Assembly: GCA_965112735.1 (NCBI GenBank)
Contig: OZ218951.1
Coordinates: 2,232,001 to 2,296,000, forward strand
Length of the DNA stretch: 64,000 nucleotides
Direction of reading: 5' to 3'
Origin: Phaeosaccion multiseriatum
Lineage: Eukaryota > Protista > Ochrophyta, other classes
Below, in pieces: positions 1 to 64,000 of the stretch. Made by a program: the position numbers and the translations under genes. How positions within the stretch are numbered: the stretch's first letter is position 1; each line of letters opens with the position of its first letter. Under the pieces are notes generated by a model. The model did no database searches, had not been told where the DNA came from, and was given only the letters and a program-made list of their open reading frames with translations.

Positions 1-149
1 CTTGTAAGGCGACTCGCACGCGGAGAGCATTCTCACTCCAAGCCAGAACAAACTGCTGATCCAAATCTATGAGGCAAGATCCCATGCCTTGGATCGCAGG
101 AGGGGGGGAGTTCCGTTGCTTGGGGCGAGGGGGCAGCGGCAGCAAGGCT

Positions 150-227
150 GTGTTGAGTGCGGACAGACGCGACCGCGCAGCTGCTGCCTAGATGAGCGGT
201 GCCTGCCTTTTGCCTCCACACGAGCAC
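150..227 (+). repeat. Direct-repeat copy of the 5' flank of the ankyrin pseudogene (second copy ~2410-2487)
   Basis: Near-identical GTTGAGTGC.GACAGAC..G.CCGCGCAGC.GCTGCCTAGATGAGCGGTGCCTG..TTTTGCCTC..ACACGAGCAC at both positions. Confidence 0.8.
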
Positions 228-698
228 GACCCCCGCCTAGGACCTGGCGTTCACCTTTTATCATTGTGTGTTTATCAAGGCAGTACCCTTCTAAGCTACG
301 ACTACGACTACATGCGGGCACAGCAAGCCCTCGGCCTCGGTCCATCGGGATTACACTCTCCCCCCTTCAAACGAATTGACCTTCCCTCTCCCCCACCCCC
401 TCAAGCCATACACTTCACCCATTGATCCCGTAAGCTACACACGTGACTCCCCTCCCCCCCCGACCCCCTACCTCCTGTGCTCCGCTCCTCTCTGCGACAG
501 AGGATCGCAATCACTTCACCGCTGTTACACCAAGCCAGTGTGCCGTGGGCAGTCTCTCTCGCGCATCACATCCTGATGTACAGGCTCACTCGCATGGGCG
601 GCATGACTGGTGCAACTGAGCAGCTGGAGCGGTACTCTTTCGTTGCCAAAGTCGTCGCTGCCCTACCAGCCCCCACCCCGCACATCCCTCCTGCTCGT

Positions 699-2215
699 TC
701 AGCCCATCTCCTCCGCCATGCTCTCCCACGTCTCGCTCTGCACCCCCCCGGGCCTCTCCAGCGGCAGGATTCCGCTCTCCTTGCCGAAGGTCTTATCCGT
801 CCTTCGCATGAGGTCCAGCGCGGTTTGGGACCGGAAGAAGGCTGCTGCTGCCTCCATAAGTCGCTGCTCGATGCCGAGGCCGAACTGACACCGCCGTGCC
901 CCAGCCAACGCCTTGTCCACCGAAGCACCGGCCGAGAGGAGCTGCCGCACAATGCTGTGCTGATCACTGCAGATAGCGGCAACCAGCGGGGAAGGGACGT
1001 TTACTCTTGAGGCATCCACGGGGGATCCCACAGAGATGAGACGAGCGACGACGGCCTCGTGCCCATTCAGCGCGGCAAGTTCGAGGGGTGTTGCGCCATT
1101 GTTGGCCCCTTTGTCCACCTGTGCTCCCGCACAGAGAAGCTTCTCCACCACGGCGTCGTGTCCATCTTGAGAGGCGATATGAAGAGCAGTGAAACCTTCG
1201 GGGTCAGCCTTGTCGATGGGGGGTCCCGCAGAGATCAGACGAGCGACGACGGCCTCGTGCCCATTCTGCGCGGCAAGGATGAGGGGTGAATTGCCGGTGG
1301 TGGTCCATTTGTCTACCTGTGCTCCCGCACAGAGAAGCTTCTCCACCACGGCGTCGTGTCCATATTGAGAGGCAAGGTGAAGAGCAGTGAAACCTTCGTG
1401 GTCAGCCTTGTCGATGATGGCGTGAGCCCTGATGAGCTGCTGTACAATTCCCGCACGCCCATAGGTCGATGCCTGCAGAAGCGGAGTAGCCCCGAGATTA
1501 TCTGCGTGGTTCACATCCGCTTGGGCTGAGATGAGGAGCCTTACAACAGAGCCATGCCCGTTGTGAGCGGCCATCCAAATCGGAGAAAACCCCTGCTTCT
1601 CCGCCAAGTCGACACTAGCGCGCGCCGAAAGCAGCCGCTGCACTATCGTGGAGTGCCCTCTACCTGAGGCTGCCATCAAGGGAGTAACTCCTGCGTCATT
1701 CGCTTCGTCGAAAGGGGCTCCAATGACCAACAGCCGCCTCACCACCTGATCGTGTCCGTTGCCGGCAGCGCATATCAACGCCGTGTCTCCAAAGGGCCCG
1801 CCTCTGGTTCTGAAGGAGGCCCCTTCCCGCAACAGAAGGTCCACGACATCCAGTCGACCGTATCTTGAAGCGCAGAGTGCAGACGAATAGCCCTCTTCAT
1901 CGATAGGCTGATCCAAACTCGCTTTGCCGTGCTTGGCGATGAGCTTCCCAATCAGCGCTCTCACAGTGAGGAAGCTATCTCCCCTTGCCAGAGCCTGTCC
2001 GAGTCGCCGCGCCTGGTGTTGTGGAGGGAAAGGAGTTAAGGGGGGAGAGGGCGCATAAACCGGACAAAAAGGGATCAACGGAGAGCGGCTCATAGGTCGA
2101 CACGCGAGCTTCGCAGCTTCATACCCATCTCTCCTATTTTTTAAAATGATACCACCTTATCGGAGGCAGGACGCTACATCCGTACCTCGGGCGTTAAAGT
2201 TGCCTGCTGCGCCAT
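699..2215 (-). CDS. Ankyrin-repeat protein (~10 ANK repeats), 2 exons: 2215-2186, 2012-699
   Basis: The ORF has repeated G-x-T-[PA]-L-xx-A-xxx-G-H ankyrin motifs. A short first exon (MAQQATLTPE, GAG|GTACGG donor) joins in phase 0 to the CAG|GCG acceptor at 2012. Confidence 0.85.
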
Positions 2216-2528
2216 GGTGAGCAAGCGGCCCCGCCCTTGAGAGGGTGCTGCTGACTAGGAAGCTACAGAAGGCTCTGCTTTTGTTTGTTGTGCTTGCTTT
2301 TTCTGTGTGGAGTTTATTACGTGACTTAACCTTACGTATGTGGAGTAGTTTCGGGCGTATGTACAGTAGTTGGTTTGGTGATAGGGGGGTTCACAGATGC
2401 CGATGGCTGTGTTGAGTGCTGACAGACACGTCCGCGCAGCCGCTGCCTAGATGAGCGGTGCCTGTCTTTTGCCTCTTACACGAGCACAGCACCCTTCTCT
2501 CCCCTCTCTCTTTCTGCCTTGCTCAACC

Positions 2529-4131
2529 ATGCAAAGGACCCTCAGCACTGACAGTAACTCGCTCGGTCCATGCGTGCCCCCCTCCTGCTCTCGCGCTGTT
2601 GCTTATTCCCCTCGTGGCAGACCACCCGCCTGAAGGAAGCCATCACCAATGGCCAGAGCGTCAAAAAGGTGAAAGGGCCGGTGAGAGCCCTCGTCACTAC
2701 AAACGGAGGGAGGAAGGCGTGCTTGGACGAGCCCCTCGATGAGAGAGGGTGGCTTGCCCTACCCGCAGCTATACATGAAGGGGGGGGGGGGGGGTAAGAG
2801 GGAGCGTCGGTGAATGCTGCAAATCGTGTGTGCGGGTTGACTGCGTTAATGGGTACATGTACGGTAAAGGATGCTGCTGCTATTGTACCACAGCTTCTCT
2901 ATGCTGGTGCGGATGTCAATGCAGTAACGATGGAGGGAAGCACGGCTCTCATGACGGCCTCCTCGGAGGGGGCCGTTGTGGTGTTGCCCAAGCTGCTCTC
3001 CGCCGGTGCCAGCTTGGACTGGGTTGACAGTGAAGGTTCCACGGCGTTGACCCTTTCGGCACAGGACGGCCATCATGCAGTGGTGCAGCAGCTGCTAACT
3101 GCAGGTGCAGAGGTGGACCGTGTAGGTATGAGAGGGAAGACGGCGCTCCGTTATGCCTGTCTTGGAGGACATAAAAGGGTGGTCCAGCAGCTGCTCAAGG
3201 ACGGTGCGTAAGACATTCCGTAGGCTTTACGCCGTTGGTATTGGTCTCCCATGGAGGACATCTTGCGGTGGTGCAGCAGCTGCTGTCGGCCGGCGCTGAT
3301 CCCAACCACTTTGATGACAGAAATGTTTGGGGCCGCACCCCCTTGACGATGGCCACACGAAACGGACACCACAGGGTCACGCAGCTGCTCCTCATCTCCG
3401 TGGCAGAGGCGAATTTAGGAGGCCGCAGCCAATGGGATGCGCTCTATCTTATCTTGCAAGCCAACATGGACATGGCATTGTGGTGGATCAGCTCCTCGCA
3501 GCCGGCGCGAAACTCGAACGCCGCAATGGTGAGGAGGGGAGAAGTGCGTTGATGGGAGCGTCTATGGAAGGGCACAGAAGTATTGTGCGAAAGCTGCTCA
3601 GGGCGGGTGCAGAGTTGAATGCCGTGGGTGGCGACGGGTGGGGGGCGATACCAGTTGGCATCTCATGGAGGTCATGCTCGTGTTGTGGAGGAGCTCATCT
3701 CAGCAGGCGCCGATGTGGAAATGCTGACTAGGGTGGGGGGTACGCCTTTGTTGCTGGCTGCTGCGTTTGGTCATGGGGCAGTGATTCATGAGCTCCTGTC
3801 TGCAGGGGCTGATCCTGACAATGAGGGCAGTGTCAGCAGCGGAACGGCCTTGTTTTGTGCAGCATTGAATGGCCACAGCGGGGCGGCGCTGGAGCTGCTC
3901 TCAGGAGGGGCCTCACTGACAAAGGCTCTGACCAAAGCGCGAGAGGATCGCGATGAAGCCCGTATTGTAGAATTCCTCCTGACCGCCGACAGGCAGCACT
4001 TTGCGTCACAAAGCGCGCTGGACCTGATGCGGGACTTTGACCCTGTCTTTGGCAAGGAAGGGGGGCTGAAGGTGTCCCAGAGAGAGATTGGCCCTGACGT
4101 GCTGCAGGAGGTGGCGGAGGAGATGGCATGA
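2529..4131 (+). pseudogene. Ankyrin-repeat paralog of the upstream gene, disrupted by frameshifts and stops
   Basis: ANK repeats are spread over several frames (ORFs 2570-2797, 2810-3211, 3235-3552, 3327-3731, 3619-4131), with in-frame TAA codons at ~2795 and 3209. It shares N-terminal LDEPLDE.G and C-terminal F.SQ.ALDLMR..D..FGKE.G...[MV]AEEM motifs with the 699-2215 gene. Confidence 0.7.
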
Positions 4132-4514
4132 TGAAAGCGGCACCTCTCGCCTGCGGTTTGGCCAGGGCGTTGAGAAGGAAGGGGACGAAAATGGCCCTCG
4201 TCAGACTTGCAGAGGCAGTGTTGATGGGGTGGAGCAGAGGTCAGCGTGAGAGGCTGTGGGGTAGGTAGGAGGATGAAGGAGAGAGAGACGTCCAAGGAGG
4301 TTGGTGTGAGTGTAGGTGGTAATAACGTAAGAACAAGCTGCTTCACCACCCCTCCTCCTATCTTCTTTTCCCCTTCCCCCTTCCATCCCCAGCCCCTACG
4401 CACCCCTCACCCACTCACATAAACACGCACGCTTTCCAGCACTCACTCACCCACTCCTCACTCACTCACTCACGCGGGACACACGGACGCACGCACTCGC
4501 ACGCTCGCATGCAC

Positions 4515-7500
4515 GCACTCACTCATTCACTTCCTCACTCCCTCCTCCGTCTCTCCCTCTTCCCTCCCTCTCTCCCTTCCTCCTTCCTCCCTCCCTCCCT
4601 TCCTTCCCTCCCTCCCGCCCTCCCTCCCTCCCTCCATCACTCACTCACTCACTCATTCACTCACTCACTCACTCACTCACTCACTCAATCACTCACTCAC
4701 TCACTCACACACTCACTCACTCACTCACTCACTCACTCACTCACTCACTCACTCACTCACTCATTCATTCACTCATTCACTCACTCACTCCCCTCTCTCC
4801 CTCCCTCCCCCCCCCCCTCCATCCCTCCCTCCCTCCCTCCCTCCCTCCCTCCCTCCCTCCCTCCCTCCCTCCCTCCCTCCCTCCCTCACCTACTCACCCA
4901 CTCCCCTCCCTCCCTTCCTCCCACCCTCCCTCCGTCACGCTTTTACTCCCTCAATCCCTCACTTCCTGGCAGACCTCCCTCACTCCCTCAGTCCCTCGCC
5001 CACCCAATCACTCCCGCACGCACGCACTCATTCTCACTCACGCACGCACGCACGCACCCAAGCCCTCACTCACTCCCCACCCTCACTACTCACCCCTCCC
5101 TCACTCACGCAGCACTCCATCCTTCCCTCACCCACCCCCTCACTCCCTCAGTCATCCCCCTCACTCCCTCACTCCGGCTCCATCCCCACTATAGGCCCAG
5201 AGGTGTCACTCACTCATTCACTCCCTCACTCCCTCCTCCGTCTCTCCCTCCCTCCCTCCCTCCCTCCCTCCATCCATCCCTCCCTCCCTCCCTCCCTCCC
5301 TCCCTCCCTCCCTCCCTCCCTCCCTCCCTCCCTCCCTCCCTCCCTCCCTCCCTCCCTCCCTCCCTCCCTCCCTCCCTCCCTCCCTCCCTCCCTCCCTCCC
5401 TCCCTCCCTCCCTCCCTCCCTCCCTCCCTCCCTCCCTCCCTCCCTCCCTCCCTCCCTCCCTCCCTCCCTCCCTCCCTCCCTCCCTCCCTCCCTCCCTCCC
5501 TCCCTCCCTCCCTCCCTCCCTCCCTCCCTCCCTCCCTCCCTCCCTCCCTCCCTCCCTCCCTCCCTCCCTCCCTCCCTCCCTCCCTCCCTCCCTCCCTCCC
5601 TCCCTCCCTCCCTCCCTCCCTCCCTCCCTCCCTCCCTCCCTCCCTCCCTCCCTCCCTCCCTCCCTCCCTCCCTCCCTCCCTCCCTCCCTCCCTCCCTCCC
5701 TCCCTCCCTCCCTCCCTCCCTCCCTCCCTCCCTCCCTCCCTCCCTCCCTCCCTCCCTCCCTCCCTCCCTCCCTCCCTCCCTCCCTCCCTCCCTCCCTCCC
5801 TCCCTCCCTCCCTCCCTCCCTCCCTCCCTCCCTCCCTCCCTCCCTCCCTCCCTCCCTCCCTCCCTCCCTCCCTCCCTCCCTCCCTCCCTCCCTCCCTCCC
5901 TCCCTCCCTCCCTCCCTCCCTCCCTCCCTCCCTCCCTCCCTCCCTCCCTCCCTCCCTCCCTCCCTCCCTCCCTCCCTCCCTCCCTCCCTCCCTCCCTCCC
6001 TCCCTCCCTCCCTCCCTCCCTCCCTCCCTCCCTCCCTCCCTCCCTCCCTCCCTCCCTCCCTCCCTCCCTCCCTCCCTCCCTCCCTCCCTCCCTCCCTCCC
6101 TCCCTCCCTCCCTCCCTCCCTCCCTCCCTCCCTCCCTCCCTCCCTCCCTCCCTCCCTCCCTCCCTCCCTCCCTCCCTCCCTCCCTCCCTCCCTCCCTCCC
6201 TCCCTCCCTCCCTCCCTCCCTCCCTCCCTCCCTCCCTCCCTCCCTCCCTCCCTCCCTCCCTCCCTCCCTCCCTCCCTCCCTCCCTCCCTCCCTCCCTCCC
6301 TCCCTCCCTCCCTCCCTCCCTCCCTCCCTCCCTCCCTCCCTCCCTCCCTCCCTCCCTCCCTCCCTCCCTCCCTCCCTCCCTCCCTCCCTCCCTCCCTCCC
6401 TCCCTCCCTCCCTCCCTCCCTCCCTCCCTCCCTCCCTCCCTCCCTCCCTCCCTCCCTCCCTCCCTCCCTCCCTCCCTCCCTCCCTCCCTCCCTCCCTCCC
6501 TCCCTCCCTCCCTCCCTCCCTCCCTCCCTCCCTCCCTCCCTCCCTCCCTCCCTCCCTCCCTCCCTCCCTCCCTCCCTCCCTCCCTCCCTCCCTCCCTCCC
6601 TCCCTCCCTCCCTCCCTCCCTCCCTCCCTCCCTCCCTCCCTCCCTCCCTCCCTCCCTCCCTCCCTCCCTCCCTCCCTCCCTCCCTCCCTCCCTCCCTCCC
6701 TCCCTCCCTCCCTCCCTCCCTCCCTCCCTCCCTCCCTCCCTCCCTCCCTCCCTCCCTCCCTCCCTCCCTCCCTCCCTCCCTCCCTCCCTCCCTCCCTCCC
6801 TCCCTCCCTCCCTCCCTCCCTCCCTCCCTCCCTCCCTCCCTCCCTCCCTCCCTCCCTCCCTCCCTCCCTCCCTCCCTCCCTCCCTCCCTCCCTCCCTCCC
6901 TCCCTCCCTCCCTCCCTCCCTCCCTCCCTCCCTCCCTCCCTCCCTCCCTCCCTCCCTCCCTCCCTCCCTCCCTCCCTCCCTCCCTCCCTCCCTCCCTCCC
7001 TCCCTCCCTCCCTCCCTCCCTCCCTCCCTCCCTCCCTCCCTCCCTCCCTCCCTCCCTCCCTCCCTCCCGCCCTCCCTCCCTCCCTCCCTCCCTCCCTCCC
7101 TCCCTCCCTCCCTCCCTCCCTCCCTCCCTCCCTCCCTCCCTCCCTCCCTCCCTCCCTCCGAGGGAGGGAGGGTTCGGAAAGAGAGATGGAAGCACTGGCA
7201 AGCGTAGACGGAAGGAGAGCCGGGAGACGGGAAAAAGGCTTGGTGAAAAACCGAGTAAATTACTTACGGAGGAAAGATCTCCTGCTGTGAAAAGACTATC
7301 GCACGTGAAGAGTCCGACACGTGCGCACTATGACCACGTGGAGCCTATGGGCAGACAGAGCTCAGTAGCTTTATACCCATCGCACCCCTATCATACGGAA
7401 TGCTCTGAGTAGATTACACTTTTTTTTTCTCACACACACACACTATGATACCTACCTCCCTCCCTCCCTCCCTCCCTCCCTCCCTCCCTCCCTCCCTCCC

Positions 7501-7720
7501 TCCCTCCCTCCCTCCCTCCATCCCCCCCTCCCCGCCTTCATCCCTTCCTCTCCCCCCCCCTCACTCACTCACCCACTCCCCTCCCTCCCTCCCTCCCACC
7601 CTCCCTCCGTCACGCTTTTACTTCCTCACTCCCTCACTTCCTGGCAGACCCCCCTCACTCCCTCAGTCCCTCGCCTACCCAATCACTCCCGCACGCACTC
7701 ACTCTCACTCACGCACGCAC
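4515..7720. repeat. Tandem duplication of a low-complexity (CCCT/CACT) segment
   Basis: Unique anchors recur: CACTCCCTCCTCCGTCTCTCCCTC at ~4535 and ~5227, and CCGTCACGCTTTTAC...CTTCCTGGCAGACC...CCCAATCACTCCCGCACGCAC at ~4930-5025 and ~7605-7700. Confidence 0.75.
5240..7159. repeat. Nearly perfect (CCCT)n tetranucleotide tract, ~1.9 kb
   Basis: Directly visible. It generates the spurious PPSL and GREG ORFs. Confidence 0.97.
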
Positions 7721-8109
7721 GCCCGCAAAAGGTAAGGAAAGGCTAAGGAAGGTACTGCGTCATTTGCTCGCTACACATGCTAAGATCCCCCTCCTCCCCC
7801 TCACATCATGTTCTCTTCAACTCGCGGTCCGTACCGGCCTGACCCTCCGCCTCCTTCCCCCCAAATCTCTGCAGCTCATCACTTCCGCCTCTTTTGCAAG
7901 GCAGCGCAGCAGTGTATTTGGCATTACCCCGGATGCGTGGCAACCGTGTGGAGCAGCGGCAGTGCGCGTACCATCGTGATTTGACGAAGCCGTACATTGA
8001 TGGTGTGAGCGAGACACCAACTGGATTGCCAGACGACTTGCTTGCTTCGCCCGCTTTCACATCCGATGGTGCTCACCACAGTGGGCCACGAGCGCACTAC
8101 AGGAGAGGC

Positions 8110-8468
8110 GTAGTATAGAGCTGGGTGATGTCAGCGAAGGCAAGGTCCCGAGACTGGCACGAATAGTCAAGTGCCGTTGGTGCATTAAGGCAACGGGACT
8201 CCCTCTGCGGAGAGAATACAATGTTCCACATGTTCGCTGGGCTGTGGCTGAAGGCGGCACGTTTGAGACCTGGGAGTGGGCGGAATGGCTGTTGGCGCGG
8301 GGACATGCTCAGGCCTTCGAGGAGGTCGAGGAGGCCTTTCCCCATACCGCCCTTGACCCGAGTGTCAACGTTAAGAGGGGGGGGCACCGGTCGAAGCCCG
8401 AGAGCACGATTCGACTGCGGCAACACGCGAAGAGGGGCAGAGGGCTGGCGCAAGAGATGCAGTTCTAA
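8110..8468 (+). other. Possible coding remnant of unknown function
   Basis: An open frame IELGDVSEGK...VRWAVAEGG...WLLARGH...EMQF* of normal complexity lies between microsatellites. No start codon or upstream exon could be assigned. Confidence 0.25.
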
Positions 8469-8756
8469 CCCTCGCACCTTGGATTCTGAAGCAGGGCAAA
8501 ACTTCTGAGGAAAGGCGGGGAGCATGAGGAAGGGGAATGTTGTAAGGTGGGGATCCAATCAGCAGTAGTGTAAACGGCCGAGGGAAACGGTCTGAACGAC
8601 AAATCTGTAATAAAGGAAGGAAGCGCAGCCTGCTTATCCCTCTTCCGGGTGCTTGCTTAAGCTTCAGTCTGGCTTACAGTCTAGCTGTCGGTAGTTTCGA
8701 CACGTACTTCCCTCTGAGGGAACTAGCAGACCCGTGGAAGCGAGGCCTTGCCTCTA

Positions 8757-8857
<101 letters not shown>

Positions 8858-8859
8858 CC

Positions 8860-10618
8860 TCAGGACGGGCGTTGTAGTCCCTCGGCCTCCTGCTGCAAAA
8901 TGGCTGCCAGGCGGTCCACCTCTTCCTCCGTATTAAAGTAGTGCACCGAGGCCCTAGCGAAACTGACGTCAGCGAGGCCCCTCCCTGCCGCGTCAAGAAC
9001 GGTGCTTGTGGGAGCAGACACGGACACGAAGCAACGGTGGTGGTCCCGAAGCCTTGCGGCGAGCGTTTCCGCGGGGACGCTGCTCATCGTAAAGCTCACC
9101 AGCCCTGACATGCGCGGGCCGAGGTCTCTGCAAACGACGAGGCCTCCACCACCAGTCCCTCCGGAGGTTCCGCCGCCCCCGCTCCCGGGGCTGCCCACCT
9201 GGCCCCTCCCAATGGCGCCAATCTTGCGTCGAAGTCTGTCCGCCAGGCCGACGACACGCGCCTCAATGTTGGGCATTCCCAAGTCCTGGGCATACCGGAT
9301 GGCCGCCCCCAGGCCAAGCTGGTTGGCAACGCTCTTCTCCCAGAACTCAAAGCGCCGAGCACCCGGCCTAAGCTCGTAGCGGTCCACAGCGAGGCAGGGC
9401 GCTCCATAGTGATCAATCATGGGCGGCTCGCCAAGGGCCTCGAGAGAAGAGGCACGGACGTAGAGGAAGCCGGTGCCTCTAGGCCCTCGCAGATACTTGC
9501 GGCCTGTTGCCGTGAGGACATCGCACAGTATGTCCTGAACATTAACGTCGAGCTGCCCGCAGCTTTGGCACGCATCGAGGATGTAGAAGACGCCGTACTT
9601 TCGGCACAGCTCCCCCACCTCCTCTGCAGGATTCACCAGGCCTCCGTTGGTTGGGATGTGCGTGAGGCAGCAAACCTGAGGGGCGCAAGTGGGGGAGGGG
9701 GAAGAAGGGCATCTTGTGAGAGGGAGGGGTGGTGGGGGGAGCGGACAAGGAGAGACCGTGAAAGGAAATTATTGCGGTGGGCCCCGAAAGCCTCGAGCTG
9801 GGACTGACAGAGTTAATGGAATGCCTGGGACTCACTTTTGCTGTCCCACTCTGCAGCTTGCGCTCCAGGCTAAGCAGATCGAGCTCCCCCTCCTGTGTGG
9901 ACGGCACCACGTCGACCTCAGCCCCAGTCCGCTTGGCCACTTGCAGCATCGCCACGTAGTTCGCCGCGTACTCGGCGGGCGTGGTGAGAATGACATCACC
10001 CGGCTGCAGAGCAGCGGCAGCAGCGAATGCGTAGAATGCCTTTGCCCACGCCATGGTGGCGCTCTCCACCAAGGCAACCTCCGTCCTGCCGTCGCCGGCG
10101 CCGATGAGCTCGGCCACGGTGTCATACACTTCCTCGAGCTCTTCTTGAACTTGTCGAGCTGCCTCATACCCGCCCACGGTCGCCTCGAGGCGAAGGTGGG
10201 TCTCTATACGTTCGAGGACCGGCCTCGGCATGGGGCTGTCCCCTGCGGCGTTAAAGTGCAGGTACTCCACAGACAACATGTCGCCTCTCACACGATCAAC
10301 ATCTATGGTGACACCTCTCTGATCCATCACGCCTTTGCGTTCATTATATATACTGCCTCTCCTGTGGCTCGTATTTGGTTTGCTGCTGTCCAAAGGCCTC
10401 CGAGTGCTATGGAACCTGCGAGCTCCGTTGATACCGACCAGCACTCTACGCGCACGGCACTGCTGCCGCTGCTGTTGCTCCCTGTGTGCAGCTCCAAACG
10501 AAACCCCCAGGGGCTGGAGGGCCTTGCTTGGATAGAGGCAGTTGCCGATGAGGGACAGGAGGATGAGAGGCCCCGTTCTCCTCTGGTTCCTTCTCCTCCT
10601 CTCTCTACTATCCACCAT
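8860..10618 (-). CDS. PLP-dependent class-V aminotransferase-fold enzyme (EgtE/cysteine desulfurase-like C-S lyase) with N-terminal targeting extension; exons 10618-9836, 9675-8860
   Basis: Motifs HFNAAG..PMP, LEATVGGYEAA, HIPTNGGLVNP, LDACQS.G, ATGRKYLRGPRGTGFLY (PLP lysine) and RASVHYFNTEEEV. The GT..AG intron 9835-9676 joins the two ORFs in phase 0. Confidence 0.9.
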
Positions 10619-12172
10619 CGCTTAGAGTGCATCAACTCCACCTACAAATCGAGCGCCATGGATGCCTTCAAGGAGTGGAGAGGCCTTAAAGGAGCGGAGA
10701 GGTGATAGAAGAAGAACAATATGTCAGGGGGAACAACTCACCATAGTTGGTAATGGAGCGTCGCGTCTGTGTAAATGGACATCTCATCACGTCTCACCTT
10801 TGCAAGTGTGACTACGCAGCTTCGCAGCACACCTCAATCAGACCAGAGCGAGGACTGAGCGGTCTGTGTCTCAAAAGCCAGAGCGTGGCTGGATTCTTCA
10901 CCATGGTTGACGAGGAGACGCCGCAAAAAAGACAAACGTCTCCCCACGCAAAAGTGTTGCTCTGGAGAACGGGGTGGAAGGCTATGACCCTTGCGGGGGA
11001 GGAGTAATTCGTCTTGGTCGCTGGGCTGAGCAAGGATTTGAGGAGACTTTGCAGATTTCCGCTTTCGAGATCATATTTCGTCACAGCATGCTGGAGAGCC
11101 CCAGCTGGGTCATCGGACAGAGCTGTCTGCCTGTTGAGGTGTAAGACGTCCAGAGGTTCCGCCAGGTATGGAGATGCGGGCGTCTGGCAAGCCCTCCATC
11201 GCCACGACTGTCCATGGAGCGAACGAGTGGAGGGTGGGCGAGTAGCTATGTCAATCAGACGAAAAGAAGGCCGAGCACGCGCCTGGGCATTCTTAAGTGA
11301 CGTAGCTCTGCTCCAACCTGCCGACGAAGAAAGAATTGGGTTTAGTGCGAAGCCTCACTCTGAGGGGGTGTAGGCACGGCTGCTCACATGGCTGTTCCGC
11401 TGTTCGGATGAGGCGAATGCCCAGCACCCCGTCCAGTGTTTGTTTTACTTGGGAAGTGATTGGGGGTGGGGGACATGTGTTGCTACGAATGCTTCTGACA
11501 GAGTCGGGGCGGATGTGTTGTTTTTGTGGCTGCCTCACATGCCACAGGCCTGAGGAGGGTGCGGCAGCAGCGATGCGGGAGGAGGTTCATGTGTCTATGG
11601 GACAGGTACTCAAGCCTGGAGGTGTTCCTTTCAGCGGCACCAGCAGGCGCACTGCCACACGTAGGTGGGCGAGGCTCTGGCTGAGTCTTCAGGACAGTGT
11701 CACAGAGCGAAGCCATGCCACAGGCGACACAAAGTTGTCAAGAGCGAGTCGACCTGTTCCACACTGAGTCGAGCAACGCGGAGCTGGAGCGAAGCGAGCG
11801 AGAGATGGGGGGACGAGGATCACGCGGACGGGCAAGCAGCTCAGTCTCCATGGGGTGCGGTTCTCACTCGACTCCGACGGGAGGAGGTGATGTTTTCATG
11901 GCAGCTAGCTTGTGGATATCATGTTGGAATCGATAAAGCACTTACCACACACCCCACGACCTTGTCGCCGTGACCAGCGGAGAGCCGCGAAGCTTTTTTT
12001 TTAACAATTGTAATTCATGCTTTTTGTGGTTGCAGCAGGCCAATCATCGAAAGGTCTTTTTTTTTTTTTCCATTCAGCTGTTCACTACTGTACCACAGCA
12101 GGCCCGCCGCGCGTGTATCACTACGCTATTCTGCCCGTTGTGCTGCTCCTCCTCCTTCTTCTTCGCCACAAA

Positions 12173-12217
<45 letters not shown>

Positions 12218-13171
12218 CGAGCTCGACACGATGGTGGAGACGAGCGAGCAGTAAGTCAGCGTCCTCCAGCGGTGAAAAAGGCACGCCAAGTAGCATAGCA
12301 AGCAACGGCGACGCCCATGTTTGATTGTGAGGACTGAGGGAGCCTCCTACTCCTCCTCCACTCTCATCACAGGCCGCTTGGGGGCCATCACCCTCCGCTC
12401 GCCTATGTTGACCTGTGGCTTCTTCCTGGCTGCTGGGGGGCCGCCCCCCCCAGACCCGAAGGACAGCAGGCAGCTTGATCCCTTGGCTGAGTGCGGCTAG
12501 TTTTGTTTATGCTGAAAGGCCCTCTTGGCTAACCGTCATGTCAGCCAGTCCAACCGTCAACATGAGGGGGCGTGAGGAGGAGTAAATCGGCTCCATTTCA
12601 CCGCAGCCTCCTACTGGCTCTTCATGCAAGTGCTTTGAAGCACCTTTTGCCACCCCTTTTGGCACCAAACAGGGGGCAGGGGTTTTTTTTTCTTGGGATG
12701 AGGAGCTTGTTCGTCATCGATCGTCAGCGGAGTGTTTTTTGGAAGGGAATGGCAGAATTGAAAATATCATTGACTTACGAAACCAAAAAAACTTAGGGGG
12801 GAGCAGTAGCCGCTCTCCACGATGTGCGGGGAGTTGGCCGCCCTAACTGAACTGCATGGACGCGTGGAAGGTCGCTTGTGGTGGTGAGCTGGGTCTTGGT
12901 CGGGCATAATCACAGCGGCGATCTCTGAGGGACGTGCATGTGAGAAAAAAAGAGCCGGTTCCTTCGGTATTCGGGAAAGGAGAGAAAACTCCATCCCCTG
13001 CAGTGAAAACCTTTGCATTTTTTGAGGGTGGGAAGGCACTGCTCCCGCTGTGCTGGTGCGGAAAGGCCTCTTCCATGTAGCATACGAGCAGCAGAGAACG
13101 CAGCATCAGATTCGAGTGGAACTTTGGTCTCCCTTTTTCTCTCTTCTCTCTGAGGACTTGGCGGAGCGAGG

Positions 13172-16100
13172 ATGACGACTACTCTCCCTCTAGCTCCGCC
13201 GGGGAGAGCGGAAGGTGAGTGGAAAGAGGAAGCAGGCGACGGCAAAGACGGCCTCACACCCCATCCTCACTCAAACACGCCCTTCACTCAATGCTTCCTT
13301 CTTTAGGTTCGGTGTTTCTTTTATACGCCCGGTGCTCAAATTTCTGGCCCTCCCATGATCTACAGCGCCTTTACTTGTTCTCGTTGTGCACCTGGACTGC
13401 TGCTGCGGCCGCTCTTGTCAATTCATGCGATCTCATGATACACCTTGTCCTTTGTCAATACTTTATACCAACCTGTTCTTCCCCCTTTCCCCTCAACCGC
13501 AGTGCGAGTTGCAATCGCCAAGCTCGCCATCACATGGACGTTCGTGATGCTGGGGCTCTTCGTCTTCCTCCCATGGACCTACCGGCGGAGGAGGACACTG
13601 GGGATGCGCTTCCGCTCCCCCTACCTCCTGCTCTTTGTGGGGCTCATCAATCTCTTTGACTTGATGGCCAACAGCACCACCAGCACCATGGACCCGCTGT
13701 TCCACAAAAGACCCAACTACCATCTCGTTCTTGCACTCGTGTACTTCCGCACTTGGACCTTCGTGGGGGGCTATATCGCGCGAGCGTTTCGCCTGCTCGT
13801 CAACTACTACCCCCTCCTGCGCAAATGGGCACACCCCGTGCTGCTGCGGGAGAGAAACCTCATCGCCGGGCTGGTGGGGGTGGGGCTGTTTGTCTTCATG
13901 CCCATCCCTCTCTACAACAAACAGGACATTTTCAACATACGCAGCTCCAACTGGCTGATTTTGGAGTACCTTTTTTTCTCAAGTGAGTCATCAAGTTGGG
14001 CCCTTCCTTGTTGTTGTTGGGTAGTTGGGTCTGGAGGCAGGGCACAAGAGACACAACACTGCAGCATGCATGAGCATTTCCACTCCGATGAACTCCACCC
14101 CCCGCCCGCCCCCCCCCCTTAAGTCCCCTTCTCCTCTACTCTCCTTCCCTTACTCTTTTCCCCCGAGTCTGGCTGCGAGACTTCCCGTGCACCCTCCTCA
14201 CGCATTCACTCGCCCCGTCCTTCCCGCTCCCCATCCCCCTCTCCCTCCCCCTTTCTCCTGCTGTCCCGTGCCCTAGTGATCCTGTTGTTGCTGTGCATGG
14301 TCCCATTCCTCTTGCTGATAGACGACATCTACCATCTCGCCAGAGAGATGATATTGGTCGCCGCCGGATACTCTCTCTTGGTCTTCACGTACCGCCTTGT
14401 GTCGGAGATGGCCTTGGAAGCGATTAATAGGGGTGAGTCCCTCGCATCCGATACCTACCTCACCGGCTCGCTCCTCTTCCCCCCCTCCCTTCCTGTGGTG
14501 TATCCCCCCCTGTCCCCCCCGCATCATGTGGCTCCCCCCTCTCCCTTTCCCAGCGCCTCCCGCTAAGCTCTCTCTCTCTCTCCGTGCCCCTCCCTCTCCT
14601 CTTCGTTCTCGCCGTTCCTCCCTCTCTTACCCGCTCCTCTCTTCTCTTTCTCAGGCGACTATGATAGTAACTGGCTTCAGGCCTTCAAGTGGCTCATCGG
14701 GCATCGTAACCTCCAAATCGTTCTGTCGATGATCTTCTTTTTTGTTTCCAATATGTTGCCCCTGCTCCAAACGCTCCGTAAGAGCAGTGGCAAGAGGAGC
14801 GGGGTGTGTGGGGGTGCTGCGTCTGTGGGCTCTTTTTCTTCGTCTAAAGCCGCCGTGACCCAGTCCAGGCACAAGCAGCGGCAGCAGCAGCAGGAGGAGG
14901 AGGGTACGACAGGTGGAAGTACTTACGGAGGAGGGAGAGAGGATAGTGTGGCCAGCGCCCAAGAAGAGGAGGAGAGGGAATTTCTTGTTTTACTGGAGCG
15001 GTGGGGAAGCCTCGCGGCTCTCAATGCCGCTCCCGCCATGCGAGAGGCTTTTGCTGACTTTGCGTTTCGAGCCCTGTGCCACGAGGATATCCTCTTCTTG
15101 CATGCAGGTAAAGACATGCAGTGAGTGGGTTAGGGGGGGGGGGGGGGGGGGGAGACACACACAAGCACACCTACATGCACACCTACATGCACACATACAC
15201 ACACCGCACACATGGAGAGAATCGGACGCTTGCTCCTGCAGAGCTTCGGTTTATTTTATTAGGAAGGTAGCCCTATGAACGAGCGTGGTGAAGCATGCCT
15301 GTGTATGTGTAACTTACCGCCTACTCGCCTGTGCCCTTCGTTCTTTCTCTCTCCTCCTCTTTCTCCTTCCCCTGCTCGTCCTTCTCCTCTTCCTCTTTCT
15401 CCTCCTCCTCCTCCTCTCCCACCACCACCTCCAACCCCCCTCCCCCTCTTTGTTTCCTTGCCTCCTATTCCGCCCTTTGGCGACGCCTATCTGCAGTGGA
15501 TCACTACAACACGCACATGCGGACGGTGTGGCGGTTGGACGGCAACAGCCTGGAGATGCAGGCGGGCTGTGTGAAGGCCATCGTTGAGTACTTCCTTCGC
15601 TCATCGAGTCGCTACCCCGTGGCCTTTCTTGACGAAAGCACCCGGACCGACGTTATTTCAGCGCAGGACAGATTTCCCTTTCTGCAGCGCAGTCAGAGGG
15701 AACAGATCTTCGACAAGTAAGAGGGAGTGGACACGAAACTATGATAAAGATTTGGTTTCTTGTTTCTTATGACCCTGCTGCTGCTCTATCATCCTCTCAT
15801 TTGCTGCTTAGTTGATTGCTTCCTCGCTTGCTTGACTTGTGGCTGCTTCCTGGTGTGCCACGTGTCCCTTCCTGCACAGGGCCTACTGCAGCGTCACAGA
15901 GGGGTTGGAACAGAACGTCGTGCAACGCTTCATCGTCACGCCTGAGTGTAAGCAGGCCACACTCGTTGCCGAGGAGGAGGAGCAGCGGCGGGGGGGTCGG
16001 GGAGGGGAGGGGGGAGGGGAGGGCGGAGGGGAGGGGGAGGGAAGGGAGTCAGGGTTTGGGTGGGATAGAAGGAAGGCGGAGAGTACTCACCAGCGGATGC

Positions 16101-17794
16101 CCAGCCAGACGCACGAGGTTACAGGCACAGGGGGAGAGAGCAGCAGGGGTAGCAGGGGCAGCAGGGGCAGCAGGGGCAGCATCAGGGGCGACTCGTGGCT
16201 GGGGCAAATGGTCCGCGCACGGGGAAGAGGCTCTGAGAACGGGGCCGTTGTTACAAATTTGGGCTCTTCAGTCCTCCTCCCCACCTCCTCCACCCGGCAA
16301 GCACGCCATCACTATCAGCAAGAGCAACAGCACCAGTACCGGGAGGACGACGAGGAGGAAGGGGAAGAGGAAGAGGGGTGGGAGGAGGACGCGCGGGAGC
16401 AGGAGCAGGAGGGAGGCCATACGAACCTCACTCAGAAGGCACTTGGATTGCTGGCGACGCCCTCTTCGACGTCCAGAACTTCCCGATGGACCAACTTGAA
16501 GGGTTGGTGGGCACGGCCGCGGAGGCCCAACGAGGGGCTGGCTCTGAACCTCTACCTTGAGGGACTTGAGCATGGGGGGGGGGTGCCCACTTCCACGGCG
16601 GAGGAGGACGAGGCATCATCAGCACCCCCGACGGGGAGAGGGACAGAGGGTCAAGACAAAGCGATGGGGGTTGTGGAAGGGGACGAGGGACGGGCAAGAG
16701 GAGAAGGGCATGGAGGGCACGGGACACAAGAAGACAGGAGGAGTGGAGCGGGGGTTGAAGGGGCGGCGAGGGCAGCAGAGAAGGGGCTCGTCGATGGAAG
16801 AGCGTGGCCGTGGGACGAGGCGCGGCGACAGTGGGGGGACCCTGAAGAAGAGTCCAGAGAAGGGTCCATTTGCGCCGCAGTAGCGGTGGAGACTGCGGGC
16901 CAAGGGACAGGGGGAGGAGAGGGGAGCCAGGCAATAGGCGGAGTGAGTGGAGGAGGAGGAGGAGGAGGAGGAGGAGGAGGAGGAGGAGGAGGAGGAGGAG
17001 GAGGAGGAGGGCCTCCGTTAGGGGAAGGAAATGCTTTAGCGGGGTTACAGGAAGGGGTGCTGCGCCCCGGCGTCACAGACCGCAGTACTCTGCATCGGAG
17101 ACCTTGGTCATCGGTGGCAGCAGCGAATGTCGAACACGAATACGGAATCACTAAAAGGATGTCAGCAACAGCAGCAGTAGGAGTAGAAGGAGAAGGAGGA
17201 GAAGGAGGAGGAGGAGGAGGAGAAGCAGGGAGAAGGGAAGGGAGCGGTGGTAGTGGTGCTCGACTACTAATGACCAGTGCCATAGCCAGAGCCTTGACCA
17301 GTTCCGGCAGCGGGTACAACGGCGACTGTGGTAGCAGTAGCGGGAGCAGTCGCGAGGAGGAGGAGGAGGAGGAGGAGGAGGAGGAGGAGGACGAGGAGGA
17401 GGAGGAGGAGGAGGAGGAGGAGGAGTCCCACGCTTGCTCCAATTGCAACGATGATTGCCTCGACCACCACCACAAGCAGCAGCAATTGGTGATGCAGCAG
17501 CAGCAGCAACAACAACAACAACAGCGGTTGGTGAAACAGCACCAGCAGACTGTGTATGCTCACACTACAGCGCCTCCGGCGCTGCCGCCGCAGGCTGTCG
17601 GCCAAGACCAATGTCACTTCGAGCCACAACCGTACCGCTGTCGGTGGCAGCAGCAGCAGGAGGAGCTGCAGCGGCGGGGCACAAGCAAGCGGACGCTTCG
17701 CGATCTGTTTCCAGGCCGATATACCGGCGGCCTTGCCCGGACCACCGCTCCCCCTGCTACTGCTACTGCTGCTGCTGCTGCTGCTACTGCTACG

Positions 17795-17857
<63 letters not shown>

Positions 17858-18274
17858 AGTTCTTCTACTCCTGCAACCTCTGAAGACAAGAGCGGTGCCT
17901 TCAACACGTTACCGCCTGAGGGGCGGCATGTTGGTGGTACCGGTGTTCGTAGTGTTGGCGGCTCGGAGGCGGGGCTATCATGCCTACCACTCCCTCCGCC
18001 AAAGTACTACGCCCCCTTTCTTCCCCCACCACTCATTTCTTCTTCTTCTGTCCGTCGCGAAGGTCGGGAAGAGGAGGAGGAGGAGGAGGAGGAGGAGGAG
18101 GAGGAGGAGGAGGAGGAGGAGGAGGAGGGGGAGGGGGGGGGAGGTGAAGGACAGAGCGCTCGGCAACTGGACTACCTGCTGAGGAGCCCTTCCCCACCGC
18201 CTCCCAAGAACCGGGAAAGGGTCAAGGCGGTGGTGGTGGTAAAGGAGGAGGAGAAGGAGGATATGGCCTTTTAG
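13172..18274 (+). CDS. Seven-transmembrane RGS-domain protein (7TM-RGS) with long low-complexity C-terminal tail; exons 13172-13214, 13503-13982, 14277-14432, 14655-15107, 15497-15716, 15880-18274
   Basis: Seven hydrophobic segments with RSP, R..RL and D.Y....E loop motifs. They are followed by an RGS-like box: EAFADFAFRALCHEDILFLHAVDHY...IVEYFL...IFDKAY..V...LEQNVVQRF. All introns are GT..AG and phase-consistent. The first exon is least certain. Confidence 0.8.
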
Positions 18275-19150
18275 GTATACATGTAGGTGGCTTTTGTGGA
18301 CCATCCCTTTTGTTGTATCACCACCTTACCAACAATCTGGCAACAATCTGGCAATCTGGCTCTTGTTTCTTGTTCCTTACGAGGAGGAAGGAGACTACGT
18401 CGTCTTGTAGACTTGTGACTTGTGCGTCACCAGCTTGCTACAGTTGATGGCTTTAAAAATTGTAGTTGTTGTTGTATTAGGAGAGGGGAGTGCGAGGGAG
18501 GGGAGGGGTGGTTCGGGGTTGGGTGGGGTGGACCGGTCGCACATTCGACACAGTCTCACGCCAAACGTACATACATATACATACACACTCAGCTGTACAC
18601 TATTTTATAAACCAATTCAAAAATATGTTTTAAAAAATAACTTGTGGTTCCCTTGCCGCAAGTAAGCAAAAAAGCACCCCATCGAGACACACCCACGATC
18701 CTCGTGGTTCCGATGCCGTATGTAAGTAAGTAAGTAAGCAAGCAAGAGTCCATTGAGACATTGAGACACGACCCCACAAGGCAAAGCAAAAATCCACACA
18801 GTCCACGCAAGCCCCTCATGAGTCACATGCAACGCACAAGCACGGGTACCACACGGGCAAATTCGTCTCTCCCCACCCCTCCTCTCTATCTTTCTTCCTG
18901 AAACCATTTGACACAAAGAGGCCTTTCCTTTCCCTTCTGTCCCCTCTCCTTTTGGTCCATCTTCCCTTCGGCTGCTCAACTCCACGTTGAAACGCTTCCT
19001 CCCTCCCTCCCGCCCTCCCTCCCTCCGCTCCTGTCCAGTCATGTCAGCGCTTCACTCCTCAGCTCTTCAAGCGCTTCAAGCGTTTCCGCTCAAGCTCAGG
19101 CTAAGCTCAGACTGAAACTTAAACTCAAGCTCAGGCTCAGACACAGAGGC

Positions 19151-21418
19151 TCAACTGAAGCCCCACCAGCGCTCCGTTCCCTCCATGCAAGAAATGCCGA
19201 TTTTGTCCTTGAACGTCGTGAGGAAAGACACGAGGTCGGGCTCCCCCTCCAACGCCAACGGCACCGCAAAGGGCCCTACTTGCTTCACTAACTCCCCCTC
19301 CTTCGTCCACGGACCTGCTGTCTGCCCCAGCACTCGGCCGATCTCTCGCACAAGAGCCTCTCTTGCCTTATCTCGCTTCATAGCCTCAATCGCCCCTTGC
19401 TGCCTCTCCTTCTCTGCGGCCTCTGCCTCTCTCTTGGCGAGGGCGGCTGCGGCAGCGGCGGCGGCGGCTTCCTCGGGGGTAGGGGGCACGACGCGTCCCT
19501 TCCTTCCTCCTCCTCCTCTCCCTCCATCTCCGCCTTGTCCTCTCCCCACCATGCCCCCCCCTCCTGCTTCAGCAGCGTTACCACCGCTATTGGTAGCCCT
19601 CTCTTCACCGCCACCTGCCCCTGCTGTAGAGCCGCCCAACGTCGGGAAGGCCGCTTCGTTCGCATCGTACGTCCAGGACACAATCTTCCCTCCACGTCGT
19701 GTCATCCTCACGCCTGCCACGGCACAGGCACCATTATACACACACACACCAACGAGGAGCGCAGCAGGGCGACAATTACAAGGTGTTACAAACCACACGA
19801 CACACGACACACGACACATGACACCACAGAACCCCCCTTTCCGACGATTTCACCGCCCCCCACTCACCCTCCGTCCTCCCTTCCTCTCATCTCCCGTCCC
19901 TCACTTATCCACCCACCACCCACTACTATACTGCCATGCTCCCACGAACCACCCCGGTAAGTCATCATCCACACGTCGTTTCGCCCCTCTCCTCCATCCT
20001 CACCGGCACTCTCTTGCAGCAGCTGGCGATCCGCGTCGCTGGCAGGGAAGGAAACGCCTGTCTTTGCCTTGACGAGGCTCTGCAGCTTCGTCTCAGGCAC
20101 TGCCCCACCCAAGTGCATCAGCACATCCACGCCAATCTCAGCGCAATCTTCCAACTGCGCCTTCGTCCGTGGCACATCACTTCCTCCTCCTCCTCCTCCT
20201 CCTCGAGTCTGAAGCCCCGCGGCGGCTTTGGTTCCTCCTCCTCTTGTCTTGGGTGGAGGCGCTGCTGCCGAAGATGCCACCGCTGCTTTCTTCTTCAGGG
20301 CAGCCCTACTAAGCTTGGGCTCGGGCAACGCACACACCCCCACTCCTACCCCCACCGACACCCCTCCTCCTCCTCCACCACCACCACCCCCCCCGCCCCC
20401 TCCTCCTCCTCCTCCTCCTCCTCCTACGCCACCACCACCACCCCCACCAGCTCCTCCATCCGCTGCACCGATGCGGTACTTCTTCTTCTTGGGCATCTTG
20501 ATGCACCCCCCAACGTGATTCACCGCGAACATCCCCACACTCTGACGACTCCCAAATAACATCTCGAGGGTCTCTGGGCTGGGATCAAAGCCCACCACCG
20601 CCTCCACCTTACTCTGCAGCGCCTTCTCCTCCGCCCACTTCTTTGCCCCCTTGCCGCCACCGCCAATCATATCCGCCGCTCCCATCTCCCACAGCGCCTC
20701 CTCAATCGCTCGTTTGAGATTGTCTCGGTGCAAATCTGCGTCATTCGGGTCGAGCACATGATACACCACCCCCCGGCCCGCCTGTGCAGCAGACTGCTTC
20801 CCTTGCGAACTGCACATGATGCCGGGAATGCTCTTGATGAACTTGTGCACGTTCTTGTGTGCTGCATTGCTAATGATCGAAACTGTCGCGTTGGTCAAAG
20901 GTAGCCCCACCCAATCGCGAAACTCCGGCGCCAATTCCTTCTCCGTCTGTCCTCCCCTCGCCGTAATGGCCCCCACAATCACTCCCCGGGCCCTGTTCTC
21001 CGCCTCCTGAGCACTACTCTCCAGCGCCCATAGCCCGCCGGAGAAGGCCTTGACATCCGGTAAGCTCTGCAGAAATTGCTTGGAGAGCACCGCATCCCAG
21101 TTGGTCGTGCCCCCTCCCCCTCCACCACCACCCGCCGAGGCCTCTTGCCCTTGCAGCGCTTTCTTCATGTCCTGCAAAGTCATGAAGCCTCCGCTGTCCT
21201 GCAGAATCATGAGCACTTGTCGAGCCTTCTCATTGTTGCCCCTTCCTCCTCCTCCTCCTCCTCCTCCTCCTCCTCCTCCTCCTCCTCCTCCTCCTCCTCG
21301 TGCTGCTGTCTTCCCACTGGACATGCTCCCAGCAAGGGCGTCCATCTCCGCAACTCCTCCATTGTGTCCCTCATACCCGCCGTTGCTGTAGCCGTTCCTA
21401 CCACAGCCAAGACCATTC

Positions 21419-21457
<39 letters not shown>

Positions 21458-22860
21458 TGCCCATATGACTGCTGCTGCAGTCCATATGACTGCTGCTGCT
21501 GCCCATATGGCTGCTGCTGCTGCTCGTGTTGCTGCTGCTGGCGAGAGTCGCCCCCCCCTCTTCCACCCCTCACGTCCCTGGCGTCTTGCCGTCCCCCAAA
21601 TGGAACCGCTCCACCGCCTCCGCCACCCTGCTGCTGCCCATATTGCTGCTGCTGCTGCTGCTGCTGCTGCCGCCTACCCTTTGGTTGCTGTTGCTGCTGA
21701 TACTGATTTTCGCCACCACCTCCCCTGCCGCCTCTAATATTGGACTGCTGTCGCCCATGCTGCTGCCCTTGCTGCTGCTGCTGTCCATATGACTGCTGTT
21801 GCCCGTGACCTCTTCCTCCGCCACCGAAGCATTCGCTTTCGCTTTCGTTGTCGAACCTCCCTCGCCCCGCGCGCCCGCCTTCCTGCCCATATGACTGCTG
21901 CTGGCCAAAGCCAAACGCCCCCCTTCCTCCTCCCTGAGACTGGTACCCTCCCTGCTGCCCTCCATGTTGCCCTCCCTGTTGCTGCTGCTGCTGGCCATAC
22001 GAGCTCTGAGGCGGCGCTTGCTGTCGGACGTTTCGGAAATCCCCCCCGTTCGCTGCCACCCCCCCCCAGTCTCCTCCTCCTCCTCCTCCTCCTCCTCCTC
22101 CTCCTCCTCCTCCTCCTCCTCCTCCTCCTCCTCCTCCTCGTCCTCCTCCTTCTCCTCCCTGCACCTTTTGACCCCTCGGCCAAATCTTCCTCGGGGCGGG
22201 CGGCTTGTAGGCAATGCTCTCCTCCTCCCCTTCCTCCCCACCGCCATTAACTCTACCCTCCTCCTCTTTCCGTAACGCCTCCAGCTCCTCGTCCCGCAGC
22301 CTCGCCGTCTCTTGATCGAGCTCGGCGTCCGTAAAGCCAAAGAGCTTCTGCAGCATCTTCACCAGCGAGGCCTGTGGCTCCATGGTCTCTTCCAACCTAA
22401 CGCACTCCCTATCGAAGCGCTTGGCGCCCTCCATCTTCTCTCCACTGAGGCTGTGTGGCAGCAGCGCGGTGCGCACGGTAATCCCGAAGGTCATGAGCGC
22501 CAACGCGAGCCAGTTCTCACCAGGGGGAAGCACGGTGATGCCCTCGGCCTTGGCGCCTCCTTTCTCAAGATCAAGCATGTTTCCGGCGACGGCGTACAAA
22601 ATCTCGGACTGGTGTGATTGAAGATATATATATATATATATATCGCGCAAAAGAGGGAGGGGGCGGGAGAAGCACACGGAACATTGGGCAGAGAATGGAT
22701 GGCATACAAAGCATATTGAGGCACAAGAAGGGGGGGGGGGGGGCACGAAAGAGAGAGAGAGGGTACATAAAATACACGTTCAAAAACCAAACCGAACGCT
22801 TCAGCTCGCTGCCAAGTACCTCGGGGACAGGCAAACAAACAAAGAACCGAAGTCATGATG

Positions 22861-22899
<39 letters not shown>

Positions 22900-22994
22900 A
22901 CAGGCAGGCAGACAGGCAGACAGACAGGCAGACAGGCAGACAAGACAGGCAGACAGACAGACAGACAGGCAGACAGACAGACAGACAGACAGGG

Positions 22995-23045
<51 letters not shown>

Positions 23046-24319
23046 GAGGCGCAGGTCTCGAAGAGTACTGTCCGACGCAAGCGAATTTAATTATCTTCCC
23101 CCTCCGCTCTTCCCACTTTCACATTGAAAAAACCCCTCCCCTCCTTTTACACATTGAAGAAAAAAAAACTCTCTCCTCTTTTTCCATTGATAAAAGCACC
23201 TCCTCTCCTTTTATCACATCGAAAAAAAGCCCCTCTCCTCCTCTTTCACACTACGTACAGCTCCTCCCCTCCCCTCCCCTCCCCTCCCCTCCTCTTCCAC
23301 GCATCGTACCTTGTTCTGATGAATGGCGGCGGCCGCCAGAGAGTTCCTGGGCATGTACACAGTCCCACCACGCTCCGATATAGGCGAGCAGGCCCACTGC
23401 GGCACGGGCACACTCAGCTTGATGTTTAAGGTGCCCTTGCCGCGGTCCAGGCGGTCTGAGGGAGGGAGAGGAGGGGGGAGGGAGGGAGGGAGGGAGGGAG
23501 GGAGGGAGGGAGGGAGGGAGGGAGGGAGGGAGGGAGGGAGGGAGGGAGGGAGGAGCTTAGGTATTACGGGTGTGCTCCAAAGTAAGTACAAAGGAAGAAG
23601 GAAGGAGTTAAGAGAGAAATAAGAAGGAGAAGAAGGGGAGCAGACAAAAGACACTCACGCAAAAACAAACCCAAAAACACACACACACACACACGCCGAC
23701 ACGCACACGCACACGCACACACAGCATCCATCCCTTCATTCCTTCCTTCGCTCCCTCACCTGCCCACAGATGGAACATCCTGTCCCTGTTCCCCGAGGCC
23801 ATCTGCCCCACGATTCGAGCTCCGAGGGGAATGTCATCCACCAGCGGAGTGCCCCTCCACAGAGGACCATCTGAGCCCTTCACCCCACCACCCCCACGGA
23901 GTCCTTTCTTCCCTCCTCCTCCGCTGCCCTGGGGGTTGAGTATGGCCCCTTCGGGAAGGGCGTCCGCAGGGAAGACGAGCTGCTGCTTGTTGTCGCCCTT
24001 CTGCACGTGAATCTCATTAGCATGCACACCCAACAGGTGCCCGAGTTGGTTCTGGTTGGCAGGGATGCCCGACAGCACGGCGTTCATGTCGGATGGGTTG
24101 ACAATCACACCAATGGCAGAGCTCAGCACGTCCAGCAGCACCTACAGGGTAAGTAAGGGTAAGTAAGACAGGGCAGTTTTCAGTTGTCAGTTGTCAGTTT
24201 ATGTCACCTTATCAATATCGAACACCATAAATGGAATCGATATTAGGGGGGGACACGGTGAGGAGGAGCAGACTGTGGTTTGATGGATCGAGCGAGCCGT
24301 CTATAATCATATACACACC

Positions 24320-24367
<48 letters not shown>

Positions 24368-27300
24368 GAGGAGTGGTAGCGGGACGCACGTGAACTCCCC
24401 AAAACACCCCCAGCTCACCTTCATGGACTCCCTCTTACGCTTGGTGGAGCTCGTCACCAGCTCCACTATCACCTCTGGCGGCGGTCGAGGCGCCATACTG
24501 CTGCTGCCCCTCCTGTTGCTCCCGCTCACCTCCGCCTCCGCACCACCACCACCAGCCGCCGGCGCCGCCGCTGTTGCTGCCTTGGCAAGCTCATTCTTCT
24601 TCTGCTGCACCACAATGGGTCCAAAGATCTCCAGCAGCACGTCCTCAGCAGCAGGGAAGGAGCTCTGGCGTATCCACACGCGGATCTTCTCCGTGTCTGA
24701 CACGAGCCGGTAGATGAGCCACGCCACACACACCGAGTCCGCAACGGCTTCACGCAGACCCTAGTGGAGCAGTGGCGTGGGGGTTATTTGGGAGGGGGGA
24801 GGGGTTGGAGGGCGGGGGGGGGTGAGTGGGTGAGCGCGTGAGTGAGTGAATAGGTGAGTGGGTGAGTGAGTGCAAAGGGCGGGGAAGGTAGGGGCAGGGA
24901 CGGGAGGTGAAGCACTTCGTGTACCCCCCCCACCCCCCCCACCCCCCCATCCTCCATCCTCACTCTCCCCTTCCACTCTACTTCCCACACTCCCTCCTCA
25001 CTCTCCCCTCCCACTCACTCTACTTCCCTCACTGCCCTTCCCTCACTCCCTCCTCACTCTCCCCTCCCACTCACTCTACTTCCCTCACTGCCCTTCCCCT
25101 CACTCCCTCCTCACTCTCCCCTCCCAATCTACTTCCCATACTCCCTCCTCACTCTCCCCTCCCACTCACTCTACTTCCCCCACTGCCCTTCCCCTCACAC
25201 CTCACTCTGCCCTCACTGACGCATTGAACCAAAACTCACTGTCCTATGAACCAAAAACTCAAACTCTTACTACGAAGCATGACTTAATTGTATGAATCAA
25301 AAACTCTAGTGACTTGAGAACTAAAAACTCACCCCTGCTAGCTGCTCCTCCCCCACACGGCACATCCCTCGGGCGGTGCAGTTGCTCCGAAGACCACTGT
25401 CGAAGGAGAAGGGCACAGAGGGGGGGAACACACTCTCCATGTACGCGGCAGGCACCATGTCGCGGGTGAGGCTCGTTAAGGTTACTTTGAGGCCGCCCCC
25501 CTGAGACACACCACCGGCCTGAGGGGAGACAGGCAGGGAGGGAAGGAGGGAGCGAGGGAGGGGGCGAAGGGGTGAGGGGGTGAGTGGAAGTAGAGTGGAT
25601 TCTTTCCTCCAAATCAAAAGGTGGTCCGCGTCTCTCTACATCTCGCCCTCCCCGACAGACAGTAGCCCAGACACTCCCCACACTCTCCCTATATATACCC
25701 CCGATCTCCTACCCTCCACCGCATACCCCATGTTTATGATATATACCCAGTACCTCATACCGCATACCCCATGTTTATGATATATACCCAGTACCTCATA
25801 CCGCATACCCCATGTTTATGATATATATACCCAGTACCTCATACCGCATACCCCATGTTTATGATATATACCCAGTACCTCATACCGCATACCCCATGTT
25901 TATGATATATATACCCAGTACCTCATACCGCATACCCCATGTTTATGATATATACCCAGTACCTCAAACCGCATACCCCATGTTTATGATATATACCCAG
26001 TACCTCATACCGCATACCCCATGTTCATGATATATACCCAGTACCTCATACCGCATACCCCATGTTCATGATATATACCCAGTACCTCAAACCGCATACC
26101 CCATGTTTATGATATATACCCAGTGCCTCATACCGCATACCCGATGTTCATGATATATACCCAGTACCTCATACCGCATACCCCATGTTCATGATATATA
26201 CCCAGTACCTCAAACCGCATACCCCATGTTTATGATATATACCCAGTACCTCATACCGCATACCATGTTCATGATATATACCCAGTACCTTGTCCTTGAG
26301 CTTCTGCTTGCCCGTGGGGCGGCAGAGCATGAGCTGATCTTTAAAGGTCCACACGAGGAGGAGGCGCATCAAGTTGAGCTTGGCAGGGGGCATTCGGGAT
26401 GGGTCGTGGAGGATACGCGGTGTCGGGACCCCAAGCAAGCCTGCCACTCGTTGGGCCAGGTGTCGGGAGGTGCTGCTCAGCTGATAGGGGACCATATACA
26501 GAAAACAGAGCGACGGGGGGGGGGGGGGGAGGTTGGTGAGGGTGTGAGGGTGGACAGAGAGAGAGAGAGAGAGAGAGAGAAGCAGGGGTTGAAGTGTTAG
26601 AGTGGAGTATGGGAGGTAACAGGCCTGCACTTTTCACAACCACCACCCCAACCAACCAACCAACCATTGCTAAAGAAGGAGGCATACCGGCCCCCTCCTC
26701 CTTCCATCCCACCCTCCCCTTCTTCCCTCCCACCCTCCCCTCCTTCCCACCCTCCCCTCCTTCCCACCCTCCCCTCCTTCCCTCCCACCCTCTCCTCCCT
26801 CCCACCCTCCCCTCCTTCCCTCCCACCCTCCCCTTCTTCCCTCCCACCCTCTCCTCCCTCCCACCCTCCCCTTCTTCCCTCCCACCCTCTCCTCCTTCCC
26901 ACCCTCCCCTCCTTCCCTCCCACCCTCCCCTCCTTCCCTCCCACCCTCCCCTCCTTCCCTCCCACCCTCTCCTCGCTCCAACCCTCCCCTCCTTTCCCCC
27001 CCTTCCCTCACCTGGCGCATGCGTGAGTGTGCGAGGGCGTGTGCCTTCATGAAGCTATCCCTGTGCTTTTCCGCCAGGTTATTATAGGCAAAGAGCAGCC
27101 GCATCAGCATGATGGGCTCGGAGTACACCCCTCCGTCGAACTTGGCCTGCCCCACCATGGTCTTGGCCACAATACCATTGTACTCATCAGGATCGTCGTG
27201 AATCAACGGAGAAGTCACTCGAAAGGGCGTACGTGGCAAGGACAACGCCGCTGCCATGACAATGGCCTCTGCAATGACGCCCATCTGTGCTCCCAAGCCA

Positions 27301-29629
27301 ATCATCCTCCCCAGCAGCAAGTCCACCCCGAGCGAGGCGACAAAGGTTCCCATCACCGTCATGTCTCCGTCGTCGTCGGCTTGACTAATAAAGCCCGACT
27401 CATGCAGGGAAGCAAAGGCCCGTCCCATGTGCTCCATCTCCGGCGGCTCGATGACGTCAAGCAACACAGGTACCACCTTGGTGTCAAGCATGCTCTTGAG
27501 CCCTAGAATCACTGCATCCAATGGTTGCCGGTGCATCTCCCCTTCCTCAAACTCCGGCATGTGGGTGTCAAACAGCTCCCTCGAGTACAGCCGATACGCC
27601 GACCCTGGTCGTGTTCTTCCGGTCCTGCCTGCCCGCTGCGTTGCCGAAGCACGCGAAACCCATGTGGCCGCGAGCTGAGCCCGGTGGGTCAAAGGGTTGT
27701 ACTGCAGCTGCTTCTCCGTCCCCAGGCACACCACATGGTCCACGTCGGGGAGCGTTACTGAGGATTCCGCGGCGTTGGTTGCGATGATAATCTTAACCTC
27801 ATCCTGATCAGGGCGGGAGGGAGGGAGGGAGGGAGAGAGGCAGGGAGAGACGAGGCATGCTTAGGCTACGGCCGTGGGGTCGGATGGGATGGGAGATGAT
27901 GGGGGACATCAACGTGGTAAGTCCACACACACACGCAAACACACTCACTCACTCACACACTCACACACTCACACAAACATACACACACACACGCACACAC
28001 GCACCCACCCATGGACATGACGTACCGGTGCTCCAGGCTTGAATGCCTCCATCTGCTCCTCGAAGGGAATGTCTCCATGAATGGCAAGGCACTTGTACGT
28101 CACTCTTGTAGAGCGCACCTCCTCAAACTTGGAGGTTATCTCCACGATGTCACCCATTCCAGACACAAAGATGAGCACCGCCGAGCCGGGCTTGCCCACC
28201 GTCCTCGCCACCTGCACAGCAAGGGTGTATTGGAGGGCGTTGCTGCGGGTGGAGGGGGGCCCACCTCCTCCAGTCATTTGTGCAAGCTTGTCGGCGTCGT
28301 CGCCAACCCGATGGGGCAGCTGCAGCGCACTGCGAAGGTCCTCCGCAAAGTATGTGTCAATGGGAAAGCGACGCACCCCAACAAAGAGGGGCGGCTCCGG
28401 CACACCAAAGTACTGCTGATACATGGCCGCTGCAATGGTTGCGGACATCAAAATGAGCTTGATGCGGGGGTTGGTGGCCAGTAGCCTCCGTGCCATGAGG
28501 CACAAGATGTCCGTGTCCACACTCCGCTCGTGTACCTCGTCGATGATAAGGTGCGTGTGCTTGTCAAATGTCTCGGGGTGGTGTGCCATGAGTCGCACCA
28601 AATACCCCGTGGTCACGAACCAAATGCGCGTCTGTGGCGACTCCTCACGCATGCCGTGCCCCATGCGGTACCCCACCAGCTTGTCGTAGCCCGGCATGCT
28701 CTTGACACGGTCCATGAGGGCCCGTACGGCGATGCGTCTCGGCTGACTCACAAACATGCGCGTGTTGGGTACAGCGTCATAGATGATGAGCGGTACTCGG
28801 CTGCTCTTGCCGCACCCCGTCTCTCCGTGGATGATGGTCACCCGATGCTTGTCAACGTGCTCCAGAATGCGATCCCTGTGCTGATCAATGGGGAGAAGCG
28901 TCGTGTCCGCTGCTCTGTCCCACATTTCCTCATCCTCCACCTCCTCCTCCTCCACCTCCGCCTCCTCCGGCTCCTCTCCGTCGTTCCACGCCTCATTCTT
29001 CTGCTTGAGAAGAGCGGCGGTGGTGGAGTCCTTAGCCTTTGTTGCCTTTGTTGCCGACTTGGTAGTGGGCGAGGTGCTCGCATTCCGCCCCACCCGAGGG
29101 CTCGCTTGCTTCTTCCCAATCTCGTCCTGGGCCAGAAGGTCCTCGTACCACACCTCCTGATCGCTGTCGCCCGCCTCCACCTCCGCCTCTGCTTCCTCCC
29201 CCCCGTCCACCTCTCCTCCTCCCTCGCCGCCGCTGCTCAGCAGGAGGTCTATCTTCTTCGCCCCATCCCCCTTCCCTTTCCCTTCCCCCGTAGCAGCAGC
29301 AGCAGCAGCAGCCCCCGCCGCTAGCTTATGGAAGGTAGCACCATCGTACCAGTCCTTCGGCGAACCCTCTAGCAGGGGAACGACACTCTCCGAGCCTTCC
29401 TCACCGCCCTCCTGGCTCCGTCTCGCCTTGCCCCACAGCTTCGATAGCGTCCTCTGATAAGCGTAGGACACGCACACACCCGTCCAGGTGGGCAGGGGCA
29501 GCGACGCATCCTCCTCGAGGCGGGCCCCCCTGGCCATGGCGAGTAGCGCCTGCTCCTGTCCGTCCGTCAGCTCATTGCCGGCCAGCTTCATGCAGCGCAC
29601 AGCAGCAAGGCCGGGAAGGCCCTCGTCCT

Positions 29630-29661
<32 letters not shown>

Positions 29662-32600
29662 CGGGTAGACAGGTAGACAGGTAGACAGGTAGACAGGTAG
29701 GTAGACAGGCGGGTAGGTGGGCAGGCAGGAGGAGGGAAGGATGAGGACCAAACAGGAGAGGCGTAAGTGAATGGTATATACGAAGATGAGACGCGAAACA
29801 AACATTGATCGTGGCGTGCGTGCGTGCGTACGTATATGTGTGAGTGGGTGTGTGCGAGCATGAATGTGCACGAGGCAAGTCTGCCCCGTCTCTCCAATCG
29901 AGCTGGAGCTCACACTAACTAACCTGAGGTAGCACCGCCAAATCGGCACTGTTCTTGTTCAGAAAGTGCACCTCGGGGGCTCCGGAGCCCTTTTCGGACT
30001 CCTCGTCCAGAGGAAAGTCTGTGAGGAAGAGGAAGGGCGGGGGGTTGCGAGAGATGGGGTAGGTATAGAGCAGGGTGCTAAGAAGGGGCGAGCTCCCAGC
30101 TCTACACCTCTCTGCCCTCTAAAGAGGCCTCTCACGAAAGGAAAGGAAATCGTGCGTGCGGGAAGAGACGGAGAGGGCGTGGAGGGGGGGGGACTGAAGA
30201 GCGGATTGGCATCTCCGACCCCCCACCCTTTCAGGCAGACACACGGCAAGCCCCAGACAGAGACAGAGAGGCGATGATGGAAGCGTGTGTGTGCAGCTAA
30301 CAGCTAGCAGCTAGCAAAGTGGATCAGAAGAGGAGTAGAAATGATTAGCGGTTGGCACGGTGGTGTGTCTCCTTACCTTCCAGTGACTCCAGCCCATAGA
30401 GAGCCCGGCAGAACAGCAGAGCCATTGCCGTTTCGTCTGCCTCGCTCGCCCTGATTTTGGTGTTGGTTGATGGGAAAAGATTTCAAGCAAGCACGGAGAC
30501 AACAAGTAGAGGGTGAGCGAGCGTACGGAGCGGGAGTACAGATGATGGAGGAAGCTTCACCCCCATAGTCCCTCCTTCCCTCCTTCCAATCCCACCCTAG
30601 ACAGTCATCACAGACATCTCTCTTTGACGAACAAGGAGATTTCATTTGTCCCCGCCCCTCGTCCACTCCTCACTCACGAAGTATTGGCCACAAGCTGAAA
30701 GTCGGGCTCCTGTCCCCTGACCCACTCCAGCGTCTCCTTCGGCTTGCGCTCTCCGCGAATGAACTTGCTCAGCAGCATCAGCTTCTTTCCTCCTCCTCCT
30801 CCTCCTCCTCCTCCTCCTCCTCCTCCTCCTCCTCCTCCTCCTCCTCCTCCTCCTCCTCCTCCTCCTCCTTCACCTCCTCCTCCTCCTTCTCCTCCCTCCT
30901 GCGCGCCCCCCTGGCCTCCCTCGCCCCCATCCTCCCCGCTCTTATCCTCCATATCCTCCTGCTCCACAGCAAAGGCGCTAGTGGGCAGGTGACTCGTGTA
31001 GTCCGTGCCTATTAGAATGGCCCATTCGACCAACGCCGACTCGGAAAGCCCTACCGCCTTGGCCAGCGTCGTCCTATCCCACACGCGTGCCGAGGGTGCC
31101 TGCCCCTCCGTCAGCTCGAGCTCGTCGAAACGGATGTAACGACATTTGGCAAACATGTGGAAGTCGGAGTCATTGCCCAGCACGAAGGACCGCCCCTCGG
31201 GGTCTGAGGCACTCTCTTTGGCGATATCTGTGGCAAGCAAGGAGGGAGGGAGGGAGGGGGAGGGGGAGGGAGTGAGTGAGTGAGTGAGGGAGGAAGGGGG
31301 GGGGGAGGGGGGGAGGGAGAGAGGGAGAGAGGGAGGGAGAGAGAGAGGGAAGGAGGGAGGGAAGGAAGGAAGGAAGGAAGGAAGGAAGGAAGGAAGGAAG
31401 GAAGGAGGGAGGGAGGGAGGGAGGGAGGGAATGAGGGAGGGAAGGAGGGAGGGAGGGAGGGAGAGAGAGAGGGAGAGAGAGGGGAAGGAAGGAGGGAGGG
31501 CCGGGACGAAAGTGATCGCCACACAAACGTGTGAGAGATTGGGAGAGCAGGTGCGGTTCCGGGGGGGTGCGTGTAGGACAACAGAGTCGTGTTGATCCTC
31601 CTGCTCGCGGCTCCAACACCCGCATGACAGTGAGCCGAGGTGCCAGCATTGTGCTACTACCAGCACCCTGCTCCTGCTGTCCTCCTCTTCCTTCTCTCAT
31701 CCTGCCTCTCCTTCCCCCCCTCCCTCACCCCCACCCCGAAAGGAAGGTCTGCTGAAGTCCCTTGACTTACTTACCCTGGTCAGCCTCTCCTTCGCACTGC
31801 ACGCACTCCACGCCGAGCTGCTCCATCGTCACTCTCATCTGGGTGGTGGTAAGTGCCGGTGCCGGAAACCGAAGCCCCTCCGGGGGTCTGGCCCCATCTA
31901 GGCACCACCCGTGCAGTGCATCCCACTGCTCCCTCTGGCGCTCCTTCCTGGCCTTTTGGCACGCGGTCTTGAGCTGTCGATCACTCCCGTCCCAGTACGT
32001 GATGGGTTCGATGCCGGCTGTGACAGGGATGTTTGTTGTGTTGGTTTTGTTTTGTGTGAGAAGAAATGGTGTGTGTACGAGAGTCCCCCTCACAAGAAGA
32101 AAGAATCCAATCCAAATACAGCGAGGCCGAGCCGTGGTCGGACGCAGATGGAAAATTCAGAGGAATCGGCGGGGTGTTGAGGGCGGTGTGTGTTGATGCG
32201 GGAGGAACATACAGCAGAGGGGGACATCAGACCATTTCACTCTCCCCACTTCGGTCTGATCTGTCCGCCAGTCCGTCGGTACGCGTGAGTGCCTCACCTT
32301 CTCGCAGGAGTCTGATGGTTCTCGTTGCCATGGCATGCACTCTCTCAAAGTCTCCACCGAGATCGCTTCGCACCTCACCACCGCCACTGCCCCCGCCGCC
32401 ACCTGCTTTCGATGGAGCTCCCTCCTCTGCTGCTTGCTCTGGCTCCGGTGCTGGCGCCACAATGACATTGTCCCTTTCCATACAGGCGTGGGCCCACCCC
32501 GACCCATCTATGAGCAGTCGGTCTCCCTTCCTAAGGTCTGTTGTGTGTATCGAGAGGGAGCGGGTGACCAAATGCCGGCCACGGAGAGTGAGAAAAAAAT

Positions 32601-32949
32601 AAAGACGGAGATGTCATCCTTCTTAGCTCCGCCCCAGCCCCGCCCCCCCACGCCTCCTTCTCACAAAGGCACCCGCAGCAAATAGCGGAATCTTCTTCAC
32701 TACCTCCCCCCCTCTCCTCCTCCTCCCCCTCTCCTCCCCCCTTTCCTTCCTCAGTTCTTGGATACTGGGAATGGATAGTACTCTCTCTACCCTCTGTTCC
32801 ACTGCTCTTCCCTAGCAACTGTTGTAACCTCCGACAAGTACTTCGCTCCTCTCTGCCTTCCTCTCCGCTTTTCTTCCTCACTCACCTTCCCATCGGACGG
32901 TGCCGCCCAGCTGGGAGCTTATATAGCTTCGCAGACGCTTAACCCCCAT
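19151..32949 (-). CDS. Giant multidomain protein (~2709 aa, 15 exons): Asteroid/FEN-like PIN nuclease + DEVH-box DEAH/RHA RNA helicase + HA2 + G/Q-rich IDR + tandem LOTUS/OST-HTH-like domains
   Basis: Exons 32949-32886, 32537-32298, 32017-31775, 31227-30678, 30450-30377, 30018-29924, 29627-28026, 27803-27012, 26480-26289, 25518-25333, 24760-24419, 24141-23760, 23455-23310, 22608-19950, 19713-19151. All are GT..AG and phase-compatible, totalling 8130 nt (2710 codons). PIN motifs: MGVKRL, LLIDG, YWDG, EGEAD, NDSDF, IGTDY. Helicase motifs: GETGCGKS, SQPRRIA, DEVH, SAT, ATNAAESSVT, QRAGRTGR. Confidence 0.85.
25718..26288. repeat. ~41-bp minisatellite (~14 copies) at the 5' end of an intron of the helicase gene
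   Basis: The unit CCGCATACCCCATGTTTATGATATATACCCAGTACCTCATA is tandemly repeated with minor variants. Confidence 0.92.
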
Positions 32950-33164
32950 CGTTCCTCCGCAGTACTCCGATCGCCTCAGCACTTCACGACCTCCCCTCCT
33001 TGTTGTTATCTCTGTCTCAGCTCCACTCTTTCTGCAGAGTGGGCGCTTCTCTTTTTGAGTGATCTGATCTGATCTGATCTCGAGGGGCCCCCCGGGTCCA
33101 GACGATGGGCGCCTAAAAGTAACGTTTTCTTCCAGTTGAATTTGCCCTGTCCCCACCCCGTGCT
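32950..33164. promoter_or_regulatory. Probable bidirectional promoter between the helicase gene and the secreted-protein gene
   Basis: Divergent ATGs at 32949 (-) and 33165 (+) lie 215 bp apart. The interval contains (GATCT)x4 and a GGGGCCCC palindrome. Confidence 0.55.
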
Positions 33165-34143
33165 ATGCGTCTCAAGGCAACCATATCTCAAGCCCTCCTG
33201 GTGCTGCTCCTAGGAGTAGGAGGAGGAGGAGGAGGAGGAGGAGGAGCAGTATCAGGGCAAGGGATTAAGGAGGAGACAGAAGAAGAGAAGGGCGGAGGTG
33301 GGGTGGCCTCCACCTTCCCCCTGGCCTTTACCGGCGTAGTCGAGACCGTCGCGCACCTCGTGGACCGGACAAAGGACTACCCCCCTTGGTATGGGCGATA
33401 CGAGGTCTCCTACGATTATGGGAGGGGAAGGGCCAAGGCTGTCGTGACTCACGGTCTCGACAAGGGAAAGACCTTCCTTCGTAGATACGACGACAAAAAG
33501 GAGTACATGATTCGAGGCGGGGAGTACCCTGCATGCAGACGCAGTTATCTGGGGGAGGACATGCCGCTTCCCGTTCTGCCCTCCGACGAGGCAGCAGCCG
33601 CGGCAGTCAAGGCTGGCCGGGGAGGTGTGGCAGGGGAAGGCGTGTGGGTCAAAGACGACGAAATCGACGGCGAGGCACACGAGCACTGGGTACATGACGT
33701 GGTGAAAGGTAGGTGGGCATGGCTCCCGTGTTGAGTATGCTCTACGTGTATTCATTGGTCCCGTACTCATGCCGCCTGTGGCGGGACATGCCGTGCGGCC
33801 TCTCTCTGTCCTTTTCTCACCTGCCAAACCTCGTTTCCTCACTCGTAGGCTCTGTCTCTCCCTGCATCTGTCCCTCTCTCTCGTTCCATCTTGTGTAGGC
33901 TCCTCTCAGTACCACATCTGGCTGAACAAGCAAACAGGGCACCCCCGCAGGCTGACAGACGAGGCGCTACAGCCCGACGGATCTACCCAGGCCCTCATGA
34001 CGTACGAGCTCCACCTCAATGCCACTTCCCCCCCACATGATGACGCCTTCGACCTACCTCAGCCCTACACTCACAAGCTGTGCGAGCTGCATGTTGGGGG
34101 CTATCCGTACCTACACCTCTTCCAGCACCTCTTCCGCTTCTGA
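33165..34143 (+). CDS. Secreted protein (~262 aa), probable ependymin-related/LolA-like fold; exons 33165-33708, 33899-34143
   Basis: Signal peptide MRLKATISQALLVLLLG, then a beta-rich pattern (VSYDY, FLRRYD, C.R..L, IDG...HW, P.RL) and a C-terminal F.LP.....C motif. The phase-1 intron joins cleanly. Confidence 0.7.
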
Positions 34144-35683
34144 GCTGAGCTGAGCGGAAGCTGAGGCTGGGGATGGTAGTGGATGGCATTGAGTGGTGAG
34201 GGAGGGATGGCAGTGGATGAGGCTGAGTCTGAGGCTTCCCCTCATCCCCCCCAGAACCTGAGCCAAGGCGGGTTGTGAGACACTTCGCAGAGGCACTCTT
34301 CTGCTGACATATACGTAGTGTGTATGAGGGGTGAGGTTTGGAAAGAAGCCTCTTCGCCACGGCTTGCCTTGCCTTGCCTTGCCTTGCCTTGCCTTGCCTT
34401 CAGCAGGGAAAAGGCACAGATAAGCCAACGGGAGGAGAGAGGCGGTAGGCGGAACGAGGAGGGGGTGGGAGTTCCCCGGGCGACTCCACTGCGGTGACCG
34501 CCCCTACCTTTGTACCAGCACCACCAACCACGGCAGAGCAAACAGCAGCACCAACCAGCAGAGCAGACAGCAGCACCACCAGAGTTGACGGGAGCAGTCT
34601 TTCGAGTTCGGGGGCGAGAAGATGAAGTCCCTTTTTGAAGCAGACAAGGGACTCTTTTGCTCTGTTGTCGTTTTCGATTTTGTTCCATGGGGCCACACAG
34701 CAATCACCGTCTGTTCTCTCTTTGATTCAGGCCGAGGCGCTAAGGGGGGCTCAGACAGGATGACGCGAGTGCGCAGAATGCTCAGAGCAAGACCAGGAGA
34801 GAGAGAGAGAGCGTGCACGCGGGGCAGAGAGAGAGACAGAGCGAGAGACAGAGAGCACGCGCGCGGGAGAGGGCGAGAGAGAGAGAGGCTTCGCTAGGGG
34901 AAATGCGTTTATATGCGTTTCATGCTCTACGCGCCTCCATGGTACATTGCAAGACTGCAAGTTGAAAGTGGCTCTCTCGCTCTTTCAGACTGATGACATG
35001 GCAGGCTAAGCACACTACATTCGCACCGCACACCCCTCCTCCCTCTCCCGTAGCAGCGGAGGTTCCTTGGGACACTTGGCATACACTGCTCGCTCCTCGC
35101 TTCGGCTCTCACCCCTTGGTCATCTCCAAGCCAATGCCTCGATGCTCGACATTACCGTCTCGATGCTCGACATTACCGTCTCGATGCTGGACATTGCGGT
35201 AGGGACAGACTCGGGCGGATCGGGCGAGGGTCACGGGTAACAGCGGCTCCTGTGGACCCCTGCTGACACCGGACTCGTAGGAAGAGCAGAGCAGCATGCA
35301 AGGAAGCACCAAAGAGAGCAACAGAAACACAACATGTGCCTCATCCCTTCTCCACTCTAATTAACGTCAAAATGCTCTCCGTCTGTGTTGCCTTTAGCCT
35401 GTCTTTTTATCTTTTTCAGGCCTTGTCTTTTACAATCTTCAAAACTAAGTACATGTACGATCCCCCCTGTTTAGAAAGTCTTATGCTTTCCGCCGACTCA
35501 TACCGCCTGGTGGCCCCCCGTCCATCCACTGCCATCCATCCATCCACTGCCGTTCACTTATCCACCCACTGCCGTTCACTCATCCATCCACGGCTATTCC
35601 CTCTCCCATCCACTGCCATCCATCCATCCATCCATCCATCCATCCACTGCCTCCTTCCCCCTCCCCTCTCTCCCCTCTCTCCT

Positions 35684-36510
35684 CTAGAGCTGATATGTGC
35701 TCTCCAGATAGTCTACGATTTCCGCTGACTCATACCCCGCCTGGCCAGTGTTAGGGTCAATAAGATAGGGCGTCTGCCCCGTTCCTGCCATGGCCATGAG
35801 CTGCTGCTTCTTTGGGCTTCCTCTGGCGCAGGTCACAAACTTGTGCGGAATCTCGAGTTCACAGAGCTTCTCCCTGACAATCTTGGTGAAGGGGCTGGCC
35901 TCGTAGCCTGCATTGCATCGTGAGCATATACAAAACATGTGCGTGTATATCGAAGAGAGGGGGGGGGGAGGGAGGAGGGTACGGAGGGGATGGAAGGGCT
36001 GCCCACATGAGGGGGGAAGAGAGGGCGGGCGAATGTGCCGAAAGAAGAGGCCTCGGGTGGTCTCACAGTGACTCTACACACATACACACATACACACACA
36101 CACACACACCACCACCACCACCACCACCACCACCAACGCCCGTACAACAAGCCCAACCCAAACCAAACCCACTCACCCCAGAGCTCCAGAGGCTTCTCGG
36201 GCATCTTGGCCGGTGTGTACTTGGAACCCTTCATGGCTCGCGGCATGAGCCCCACTCCGGCTGAGAGCACGGTGAGCATCCCGAGTCGGAGTCCCAAGGG
36301 CACCTCTGCCCCAGCGCCGTAGGTTTGGAACAGATATTTAATGATGTCGTCACTCTCGTACATACTGTCGTACGTCCATATCAATACGTATGCATGACGG
36401 GAGGAGGAGGTGTGTGTGTATGCGAAAGAGGCGAGAGAGGCGAGGTGGGTACGTGAGCAAGAAACCAAAGCAAGCTGAAAAAAGAATGGAATATACACTG
36501 CAACTGTAGA

Positions 36511-36553
<43 letters not shown>

Positions 36554-37071
36554 GCTGCCTCTACGCCTCTGGTTGGTCGTACTCCTTTCCTCCCTCCCAA
36601 CCGCACCGCTTCGGCGCTCACCTGGTGCCCGTGTTTGGGTCTACCATGTAGGGGAACATCTTCTTGCCACCCAATTCATTCGCACGGGGCCGGAAAGTGG
36701 GCGAGTCTGAGCAACATTAACAACAGTGAGCAAAAACATCAACGACTGAGAAACCGCAACTGGGGGTGGGTGGGCGGGCACTACAACCCTCGAAGTCGAT
36801 CAGCTTGCAGGGATACACACATACGTACACATACACACACAACCCAACCGGGGCCCTGTCACTAGCAATAAAGCCCCTCTGCAGGGGCTGACCATAGGGA
36901 GTCAGTCAGTCAGTCAGTCAGTCAGTCAGTCAGTCAGTCAGTCAGTCAGTCAGTCAGTCAGTCAGTCAGTCAGTCAGTCAGTCAGTCAGTCAGTCAGTCA
37001 GTCAGTCAGTCAGTCAGTCAGTCAGTCAGTCAGTCAGTCAGTCAGTCAGCCAAACCGTCAGTCAGTCAGTC

Positions 37072-37103
<32 letters not shown>

Positions 37104-37516
37104 AGTCAGTCCGTCAGTCAGTCGCCCCTCACCCCTCGCTCCTCGCTCACCTTGGGGGCAAGGGTAGTACAAGACGTCCAAATCAAGGATGTTGACCGCC
37201 TCCCTCACCTATTCGCACGGTAGAGAGCAGCAAGGGAGGGGACACCGGGTCGGGGGGGGGAGGGAGGCGTGCCATCAGTTGCCATTATTGTCGCGTCAGT
37301 ACGGGGGAAGGGGGAGAGGCGCAAAAGACTTGCTCGCTACTCAGAGACTCGTTTGCGTCCTTTCATCCTGTCCTTCTCCATGTTTTTGAGGCCTTTGAGG
37401 CTCACGACGATGAAGACAAGACTAAAGACTCTGCCCCGCCGCTCTCCTTAGGCGCTCGGACTGACCTTCCGACAGAAGGGGCAGCCTATGTGGTACGCAG
37501 CGCCGTGACGTGTGTG

Positions 37517-37591
<75 letters not shown>

Positions 37592-38824
37592 ATGTGTGTG
37601 TGTGTGCGTGTGTGTGTGTGTGCGTGTATGTGTATGTGTGTGTATGTGTGTGTGTGTGTGTGTGGAAAGGGTGAGCAGACGGGTGAGCAGACGGGATGGG
37701 GCGATGCACGACCGCAGGGGGTTGAGTTGAGGGATCAGGGAGCTGCAGGCAAGTGAAAGAGAGAGCAAGAAAAGCGAAACAGCGACAACGTCGAGAGAGA
37801 AGCGAACAAGATGGGGGTGGGGGGGGGCAAGGATGAGAGAGGGGAAAACACGAGGGCGGGGAAAGCACGCACACACACTCACGCACTCACCCACTCACGC
37901 ACTCACGCACACACCTTCAAACTCGTACAGCTCTATGGGCTTCTCTGGCTGGACCCGGTTCTGGATATCCTCCCCGGCCTTCTCTACTACCCTATATCCT
38001 CCGAAGCGGTACGGGGCGTCTGGGGAGGATGGGAGAAGGGCAGGGGGGGCGGGCTACGTTAGCGGGCGGCGCCACCAACCGATTGATTGGTCCCGAGGGA
38101 TAGTGTGGTCATGTTCCCTTTCAGTAGAGAGGAGAAGAGACGAGAAGAAGGGAGTTTTCTTACTCACAGTCGTCCATCGTCTCGGGTGTTTCCTTCTCGA
38201 GGCCGATTGACCAGCCCTGCACGAACCCACCCGACCCCAGCCGGGTGACGAGCTGAAAGGCCGATCCCAGCATATCCAGGCCCTGTAGTAGTATGGGGGA
38301 CGGGATCAGGAGTGGGTACATCGTTCGTTTTAACTATTAACAACACCCACGGAGGTGTCTTGGGGGGGGTGGAGGGTGGAGGGACGAAAGACGAAGGCTC
38401 GGGGGCTGTTCAGCTACCCTGCTGTGCTGCCTCGACTTCTCGTCGCTGATACCATTGCTTATGTTGATGGGTAGTTGAGTGGGTACGCCGCTCTGCTGCT
38501 ATGCTTTCTAATTCACTTCCTCTGATCTCCATTTCACCCCCCGAGAGGGTCTTTATTTCCTCAGCGATAGATCCGACACCAGTACGAAGCCTCCTTCACC
38601 TTATCAGATCTCACGAAGCCCTTTTTTGGTTCAGAGCCCAAGGCCATGCTCAGCCCTTTTCTCCCAGCTGGACTCTTTCCTCCTGATTGGGGTGCTGACG
38701 AGGCGAAGGTTCGCCCTCCCCTCTTCGAAATGCGAAGAATTGTGGCGGGGGCAAATGCGCGACTAAGGGGTGCCATGGATGCAACAATGATAATCACACT
38801 GATCAGGTGCAGCAGGTTGGTCAT
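35684..38824 (-). CDS. Plastid-targeted thioredoxin-fold protein with two GST N-terminal domains (GST2N type); exons 38824-38600, 38282-38168, 38019-37915, 37485-37466, 37208-37151, 36706-36622, 36364-36177, 35907-35684
   Basis: Signal peptide plus SRA-FAP plastid motif. Domain 1: PIELYEFEGCPFCRKVREAV..LDLDV..YPCP...FPYMVDPNTG..MYESDDIIKYL. Domain 2: PLELWGYEASPF.K.VRE.L.ELEIPH...PYLIDPNTG...ESAEIVDYL. Confidence 0.92.
36900..37123. repeat. (GTCA)n microsatellite within an intron
   Basis: Directly visible tetranucleotide array. Confidence 0.95.
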
Positions 38825-39082
38825 CGTGCGTGGGAGCGAAGTTTTTTTTTTTTGTCTTCTTCGTTCCAGGTGGCCATCCATCTGTGACTAGTGGATTCTA
38901 CATTGTGATCATCGCTCCATCGCTTCTCGGACAATCATAGAGGTAATATTACCTCTCTCTCGGGATGGGCCAGAGCGATAAACAACAAATAAAACTGCTC
39001 TCATAGCAGTCCCTAGCCATATGTCTCTCGGGCCCTGAGAGATAATATACAGAGCGCGCCAGGGAGGGGAGAGGGGAGAGAG

Positions 39083-39163
39083 ATGCAGGCAGGGTACGAC
39101 ACCCGGCGTTTTTACTACCCGAATGATCCTCCTCATCAACAGCAGCAGCATCACCAACAATGT

Positions 39164-39207
<44 letters not shown>

Positions 39208-42200
39208 ACAGCAGCATGCTTACTACCCGAATCCGCCGTACCCTCAACAGCAACCTTACTATCAGCAGCAGCCTTTCCCTCATCATCATCATCAGCAGCA
39301 GCAGCAGCCTTTCCCTCATCATCATCATCATCTGCAGCAGCAGCAACAGCAACAGAAGCAGCAGCAGCCTTATTACCCGAATATTAATCCTTTCCACCAT
39401 CAGCGGCAGCAGCAGTACTCATCGCCGCCGCTTCAGCAGCCACCGGACCAGCGACAGCTCTGGGGACAGCAGCAGCTGCGGCAGCAGGGAGAGGAGCGAG
39501 CCCGACCAATACACGACTTGCATGGTGTACCCCCGCGGTGGGGACACTCTTCGTACACGCTGCATCCTCCCCAACAGCAGCTACCGCACACTCTGCACCA
39601 CCCCCACCATCTGCAGTACCAGGAGCAGCAGCAGCAGAAACGAGGAGGACAGCAGCACCGACACCCCACGCCCTACCGGCAGCTGCCGCAGCGGAGCAAG
39701 ATGCCACATCAGGCGGAGCAGCAGCAGCAGCAGCAGCAGCGGCGGCGGTGGCAGAACTCTCTAGAGGGTGTGTCGACTCGGAAAAGCGAGCCAACACGGC
39801 CGCCCTTTCCAGGAGGAGGGGGCTTTTATCTACAGGTGAGAAGACTCCCGAGGCAGACAAGCCCACATCGTGGTTTATAAAGCGTTCGGGGGAGTCCTCC
39901 CCCCCCTTCATTGAGGGGCGGCCGAATTGAGACAGACAGCGGTGTGGGCCGTCCGCACTCTGTAGACGACACGTGACCGACCCTGGCTCGTGCCCTCCTT
40001 GCTGCGCTCATTATTATCTCAAGAAGTAAGCTACTACCTTCTTTGCTCACTTTGTTTCCGCTCTTTTCTCTCCCCGCCTCCTCATCTTGTGCAACACACA
40101 CAGCTCCTGTGGAGGCTGGTCGCTTGGGAGCCCTGCTATGCGTCTCCCCATCCCTCCCCACTTTCCCTTTCATCGTGCTCCTCCTCCTTCTCCTGCTCCT
40201 GCCTCGCCGCAGTGCCACAGGAGGGCAAGCAGGGGTCTGATGGGCAGCTTGAAGGCTCGATGCAGAGCTGCCCCCTGGGGGACATTTCAGAAGTGCGGTG
40301 CCCAGCTCCGGCGGCAGCCGCAGCCCGTGTCAGCAGCCTCGCTTCCCACGATGGTTTCTGTAACTGTATGATGGACGAAGGAGGAGGAAGAGATGAGGCC
40401 GACGCTGCTAACAATACTGCTGCTGCTGGGGTAGCGACTGAAAATGGCGGGAAAAGGGGAAGCGGTGGCGGCGGCGGCGGAGTAGGAGGGGCAGGGGAGA
40501 AAGGAGATGAAATGGGCGATGGAAAGAGAAGGAAGGTTGGTAGTGAGGGGCTCAGTACAGGGGGCACCGGCGGGGACTTGAAGGATGGTTCGAGTGCAAC
40601 CAACAGCTGCACCGGCGCGGGTGCAGTCGACGTCGGCAAAGGGAAGAAGAAGAAGAGTAAGAAGAAGAAAAAGGCCCGGCCAGCAGTGCCGGTGTGCTAC
40701 ATTTCAGGCGGCGACATCAGCAGCAACAAGAGGGAGCGTTTTATGGAAGGAGAGAATGGGCCACCACCACCACCACCACCACCACCACCACAACCCCCCG
40801 CCACCGTACCACCAACTGCCGTAGTAGCCTTGGAAGACACGTCTCCGCAGCAGCTACTGGGGCTACTGGGCTGCAGTGCGGTGCAGGCCACGCCGAGAAG
40901 GGTGCAGATCTGCTCCTCCCTCGCTCTCCTCGTGGGGGCGGGCGCAGGAGCAGGGACAGGGACATCGATATCGACGTCACAGGCTGGCGGAGTAGCACCA
41001 GCACCTGTAGGATCGGAGGCACCACACGGCTTGGGGTCAGCAGGCTCCTTGTCCACCGCACGAGCGAAGAGAAGTTTGGCTTGTTTTGTTTGCTGGGTCG
41101 TGAGCTTCCCTGGGGGAGGGGGGGGGTTCATTGCCATTGAGCTTCCCAAGGACCAGGAGGAGCAGAAGGGGCAGGAGGACAAGTTGATGCAGCAGGAGAA
41201 GCAGGAGAAGAAGGAGAAGGAGAAAGGGGAGGAAGAGGAGGAGCAGCAGCAGCAGCAGCAGGAGGAGGAGGAGGAGGAGGAGGAGGAGGAGGAGGGGGAG
41301 GAGGAGGAGGAGGAGGAGGAGGAGGAGGAGGAGGAGGAGGGGGAGGAGGAGGAGGAGAGGGTCAAGTGCCACTGCAAGCGCGCGCTCCCGAAGCAATTTG
41401 GGGGCAGCAGCGCGCCCCCAAACAATACCCCAAGTGACAAATCGGTATGCTGCTCCTCCTCCTCGACTCCGGGGACGACGGGGACGAGAGGGTTGAACTG
41501 TCCAGTGCCCACAGCCTCGTGCAGAGGAGGGAGGGGGGGTGTGGCGTACAAGTATCTGCTTTGTACGCAGAAGATGTTGTGGAATATTCTGGAGCACCTA
41601 GCCATTCCACGGTGGGTGTGTCTGGGCAGAGAGCGAGGCCTGCTGACGCTGTGCCGGCGACAAGAGGGTATGAGTCGCCAGCGAAGGAAAAAGGACAAGG
41701 GCGCGAGCAGCAAGGCGACCCAGGAGGGGCAGTTGGTGGTACAGCAGCAGCAGCAATTGGATGATGCAAACCAGTCTGTTGTTGGGACGACCGACGGTAC
41801 AGATCTGGAAGGGGTGCAAGCCCGGGAGGAAGAGGACCAGGAGGAGGAGGAGGAGGAGGAGGAGGAGGAGGAGGAGGAGGAGGAGGAGAGTGAAGAATCG
41901 AGGTATGTCTCAGACGTAGTGCGGTTATTGAATGATGTGAGGGTGACGAGTTGGTTCTCCAAGGGTATCCCGATGGGCATGTACGCGGAGGACTACCTCA
42001 TTTGGCGAGGAAGTGGGAGACAAGGAAGCATAGGAGAGGGGGGAGGAGACGGAGCAGGCAGAGCAGGAGGAGGAGCAGGAGGAGGAGCAGGAGGAGGAGG
42101 GGTATATATGATGGGGGAAGGAAGGTCGAGCGCCCCTAGAAGGGAAGTGAAGACCGTCCAGGCTCCCCCCTCGGGCAGCAGCAGCCCCAGGCCCAGCCTG

Positions 42201-43399
42201 AGCCTCTCCAGCCCCCTGTTCGAGAGGGCGTTCTACAAGTCATCGGGCATGCTGCCGCTGCGCTGGGGGCCTCCGACAAGGGGGGGGGCGGGGAGGGGCA
42301 TGGATGGCAATAGCAGCAGGCATACGGGCAGCAGCAGCAGTGGCAGTAGCAGCAGTGGCAGGAGCAATCGCAGCGTCAAGGTGAGCGGTGATAACAGTGA
42401 CCAAGCCTCCAATGGCGGAGGAGGAAAGGCGAGCGGTACTAGCAGCGGCAAGAGGGTGGAGGGAATGAGGAGGAGGAGACTGGAGGTGTTACTGGGGTAC
42501 GAAGTGCGCGAGGGGCGGCTTGAACTCAACTACTTGGGGGGCAAGAGGGAGGAGTTCGATCGGACGCCGGAGGAGACGGCGTGGAGGGAGTTTTGGGAAG
42601 AAAGTGGGTACCTTCTGGGGGGGGGAGACTATCAGCAGATGCAGCAGGCCATGCTCTCGGGGACAGGGGGAGGAGGAGGAGGAGGAGGAGGAGGAGGAGG
42701 AGGAGGAGGAGGAGGAGGAGGAGGAGGAGGAGGAGGAGGAGGAGGAGGAGGAGGAGGAGGAGGCGAGGAAGGGTGTGGGTGTGCCGCAGTGTGGGTGAAG
42801 CAGGCCAAGAGCTTCCTGTGGGTTGTGGCGGCCTCCAAGGGTATGCACGACCTACCCAGACGGTACCAGTTCGATGCGGCGTGCGACAGGAGCGAGACCA
42901 CCGTGCGATCACTGCATTGGGTGCCTCTGGGGGACCTCCTCAGGGCGTGTCGGGCACAGGGCGGGGGCAGGCAATTTGGAGGCGCCAAGGCAAGTGGAGG
43001 AGGAGGAGAAGGCAGGGGGCATCGGCATCGGCAGCGGCAGCGCGTTGTCCATGTCGGTGGCAGGGGGGCATCGGAGAGCTTGGTCGTGTCAGATATGCTT
43101 GTGGCGAGTGTCAAGGCCAAGCCGATGCTGCCGCTCATGGACGCCCTGGAGCGAGCGGACGGAGGGTGGACAGAGCAGCGCGGAGGATCAGGAAGAGAAG
43201 GAGCAGGAAGAGAAGGAGAAGGAGAAAGGGGGGGAGGAGGAGGAGAAGAAGAAGAAGAAGAAGAAGAAGGAGGAGGAGGAGGAGGATCAGGATCAGGATC
43301 AGTAGGAGGAGGAGGAGGATCAGGAGGAGCAGGAGGAGGAGGAGGAGCAGCAGGGGGAGCAGCAGGAGGAGGAGCAGCAGCAGCAGGAGGAGGAGGAGG

Positions 43400-43430
<31 letters not shown>

Positions 43431-43832
43431 GCTACGGATGCAGTAGGAGACGAGGACGTGCGGCCTCTCTCTGCCGGCACTTCCAGTCCCGCGGATAGGG
43501 ATAGGACTACTACTACTGGTACTGGCACTTCCAGTCCCGCGGATAGGGATAGGACTACTACTACTGGTACTGGCACTTCCAGTCCCGCGGATAGGGATAG
43601 GACTACTACTACTGGTACTGGCACTGCTACCGCTACTGCTACTTCTGCTACCATTCGTACTTCGACGCGTGCCAGTGAGGAGGGCTCCAGCGGCCGCCAA
43701 CAAGACCCGGCCTCTAACTCCAACTCTGGGGCGCATCAGGTGGAGCGTCAACTTCGATCGTCGATACCCACGGGGCAGGGAGACGCTGCGGCAGCCGTGC
43801 AGGGGCTGCTGGAGAGGCTGGCGCTCTGCTAA
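39083..43832 (+). CDS. Large low-complexity protein with Q/H/Y/P-rich N-terminus and a C-terminal Nudix hydrolase domain; probable exons 39083-39835, 39966-40025, ~40104-43832
   Basis: Nudix box LGGKREEFDRTPEETAWREFWEESG (~42534-42608), preceded by SGMLP and EVLLGYE strands and followed by E..SLHWVPL.DLL. The upstream exon junctions are less certain. Confidence 0.7.
43475..43625 (+). repeat. Coding 48-bp tandem repeat (GTSSPADRDRTTTTGT x~3)
   Basis: Visible in both the DNA and the translation of the 39990-43832 ORF. Confidence 0.85.
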
Positions 43833-43838
43833 CACTGA

Positions 43839-43916
43839 CTCGACCCCTGACGACGCACTGTCGCCCACATTCTCGATGGCGGATAGCGGATAGCGGATAG
43901 TGCGTCAGGGGTCGAC
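43839..43916. mobile_element. Short internally deleted copy of the same MITE family
   Basis: TCGACCCCTGACG...CGTCAGGGGTCGA inverted ends, with the same TCGCCCAC.TTCTCGAT and GATAGCG internal motifs. Confidence 0.7.
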
Positions 43917-44025
43917 AACTGATTGCTGAAGACTGAAATCGAGGGAGCGACGAGAGTCTCAGAGTCGAGCGAGGCAGCTTCCTTCCAAGTACAGCAATTC
44001 GATACCATTGTGCATTGAGGTTATA

Positions 44026-44285
44026 TACTCGACCCCTGACACGCTATCGCCCACTTTCTCGATAGCGCGCTATCGCGCTATCGGCCGCCGGCCGATAGCG
44101 GATAGCGCGCCGGCTGACGCCGGCGATAGCGGATAGTGGATCGGCTGGCGCCGGCGACAGCGGATGGCACGCCCCCACAACCCCCCCCCCCCCCCCCCAA
44201 GCCGGCTGGCGCCGGCGATAGCGGATAGCGCACCGGCTGGCGCCGGCCGATAGCGGATAGCGGATAGCGTGTCAGGGGTCGAATA
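44026..44285. mobile_element. MITE-like non-autonomous DNA transposon with terminal inverted repeats and TA flanks (Tc1/mariner-like)
   Basis: Left end TA-TACTCGACCCCTGACACGCTATC and right end GATAGCGTGTCAGGGGTCGAATA-TA. The interior has multiple GATAGCG and CCGGCTGGCGCCGG repeats. Confidence 0.8.
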
Positions 44286-44630
44286 TACGCGGAGGCAGAA
44301 AAAAGAAAGGAGGAAAAGGGCGAAATTGACCCTGAAGTTTCAATTTGCTCGCCCCCCTCATCCCTCCTGTTTCTCCCTCCTAACTTCATTTCCAAACCCC
44401 GCCAGGCCCATATCCGTGCCCTCAACACAAACAGCATTGGTAGTTAAAGGCAGAGAGAGAGAGTTGGAGAGACAAGAGATGAGAGCGGGCTTGTAGTGAA
44501 ATGAAAGTGAGGAGGGAGGAGAGGAATTGACTGGGAGAAATCGAAAGAGCCAAAAACTAGTAGGGAGGGCTCCAAGGCTCGAGGGCTCCTCCTTCCTTTT
44601 TCCCAACATCTCCTCCTCCCCGCAGAGGGT

Positions 44631-45585
44631 ATGGAGGAGGGAAGGGGCTTCGGCTCCAGAGGAGATAACTTCCCTCAGAGGGTTCTGTCAAAGTTATGGG
44701 GGACGCAGCCGGAGCAGGAGCAGCAGGAGCGTCGGCAGGAGCAGCAACAGCGCCTTGAGGATGATCAGCGGCATCAGCAACAGCAGCAGCAATATGGGGA
44801 TTATGAACAACCCCATAGTGCTGCACTTCAGCGGCAGTACTACGGGGCTCCGGGGACGCACTCGCTCGGGGGCGACTCGAGAGAAGGCCCCGCCAACGAC
44901 AACTATCCCCCACAGCAGCAGCAGCAGCGGCAACGGCAGCAGCCGAAGCAGAAGGAGATGGATCAGCAGTACGCGGAAGTTAGCGACCATGACGACCCAC
45001 CTCAGCTCGACCAGCTGCCTCAGCGGAGGGGGGCAAGGGGGGCTGTGCGGGGGAGAGAGGGCGAGAGAAGCAAGAGCAACGGTAGAAGCAAGAGCAGTAG
45101 CAGTAGCAGAACCAACGTTGAGGTGAGTGACCTCGAGGAGATTGAAGCGATGGGGGTGGAGCTGCCCCCGGGAGTCAAGGTGCTTCAGCCCCGAAAGCGC
45201 AAGGCGCAGAAGCGTTGCATCAAGAAGGCTTGGACGATCGAGGAAGATGACACTCTCATCCAGCTGGTGGCAGTGCATGGCGTCAACAGTTGGTCCACCG
45301 TCGGCGAGTCGATGGACAGTCGTTCGGGCAAGCAGTGCCGCGAGCGGTACAACAACCACCTCGACCCGAGCATCAAGAAGGGGCAGTGGACGAGGGAGGA
45401 AGACGATCTCATTCGAACCATGCAGGAGAAGCTCGGAAATCAGTGGGCCTTGATCACCAAAGCGCTGCCGGGGCGAACAGATGGATCTGTGAAAAACAGG
45501 TATGGTGCGAAATCGGCGGCACTGTTCAGCTGAACCTCCTTCCTGCTGGCGCCTCATCCGCGATGTCCGTCTTTCTCTTTCTCTG

Positions 45586-45621
<36 letters not shown>

Positions 45622-47416
45622 AATGGCATGACTGCACTGTTGTGCAGGTACCACACGGCCATTCGCCCAGCGCAAGCCAAAGCCCTTGGAGCTTCCGCAA
45701 AAAGTAAGGGAGGAGCAGCAGGAAATAGTAATACCAAGCTGTCGCCCCTTTCAGCGACGGCGCAGGCAGGGGATGGGGCAGCGGGACCACGGCAAGGAGG
45801 AGAAAGGGACGGGGAGAGCGAGGGGGCCGGGGTGGAGAGGAGGAGTCGTATGACTTCTGCCGCCGCGTACTCGCCCAGCCCCTTCGCGGCTGCCGGTGCA
45901 GCAGCAGCAGCAGCAGGAGCAGCTGGCGCGACGCGGAGTGGTACAGAAGCAGAAGGAGGACTGGAGGGGGGGCGGAGAGATGGAGGAGGACGACGTGGAG
46001 GCGACACCAGTTCACATTCCCGCAACCCCTGGGGAGGGGCTATGGGAGGGGGGGGGGGGGGGCTTTCGGGGGTGGGAAGAGGGGGGCCGTCGATGGACTA
46101 CTTTGGGGAAGGAGGGCAGTTGCCACTCGTGGGTAGCGCACCCGTGGCTTCAGCTCCTTCTCCTCGTGATCCTCCTCCTGTGCGACGGGGCAGTCTAGGA
46201 GGAGGTGTCGACAGCTCGGCCGGACATCTGGCAGGAGGAGAAGCGGCTGCTCTGGCTCCGATAGCAACAGCAGGGGTGGGGGTGGGAGGTGCAGCGTACG
46301 GCCCAGGCGTAGGCATGAAGCGAATGAGAAGCATGAGTGGCGACGGATTGGCCGACCTCCGGGCAAAGGCGAGTCGACTGGGCGGGCTTGTGAACCTCCC
46401 CCACGACATGTATATTATGGGAGAGGCGCCGGGCCAGGGGCACTTTTCGTCCGAGGAGGCAGGCTTGCTTGCTTCCGAGGCGCCTCATATGCGAGGGCTT
46501 ATGCGTAGTCAGACCTCCATCCTGTTTGAGACAGTGGATAGGGTTCTGGGGGAGGATGATGACGACCTTGATGTTCGAGAGGGTGACCACCGCGACGCTT
46601 CCGCCGCCGACGTTGTGGCAGGGGGTTGGCCAGCAGGAGGAGGAGGGGGAGGGGGAGGGGGAGTGGGAGGAGGACGGGGGGGAGGAGAAGGGGGAGGAGG
46701 AGGAGGAGGAGGAGAGCAAGGAGGGGATGGGGGGGGCGATTTGATGTGCCCCGAGGACGGGGAACAGGGTGGCGGACACGGGAGCGGCCTTCCCGATGGG
46801 GCGGTCGGCATCGGCCAAAGGAGAGGCAGCAGCACTCTCAGCAGGAACCTGAGCACGGGCAGCACGGGCAATCGGGTGACGGGCTGGCAACGGCTCCAGA
46901 GCTCGGGCGTGGCTCCGTGTCTGCCGAATTTGGAAATGGCGCTGCTTACCTCCACCTCTTCCAAGACCTTCTCCCCCAGTAACCAGGCTCTTACTCCGAG
47001 ACAAGGCGGAGGAGGAGGAGGAGGAGGAGGGGGGGGGGGGGGAGGGCGACAGTGGTCCTGATCGCCGCGACTCGGTGCTCTTCAGCGCGAGTCGGGCTCT
47101 CAGCGCTCTGAGCGCTCTCGGCGGCAGTGGAAGCCTCAACCCTCACATCTCCATCCCTTCACAGCTGTCGTCGTCCAATCGCCAGCGCAGCGGAAGGGCG
47201 CAAGCAGAGGATTTGATGTTGTTGTATGACATGGCTGAATCGCCGGAGAATGCAGCCAAGCTCAACAAAAGGCGGCGCTTCTCTGTTACACTGGACGAGG
47301 CGAGGCAGAGCGTGGAGTGGGCCAATGGCGTGGGGCTACCGCAGGAGGAGGTGGGGGAGGGGGAGGACAGCTTGCTGGCGGCAGGGATGGGGGACATGAT
47401 GATGTCTGAGTGGTGA
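44631..47416 (+). CDS. R2R3-MYB transcription factor; exons 44631-45499, 45648-47416 (apparent frameshift in the G-run at ~47030-47042)
   Basis: KKAWTIEEDDTL...W...SGKQCRERYNNHLDPSIKKGQWTREED..I...Q.KLGNQWA.I...LPGRTD.SVKNRY. A phase-2 intron splits the final Arg. A coding-like frame continues past the G-run to 47416. Confidence 0.88.
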
Positions 47417-48064
47417 GGGGGGGTGAAGGCAAGTGGTACCAAAAGGGAGGGGGGGAGTCATTCGTTTCGCATCATCGTCATCATCGGCAGCATCAGCATT
47501 TATCACGAAATCAGCGGTGCAATCTTCAGCATCAGCCTTTTGTAAATCGACGGAGCGAGACCGGGGCGGAGGCAGCAGCTCCTCGGCAGCGCTAGTCGGG
47601 CATCGTGTAGGAAAGAGATTTTCACTCTTGAGGTACAAGCAAATAGAGAGAAGGATATTGTTCACATTCTCGATAGCCTGTGGGTCCATAATATACAATT
47701 GTAGCAGATAGCACGCCGGCTGGCGCATTGTCATCGATTGTGAAGTAGGCGAAGACCGGCAGTTGCAGTTTCAGTTGGAGTTGCCAATCTCGGACCTTCC
47801 TTCTCCCTCTTTCCTCTTTGCCTCTCTCTCTCTCTCTGTGCGTGCTGCTTGTTGTTGGAGGGGAAAGATAGAAAGGCCTTGCCTGGTTATCGTTAGGATT
47901 GCTGCTTTAGTGGAAGCAGCGCTGGCAACGTCGCTGCCCAGAGAAGACATTTGGAAGAGAAGAGTAGTTTGCATTTCCTCCCCCTCCCGCCCCGTTCTTC
48001 GCCGCTCCTCCCCTGCCCCTTCTCCACCTCCGCCAGCAGGACAGATGATGCCCCGAGTGTAAGC

Positions 48065-49674
48065 ATGGAGGGGCCTTCAGCGTCTGATCTTTCAACCGCT
48101 CTACGTACTGGGCCGTCCTCTGAGGAGTACGAAGCGAATGACGCTTCGGACGCTGCTGCTAAGGCTGGCGGTGGCAAGAAGTATGGACCAGTGAGGGTGA
48201 ATACCAGGTGAGACCAACGTACTATTCTCCGCTTTCCCTTTCTCTCGGAAGGGACTTCCGCTTCGCCCTCCATGCACTGAAGTGGGAGGAATCGGATCAA
48301 GAACGACGCCTCTCTTCTCTTGCACCCTCGACGCCGAAGAGCCGTTCCAAAATTACTGCTTAACATCTCGTTCGACTCATCCTAGCTTCCTGCACCCCTG
48401 CCCCCTTTTGAACAACCATTGCGCCTCTCATTTCTCCTTCTCTTGGGTCATGGACTGTTAAGGTGCCGGAAGAACGAGGGGGATGGGAACCCCTCGGCGC
48501 TCTGGCGGCACCCCTCGTACATCCCCTCTTTTAGGAACAGCCAGGGAGAGGGGCCCACGGTGAATCCCTTTGTCAACAGCACCATGACCACTCCCTGGCA
48601 TCAGGTGGGTGGGCATGATGGGAGGAGAGCAGAGGGGAGAGAGAGGGAGAGACATCGCTGACTGCTTCCCTAAAGGGTACAGGCGTAAGCTCTAATACAC
48701 GGGGAGAAGAGCGGAAGAGGGGAAAGGAGGAGAGAATGCGAAATTGCTGACTTCTGCCCCCATCGAATCAGTTGACGATATCGAGGGAGGGGGAGGAGAG
48801 AGCGAGGGGGAGGAGGGAGAGAGACCTGGCGAGAGAGAGAGAGAGTCAGAATGCGTCTGTCGTCTGAGAGGGAGAGAGAGAGGTTACGTCCCTCTTCCTC
48901 TCCCGATCCAACTACGGCCTTGAACCGGTCACGTGTCATCTGACTTTTGCTCTGCTTCCCTCACTCTCCCCTTCCCCCTTCCCTTCCCTCCCTCGTGCCC
49001 TGCCCCTCCTCAGCTGATTAAAATGATTGCGTTTGGGGCTGTACTCGTCCCCATTCGTGCCGTGTTGACCATCGTTGCGGTCCTCTGGATGTGGATCTTT
49101 AGCTCCATCGCTCTCTTCAACTTGTCAGGTAGATGCAAGGTGAAGGTGAAGGTTCCGTGGGGTGGGGTGGAGGTGGGGGTGGGCTGGTTCTTCATTCCCC
49201 GAGACCCTTTCTTCCTCTCTCTTTCTCACTCTCCCTTTCTCTCTTTCTCTCCGCCTCCTTCCCTCTCCCTCCCCCCCCCCCACTCTCTCCCTGGCCCCCA
49301 CTCTCTCCCTGGCCCCCACTCTCTCCCTCCCCATCTCCCTCTCCCTCCCTCCCCCTCCCCCTCTCCCTCCCTCCCTCCCTCCCTCCCTCCCTCTTATCTC
49401 TCTCATGTGCGTAGCGGAGGATGAGCGTGAGCCGTGGCCGAAATGGCGGTGTCTGATGCGCCACCCTGTGGCCTGGGGGGTGCGCTTTCAGCTCTTTTGC
49501 TTCGGCTTCATCTGGATCAAGGAGCAGGGAAGGTGAGAAGGAAAGGAGGGAGGAAGGGAGGGAGGAAGGGAGGGAGGGAGGGAGGCAGGGAGGCAGGGGG
49601 TAAGACTTGTTCCCCTCCCCCAGCGGGGTGTGAAGTAGGGGGTGGGGGCACTGGAGGGCGATGGGGAACAGACT

Positions 49675-49705
<31 letters not shown>

Positions 49706-52700
49706 GTAGGCAGTGCGTCGCGAAATTCATTGCACTAGTGTTGGTGTGTCCGGCACCAACCCCCAACAGATGTGCGAGCAAGGAGGAGGCGCCCATTGTG
49801 ATAGCCAACCACGTGTCGCCCTTCGAGCCGCTCTTCCTCGTGTGCAAGACGAGGGCCTCTCCCATTCAGCGCATCGAGGACAGCAAGGCGCCCATCGTGG
49901 GCAAGATACAGAGGGTGGGTGGGTCCAGTTGCAGTTGTAGTTTTCTGTCTGTCTCTCTCTTTCTCTCTCTCTCGCCCCCCCTCTCGCGCTGCCTCCTGCG
50001 AATTCTGTGCTCAACTCTCCCCTCCACCCCTTCTCCCCCTCGCACGCACACACGCACGCACACACGCACACACCACACACACACCTACACCCTTCTGTGG
50101 TGGCTGGACTCCTCAGGCCTTCCAACTCATCTTCGTCAACAGAGCCGACCCCCACAGCCGCAGAGACACCGTTGAAACCATCAAGCGCCGGGCGGACCCA
50201 GACTCAGGGGAGAGCTTCTCACAGATAGTCATCATGCCTGAGGGTAAGGAAGGAAGGAAGGAAGGAAGGAAGGAGCAGTTCAATCTTTGAGGACGGGCGG
50301 ACATGAGAAAAGTACCACTGTACATAGGTATGGATTAATAGCTCACCTACACGCCCTTCCCTCCCTCCCCTCCCCTCCCTCCCTTCCCCCTCACCCCACC
50401 CACTCCCCCCCACCCCTCCAGGCACCTGCAACAACCAACGCGCACTCATCACCTTCAAAAGCGGGGCCTTCTACCCGGGTCGCCCCATCCAACCCGTCCT
50501 TGTTCGCTACCCGTATAAGTGGCTAGACCCCTCTTTCCCTGCCGTCTCCCCGAGCCTTGGTGTCCTCTTTTTGAAAATGATGTGCCAACTGTGGAACACG
50601 CTGGAGGTGGAGTATCTCCCCGTGTACAACCCTTCCCAGGAGGAGATTGCCAACCCGGACCTGTATGCCGCCAACATGCAGACCCTCATGGCTGCGGGGC
50701 TGGGCATTCCGAGCACGCAGCATGCGTATGAGGACGTTTCGCTTCAGGTACGGGTAGTACGGTTTGCCTCCCTGTGCAGTATGCCTCTCCTATGTCTACC
50801 ATATGCCTCTCAGATGCCTGCCCTTATGCCTCTCATATGCCTCTCATATGCCTCTCATATGCCCCTCATATGCCTCTCATATGCCTCTCATATGCCTCTC
50901 ACATGCTTCTCATATGCCTCTCACATGCCTCTCATATGCCCCCCATATGCCTCTCATATGCCTCTCAGATGCCTGCCCTTATGCCTCTCATATGCCTCTG
51001 CCTATACGCCTGCCCCCCCCCCCCGGTCTGAGGTCGCCTCCCCTCTCCCGCGATGTGACGTGATGACACGATCTGATGATGCATTAGGATGGCACTCAAT
51101 TGTACATGTCCTACCCAACCCTCTCCCCATCCTACTCACCATGCCCCCCATCATTTGCCGCTCCTCTTGTCCTCTGCCCTTCCCCTCTGCCCTCTTGCAT
51201 TTGCCCTTACCCTTGCCCTTGTGCCTTTGCCCTTTGCCCAAACGGAACTCTCCTCGAAACTCAAACTGAAACCGAAATACAGTTTGCGGCCATGAAACTG
51301 AAACTTCCTGCGGAGGCCGCTGTGGTGGAGTGGGGCAAGGTGCGGGAGGCGTTACAGATCAACACCGAAACCGCACAGCTCTACCTCAAGCACTTTCAGG
51401 GGCTGGACAAGGACGGAGATGGTGAGTGGATGGAGGTGGATGAGGGTTGGTGGAGGCGTATGCAAAGAAGGATGGGAGGTATATGGGCAGAGCGTCTGCT
51501 CTTTGCCCTCGGCTGAAATGAAATGAAACGTACGCATACATATTCACCACGTGTGCCTGTCACTGCACACCACACCTCACATGCCATACATACACACACA
51601 CACTCACTCACCCACACACACACACACACACGCACACACACACACACTCACTCGCCCACACACACACGCACGCACAGGCAAGCTGAACTTCGAGGAGTTT
51701 GCAGGAGCATGGAGGAGCAAAAACCTCTTGTGGGCGGCGGGAGGAGGAGGAGCAGGAGGAGGGGGAGGGGACTTGGAAGCCGGAGAAGGCCGGGGGGGCA
51801 ATGAGGAGGAGGAGAAGAGGAGGAAGAGGAAGAAGAAGAAGATGAGGTGGCCTTGGGAGAAGAAGGAAGAAGACAAGAGCGAGAACGAGTCTGAAGGCGC
51901 TCACGGGGCTGACGCGGTTCACAGGGAGGGGGCTAGGGAGGAGGAGGGGAAGGAGGGAGGGGAGGAGGAGGAGGAGGAGGCGGGGCCCATCGAGGCATTC
52001 AAGAGCTTCATCAAGGATATAGAGGAGGATATGGAGGAGGAGGAGGCGGAGGAGGGCCTGCGGACCCTAGACGACGAAATGGTGAAAATCTTTGAGCTAT
52101 TCGGTACGTAACGGAGGTGGTTACTTACGTAAGGGATTTGCGCAGGTGACGGCACTAAAGGCAGGGCTAGACAGGACAAGGCGACGAAGCCTTGCTACTA
52201 TGTTGACTCCCCCCCTGTGCCTCCTCCCCCTCCCCCGTTCTTTTCTCCTTCCCTCCTTTCTTACATCGCTCGACGACCCCCAGCGCCCCCCCTCGTGTCC
52301 TGCTGCCCTGCTGCAGCTTCGCCTCACTCACTCACTCACGCACTCACTCCCTCCCTCACTCCCTCACTCACCTCACTCACCCCCTCACTCACCTCACTCA
52401 CTCACAGACGTCGACGACTCCGGCATGATCGACTTTCGCCAGTTCCTCACTGGCCTAGGTGCGTGAGCGTGTGTGTGGGACGCGTGATGAGAGCGATGGG
52501 CGGACGGACGGAGAGAGGGAGGGAAGGAAGGAGGGAGGGAGGGAAGGAGGGAGAGAGGAGGGAGGGAGGGAGGGAGAGAGGGACGGAGGGAGGGAGGGAG
52601 AGAGGGAGGGAGGGAGAGAGAGAGGGAGGGAGGGAGGGAGAGAGGGAGGGACGGAAGGAGAGAGGGAGGGAGGGAGGGAGGGAGGGAGGGAGGGACGATG

Positions 52701-53937
52701 GTGCAGTGCGTCGACACCCTCATGGTCTCTCGAAGGCCTTTAGCAACCTGTGCTGCCCCAAGTCTTACGAAGGATCGATATCTTTAGCTTACTTCTCTTT
52801 TGTGCTTGCTCCCTCTCAACTGTTTGTGCCCCTTCTCGGTGTGTATGTGTGTCTGTGTGTGTATGTGTGTGTGTGCCTTTTGTCCCCTCCTCTGCCCTTC
52901 CCTTTGAAGCGGTGTTAAACGGGCTCTCCAGAGAGGGCTCCATCGACTCCTTCAAACTTGCCTTCTCGGTCCTTGACAAGGAGGAGGTGGGGAGCATTCA
53001 GACCACGGTGAGGAGGCAAATGGGCAGGCATATGGGCAGGCACACAGGCACATGGGCAGGCAGGCAGGCGTATGGGCAGGCATATCGGCAGGCAAGCCTC
53101 TACTGTGCAACCGCGTGGGGCTAACATACGTTGGATGCCGCCACCCTCATCTAAAGCTCTCCCTCCCCTTCTCTCTATCGTGCCCCCTTCGTACCCACAT
53201 GCCTGTGCTACGCATGCAGGAGCTGGCGGCGTTTCTCCGGCGTCTGTTTCCGAGCATGCCCTTCTCCAAGGCGGGGGAGATGGCAGCAGATGCCGACAAG
53301 AAGGGCTCGGGAAGGGTTAGCAGGGACGCATTTTTGGAGTTTGCGAAGAAGGTATGTGTGTGTGCGTGTGTGTGTGCGTGTGCTTGCGCGTGTGTGTGCG
53401 GGCCCTACTCTCGTCTTGCTTGAAAGTGTTTTGCTTCCCTCCACCCCAAACCACCACCACCCCACCCCTCATGTCCCTGGACCATGGCCTCCTCCCCCTC
53501 CCTCTTCTCTCTCCTACACTAAACCTGCTGTCTTCCATTCGACCATCCTCTCTCCCTTGCCCCAGAACGAGGCGGTGCTGAAGAGCTACACCTCTCTCCT
53601 CTTCAATGAGATTGTGGGCACAGATTTTGACGCTTCCGCCTTTGAGCAACAGCCATGGCTGCCGGATGAAGAGGACATCAGCGTCACAAATGGCACAAAC
53701 GTCAGCACTGGCGCTGGCGACGACGGTAGCCAGCACCAACACAGCAGCAGCAGCAGCAGCAGCACCAGCCTTGGAGGGCCGGGGTTAGCGAGAATCAAGA
53801 GCCGGAGATTGCAGGGCTGGCAAGTGGGCCCCAGGGGGGAGGAACCCGAGCAGAGAACCCCGGGGGGCACCGGGCCGCACGGCCAAGCGTACCCAGGGGT
53901 GGAGGGCTTGCATCAGGGGCAGGCGTCGATGGTATGA
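48065..53937 (+). CDS. Lysophospholipid acyltransferase with C-terminal EF-hands (LPEAT2/LPCAT type), multi-exon
   Basis: N-terminal TM segment (LVPIRAVLTIV). Acyltransferase motifs ANHVSPFE, FVNR, PEGT, FKSGAF, PIQPVLVRY, EVEYLPVY. EF-hand loops DKDGDGKL..EEF, DVDDSGMID..QF, DKEEVGSI, DKKGSGRVS..AF. Confidence 0.9.
50780..51000. repeat. 11-bp minisatellite (ATATGCCTCTC)n in an intron
   Basis: Directly visible tandem units. Confidence 0.88.
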
Positions 53938-54557
53938 AGATGATGGCTCGCTCCTAAGGAGGATGATGATAGCTCGCTCCTAAGGAAGGGCTGCCCTGGC
54001 AACTGCAACGGCAACGGGGCGATGCGTTTGTTAATAGACGACATGGCAACGGGGGGGGGGAAATCATGGAGTGACTCCTTCCCAGCTCCACCACACGGTA
54101 CTCTCACCTCAAACCCCCCTTGGCCCAAGCCCTCCACAGGGAGGCGACACCGAGGCTCATTTCCCTCAACTTTTCGCTCTATCCGCGAATGAGAAAACTG
54201 CCAGCCTTTGCTCGTTACAAAGTGAGTGAGTTAATTCGTTCTCTTTTTTCTCTTTTTAAAATCAAAGTTGGGCCTTTCTCGCCCCTCCTTTCTCGTCATG
54301 TGTGTAGAAGTGCTTGCACCCGGTCCCTGTGAAAGCAAGAAAAAAGAAGCCCGTACATGTAAAAAAAGGGGAAAGTGGTGTTCTAGATTTTTGTCCCAAT
54401 TCTATGAGAATTTTGAATTTTTGTTTTTCAACCGAAACCAAACCCCAAACCAACCGGGTTTGCATTTTTGCGGCATGGTGGCCCCATTTTTTTTTCCCAT
54501 TTTGCACGGGCCAGCCACACAACCACCGGAGTCGTCGCAGTAGCCACACGTAGAAGT

Positions 54558-57103
54558 ATGCACGGGTGGGCTCTCTTGGTCGTTCTGTTGGGGTGCTTGG
54601 CGCCTTCTGCGTGGGCGACATCATGTGTTGCCGAACAATGTATAAACCCTTCTCTTTGTTTCGCTCTTACCCTCAGCGGCACCTCTGGTTTGGGAACCGA
54701 ACAGAACCCCATCATATGCAGTAACCTCGGCTGCGCGGTAAGTTTGGGACTCGCTGCTGCTGCTGCTGCTGTACTAGCTACGGGCTGCTCTGGGCCTGGC
54801 TGCCCCGGCCCCCTCTCGCTGCATGTGGTTCTTGCTTGGCTGCTGCCTGAGGATCTTAGTTTCCCCTCCCTTTTCCCAGAGGCTCTTTTCTCTTGACGTT
54901 GCTTGGCCTAACCCAGCCAGCCCCCACTGCCTCTGCTCCTCCCTCCCCCCTCTTCTTTGCTCACTCTTCTTTGTGCCCCCCCGGCCGGTCCGATTCGTCT
55001 GGGCTGGTTGAACACAAGGGCTTAATTTTTACGGTAGCTACGCACGTTCTCATGATGTTCGGTGGCGATGGACCAGCAGGCATGGATGGGGCGCGGAGCA
55101 TGCTTGATCAAGGCTCATTCGCTCGGTTGTTTTTCACACTCCTTGTCTTGCTTGTCCCCCCCGCCCCCCCCCCTTTCTTGCGTTTAGCTTAGCTACTTGT
55201 TCCCCCCCGACCACCTTCCTTGGCTTCCCCCCGCCCTCCTCTGTCCCGCGTCTCGCCCGCCCCTTGCCTCACCCCCTCTCTGCTCCTCTCCCTCACTCTT
55301 CTCTCTTCACTGATGGACCGGCCGTGCGCCCACCACCAGGATTGTTTCATTGACTGCAGCCTTGATCCCACCATGCCGGACGATGTGTTTACGTGTGCGA
55401 AGGTAAGCGATGGTATGCCAATGGATGGACATTGTTACCAAGTCTTCCCACCTGTCTGTCCCTGTCTCTTATTCTGTTCTTCCTCATCTGTCCCCCTCCC
55501 CGATGTTTGGATATCAGCCATGTTTGAGCTGTTTAAAGCAATCCCTCCATGCATGATATCACACACCTCGCTCATAGCTACGCTCGACCTGCCCCGGCAT
55601 CCTCTCCCTCTTGCTCACCGCACTGCCTGGCTGCTCCTCATCAAAGTAGGAAGGAGGCCAGGTGCCGATTCTTGAGGGCGACGACTCCTGCTGTACCACT
55701 GATTGGTAAGCAAGCTTTCAAAGGTCAAGGGTTTTGGTACGAAGTATTGGCAACAAGGCATGGGAGAGAGTCACACCTTCTTGCGCCTGTTCATGCACGT
55801 GCCACACACCAAACCAGCCAGGTGTATTCCGATCTCAGGCCCTCGCTCCTCTTGCCTTGTTCTCTCTCATGGGCTAGCTATAGCTAAGCTGAAGATGGAA
55901 GCTCATTTCGTTGCCATCATTCTCACACGCTGCAATATGCAACCTAGTTCTCTTACGCCCATCCACACGTTGCTCTCCCTCCCTCCTTCCCTCAGCCCGA
56001 CCGGACTCGACGTGTGTCCGACGTCGGGCGTCAACAGCGACCCCGTCGTGATGGGTCTTAAGGGTCAAGCCTTCCTGTTCAAGGGCCTCCACGCCAAGTG
56101 GTTCGCCGCACTCGCCGAGAAGCACTTGCAGTGGAACTGGCTGCTCCATGTCTTCGAAGAGTGCGAGAATGGGCTCCTGCCGGTAGGTGTCTCAGCTCTT
56201 CTCGCTCATTTCATGCAACTTGCCTGCCAGTCGATGGTGACTCTTGACAGTGCGTGGACTCCCTCTAACCTTCTCCCTCTGGCTCTGGGCGGCTTGGTCC
56301 CTGCCTTCCCCCTGCACCTCGTTTCTCTTTCACAGACCTATGTGACTCGGCACGGTATCACCTTGTTTTCTGAGGACGGCTTGGCGGAGTACGAGATTGA
56401 TGTCGGCGTGAAGGACGTGACCAAGTACAACCCAGGATGCCCGGCGGGCGAGGGCGACGCGTGCCTCGGCCAAGGCTCCCTGGAGATGATTATCAATGGG
56501 GAAACGGTTACGTCTCCCGGTGAATACGAGCTCGAGAACGGCGCGTCGGTCCGGGCGTTCAACAATGTCGGGGCCTGCCAGATCAAGAGAGACAGGCACA
56601 TGATGCACCGTCTCGAGGAGGAGGAGGAGCAGCTCCGTTTGGCGACGCAGCGTCGTCTTGTGCTCGACGAGGAAGACCCGGCATCCACCGCCGACCTTCG
56701 TGCCCTGGATGTGCTTGAGGCTCGTCTGTACACGATGGAGGACCGCGAAGCGTGCTCGGCCTGGATCGCCGAGAAGCGTACTACCCGTGACCTCTTCGAC
56801 TCCCCCGGCAGTTGGGCCTCAGTGTACATCAACACCTCCACCTACGCCTTCCAGATCGACTACCGCCAAGAGACTGAGCGCAGCCACGCCCACGTTGTCG
56901 ACGCCACCATCCTGCTCTCTCCTAATGACCAGGGCGTGGAGGAGTGGAGCGGTGTCCTCGGTGAGACGCAGAGCCTCAAGCTCGACAGTGCCACTGGCCA
57001 GGCGGTCAAGGGGCGTGACGCCATCCTCAGCTCCCCGCACGACGAAGACTACATTGTGGACGGGCCTTGGGGAACTGCCTTCCCCGCGCGTGGTTCCTCC
57101 TAA
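54558..57103 (+). CDS. Secreted protein with Cys-rich N-terminus and a root-cap/VWD-like C-terminal domain; exons 54558-54737, 55340-55402, 55650-55705, 55996-56182, 56336-57103
   Basis: Signal peptide MHGWALLVVLLGCLAPSAWA. Domain motifs SDPVVMGLKGQAFLFKG...WFAAL....LQWN, and later H.D, SGVLGET and EDY.V. Introns are phase-consistent. Confidence 0.75.
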
Positions 57104-57516
57104 GTGGGGAAGTTGTTCGCGAGAAGCAAGGACAAGAGGGGGGGGGGGGGGGGGTGGTGGGGGTTACTTTTCGACTTCAGGGTGTTGGGGTCTCGGGGCT
57201 GATTCGGGCGTCTGCTTTATGAAGGGGCAAGAGGGCGCAGCGCAGCAGGGTCAACGTCATGCTGCTGAGACAAAACTTTATTAACGTAGACGCGAACACA
57301 CGCGTCCAATTTGGGTAGAGAAGGTGTCGGACGGAGCGATTGGGACAAGCAAGGGCAATGGTGCGAGAAGGGGGGAGTGTCGTACGAGTAAAGGGATATC
57401 ATGGTTTGTGGGGCTCGGGGGGAGGAGCAGTCCCACGATGACAGTATTGTAATAGCACAAAAACAAACAAAAAAATAAGAAAACTTTTATGTGTTTTGTT
57501 ATAAGCGCATGTGATA

Positions 57517-57712
57517 CCATGTGATACATCTACCATTGTAAGCCCATGTGAAATCTACCACAGCATTGTAAGCCCATGTGATATATCTATCACGTATTGT
57601 AATAAGCCAAAGGGAGAAAGGGAGACTATCACCGTATTGTAATAAGCCCATGTGATATACCCATGTGATGTATCTACCACAGCATTGTAAGCCCATGTGA
57701 TACATCTATCAC
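57517..57712. repeat. Degenerate tandem repeat (CCCATGTGATA.ATCTA.CA..ATTGTAAG)
   Basis: About 6 imperfect copies lie between two convergent genes. Confidence 0.75.
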
Positions 57713-57817
57713 AGTAGTGAAACTAAGTATAAAAAAAATTGTGTCAAGTCTCAAGTCTCCCCCAAAAAAAGCGTCTTCAGAACATACGCCTCATGAGGTT
57801 CCGCGGTCACTCACTCC

Positions 57818-58553
57818 TCAGCGGCACTGCTGCTGGGCATTGTTCCACGAGCAGGCGAACGCCGAAGAGGCCCAGCACTCACACTCGCCACGGGAGTAGA
57901 AATCACCGCACCATTGACGCCATCCCAAGGCGGCGCAGTTCACGCTCGAGGGGGGACTCACTGGGGTGGGGCTGCCACCACCACCACCACCACCACTACC
58001 GCCGCCGCCGCCGCCAGTGCCACAGCTCCCGCCGGACCACGAGCACCCGAAGGAGGATGCCGTCCAGCAGTTGCACGAGGCAGCGTCAGTGATGGCGCTA
58101 CAGCTTCCCGCCCATCCCAGAGCGGCGCAGTTCACGTTGGAGGGGGGAGACACAGGTGTAGGGCTGCCACCACCTCCACCTCCACCACCACCACCGCCGC
58201 CGCCGCCGCCGCCGCCAGTGCCGCAGCTGTTGCCTGACCATGAGCACCCAAAGGAAGAGCCCGTCCAGCAGTTGCACGAGGCAGCGTCGTTGAAGGCGCT
58301 GCAGCTGCCTGCCCATCCCAGAGCGGCGCAGTTCACTCCCGCCGAGGGACTCCCGGGGGGTGTCACAGAGGACCGGGGGGGCGTAGTGGGTGGTGGTGGT
58401 ACATCGGCGTTGAGTGCCCTTGTGAAGCTCCGGTACGTGCAACCGCGGGAGTACTGATCCCACCATGCTCGGTTGTTGGAGGGAGGGTATGTCTCGGGCT
58501 GACAGCCGGGGGAGCCCACCACCTTTGAGCGTTTCATTTGCGTTCATTGCGTT

Positions 58554-58608
<55 letters not shown>

Positions 58609-60540
58609 TTGTGTTGTGTTTTTGGGGTGGCGCGATTCGGGTTGCAATGTAACGGTGGGCGTCGAGAGGGGAAGGTGGGGAGGAGTAGAGGGTGAGGGGG
58701 GGGGGTTAGGGCGTGTCTTATCTGACGAACAAGCCTGCAAACAAAAAGTAATGACTCGCCCCTCTGTGTGTTTCTGTGTTCCTTCCTACAGGGTAGTGAC
58801 ACGCCCCTCTGCGTGCCTTTCCACGCAACTCTTTGCACCGCCCTCCCTTCCTCCATCCATCCGTCCGTCTGTCCGTCCCCTCCCTCACTCCCCTCCCTCC
58901 CTCCCCTCCCTCCCCTTCCCCTCTCTTCCCTACCCTTCCTCCCCGCCCGCCCTCCCTTCCTCCCCTCCCGCCCTCCCTTCCTCCCCTCCGCCCCTCCCCT
59001 CCCTCCCCTTGTTGACTGCTTAGCGACTAGCGACCGGACTGGCGGACTCAACTCACCTCCTCCTCGCACTCCCTCGCCTCCCCGGTGCTCGTGTTGTCAC
59101 AAATAGTCGACATGTATCGCTGAAAGAGCGCGTGGTTGACCATAGCTGAAGGGTGGCTGTCGATGTCGATGGGTTGGTTGGGTCTACCACTTGCCGTACC
59201 ATCCATGTTCAAGTATCCGAGACCATTGCTGGCAGCAGTCTGGGAGTGGGAAGGAAGGGGGGGTCGGAGGGAGGGCGAGAGAGAGGGAGAGAAGGAGGGA
59301 AGGAGGGAAGGAGGGAAGAAGGGGGAAGAAAGAAGGGCACACGATGGGGAGAAGGTGTGGGCGAGTGAGAGAAGGAGGGGCACGCAAGATAGACGAATCG
59401 ATGTGCACCTACAGCCCCCGAGAGGCGATATCTCAACCCGCCTTTCGCCTTCGGTATCTCAGAGTGGACATTTGACCCACCCGCACGCCCACGCGCATGC
59501 CCACGAGCACGTCCACATGCTCATGAGGCGGGCACCCCCCCCTCTCTCTCTCTTTGTCCACCACCCCCAATCTGCCCGTCACTCAATCACGCCATGGCGC
59601 CATCACGCACGCACCCACACACACACCCACCCACACACACACCTGCCGAATGACATCATCCAACGCCCGTGTCGAAGGCGAGTACCTCCTCAGCCCAGTG
59701 AGGGTAAGGTCGAGGTTGGGGAAGTCCCTCATTATCCGTTGCACTACAGGAATGTACTTGCGTTCAAAGTACAGCGTCTTTGCGGCCGTGGACTGCCCCT
59801 GGAGAGCCACGAGCTCGGGCCCCTCGGGGAGCGACCGGCAGGCAAAGTTACTCGCCCCCTCAGAGGAGTCCATACAGAAGGTATACCATAACCCGACGTA
59901 AATGACCATGGTGCCGTAGTCTTCGGACCGCCCCGCCGCCTGGAGGACGTCCAGTTGGTCGTTGAGCATGTCTGGGGAAAGAGGCGCGTCCCAAACGATG
60001 CTGGCGTCGCCAAGGAAGGAAGACCCTTGCCGGACGTGCTCGAAGACCTTCAGTTTGTGGAGGGCGCGAGTAGGGGCGGGGGTAGAGGGTAGAGGTGAGT
60101 GAGTGGGCATGGGAAGGTGGTCAGAAATGCCGTGGGGGAGGAGGGGGGGGGGAGGGGAGGGCACAAAGGGAGAGAGAGAGAGAGGGGGGGGGGGGGGAGG
60201 GGAAGGGGAAGGCATCTTGTGTGCTTGTACAAGTACGTACACTTACATACACAACTCAATCATTCATTCATGGTGAAGAAGCACCCTGCCAGCACCCCAA
60301 AACGGTCGGTTCACCTACCTGCTGGCAGCCGTCGCCGTATCTGACAGCGCTCTTTAGATCCACCATGCCAGCGTTCACATCCATCACCATTTGCACGCAG
60401 CTGTCCATCGGGTTTCCGCTGCTGCTGGAGCCATCGCCAATCCATGTGGAATAGTCGAAGTTGGAGTCGATCTGATTGTTGAGCTGCTCATTCGACCAGA
60501 GCAGAGCAGAGGAGAGGGAGAGAGAGAGAGAGAGGGAGAG

Positions 60541-60582
<42 letters not shown>

Positions 60583-62002
60583 GGAGGGAGGAGGAAGGGA
60601 GAGAGGGAGAGAGAGGAGAGAGTGAGGGTGGGGTGGGGTTGTGTGGGTGAGTTGAGTGTTCGGTTGGTAGGAGAGTAGGAGGGCAAAGGAAGAGAGGAGG
60701 GAGGTGGGGAAACAAGCACCCTTCTGTGTGGCTCAATAAAATCTTCAAGACGTCGCTCTTTGACAGTCCGCTACTGCCCCCCACCCCTGTCTCCTTCCCT
60801 CAGGAGAAGTAGGTACATGCATCAAAAGCTTGACTCCCATTCTTGATAGAGTTGCTGCAGCTATTCACTCCCCACCTCACTCACCCCACCCCCCCAGCAG
60901 CTCAACGAGAAGGCGGAACCCCAATTTGCTGAAGTTGGAACCCCAAAGTCACTCACTCACCCACGGCCCCGCCACGAAGATGGTGCCCATGAGGGCTGAG
61001 GAGCCCAGGATCATCAGTGTGTAGGGGGCGTCTCCGACACGGCCTAGTCAGATGAGAGAGAGAGGGTGTGTGTGTGGGAGAGAAGGGGAGAGAGAGAGAC
61101 AGAATGAGGGAGAAAGGGAGAGAGAAGTGGTGCGAGAGAGGGCGAGAGAGAGAGGGAGGGAGGGAGGGAGGGAGAGAGGGAGAGAGGGAGGGAGAGAGGG
61201 AGAGGGAGGGAGGGAGAGGGAGGGAGGGAGGGAGAGAGAGGAGGGGGGGTGAGATTGGAGGGATACACGAGATAGAAAAAAAGATCGGATGCAAAATACA
61301 AGCAAAGAGGAGGAACAGAAGGCCTGAACTCTCTACTCAACACGTTGTCACTCACTCCACCCTCTCTAGTCATCACGTAGTCACTTACTCTGTGCCATGC
61401 ACTGGACGGCTTCCGTCTGCGTGTAGTAGTGGAAGTGGCATGTGTGCGACCCTGAGAGAGAAGGGAAGAAGCAATGTGGCGCACAAACGTGTTAGGCAAC
61501 AACAAAAGGGCACAGATGGAAGAAGAGGGGGGGGGGGAGGGGCAAAGAAGAGAGAGAGAGAGAGAGAGAGACGAGGGGCTTACCCGAGAGCTCGAATGTG
61601 TTGCACAAACGGTTACCGCTGCTGTCGGTATCACATCTGTATGCTCCCTCATCCGCGGTGTTGACACATCTAGGGGTACATCCCTCCCGAAGGTTCGGTT
61701 GGGGGATGTTGGCCACGACTTCCGCACCGGCGTTCACTGGAGTGGGGTGCAACAAGAGAAGCGAGGGGAGGGAGCAGTAGGAGGTTGGCAAAGGAGCTCA
61801 CAGGTCACATAGAGGAGGACTTGGCCATCCTGGCGGAAGGTCCTTCGTTCTCTCACTCGTTCACGCTCGCAACCCCTCAGACAAAGGGGCCCTTCTGAAG
61901 CCCTCCTTCCACAGTCCTTCCCACGTGCTATCTCTGCTCACCGTGGGCGATGGGGGCCAGCAGCAGCAGGAGTGCTGCCGAGGCGAAGGAAGACGTCGCC
62001 AT
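57818..62002 (-). CDS. Secreted SGNH/PC-esterase-like protein (~605 aa) with three C-terminal Cys/Trp-rich repeats; exons 62002-61942, 61736-61584, 61451-61389, 61043-60961, 60483-60319, 60047-59643, 59239-59057, 58522-57818
   Basis: Signal peptide MATSSFASAALLLLLAPIAH. Motifs C.F..Y...EA..C...LMILGSS, VIYVGLWY and IDIDSHP. C-terminal VNCAALGW repeats are joined by Gly/Pro linkers. Exons sum to 1818 nt and are phase-consistent. Confidence 0.72.
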
Positions 62003-62572
62003 CCTCCCAAAGTCCTGCCTTCTAATTTTAAATGGTGCGGGTTCGTACGCGTCACGCTAAATTTATCACACGCCCTCCCTGTAACCAGCGTGACCCTGCA
62101 CAGGAGCAGAGAGAGCAGCCCCAACAGCAACGCCTCTATGATCTGGTTCGACCCTCCCAGCTGTGTTCGACAGGGACTCCTTGATGATACCACCACGTGC
62201 ATTATTTTTTTTTTGTTTTCGCGCCCCTTGAAATTTTTCAATCGAGAGTAAAAGAGAATTCACAGTATAGCAGTTGGTTCTCTATGGTTTAGAACGGCCT
62301 GTGTGGGTTGTGGGAGCGAGAGTTAAAAAGCTCTAATCCTCAGCGGCGATATGCCTTGATGTTCGGCGGCGTATGCTCAGCACGCTGAAGCAGCAGCAGC
62401 AGCAGCAACAGCAGTAGGAAGATGGAGAGAAACACCATGGTGCACCCTCATCTTCTTTCTGCAGGGACAACGACTGGTGCTCAAAGCGGGCTTCGCGCCA
62501 GTTGCAGGAGAGCTCACAGCTCGATAAGACTGGGCCAGGGAATACGAGACGCTCATTTCGCGTCACCGCCAT

Positions 62573-63373
62573 GTGACTCTGGCGAGTTCGCTGGAGGAGT
62601 TGAGATTCGGGAGGGTCTTTCACAGACCCATCGCTCTCGCTTCCTCGCTCAAGAAGCTTGCATTTTGCGAAATGTGGCGGTTCAATCAGGCTGATGTGAT
62701 TTTTCCGAGCCCGCTGGAGGAGGTGACATTCGGGAATGCATTTTACACATCCGTCGCTTTCCTTTTCTCCCTCAAGAAGCCTGCATTTTCCGAAATGCCG
62801 CGGTTCGTTCAAGCTGACGTGATCCTGCCGAGCTCGCTGGAGGAGGTGACATTCGGGACGGAGTTTAATAGACCCATCGCCTTTCTTCCCTTGCTGAGGA
62901 AGGTCACTTTTAAGTGGGACTCGCAGTTCAATCAGCCCTATGTGACCCTGCCGCTGGAGGAGGCGACATTTTGGAGGATATTTGACAGACACATCGCTTT
63001 CCCTTCGTCGCTCAAGAACCTTAGTTCTTGCGGGGACGCGCGATTCAATCAGGGTGCCGTGATTTTGCCGAGCTCGCTGGAGGAGGTACCATTCGGAAGG
63101 AGATTTGACAGTTCCATCGCTCTCCCTGCCTCTCTCAAGGAGGTCACCTTGACCCCCCTGGGGCTCGCGGTTCAATCAGCACCTGGTGGGGGGGGGGGGG
63201 GGGGGGGAGGGGGTGAGGATGGGGAGGGACTTTCGCCACCCCCTGGAGCTCCCTGCGTTTCTCCGGAGACTGGTGCTTGGAGAGAACTACACCTGCCAAT
63301 TGATGGACCGGCATGGTGGCCTCAAGTTTCCAAGGGTTATGAGACACTGTCCGCTGGCCGCAGATCCGCCTGA
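62573..63373 (+). pseudogene. Degenerate FNIP-repeat (LRR-like) gene fragment
   Basis: ~22-aa units such as LPSSLEEVTFGTEFNRPIA and FNQP occur ~9 times with many non-consensus substitutions. There is no clear start, and the frame breaks at a G-run near 63190-63207. Confidence 0.65.
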
Positions 63374-63599
63374 GGGGCTTAACGTGGACTGTGCTTCACA
63401 CACACTCTATCGTCTTGCTCAACATGCGCTTGGCTTGGTGGTGGACAAGGAAGGAGGGGAGGGAGGGACGATGAAGTTGCAAATCATAATACAAACAATA
63501 CTTCGTTCCTCAAGTCTTTTCTTGAATTCAAGGCTACTTTGATGTGAGGTACTCGCCCGCCCTAGCATCCCTTTTCCCTCCCTGTGTACTCCCCATCTC

Positions 63600-63680
63600 T
63601 GTGGATGTGCTGGTCACGATTTAGTCTCTGTGGATGTACTGGTCACGATTTAGTCTCTGTGGATTTGCTGATCACGATGC
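63600..63680. repeat. 29-bp tandem repeat (~3 copies)
   Basis: TGTGGATGT.CTGGTCACGATTTAGTCTC repeated. Confidence 0.8.
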
Positions 63681-63971
63681 GGTCCTCACAACTCCCCCTC
63701 CCCTCTTGGTCGCTCTCTCTCTCTCTCTCCCTCCCTCTCTCCCTCCCTCCCTTGCCCGCTCCAGAACTCCCCTCGCCCCCAGACAAGCTCCGCGCTAGGA
63801 CGAGAAGAGGACTACACCCGCTACACATCGTGGCCCCCTCTGCCCTCTGCCATTAGCCCTCTCCCGTCTCCTTCGCCCACTCTTCGCCACGCCAACCCCC
63901 CCCGGGAAGACCCTCTTACCTGACCCACTTCAAATCAACTAATTAACTCCCATCAAGTGCCATCAATCGCC

Positions 63972-64000
63972 ATGGCCGCCGCTATGCTTGGTACTGGCGC
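63972..64000 (+). CDS. Possible start of a gene running off the window (MAAAMLGTG...)
   Basis: ATG in a gccATGg context after a pyrimidine-rich leader. Only 9 codons are visible. Confidence 0.3.

Follow-up and report, generated by a model that had tools for sequence, protein, structure and literature searches.

Several described proteins couple unwinding and cutting in one polypeptide, among them DNA2, WRN, Dicer, Cas3 and PhoH2. In other systems the activities sit on partner proteins, as in the case of YTHDC2, a DExH helicase that works with the FEN-superfamily 5' nuclease XRN1. MARF1 carries an NYN domain, an RRM and LOTUS repeats, and the FET proteins (FUS, EWS and TAF15) contain low-complexity and RGG regions. 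The DExH helicase Spindle-E has a LOTUS protein, Tejas, as its partner (PMC10412688). Bacterial PhoH2 is a fusion of PIN and PhoH domains, and a survey of the PIN superfamily that included the FEN-like group does not list an architecture of FEN-like domain plus DEAH helicase (PMC5499597).

We analysed a window of 64,000 nt from Phaeosaccion multiseriatum (GCA_965112735.1 OZ218951.1:2232001-2296000), and all coordinates are given within it. Splicing of the window sequence yields a rebuilt model of 15 exons and 8130 nt, which encodes 2709 aa with zero internal stops, from an ATG at 32949-32947 to a TGA at 19153-19151 on the minus strand (Table 1). An earlier reading of the locus (the sequence-only reading) had proposed this uninterrupted frame, and it was reproduced exactly, with its start, its stop and the three junctions quoted there (GT/AG). 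Each of the 14 introns has GT..AG ends, and in 13 of them the donor is near consensus (GTGAG, GTAAG, GTACG or GTTAG types). The odd one is the exon-14 donor at 19950 (GTG/GTTCGT). This junction is doubtful; a donor at 20004 (GCC/GTGAGG) matches the consensus, keeps the frame to give 2691 aa, and appears the better choice. The spliced protein matched a profile of 31 homologues as a single collinear domain, with 1483 bits over profile positions 1-1545 and aa 1-1906. Over aa 1-1906, profile positions are consecutive exon after exon and gapless across every junction. Positions 274-335 span both small exons 5 and 6 gapless, tblastn with P0039 matched the linker region at 30446-30348, and joining exon 1 straight to exon 2 makes residue 32 the first catalytic Asp, as in the relatives. 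Because the exons occupy consecutive profile positions, the locus is a single minus-strand gene with one predicted polypeptide of ~2,700 residues. The agreement of the predicted gene model with the family profile is far beyond chance. The claim of a single polypeptide was borne out by this collinear match and by relatives that carry nuclease and helicase in one protein.

Table 1. Features of the P. multiseriatum gene and of its predicted product
Feature	Position	Strand	Content or basis
Whole gene	19151..32949	-	15 coding exons; rebuilt model and exon-by-exon collinearity with family profile
Exon 1	32949-32886	-	Nuclease domain
Exon 2	32537-32298	-	Nuclease domain
Exon 3	32017-31775	-	Nuclease domain
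Exon 4	31227-30678	-	Nuclease domain; Gly-rich insertion in its tail
Exon 5	30450-30377	-	Linker nuclease/helicase
Exon 6	30018-29924	-	Linker nuclease/helicase
Exon 7	29627-28026	-	Acidic/Ala-rich spacer, then helicase RecA1
Exon 8	27803-27012	-	RecA2 and HA2-like region
Exon 9	26480-26289	-	C-terminal accessory region
Exon 10	25518-25333	-	C-terminal accessory region
Exon 11	24760-24419	-	C-terminal accessory region
Exon 12	24141-23760	-	C-terminal accessory region
Exon 13	23455-23310	-	C-terminal accessory region
Exon 14	22608-19950	-	End of accessory region, low-complexity region, modules R1-R4
Exon 15	19713-19151	-	Gly/Ala-rich spacer, module R5, stop codon
Rad2/XPG/FEN-type 5' nuclease domain	30678..32949	-	Exons 1-4, aa 1 to ~290; profile A3, Pfam, active-site columns
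Gly-rich insertion	30788..30900	-	Exon-4 tail, aa ~290-365, 49% Gly; (TCC)n run on + strand
Linker with family motif FCRALYGLESLEDFPLDEE	29924..30450	-	Exons 5, 6; joins nuclease to helicase
RecA1	within 28026..29627	-	Exon 7; GETGCGKS aa 690, DEVH aa 785, SAT aa 817
RecA2 and HA2-like region	27012..27803	-	Exon 8; QRAGRTGR aa 1012
Family-specific C-terminal accessory region	21751..26480	-	Exons 9-13 and start of exon 14; profile positions 1038-1545
Low-complexity region	21238..22029	-	Exon 14, aa ~1830-2093; 30% Gly, 29% Gln; translation and composition
Module R1	21231-21013	-	Exon 14
Module R2	21000-20746	-	Exon 14
Module R3	20730-20461	-	Exon 14
Gly/Ala-rich linker	20460-20164	-	Exon 14, between R3 and R4
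Module R4	20163-19951	-	Exon 14; with donor 20004, its last strand comes from exon 15
Module R5	19372-19154	-	Exon 15, after Gly/Ala-rich spacer

The helicase is a DEAH/RHA member of the DEVH variant with motifs I, II, III and VI intact, as the sequence-only reading had it. Pfam scores exceeded the cut-offs for DEAD (39 bits vs. 26, exon 7) and Helicase_C (34.3 vs. 23.5 bits, exon 8), and HA2_C in exon 8 reached 17.6 bits, under its cut-off of 21.3. These four motifs, the RecA1 and RecA2 domains and the putative HA2-like region are shared with DHX9, Spindle-E/TDRD9, DHX29, DHX36 and DHX15/Prp43. Unlike these helicases, the P. multiseriatum protein has a C-terminal region of its own: the place of HA2/OB is taken by a conserved family-specific region, which runs from exon 9 into the first part of exon 14, ends in the block AEGITVLPPGENWLALALMTFG and gave no Pfam match. 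Pfam found no OB_NTP_bind in this protein or in four relatives, and no Tudor, YTH, R3H, ankyrin or dsRBD domain in the P. multiseriatum protein. Sequence matches in PDB were DHX9 (4.6e-31) and Spindle-E (5.5e-31) for exon 7, and DHX15, Prp43 and Spindle-E (~5e-28) for exon 8. The helicase is about equally distant from all solved DEAH/RHA members (E ~1e-25 to 1e-31) and is therefore the orthologue of none. Membership of the Spindle-E/TDRD9 or YTHDC2 groups was rejected because of the absence of Tudor, R3H, ankyrin and YTH domains by Pfam and because the Spindle-E match in PDB was no better than those of DHX9 and DHX15.

At the N-terminus lies a PIN-like nuclease domain of the Rad2/XPG/FEN type, whose acidic site is complete. 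Its family profile (A3), in which the P. multiseriatum exons were included, matched FEN1 with an E of 9.6e-20 (profile 1-232 on FEN1 1-239) and also matched EXO1, Rad2/XPG and GEN1. The domain begins with MGVKRL, and it resembles FEN1, EXO1, XPG, GEN1 and Asteroid in the MGxxGL start, the XPG_N and XPG_I regions, the seven carboxylates and the Lys and Arg of the arch. It differs from them in being fused to a helicase protein of 1,600-2,400 aa. Among 29 A3 members, Pfam recognised XPG_I in 15, XPG_N in 12 and XPG_I_2 in 11; exon 4 of P. multiseriatum alone gave XPG_I at E 0.004 (17.9 bits vs. a cut-off of 24.9). The sequence-only reading had called the domain a PIN nuclease and pointed to Asteroid/FAM120-type PIN domains. 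That call of a PIN-like nuclease stood, the acidic site being full, and its type was refined to Rad2/XPG/FEN, although the Asteroid model XPG_I_2 matches about as well as XPG_I. Scores for the two models are alike in family members, both near or under the cut-offs (for XPG_I_2, 23.2 bits vs. 24.2 in P0024, the one member with a score given).

We favour, with a probability of about 0.72, the reading that one gene product holds a FEN-type nuclease, a DEVH helicase, the accessory region and a low-complexity/LOTUS-like tail, and that it would unwind and clip its substrate. DEAH/RHA helicases move 3'-to-5', and FEN-family enzymes are 5' nucleases. The helicase core would pull one strand through in the 3'-to-5' direction, the complementary strand would be peeled off from its 5' end, and the resulting 5' flap or free 5' end would be threaded and cut by the FEN-type nuclease. 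Because a 3'-to-5' helicase makes such an end, the polarity suggests that a duplex (dsRNA, RNA:DNA hybrid or structured nucleic acid) would be unwound and the displaced strand cleaved. Further binding to nucleic acids, and perhaps entry into condensates, would be the contribution of the RGG/SYGQ region and of the putative winged-helix modules. Such a protein would resemble DNA2, WRN, Dicer, Cas3 and PhoH2 in coupling unwinding to cutting, but these differ from it in nuclease folds and/or helicase superfamilies, and none joins a FEN-type nuclease to a DEAH/RHA helicase. Like YTHDC2-XRN1 and Spindle-E-Tejas/TDRD5, it would bring a helicase together with a nuclease or LOTUS partner, here on one chain; those pairs are non-covalent and belong to animal germ cells, and the likeness to them is one of domain classes.

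A role in RNA silencing or granules is speculation, and a role in DNA repair or at R-loops fits the domains equally well. That the same single gene encodes a DNA enzyme, acting on replication or repair flaps, R-loops or G-quadruplex DNA and not in RNA silencing or granules, is a plausible though not a probable alternative. In structural terms, the nuclease domain has its nearest relatives among DNA enzymes (FEN1, EXO1, XPG/Rad2 and GEN1), DNA and R-loops are also unwound by DEAH/RHA helicases such as DHX9 and DHX36, and the tails of some relatives carry C2H2 zinc fingers. However, XRN1/2, which are RNA enzymes, and Mkt1, which is RNA-associated, belong to the FEN superfamily as well, RNA is the substrate of most DEAH/RHA helicases, and the RGG/SYGQ and LOTUS-like tail suggests RNA if the LOTUS call is true.

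This tail begins with a low-complexity region of ~260 aa, in which QQQSYGQ repeats and RGG/RGGG boxes lie in one open frame, read from the ORF alone, between the conserved block and R1-R4. By composition it is the G/Q-rich disordered region that had been claimed. It is like the FET proteins in mixing SYGQ-rich repeats with RGG boxes, but this resemblance is compositional only and not homology. Five modules of ~75-90 aa each follow. Their GC1/GC2/GC3 values (~0.60/0.44/0.71) follow the same coding pattern as in proven exons, with introns flat. Similarity from module to module was not significant, and protein searches and JGI metagenome contigs gave no homologue of the tail. Among the family members found, the SYGQ/RGG stretch and the five modules occur only in the P. 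multiseriatum copy; no OST-HTH was found in the tails of 20 relatives, and the homologue P0088, scanned in full, carries CS+TPR.

Feature look-ups in the ESM Atlas weakly suggest that the modules may be winged helices of the LOTUS/OST-HTH kind. OST-HTH was the top family in three of three queries, namely the 462-aa tail (0.78), R2 (0.89, 179 shared features, recognition 2478) and R5 (0.84, 137 shared features), and also the commonest in each (22, 34 and 40 per 100 matches); scores below 0.9, as all of these are, count as a lead only by the tool's own statement. The multi-LOTUS tail of the sequence-only reading found agreement in these look-ups but none in Pfam, NCBIfam or PDB sequence searches. 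It is somewhat unlikely, but a real possibility, that the modules belong to a different winged-helix type or form a new small fold, with the LOTUS reading being pattern-matching. None of the five modules matched OST-HTH (PF12872) in Pfam even at E up to 10, NCBIfam and PHROGs had no match for the tail modules, and a PDB sequence search with R2 and R5 was empty. The Atlas neighbours also include other winged-helix families (Egalitarian, eIF2D, MCM3 and TTC3). AlphaFold with Foldseek, which had been proposed as a check, gave models of low confidence when run on the modules: AF2 reached a pLDDT of 37 for the exon-14 modules from a single sequence and of 51 for R5 with a 5-row alignment (three helices, no strands), and Foldseek returned nothing meaningful. 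On the other side stand the first rank and the frequency of OST-HTH in all three queries, the values for R2, which fit true membership by the tool's calibration, and motifs of the type KFIKSIPGI and QFLQSLPDV in the translated tail, which resemble the LOTUS helix-3 signature. If the tail is LOTUS, the protein is like MARF1 in having a PIN-fold nuclease and tandem LOTUS-type modules on one chain. Unlike MARF1, its nuclease is FEN-type, it has no RRM, it adds a helicase and a SYGQ/RGG region, and its LOTUS modules are putative. Membership of the MARF1 group was rejected on the FEN-type nuclease and on the absence of an NYN or RRM match by Pfam in any exon piece.

FEN-like domains have repeatedly evolved into pseudo-enzymes, and a catalytically dead scaffold like Mkt1 or FAM120 may be considered for the nuclease domain of the unwind-and-clip protein. 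We find this very improbable. All seven carboxylates are present in the alignment with relatives: D32 (LLIDG), D111 (YWDG), E178/D180 (EGEAD), D202/D204 (DSDF) and D258 (GTDYT). In the arch, the Arg at the FEN1 R100 position is kept, and the Lys at the K93 position, nearly invariant in A3, is present. Neither the carboxylates nor this Arg vary among the relatives that cover each column (57/57 to 76/76), with one exception at one column. Still less probable is a model that fuses two or three adjacent genes (nuclease, helicase and tail), because, against the weak similarity of exons 10-11 to the family profile, the ambiguous last intron and the genomic, not RNA, basis of the model at this locus, in relatives one protein, and likewise a single transcript, contains the nuclease together with the helicase and the C-terminal block, the profile runs gapless over each junction, and the tail shares an uninterrupted 914-codon exon with the last conserved family block.

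The fusion extends well beyond P. multiseriatum. A nuclease is carried by 79 of the 150 best helicase relatives (50%-identity clusters), and by 44 of the 59 among them that are at least 1200 aa long. Diatoms, Aureococcus, Hondaea, Paraphysomonas and a chytrid are among the sources of fused members, and full-length single transcripts of relatives occur in MMETSP (a transcript) and in Logan (contigs of 6.4 kb that encode 2085 aa). Most relatives lacking the nuclease begin at or near the helicase, which is consistent with N-terminal truncation. The sequence-only reading did not recognise the architecture and allowed that it might belong to a characterised orthogroup. No such orthogroup was found, because all named members are 'hypothetical' or auto-named and a literature search found no paper on an architecture of FEN-type nuclease and DEAH/RHA helicase; the nuclease and helicase core itself, on the above counts, is widespread. 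These proteins form a widespread, uncharacterised eukaryotic family, in which the predicted fusion of nuclease and helicase is the norm, widespread in protists and not a one-off.

The sequence-only reading had spliced 15 exons of the minus strand into one protein that combined a PIN nuclease, a DEVH helicase, a disordered region and several LOTUS domains. The window is GC-rich (about 0.55-0.68) and eukaryotic in style. We enumerated frame-keeping GT..AG chains and selected among them by homology; the proposed model was reproduced exactly (8130 nt, 2709 aa, no internal stops), and its start codon, stop codon and the three junctions that had been quoted all carry the expected signals. A crude ab initio dynamic programming with a codon model called too many short exons and was used for junction enumeration only. 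Thirteen of the 14 donors are of the GTGAG, GTAAG, GTACG or GTTAG type, and that of exon 14 is poor (GTG/GTTCGT). A consensus donor (GCC/GTGAGG) 54 nt upstream keeps the frame and yields 2691 aa, altering 18 residues and leaving the domains unaffected; we favor this version. With exon 1 joined straight to 32537, the first catalytic Asp is residue 32, the position it has in relatives. The dynamic programming also called, in the first intron, an in-frame segment of 108 nt with flanking GT..AG signals as a possible cassette exon; the family spacing argues against its inclusion in the main product. Four sequencing runs, of unstated kind, contain 0.87-0.92 of the words of 24800-30800. As had been noted earlier, ORF-based calls break the gene into unrelated pieces, which is a lesson for annotation.

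Repeats are frequent in the introns. Intron 8 remains open in frame, and both the ORF callers and the codon-model dynamic programming overrun the true exon-8 donor into GGREGGEGG-type repeats. Because the 41-bp repeat of intron 9 begins exactly at the exon-9 donor, donor-like sites may recur every 41 nt. Microsatellites with 4-nt units, (GGAG)n, (AGGC)n, (CACA)n, (GAGG)n and (CAGA)n, occur in most introns and often adjoin splice sites. Elsewhere, one segment of the window shows an extreme strand asymmetry that the rest does not share.

Positions in the window of the gene's landmarks, conserved blocks and repeats, with matching positions of the 31-homologue profile
Feature	Window positions	Profile positions	Remark
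Start codon (ATG)	32949		minus strand
Stop codon (TGA)	19153-19151		minus strand
Quoted junctions	30678/30450; 29924/29627; 23310/22608		GT/AG at each
Possible cassette exon	32704-32811		108 nt, disfavored by family spacing
Exon-14 donors	19950; 20004		poor; consensus
Exons 1-7		1-24, 25-79, 80-160, 161-273, 274-297, 298-335, 336-775	consecutive
Exons 8-14		776-1037, 1038-1103, 1104-1154, 1155-1260, 1261-1365, 1366-1423, 1424-1545	consecutive
tblastn blocks, in order	32070-31776; 31228-30950; 28900-27009; 26483-26316; 23847-23740; 22600-22330		third block is the helicase
Intron 8	27011-26481		open in frame
Tandem array, intron 8	26693-27002		21/38/59-bp units, purine-rich on minus strand, in-frame open with exon 8
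Overrunning open frame	27860-26673		true donor 27012
41-bp unit x13.9, intron 9 start	25718-26290		95% identity; exon-9 donor 26289/26288
CT-rich tandem array, intron 10	24952-25245
Intron microsatellites	31241-31500; 29631-29729; 27924-28008; 23458-23553; 22861-23045		4-nt units
Strand-asymmetric segment	4001-8000		GC skew -0.72/-0.76, AT skew -0.35/-0.46, GC 0.66-0.68

Homologous proteins follow the gene through nearly all of its exons. With the first helicase exon as query, a whole-library HMMER search returned 352 proteins at E <=1e-30, many of which have 1,500-2,100 aa and a helicase that begins at about residue 500-650. When the best 150 proteins were compared with the window by tblastn, the same proteins matched successive blocks in order. 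A profile of 31 long homologues is collinear with the minus-strand open frames and matches the spliced protein in one alignment that pairs positions 1-1545 with aa 1-1906 (1483 bits). The two smallest exons encode a well-conserved family motif, FCRALYGLESLEDFPLDEE. Transcribed relatives include one of 1936 aa from MMETSP and one of 2085 aa encoded by Logan contigs of about 6.4 kb; elsewhere, therefore, a single message carries the fusion. The tail lies outside the profile coverage; it shares an uninterrupted exon of 914 codons with the last conserved block. Its modules resemble the proven exons in GC1/GC2/GC3 (about 0.60/0.44/0.71), and the introns are flat.

The N-terminal domain is a Rad2/XPG/FEN-type nuclease. 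It follows the pattern MGVKRL..LLIDGSG..TYWDG..LK......R..CEGEADQ..GNDSDFHMF..LIGTDYT. We aligned the N-termini of 26 relatives with the exons of the window and searched this alignment (A3) as a profile. It matched human FEN1 over the full nuclease core at E 9.6e-20, EXO1 at 9e-13, Rad2/XPG at 4e-12 to 1e-8 and GEN1 at 9e-8. The claim of a PIN nuclease holds; its assignment to the Asteroid/FAM120 type is not established. Of 29 members, 15 gave a Pfam match to XPG_I, 12 to XPG_N and 11 to XPG_I_2 (Asteroid); exon 4 of the window by itself gave XPG_I at E 0.004. Among the 79 relatives aligned to A3, the seven carboxylates are present in 57/57, 64/64, 69/69, 69/69, 67/68, 68/68 and 76/76 of those covering each column, and the arch Arg in 65/65. 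The window protein retains all eight residues, and its nuclease looks active.

The helicase agrees with what had been proposed. The Pfam domains DEAD and Helicase_C exceed their cut-offs and HA2_C falls slightly under, with the motifs GETGCGKS at aa 690, DEVH at aa 785, SAT at aa 817 and QRAGRTGR at aa 1012. OB_NTP_bind, Tudor, YTH, R3H and dsRBD were not recognised by Pfam. The nearest solved relatives, DHX9, Spindle-E, Prp2, DHX29, MLE, Prp43/DHX15 and DHX36, all match at about E 1e-25 to 1e-31. It is therefore a DEAH/RHA helicase and the orthologue of none of them.

The family comprises at least 79 sequence clusters, which come from stramenopiles, one chytrid and numerous environmental eukaryotes. 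Among the best 150 representatives of 50%-identity clusters, 79 have the nuclease domain; 59 of the 150 reach 1,200 aa, and 44 of these have it. Most long representatives without it begin their helicase within the first ~100 residues, consistent with N-terminal truncation. One homologue, P0003 (1241 aa), is helicase-only and spans profile positions 479-1518 only. Its locus (1634-5392 of JAANSV010061252.1, GCA_024449855.1) belongs to an AT-rich genome and is a single ORF without introns, with no nuclease domain found in the 1.6 kb upstream, up to the contig end, and no tail found downstream. Named members are all hypothetical or auto-named; they include proteins of Aureococcus anophagefferens (KAH8071535.1), Epithemia clementina (KAL7579290.1), Fistulifera solaris (GAX22797.1), Nitzschia inconspicua, Paraphysomonas (MMETSP0104), Spizellomyces punctatus (the chytrid, XP_016604277.1) and Hondaea fermentalgiana (GBG30002.1, auto-named DHX29, with CS+TPR at its end). 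The architecture had been called unrecognised. A survey of the PIN superfamily (PMC5499597) does not describe a FEN-like domain with a DEAH helicase, and we found no description of it in open-access text; the nuclease-helicase core is nevertheless widespread.

After the block AEGITVLPPGENWLALALMTFG, a low-complexity region of ~260 aa (30% Gly, 29% Gln) contains QQQSYGQ repeats and RGG boxes, which bears out the disordered region of the earlier reading and resembles the SYGQ/RGG region of FET proteins in composition. It is followed by five modules (R1-R5) of 73-90 aa, with Gly/Ala runs between them. A loose start, KAR..GG..E.xLQ, is common to the modules, and several have a helix of the KFIKSIPGI, QFLQSLPDV or LVSFLTTF type and then a short hydrophobic strand. 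In ESM Atlas feature searches, OST-HTH clusters ranked top for the entire 462-aa tail (0.78), R2 (0.89; 179 of 256 features shared, recognition 2478, 34/100 matches) and R5 (0.84; 137 shared features, 40/100 matches); on calibration, the R2 values are typical for true family members, and all values below 0.9 count as a lead only. Against this, the modules gave no OST-HTH/LOTUS match in Pfam at E up to 10, NCBIfam or PHROGs, R2 and R5 matched no PDB sequence, and the Foldseek result was empty (AF2 pLDDT 37 with a single sequence, 51 with a five-repeat alignment). Similarity among the modules was not significant by pairwise shuffles or hhalign. Two protein searches and JGI metagenome contigs gave no homologue of the tail, and OST-HTH was found in 0 of 20 tails of relatives. 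An architecture search by word index with residues 1-330 of the homologue P0024 returned five proteins, none with OST-HTH. The multi-LOTUS claim is weakly supported: at least one module is probably a genuine LOTUS-type winged helix, while it is rather doubtful that all five are.

A single chain carries a conserved FEN-type active site and DEAH/RHA motifs, all intact. DEAH/RHA helicases move 3'-to-5', and FEN-family enzymes thread and cut a 5' flap or a free 5' end. The helicase would load at a 3' single-stranded region and translocate 3'-to-5', and this movement would peel the complementary strand off from its 5' end. The displaced 5' flap or free 5' end would be the substrate that the nuclease threads and cuts, so that unwinding and cutting of the displaced strand may be coupled in the fusion. 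The nearest solved relatives of the nuclease are DNA enzymes, whereas RNA is somewhat favored by the class of helicase and by the RGG/LOTUS-like tail. The silencing or granule machine suggested earlier may be one possibility among several.

The gene model of the earlier reading is confirmed, its interpretation supported in part. Judged from sequence, this is a lineage-specific tail on a widespread, uncharacterised nuclease-helicase family whose domains are all of known kinds. A fuller reading, to which we give a probability of only about 0.3, is that the nuclease and helicase form an "unwind-and-clip" enzyme that is ancient and conserved in eukaryotes and has disappeared from animals, plants and yeasts, which would be why it is unstudied, and that this alga has independently added to it a FET-like SYGQ/RGG region and genuine LOTUS repeats. 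In animal germ granules the DExH helicase, 5' nuclease, LOTUS scaffold and condensate-forming region are on several proteins, whereas here they would be on one chain. If the FET-like region and the LOTUS modules are real, germ-granule-style modules would have been recruited outside animals. In the family as a whole, apparently unstudied, a strictly conserved flap-endonuclease-type active site shares one polypeptide with a DEAH/RHA helicase. The two activities have compatible strand polarities, and this would provide a simple testable mechanism for removal of a displaced strand from duplex RNA, RNA:DNA hybrids or flaps.

Follow-up and report, generated by a model that had tools for sequence, protein, structure and literature searches.

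LOTUS domains are known chiefly from germ-granule proteins of animals and from proteins with an NYN nuclease, and the known partnerships between LOTUS domains and helicases act in trans, with Oskar, TDRD5 or TDRD7 pairing with Vasa. Minimal LOTUS or OST-HTH domains (PF12872), as represented in TDRD5, TDRD7, Tejas, Oskar and MARF1, share the topology α1-β1-α2-α3-β2-β3. Minimal LOTUS domains from bacteria, plants and animals bind G-rich or G-quadruplex (G4) RNA, and their tandem arrays have been proposed to increase avidity (PMC7498356). Binding to Vasa depends on the C-terminal α5 extension of eLOTUS domains (PMC5458760), an extension that is restricted to animals (PMC7498356). MARF1 (Limkain-b1) combines an NYN nuclease, an RRM and 6–8 tandem LOTUS domains, and a tethering role, to RNA or to partners, has been proposed for this array (PMC6217404, PMC6168497, PMC7498356). 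DHX36 is a G4-resolving helicase (PMC12621225). In the literature searched, no LOTUS or PIN domain is known on DHX29, DHX36 or DHX57, and we found no combination of a LOTUS-type array with a helicase.

We analyzed a 64,000-nucleotide stretch of the genome of the alga Phaeosaccion multiseriatum (hereafter, the window), in which a minus-strand gene ends in a series of five small, putatively ordered islands. On balance, the gene probably encodes a large RNA-processing protein whose C-terminal array of LOTUS (OST-HTH)-type winged helices serves as an RNA-binding or tethering module. Such a polypeptide would run from an N-terminal PIN/XPG-I-like nuclease through a DEVH-box (DHX29/36/57-like) helicase with HA2 and a post-helicase region to a Gly/Gln/RGG-rich, presumably disordered stretch, and from there into the array of small winged-helix domains. 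According to structural modeling, islands 1 and 2 at the least are LOTUS-type winged helices, and islands 3–5 probably are such domains as well. The array would most likely act as a multivalent module that keeps the nuclease–helicase on structured or G-rich RNA or in RNP granules, a role comparable to the one that MARF1's LOTUS array has for its NYN nuclease.

The helicase core and HA2 exons of this gene are located at 26670..29897 on the minus strand, where the motifs GETGCGKS and DEVH can be read in the exon translation. Pfam detected DEAD (8.7e-10) and, weakly, HA2_C (17.6 bits, under its cut-off), and the presence of a Walker A motif, a DExH motif, a RecA core and HA2 identifies a DEAH/RHA helicase. 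Homologs of the core number more than 1500, with the best 61% identical; many contain XPG_I, DEAD and Helicase_C together, and the sources name them DHX29, DHX57 or HrpA-like. Orthologous PIN-DEVH helicases from diatoms, Triparma and brown algae have the same nuclease–helicase–post-helicase backbone, with cores that are 45–55% identical.

The closest ortholog with context came from a metagenome contig (L002), where a single ORF codes for both PIN domain and helicase, and an overlapping next ORF for the post-helicase region and the first of four clear tandem repeats, found at the same place as the islands. The conserved post-helicase region of the window (22336..22611, minus strand) matched this second ORF, which continues into the first repeat, with 45% identity (E = 7e-20). 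Because that region shares an ORF with the islands (as far as the first exon part of island 4), the tail is tied to the helicase gene, which bears out the original prediction of a fusion in cis, here to a helicase of the DEVH type. Between the post-helicase region and island 1 lies a Gly/Gln/RGG-rich low-complexity region of ~320 residues (21241..22209, minus strand) that is missing in L002, where the spacer is roughly 90 residues. Comparable repeats were absent from another seven orthologous loci, among them diatom-like, Triparma and Pylaiella ones, and the tail of the diatom-like orthologs closes with a different conserved domain. Searches for paralogs of the islands in their own genome returned only the islands themselves, a word-indexed protein search with the tail region and the L002 repeats likewise found only self, and a metagenome scan with a single-protein query revealed no further relatives of the repeats. 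Judged from these sequences, the array is a lineage-restricted addition, found only in the Phaeosaccion genome and one closely related metagenomic ortholog.

All five stretches that had been proposed as domains fall in open minus-strand frames, roughly at the positions first given. Islands 1 (21019..21240) and 2 (20743..21003) are the two predicted LOTUS-type domains, followed by a candidate third domain recognized by pattern only (island 3, 20464..20742), an island 4 in two exon parts and a candidate C-terminal domain, also recognized by pattern only (island 5, 19154..19393), whose frame is closed by a stop codon at 19151-19153. The island sequence is sound, because DNA contigs assembled from the short reads of four runs are identical to the window over 19100-20327 and 20459-21232 and differ from it nowhere. 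The Gly/Ala-rich linkers described earlier hold between islands 3 and 4 and between islands 4 and 5, where Gly runs occur, but not between islands 1, 2 and 3, which are joined by short non-Gly linkers; further Gly runs are located inside islands 1 and 3. Individual islands also carry insertions: eight glycines in island 1 at the site of a short extra helix in the ortholog (between α2 and α3), ~12 residues in the β-hairpin wing of island 2 and a Gly/Lys insertion after helix 1 of island 3.

The range 20160-19680, previously read as a single island, contains a predicted phase-1 intron of 290 nt (19714..20003, minus strand) with a GTGAGG donor and a CAG acceptor, the same donor being found after the HA2 exon of this gene. 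The first exon part of island 4 (20004..20178) includes helix 1, the GG motif, the strand and helices 2–3 and stops one base into a Gly codon, and the unspliced frame reaches a stop at 19864-19866. The second exon part (19655..19713) is expected to form a β-hairpin wing (V-R-M-T-R-R-G-G-K-I-V-S-W-T-Y), which the predicted splice would place exactly at the wing position of the family. The DNA contigs of the four runs also span the predicted intron (19714-20003).

Only islands 1 and 2 matched the profile of the repeat family. Together they are collinear with the L002 repeats (BLASTP E = 1e-5), and an HMM built from L002 alone ranked the tail ORF first among 971 fragments of the window (E = 1e-4). 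In island 1, the C-terminal helix and the wing align with the L002 repeats and the match to the L002-only HMM is weak, while island 2 aligned with L002 repeat R4 (BLASTP E = 1e-5) and gave a domain i-E of 0.015 with the same HMM. On the strength of these alignments, we regard islands 1 and 2 as homologous to the L002 repeats, with the above-chance signal limited to these two. A weak BLASTP alignment (E = 0.012) places island 3 collinear with L002 repeat R3, and island 3 is also in register with A4, an alignment of six rows from two genes that includes islands 1 and 2 (non-significant, hhalign P = 0.099). Island 4 keeps the register of A4 at helix 1, GG and helix 2 (P = 0.17, non-significant), and island 5 aligned in a register different from the one first proposed (P = 0.074, also non-significant); an ESM-feature search with island 5 gave no usable match. 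Pairwise local scores between islands stayed inside the range of shuffles (best z = 2.6), and five copies of one tandem domain were not found, the islands being neither detectably alike nor all matched by one profile. Of the up to five LOTUS domains in the original prediction, islands 1 and 2 are retained through their homology to a family with the LOTUS fold, and islands 3–5 are left as candidates by pattern alone.

An AlphaFold2 model of the repeat family, computed from alignment A4, reached a pLDDT of 78.8; this confident model was built on an L002 repeat and not on an island of the window. Its predicted topology is α1-β1-α2-(α2')-α3-β2-β3, a winged helix with a β-hairpin wing (helices at residues 4–15, 22–33, 39–46 and 53–59; strands at 19–21, 63–66 and 69–72). 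When the model was compared with 48,161 PDB representatives, ranks 1–6 were all LOTUS domains (Z 9.2–7.3), in the order TDRD7 (3rco, Z 9.2), Tejas (8wxs, 9.1), TDRD5 (3s93, 8.7), TDRD7 L2/3 (2ly2, 8.1), Oskar (5cd8, 7.4) and MARF1 (5yad, 7.3). Superposition of 3rco gave an rmsd of 1.8 Å over 68 residues, and five of the six entries fell within 1.8–2.1 Å (Oskar, 2.8 Å). Identity to the model was 15–21% for the LOTUS entries and 4–13% for most, though not all, of the lower-ranked generic winged helices. The best non-LOTUS fold scored Z 6.6, and many generic winged helices were found at Z 5.5–6.6. By shape, the nearest ESM-Atlas cluster was OST-HTH (TM 0.72), with two more OST-HTH clusters listed, and leads from ESM features pointed to OST-HTH, the Egalitarian WHD and MARF1_LOTUS. 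Foldseek placed a viral DNA-binding winged helix first (2co5, E = 0.02), with every E-value weak. Fold comparison, through this model of an L002 repeat, agrees with the predicted winged-helix fold for the family that includes islands 1 and 2, with LOTUS domains as its closest structural neighbors.

After β3, the only helix of the model is a 5-residue one, modeled with lower confidence, at the place of the eLOTUS α5, and each domain runs directly into the next one or into low-complexity sequence. Because the eLOTUS C-terminal helix is missing, the domains resemble the minimal LOTUS type. A single-sequence AlphaFold2 model of islands 1–3 was unusable (pLDDT 40); a fold search with it returned mixed, middling rows, and the scores of its island-1 part against generic winged helices (Z 4.3–5.7) carry no evidential weight.

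Sequence searches did not recognize the domains. Pfam OST-HTH, proposed as a check along with the original prediction, had zero matches to any island even at E ≤ 10, and it was not detected in the L002 tail repeats at the same threshold; islands 1–3 searched together against Pfam gave nothing. PF12872 was also found nowhere in the six frames of the whole Phaeosaccion genome, and the same model had matches in 57 of 151 Bacteroidota genomes. Searching PDB sequences with the islands and two profiles returned only weak EF-hand rows and no LOTUS match, and hhalign of A4 against 31 OST-HTH domains, all bacterial, gave a probability of 0.4%, equal to that of column-shuffled controls; the structural neighbors are from animals. 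The lone phmmer match of islands 1–3, from an exhaustive search of 1.84 billion representatives, was discarded as a Gly-run artifact in a repeat protein. Since LOTUS-type domains can be missed by every sequence profile and come to light by fold alone, their distribution may be underestimated.

These negative sequence tests against OST-HTH, the Foldseek preference for the DNA-binding 2co5 (at E-values that are weak throughout) and the many generic winged helices with intermediate Z-scores would suit domains that converged on the LOTUS shape and make protein–protein or DNA contacts, like cullin WHB, forkhead or histone H1 domains, with no RNA binding. We consider this unlikely, since the six LOTUS entries lead the best other fold by 0.7–2.6 Z-units and also show lower rmsd and higher identity, the top Atlas shape match is OST-HTH, a nuclease, an RNA helicase and RGG-rich sequence together make up the setting of an RNA protein, and LOTUS proteins typically contain tandem arrays (PMC7498356). 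An EF-hand-like pair of helices joined by a loop was suggested by myosin regulatory light chains, the only PDB sequence matches of the family profile (E = 0.13–0.84, over helix 1, loop and helix 2), but these E-values are non-significant and the loop is without the calcium-ligand pattern. The modeled topology, with its three-stranded sheet and β-hairpin wing, led us to reject an EF-hand identity as extremely improbable, and no EF-hand appeared among the structural matches. The number of folded domains is another matter: it is conceivable, if somewhat doubtful, that islands 1 and 2 alone are folded and that islands 3–5 are amphipathic helices in a disordered, fast-evolving low-complexity tail, island 5 perhaps being untranslated if the intron is unreal. 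The hhalign P values of islands 3–5 (0.07–0.17), the lack of any island pair above shuffles and the truncated domain that the hhalign register would give island 5, which had no usable ESM match, are consistent with such a tail. However, the ortholog has four repeats and not two, islands 3 and 4 are in register from helix 1 through GG and the strand to helix 2, and the predicted splice of island 4, whose donor matches another of the gene, restores a wing-like hairpin.

LOTUS-type domains might instead bind the helicase's C-terminal RecA-like domain, whether in cis or in trans, and stimulate its ATPase as eLOTUS domains do with the DEAD-box protein Vasa, an activity already on record for LOTUS domains (PMC5458760). 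Having both parts on one chain would ease such regulation, and the best-ranked structures, those of TDRD7, Tejas and TDRD5, come from eLOTUS proteins that bind Vasa, but the α5 extension needed for Vasa binding is missing here and the helicase is of the DEVH/RHA and not the DEAD-box type. We therefore rate this as very unlikely, and any stimulation of the helicase by the LOTUS domains would be argued from analogy. Binding of G4 RNA by the array, the function we prefer for it in the broader sense of RNA binding or tethering, may likewise be proposed from the behavior of minimal LOTUS domains. The window is rich in G tracts, in line with the tract-filled genome of the original prediction, with 254 potential quadruplex motifs versus 66 ± 5 in shuffles (~4-fold). 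A bolder and decidedly unlikely extension is that the LOTUS array reads G4 or G-rich transcripts, the DEVH helicase unwinds them and the PIN-like nuclease cuts them, as a one-polypeptide 'MARF1 plus helicase', and that this machine arose in an alga with a genome densely populated by (GGA)n/(GGGA)n tracts. Under such a scheme, control of the helicase in cis by the LOTUS domains would also be conceivable and, if true, would be the first LOTUS–helicase partnership outside animal germlines.

Overall, the original prediction survives in part, as a divergent, lineage-restricted LOTUS array in cis with a helicase, with its upper count of five not shown and the proposed Pfam check negative. In a photosynthetic stramenopile, a LOTUS-shaped array would here be carried in cis by a DEVH helicase that also bears a nuclease domain. 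Should the LOTUS-type domains bind RNA, the protein would be a compact model for coupled RNA recognition, unwinding and cleavage, and it offers a handle on algal RNA surveillance or silencing, a little-known field.

Compared with known systems, the predicted domains are most like minimal LOTUS domains, which also occur as tandem arrays in RNA-metabolism proteins and in which α5 is likewise missing. Unlike them, the algal domains have no Pfam match and no profile match to bacterial OST-HTH domains, and they share their polypeptide with a helicase and a PIN-like nuclease; in addition, the L002 repeats carry a short extra helix between α2 and α3, which island 1 replaces with its glycine run. MARF1 resembles the algal protein in joining a PIN-superfamily nuclease and a C-terminal array of minimal LOTUS type in one polypeptide, but it is not an ortholog: the algal nuclease is XPG-I/Asteroid-like instead of NYN, a DEVH helicase stands between nuclease and array, and a long RGG/Gln-rich region is present. 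With DHX29, DHX36 and DHX57, the protein shares the DEVH motif, the RecA core and HA2, whereas the algal family is a stramenopile fusion of PIN domain and helicase.

The helicase gene lies on the minus strand, with PIN/XPG-I-like exons at 30674-32571 (weak XPG_I match, E=0.012), a DEVH helicase core at 27969-29897 (Pfam DEAD, 8.7e-10) and an HA2 exon at 26670-27743 (weak HA2_C match), all upstream of the tail. The core has >1500 homologs, the best 61% identical, with named ones from diatoms, Triparma and brown algae; many combine XPG_I or XPG_I_2 with DEAD and Helicase_C, and orthologs carry XPG_I or XPG_I_2 and the helicase in a single protein. For the most similar homolog (P0002; 61% identity, 788 aa, 3-kb contig), the precomputed Pfam assignments place an RRM (PF00076) after DEAD and before Helicase_C, which is another RNA-binding add-on within this helicase family. 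The closest ortholog with gene context, on a 12.6-kb metagenome contig (L002; 60% identical), encodes the XPG-I-like domain and helicase within one ORF, and its next, overlapping ORF holds a conserved post-helicase region leading straight into the first of its tail repeats. Residues 46-137 of the window's 960-codon tail frame match that post-helicase region at 45% identity (E=7e-20). Because the tail frame shares the region that runs into the L002 repeats, we place the islands in cis with the helicase, as originally predicted, on the strength of conserved collinearity in orthologs and single-ORF continuity.

The window is eukaryotic in character, with introns, microsatellites and extended low-complexity runs; (TA)n microsatellites at ~22600-22640 and ~24300-24350 fall in putative introns of the gene and translate as IYIYIY. 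Two minus-strand open frames, 19864-22746 (960 codons) and 19151-19819 (222 codons), hold the five ordered islands of the tail. Islands 1-3 (20464-21240; residues ~503-762 of the 960-codon frame) are directly consecutive, while the frame translations put the start of island 4 at residue ~857 and island 5 in the final ~80 residues ahead of the stop at 19151-19153. The Gly-rich stretches had been taken for plain inter-island linkers, a description that holds only in part: islands 1, 2 and 3 are contiguous, and Gly runs also sit inside island 1 and island 3 (one each), with long ones between islands 3 and 4 and islands 4 and 5. The 960-codon frame ends at a stop at 19864-19866, so island 5 would belong to the protein only if an intron were removed. 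A 290-nt minus-strand intron is predicted at 19714-20003, with a GTGAGG donor after base 20004, the same as the donor following the HA2 exon, and a CAG acceptor ending at 19714. The predicted splice, a phase-1 one, preserves a Gly codon and sets a hairpin-like V-R-M-T-R-R-G-G-K-I-V-S-W-T-Y directly after the final helix of island 4. The original coordinates stand as five stretches in open minus-strand frames, but given this donor and acceptor pair the fourth takes in the predicted intron and would not be uninterrupted coding sequence. Short-read contigs (four runs, one sample) cover 19100-20327 and 20459-21232 with zero differences; these are DNA, continuous through the predicted intron, and have no bearing on expression.

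The L002 tail contains four clear tandem repeats of ~75 residues apiece, R1-R4, arranged as a duplicated pair (R1~R3, R2~R4; L002 4854-6099), with both R1 and R3 interrupted by a short intron that falls at the identical point, after the extra helix and before helix 3. All four share a motif of helix, GG, M-x-L, helix, G-F-x-L, short helix, F-L-x-x-I-P-G-V and hairpin. Islands 1b-2 are collinear with R3b-R4 (BLASTP E=1e-5), and islands 1b-2-3 with R1b-R2-R3a (E=0.012). A profile built from the L002 repeats only ranked the tail frame top of 971 six-frame window fragments (E=1e-4); its best domain match covers island 2 (i-E 0.015), and island 1 is matched weakly. This collinearity and top rank, both at the sequence level, identify islands 1 and 2 as real, conserved domains.

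Sequence searches were otherwise silent. Pfam, the check proposed for OST-HTH (PF12872), recognised none of the islands as any family with hits accepted up to E<=10, and gave no OST-HTH match for the L002 repeats. There was likewise no match to the islands in the PDB sequence set, to the tail in a word-indexed protein search or to PF12872 in six frames of the own genome, which also held no paralog of the islands; island-to-island comparison of all five gave no significant similarity, and an exhaustive search of 1.84 billion protein representatives gave one match only, a Gly-run artefact. Leads from ESM-Atlas features were all <0.9, the named ones all being winged helices (OST-HTH, Egalitarian WHD, MARF1_LOTUS and eIF2D WHD). 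An alignment of six rows (R4, R2, island 2, island 1, R1a and R3a; hereafter A4), shallow as it is, scored at the level of column-shuffled controls against 31 bona fide OST-HTH domains, a bacterial-only set where eukaryotic LOTUS is the relevant comparison.

Structure prediction was more informative. A single-sequence AlphaFold2 model of islands 1-3 was unusable (pLDDT 40), but the A4 alignment gave a confident model of L002 repeat R4, rather than of a window island (mean pLDDT 78.8, pTM 0.65; five models, 70.8-78.8), with the order helix, strand, helix, short helix, helix, strand, strand. In an exhaustive comparison of this model with 48,161 PDB representatives, ranks 1-6 were all LOTUS: TDRD7 (3rco; Z 9.2, rmsd 1.8 over 68 residues), Tejas (8wxs; Z 9.1), TDRD5 (3s93; Z 8.7), TDRD7 LOTUS 2/3 (2ly2; Z 8.1), Oskar (5cd8; Z 7.4) and MARF1 (5yad; Z 7.3), followed by assorted winged helices at Z <=6.6. 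Structure-based identity was 15-21% for the LOTUS rows versus 4-13% for most, not all, others. Foldseek E values were 0.02-0.3, weak for a domain this small, with much of the list taken up by Oskar, TDRD7, MARF1 and Egalitarian (best TM-score, TDRD7, 0.65/0.68), and an ESM-Atlas shape search placed an OST-HTH cluster first (TM 0.72) and also listed bacterial NYN+OST-HTH and plant OST-HTH/OHA clusters. An EF-hand identity was rejected: PDB matches to the family profile were only non-significant EF-hand light chains, and the sheet and wing seen in the model speak against it. The predicted OST-HTH affinity of the family is shown at the level of fold, not of sequence. Since no conserved amphipathic helix follows the wing, the domains adjoining each other or low-complexity sequence, the modelled domains are of the minimal rather than extended LOTUS type by the criterion of PMC5458760.

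The proposed count of up to five LOTUS domains is borne out for two copies, islands 1 and 2; islands 3-5 agree in pattern only. Against A4, hhalign gave P 0.17 for the first exon part of island 4 (4a) and 0.099 for island 3, both in the expected register, and 0.074 for island 5 in a register other than that proposed. From pattern, and from the 4a piece alone in hhalign, island 4 is fairly likely to be a LOTUS-type domain; the balance tips slightly towards one for island 3 and is even for island 5.

The repeat profile found no match in the DNA fetched for seven other orthologous loci (four diatom-like, L008, Triparma and Pylaiella), so it seems that an older PIN-helicase backbone gained the LOTUS-type array in a restricted lineage only. 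The diatom-like orthologs end instead in a different conserved domain of ~170-200 residues with motifs LPSTNIL ... WLERQF ... RHWY and no Pfam match (L003 8623-9234, L004 15476-15991, L007 8702-9307 and L009 13970-14539). Its start in L004 (helix-GG-helix) matches the repeat profile very weakly.

Between the post-helicase region and island 1, the minus strand encodes a Gly/Gln-rich region of ~320 residues (21241-22209), which includes long stretches of poly-Gly and of poly-Gln as well as several RGG/RGGRGGG motifs; the L002 spacer has only roughly 90 residues. RGG boxes bind G4 RNA. The surroundings are rich in G-tracts, as the original prediction said of the genome: the window has 254 quadruplex-forming motifs versus 66 +/- 5 in composition-matched shuffles (188 minus and 66 plus, the shuffle figure covering both strands) and, at >=4 units, 17 (GGGA)n and 34 (GGA)n tracts, which is context, not binding evidence. 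Twelve back-to-back potential G-quadruplex motifs on the sense strand, arising from a GGGAGG-type repeat, lie in the intron after the HA2 exon (26716-27007, minus), the repeat starting right at the GTGAGG donor.

These results show the architecture of the protein and the fold type of the domains; as to function, we infer by analogy that the array may anchor the nuclease-helicase on RNA that is structured or G-rich, or in RNP granules, with the RGG/Gln/Gly-rich stretch ahead of it perhaps adding RNA affinity or condensation. Cis-acting stimulation of the helicase, of the kind that eLOTUS exerts on Vasa, would be less likely, since the domains lack the extension it needs and this helicase is not DEAD-box. 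A LOTUS array coupled to a PIN-superfamily nuclease is known from MARF1 (PMC6217404, PMC6168497). Among the many fusions catalogued in the 2010 survey of OST-HTH architectures, none is to a helicase (PMC2848206), and a full-text literature search found no description of a LOTUS-DEAH/DExH fusion. Set beside these systems, the array presents a known domain in a highly diverged form and in an architecture that is new.

Follow-up and report, generated by a model that had tools for sequence, protein, structure and literature searches.

Nucleases of the FEN1/EXO1/XPG/GEN1 group (Pfam XPG_N and XPG_I) are built on a bipartite N and I catalytic core, and an absolute N-terminus of the MGVKRL type is typical of FEN-superfamily nucleases. 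To our knowledge, few members of this superfamily are as poorly understood as the Asteroid/ASTE1-type nucleases (Pfam XPG_I_2, PF12813; Asteroid_N, PF27698). Dna2, WRN, Cas3 and Dicer are nuclease-helicase fusions, in which a motor exposing single strands is joined to a nuclease. Bacterial PhoH2, composed of PIN and PhoH, is another nuclease-helicase fusion (PMC5499597). Mkt1 and FAM120A/B/C form the Mkt1-like group of the Rad2/XPG family, and for Mkt1 and FAM120A a role as RNA-binding scaffolds has been proposed (PMC12345631). In the catalogue of the PIN superfamily, XPG_I_2 is entered as 'function unknown' and no helicase fusion is given.

In this study, we analyzed a stretch of 64,000 nucleotides from Phaeosaccion multiseriatum (contig OZ218951.1), referred to as the window. 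Its minus strand likely encodes, from 32949 to 30377, an Asteroid-related FEN/XPG nuclease domain of the PIN-like fold which has a full active site, is predicted to be active and belongs to one chain with a DExH helicase in a conserved family. With FEN1, EXO1, XPG and GEN1, the domain probably shares the bipartite core, and its seven carboxylates, its gateway Lys and Arg (K93 and R100) and the Asp of the H3TH correspond one to one. In contrast, identity is only 15-19%, the cap region has given way to a conserved Pro-rich segment, the protein is no free-standing repair nuclease, and canonical copies exist elsewhere in the genome. Asteroid/ASTE1 proteins have the same seven acids, Lys and Arg and a similar motif style (xEADxEIA, DSDFF, GNDY), but ASTE1 carries its own C-terminal region without a helicase, where a DExH helicase follows here. 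Mkt1 and FAM120A/B/C share the fold, and an RNA helicase as partner would be in keeping with their link to RNA metabolism; unlike the window protein, they have long non-helicase C-terminal halves. Dna2, WRN, Cas3, Dicer and PhoH2 follow the same design principle of a strand-exposing motor and a nuclease in one chain, but with another nuclease fold (here FEN-type) and another helicase family (here DEAH/RHA), and none of them is homologous to the window protein as a whole.

Gene structure of the locus

Between 32949 and 30678 (minus strand), the nuclease is encoded by four exons with canonical GT-AG sites, separated by three phase-1 introns. The six motifs listed in the initial annotation (MGVKRL, LLIDG, YWDG, CEGEAD, GNDSDF and IGTDY) were all present at their assigned places in these exons. 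The motif set together with the exon structure is far beyond chance. The following features were assigned, with E values given for the genome-wide search with the family profile unless stated otherwise:

32886-32949, minus strand: exon 1, start codon and N-terminal MGVKRL (32949-32932); donor GT, the last 1 nt belongs to a split codon
32298-32537, minus strand: exon 2, LLIDG (32517-32503), with the Asp at 32508-32506 corresponding to FEN1 D34; E 1.4e-6
31775-32017, minus strand: exon 3, YWDG (31997-31986) and CEGEAD (31796-31779); E 1.6e-22
31991-31989, minus strand: exon 3, Asp of YWDG, corresponding to FEN1 D86
31970-31968, minus strand: exon 3, gateway Lys, corresponding to FEN1 K93
31949-31947, minus strand: exon 3, gateway Arg, corresponding to FEN1 R100
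31787-31785, minus strand: exon 3, Glu of EAD, corresponding to FEN1 E158
31781-31779, minus strand: exon 3, Asp of EAD, corresponding to FEN1 E160
30678-31227, minus strand: exon 4, GNDSDF (31177-31160) and IGTDY (31012-30998); Pfam XPG_I E 0.004, profile E 2.6e-33
31171-31169 and 31165-31163, minus strand: exon 4, the two Asp of DSD, corresponding to FEN1 D179 and D181
31003-31001, minus strand: exon 4, Asp of the H3TH-type GTDY, corresponding to FEN1 D233
30377-30450, minus strand: putative exon 5, conserved helix after the nuclease core with the motif A..FSR.LY.L..L; GT-AG sites and phase fit
29924-30018, minus strand: putative exon 6, linker FPLDEE...; GT-AG sites and phase fit
27972-29627, minus strand: exon 7, from start to end of the open frame, linker and first half of the DExH helicase
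26673-27800, minus strand: second half of the helicase with motif VI (QRAGRTGR) and an HA2-like region, collinear with homologues

Exon 7 probably ends before the 27972-side limit of the open frame, at a splice donor. Exons 1 to 6 sum to 1266 nt and read openly into the helicase frame. Exon 5 aligns with residues 338-361 of homologue P0108 and with residues 351-372 of P0002, and a family motif crosses the junction between exons 5 and 6, where the split codon supplies exactly one residue. The initial annotation covered the positions down to 30975; the conserved domain passes this point, takes in the remainder of exon 4 together with exon 5 and reaches about 30377. A pseudogene was ruled out, as no stops were found and every site is intact. 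A 306-nt joint from 32403 to 32710, seen with DNA contigs of public runs, was regarded as an artefact because its shorter side comprises only 20 letters and it is located in CT-rich repeats.

Active site of the nuclease domain

A family profile was built from 39 homologues and the window exons. This profile aligns end to end with residues 1-242 of human FEN1 (E 6e-21, 78 bits). An alignment of the acidic residues had been named beforehand as the decisive check, and in the profile alignment the window has an Asp or Glu on all seven metal-binding carboxylates of FEN1 (D34, D86, E158, E160, D179, D181 and D233). At the gateway, K93 is matched by a Lys and R100 by an Arg. The acidic motifs thus do contain the metal-binding carboxylates, as initially annotated, with one correction: the catalytic pair in CEGEAD consists of its second Glu plus the Asp (E-A-D), and the first Glu does not belong to it. 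In the family alignment including the window exons, Met1 and Gly2 are present in 41 of 41 rows. The near-invariant family positions D32, D81, K88, R95, E149, D151, D172, D174 and D240 are all found in the window.

Single exons gave weaker signals than the profile of the family. In exon 4, XPG_I was matched with 17.9 bits vs the curated Pfam cut-off of 24.9, and the PDB sequences gave a weak match to the H3TH of Rad2/XPG (E about 0.5); exons 1 to 3, scanned singly against Pfam and PDB sequences, gave nothing significant. Among the family rows, Pfam detected XPG_N in 19 of 44 and XPG_I in 18 of 44. For the closest named homologue, an AlphaFold model (pLDDT 88) matched FEN1, Rad2, EXO1 and XPG in the PDB, each with a probability of 1.0. 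In a homologue's model, a long helix (residues 89-112) carries both gateway residues, and from this model an arch shape would be expected. The stretch of the FEN1 cap helix is replaced in the family by a conserved Pro-rich segment (LPxPxL), so that substrate selection of the family may differ from that of FEN1.

From the retention of the full two-metal site with its seven carboxylates, the gateway Lys and Arg and the H3TH-type motif, a functional, structure-specific 5' nuclease that depends on metal is predicted. The main alternative is that the FEN fold serves as a non-catalytic module which binds nucleic acids or proteins and recruits or steers the helicase without cutting. Mkt1 and FAM120 have the same fold according to predicted structures (TM 0.68 and 0.75, ESM Atlas) and have been assigned to RNA granules or to regulation (PMC12345631), which would suit such a module. 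However, the nine active-site and gateway positions are invariant or nearly so over 41 rows with an overall identity of only about 30%, a pattern expected under selection for catalysis and hard to explain for a scaffold. We therefore regard the non-catalytic module as unlikely. The initial proposal of a probably active nuclease is, given this strict conservation, reasonable.

The helicase and its fusion to the nuclease

Judged by its motifs, the downstream partner is a DExH helicase of the DEAH/RHA type. Motifs I (GETGCGKSS), II (DEVH) and III (SAT) are intact in exon 7, and so is motif VI in the second half. The best matches among solved relatives were DHX9 (E 5e-31) and Spindle-E (E 6.7e-30), as well as Prp2 and DHX29. 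With Pfam, DEAD was detected with an E value of 8.7e-10 and HA2 weakly with 0.0055, while no OB-fold was found. Four downstream open frames, scanned with Pfam at E up to 0.01, contained no OST-HTH/LOTUS domain.

Walker A and DExH motifs follow the nuclease in 28 of the 32 homologues of at least 800 aa. Full-length homologues are collinear on the window, first with the nuclease exons and then with both helicase halves, and each subclade of the tree contains members with a helicase. Many protists share this layout, and the named sources of the clade comprise ochrophyte algae, one green alga, one choanoflagellate and, from a transcriptome, probably a euglenid. The reading frame runs on without interruption and homologues keep the fusion; the coupling to the downstream helicase proposed in the initial annotation therefore holds at the level of gene structure. 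No paper describing this nuclease-helicase fusion was found in literature searches, and the architecture apparently represents a conserved, unstudied eukaryotic family.

It might be argued that nuclease and helicase are two neighboring genes and that the fused homologues are artefacts of gene prediction. A search of public runs for RNA yielded DNA contigs only; they come from one sample and one study and are identical to the window, and their independence from the assembly is doubtful. Also, many homologues in the databases are short fragments without a helicase. Against this, the gap is bridged by exons 5 and 6 with GT-AG sites and matching phases, and the conserved motif spans their junction with its one split-codon residue. 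The Phaeothamnion protein P0002 is collinear with the window from its N-terminus into the helicase exon, and fused models come from independent sources, namely NCBI genomes, EukProt transcriptomes (including a Diaphanoeca ORF labelled 'type:complete') and metagenomes. The short rows without helicase are interleaved with fused rows in the tree. Two separate genes, a very improbable arrangement on this evidence, were therefore rejected in favor of a single fused gene.

Relation to Asteroid and copy number

The label 'Asteroid/FEN-like' given initially to the domain was appropriate, since ASTE1-type proteins are its nearest outside relatives both by profile score (102-131 bits vs 78 for FEN1) and by predicted fold (TM 0.77-0.78 for Asteroid vs 0.66 for FEN1 in ESM Atlas models). 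In an unrooted tree, eight Asteroid-like proteins were separated from 40 family rows with a support of 100/99, and by this split the domain forms its own clade and is not ASTE1 itself. As the tree lacks both a root and a FEN1 outgroup, the placement of this clade as sister to Asteroid is possible only. XPG_I_2 had no match in the window exons at E up to 10 (Pfam). Asteroid_N (PF27698) was not matched in any of the Pfam scans, although the Pfam copy used may not include this model. The closest homologue, P0002, reached 18-19 bits against a cut-off of 24.2, which is passed by some family members (P0034 with 30.5 bits and P0131 with 31.2 bits).

When the family profile was run over the whole 67-Mb genome, only this locus was matched, indicating a single-copy gene. 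At least five further loci in the same genome pass the Pfam cut-off for XPG_I, and there is a separate Asteroid-type XPG_I_2 locus, which fits XPG_I_2 better than the window gene does. With these separate XPG_I loci and a family profile matching this locus alone, a canonical FEN1, EXO1 or XPG gene was ruled out. Although FEN1, EXO1 and XPG are the best matches among solved structures and ASTE1 is the nearest named family, an ordinary algal FEN1, EXO1, GEN1 or XPG repair nuclease or an ASTE1 orthologue is most improbable here, given these other loci, the single match of the profile, the 100/99 split from the Asteroid-like proteins and the attached helicase, which FEN1, EXO1, GEN1, XPG and ASTE1 lack.

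Proposed mechanism and significance

A complete active site with an attached helicase across distant eukaryotes leads to the testable hypothesis that this branch of the superfamily acts on 5' flaps or ends generated by the helicase. Activity, coupling direction and substrate are all inferred here. In the most likely mechanism, the helicase would engage a 3' single-stranded tail and move in the 3' to 5' direction, thereby displacing the complementary strand, beginning at the 5' end of that strand. The displaced 5' flap or end could then thread through the gateway of the nuclease and be cut. The outcome would be a single-chain unwind-and-cut enzyme for structured RNA, RNA-DNA hybrids or DNA.

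More tentatively, the family could represent an unrecognized and widespread eukaryotic enzyme of this kind, in which a DExH RNA helicase feeds displaced 5' ends to a covalently linked Asteroid-type 5' nuclease, with roles in RNA surveillance or silencing or in the removal of RNA-DNA hybrids in algae and other protists; we consider this broader reading possible but rather doubtful. If it is true, the family would be a single-chain counterpart of pairs of helicase and 5' nuclease (YTHDC2-XRN1, Dna2-type processing), and animal ASTE1 would be a cousin without helicase.

With this clade, a relative of the Asteroid/ASTE1-type nucleases with a complete active site is found permanently joined to a DExH helicase in distant eukaryotes, and a new architecture is added to the known set of nuclease-helicase proteins. 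For annotation, such genes are now named 'hypothetical protein' or 'HrpA-like RNA helicase', whereby the nuclease half is overlooked.

Low-complexity insertions

Two low-complexity insertions are located inside the nuclease domain. In exon 2, LLIDG is followed by a low-complexity insertion of 31 residues, which is predicted to be a surface loop by the structure model of a homologue. Past GTDY, exon 4 encodes a Gly-rich low-complexity stretch with a run of about 27 Gly, and a conserved helix.

Gene structure and homologues

All six motifs named in the initial annotation were located on the minus strand at the coordinates given there, within four exons. The gap from exon 4 to the helicase frame contains two additional small exons with GT-AG ends and matching phases.

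Predicted exons of the nuclease part (window coordinates)
32949-32886, minus: exon 1, start at 32949, MGVKRL
32537-32298, minus: exon 2, with the LLIDG Asp
32017-31775, minus: exon 3, with the YWDG Asp, gateway Lys, gateway Arg and EAD
31227-30678, minus: exon 4, with DSD and GTDY
30450-30377, minus: small exon 5
30018-29924, minus: small exon 6

Every intron of the nuclease part has GT-AG ends. Introns 1-3 are all in phase 1, splitting a codon (Asp, Ala and Asp, respectively) after its first base, G. Exons 1-6 comprise 1266 nt, and the chain is open into the helicase frame. Expression and splice junctions are predicted from conservation; the run index gave no RNA for this organism, and the four runs with matching contigs are DNA of one sample, identical in sequence to the window.

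Pfam and PDB-sequence scans are not suited to single exons, which are too short: exon 4 alone gave XPG_I below the cut-off (E 0.004) and matched the H3TH region of Rad2/XPG with E about 0.5. A stretch of 90 residues from exon 4 was then searched exhaustively with HMMER in 1.84 billion cluster representatives, which yielded 136 proteins at E ≤ 0.001 (top match 60% identity). Among them were Phaeothamnion confervicola CAM9262064 (P0002, the closest named member), Aureococcus anophagefferens KAH8071535, Epithemia KAL7579290, a Nitzschia species, the green alga Cymbomonas tetramitiformis KAK3232905, the choanoflagellate Diaphanoeca grandis and a Eutreptiella transcriptome. An alignment profile (A1) was built from 39 N-terminal homologue domains and the four nuclease exons of the window. 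In the 67-Mb genome of the alga, A1 matched the window gene as the sole locus (exon 4 E 2.6e-33, exon 3 1.6e-22, exon 2 1.4e-6). These matches show that the observation is real and that the gene is single-copy. The motif MG.xGL, with MGVKRL as its counterpart in the window, forms the absolute N-terminus in 41/41 aligned rows.

The window DNA is eukaryotic and rich in GC and repeats. Within coding exon 4, a triplet repeat at 30790-30880, which reads (TCC)n on the plus and (GGA)n on the minus strand, encodes about 27 Gly directly after the nuclease H3TH motif; the closest homologue lacks this Gly run. Intron 3 (31240-31500) consists nearly entirely of GGGA/GGAA-type microsatellite, and short-read contigs are interrupted there with word depth near zero (bins 31206-31553). 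A 306-nt skip (32403-32710) in contigs of two DNA runs, whose shorter side matches 20 letters only, lies in CT-rich repeat sequence of intron 1 and exon 2 and is best explained as an assembly artefact caused by repeats.

Active site

Nearly invariant A1 columns, numbered by the P0002 nuclease domain (P0002:19-340), are M1, G2, D32, D81, K88, R95, E149, D151, D172, D174, R216, G238 and D240, and the window carries the consensus residue at all of them. A1 matched residues 1-242 of human FEN1 (E 6e-21) and further matched archaeal FEN1, EXO1, Rad2/XPG and GEN1. Residue pairs were obtained by counting along the A1-FEN1 alignment, after which the window codons were verified.

Catalytic and gateway residues (window codons)
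32508-32506, minus: LLIDG Asp, FEN1 D34
31991-31989, minus: YWDG Asp, FEN1 D86
31970-31968, minus: gateway Lys, FEN1 K93
31949-31947, minus: gateway Arg, FEN1 R100
31787-31785, minus: EAD Glu, FEN1 E158
31781-31779, minus: EAD Asp, FEN1 E160
31171-31169, minus: first DSD Asp, FEN1 D179
31165-31163, minus: second DSD Asp, FEN1 D181
31003-31001, minus: GTDY Asp, FEN1 D233

The alignment thus puts the acids on the active site and not outside it, as expected from the initial annotation, which had matched them to FEN-type metal-binding carboxylates. CEGEAD, proposed there as an active-site motif, holds true for the Glu and Asp of EAD, which fall on FEN1 E158 and E160; its first Glu falls in a column that varies across the family and is therefore not catalytic.

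Family placement and predicted fold

Pfam detected XPG_N in 19, XPG_I in 18 and XPG_I_2 in 12 of the A1 rows. In a family-profile search of 5.8 billion proteins, family members scored 283-353 bits, followed by Asteroid_N or XPG_I_2 proteins (69-131 bits) such as a fish 'protein asteroid homolog 1-like' (107 bits) and a Nematostella 'Asteroid domain-containing protein' (102 bits). Asteroid-type proteins share the seven acids, the Lys and Arg, and the motif style with the family. A maximum-likelihood tree, unrooted and without a FEN1 outgroup, split 8 Asteroid-like proteins from 40 family rows with 100/99 support. By profile score and predicted fold, the label 'Asteroid/FEN-like' was borne out in the sense of an Asteroid-like clade distinct from Asteroid proteins.

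For the fold, P0002:19-340 was modelled as stand-in for the window product, with A1 as alignment (mean pLDDT 88.3, pTM 0.87). Foldseek against the PDB returned FEN1, Rad2, EXO1 and XPG (probability 1.0, TM 0.42-0.56), and the ESM Atlas, searched by shape, gave Asteroid homolog 1 (TM 0.77-0.78), fungal Asteroid-domain proteins (0.77), FAM120B (0.75), Mkt1 (0.68) and FEN1 (0.66). In the model, the gateway Lys and Arg lie on a long helix (residues 89-112), followed by a conserved Pro-rich segment, LPxPxL, in place of the cap helix of FEN1. The 31-residue insertion in exon 2 of the window maps to an inter-helix loop.

At least five other XPG_I loci above the Pfam cut-off are present in the genome (contigs C14, C5, C15, C1 and C3), and these five look like the canonical FEN1/EXO1/XPG/GEN1 set. 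An XPG_I_2 (Asteroid type) match above cut-off (26.2 bits) at positions 4834759-4834941 of contig C3 (G000:C3:4834759-4834941) is probably the stand-alone Asteroid-like gene of the alga. Therefore, the window gene is not the canonical repair nuclease, and this genome contains a better Asteroid candidate.

Fusion to the helicase

The same-strand downstream open frames contain a complete DExH helicase core (GETGCGKSS, DEVH, SAT, QRAGRTGR), with DHX9 (E 5e-31) and Spindle-E (6.7e-30) as best solved relatives, then Prp2, DHX29 and MLE. The family motif A..FSR.LY.L..L...P.D crosses the exon 5/6 junction, where the alignments of both exons to P0002 are exactly one residue apart, as a split codon predicts. 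Full-length homologues are collinear with the window, with nuclease exons followed by both helicase halves (45-50% identity). Walker A and DExH follow the nuclease in 28/32 homologues of at least 800 residues; with the frame open through exons 1-6, the proposed coupling to the helicase is supported at the level of gene structure. Pfam found XPG_N/XPG_I(_2), DEAD and Helicase_C in eight long homologues, and helicase domains only in two others (P0108, P0177). A PIN-superfamily catalogue gives XPG_I_2 as of unknown function and no helicase fusion. A paper describing the nuclease-helicase fusion was not found in the literature searched, which is no proof that it is undescribed. Every subclade of the tree includes helicase-bearing rows, and helicase-less rows are mostly short fragments. 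Sequence comparison supports a nuclease domain belonging to a distinct Asteroid-like clade within the FEN superfamily, defined by the DExH helicase fusion.

Proposed mode of action

That the nine catalytic and gateway residues are strictly retained, although overall identity is about 30%, speaks for a catalytically active 5' nuclease of the two-metal type. As is established for their family, DEAH/RHA helicases travel 3' to 5' on the strand held, and the displaced strand is therefore freed from its 5' end. Such an end is the substrate type threaded and cut by FEN-type nucleases, and the protein most likely acts as a single-chain unwind-and-cut enzyme. Candidate substrates of the predicted enzyme are RNA, DNA and a hybrid of both. 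The helicase is related to RNA helicases, and some of these also process DNA and R-loops. ASTE1 was reported as a DNA-end nuclease, FAM120A and Mkt1 as RNA-linked proteins (PMC12345631).

C-terminal regions and neighboring frame

The C-terminal thirds differ among family members and are mostly without annotation. The minus-strand open frames 19154-19819, 19867-22746, 23611-24141 and 24215-24733 gave no Pfam match at E ≤ 0.01. This includes OST-HTH/LOTUS, so a multi-LOTUS reading of these four downstream frames (19154-24733) is unsupported by a plain Pfam scan. The metagenome homologue P0014 ends in C2H2 zinc fingers (residues 1750-1952), among them a weak match, below cut-off, to the jaz type that binds double-stranded RNA; no C-terminal domain is recognisable in other family members. 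The accessory tail is therefore the variable part of a protein whose nuclease-helicase core is constant.

At the other end of the gene, its ATG (32949, minus) and the ATG of an open frame on the plus strand (33165) are only about 215 bp apart (32950-33165). The plus-strand frame opens with a signal-peptide-like hydrophobic stretch; both are likely a divergent gene pair with a common promoter region.
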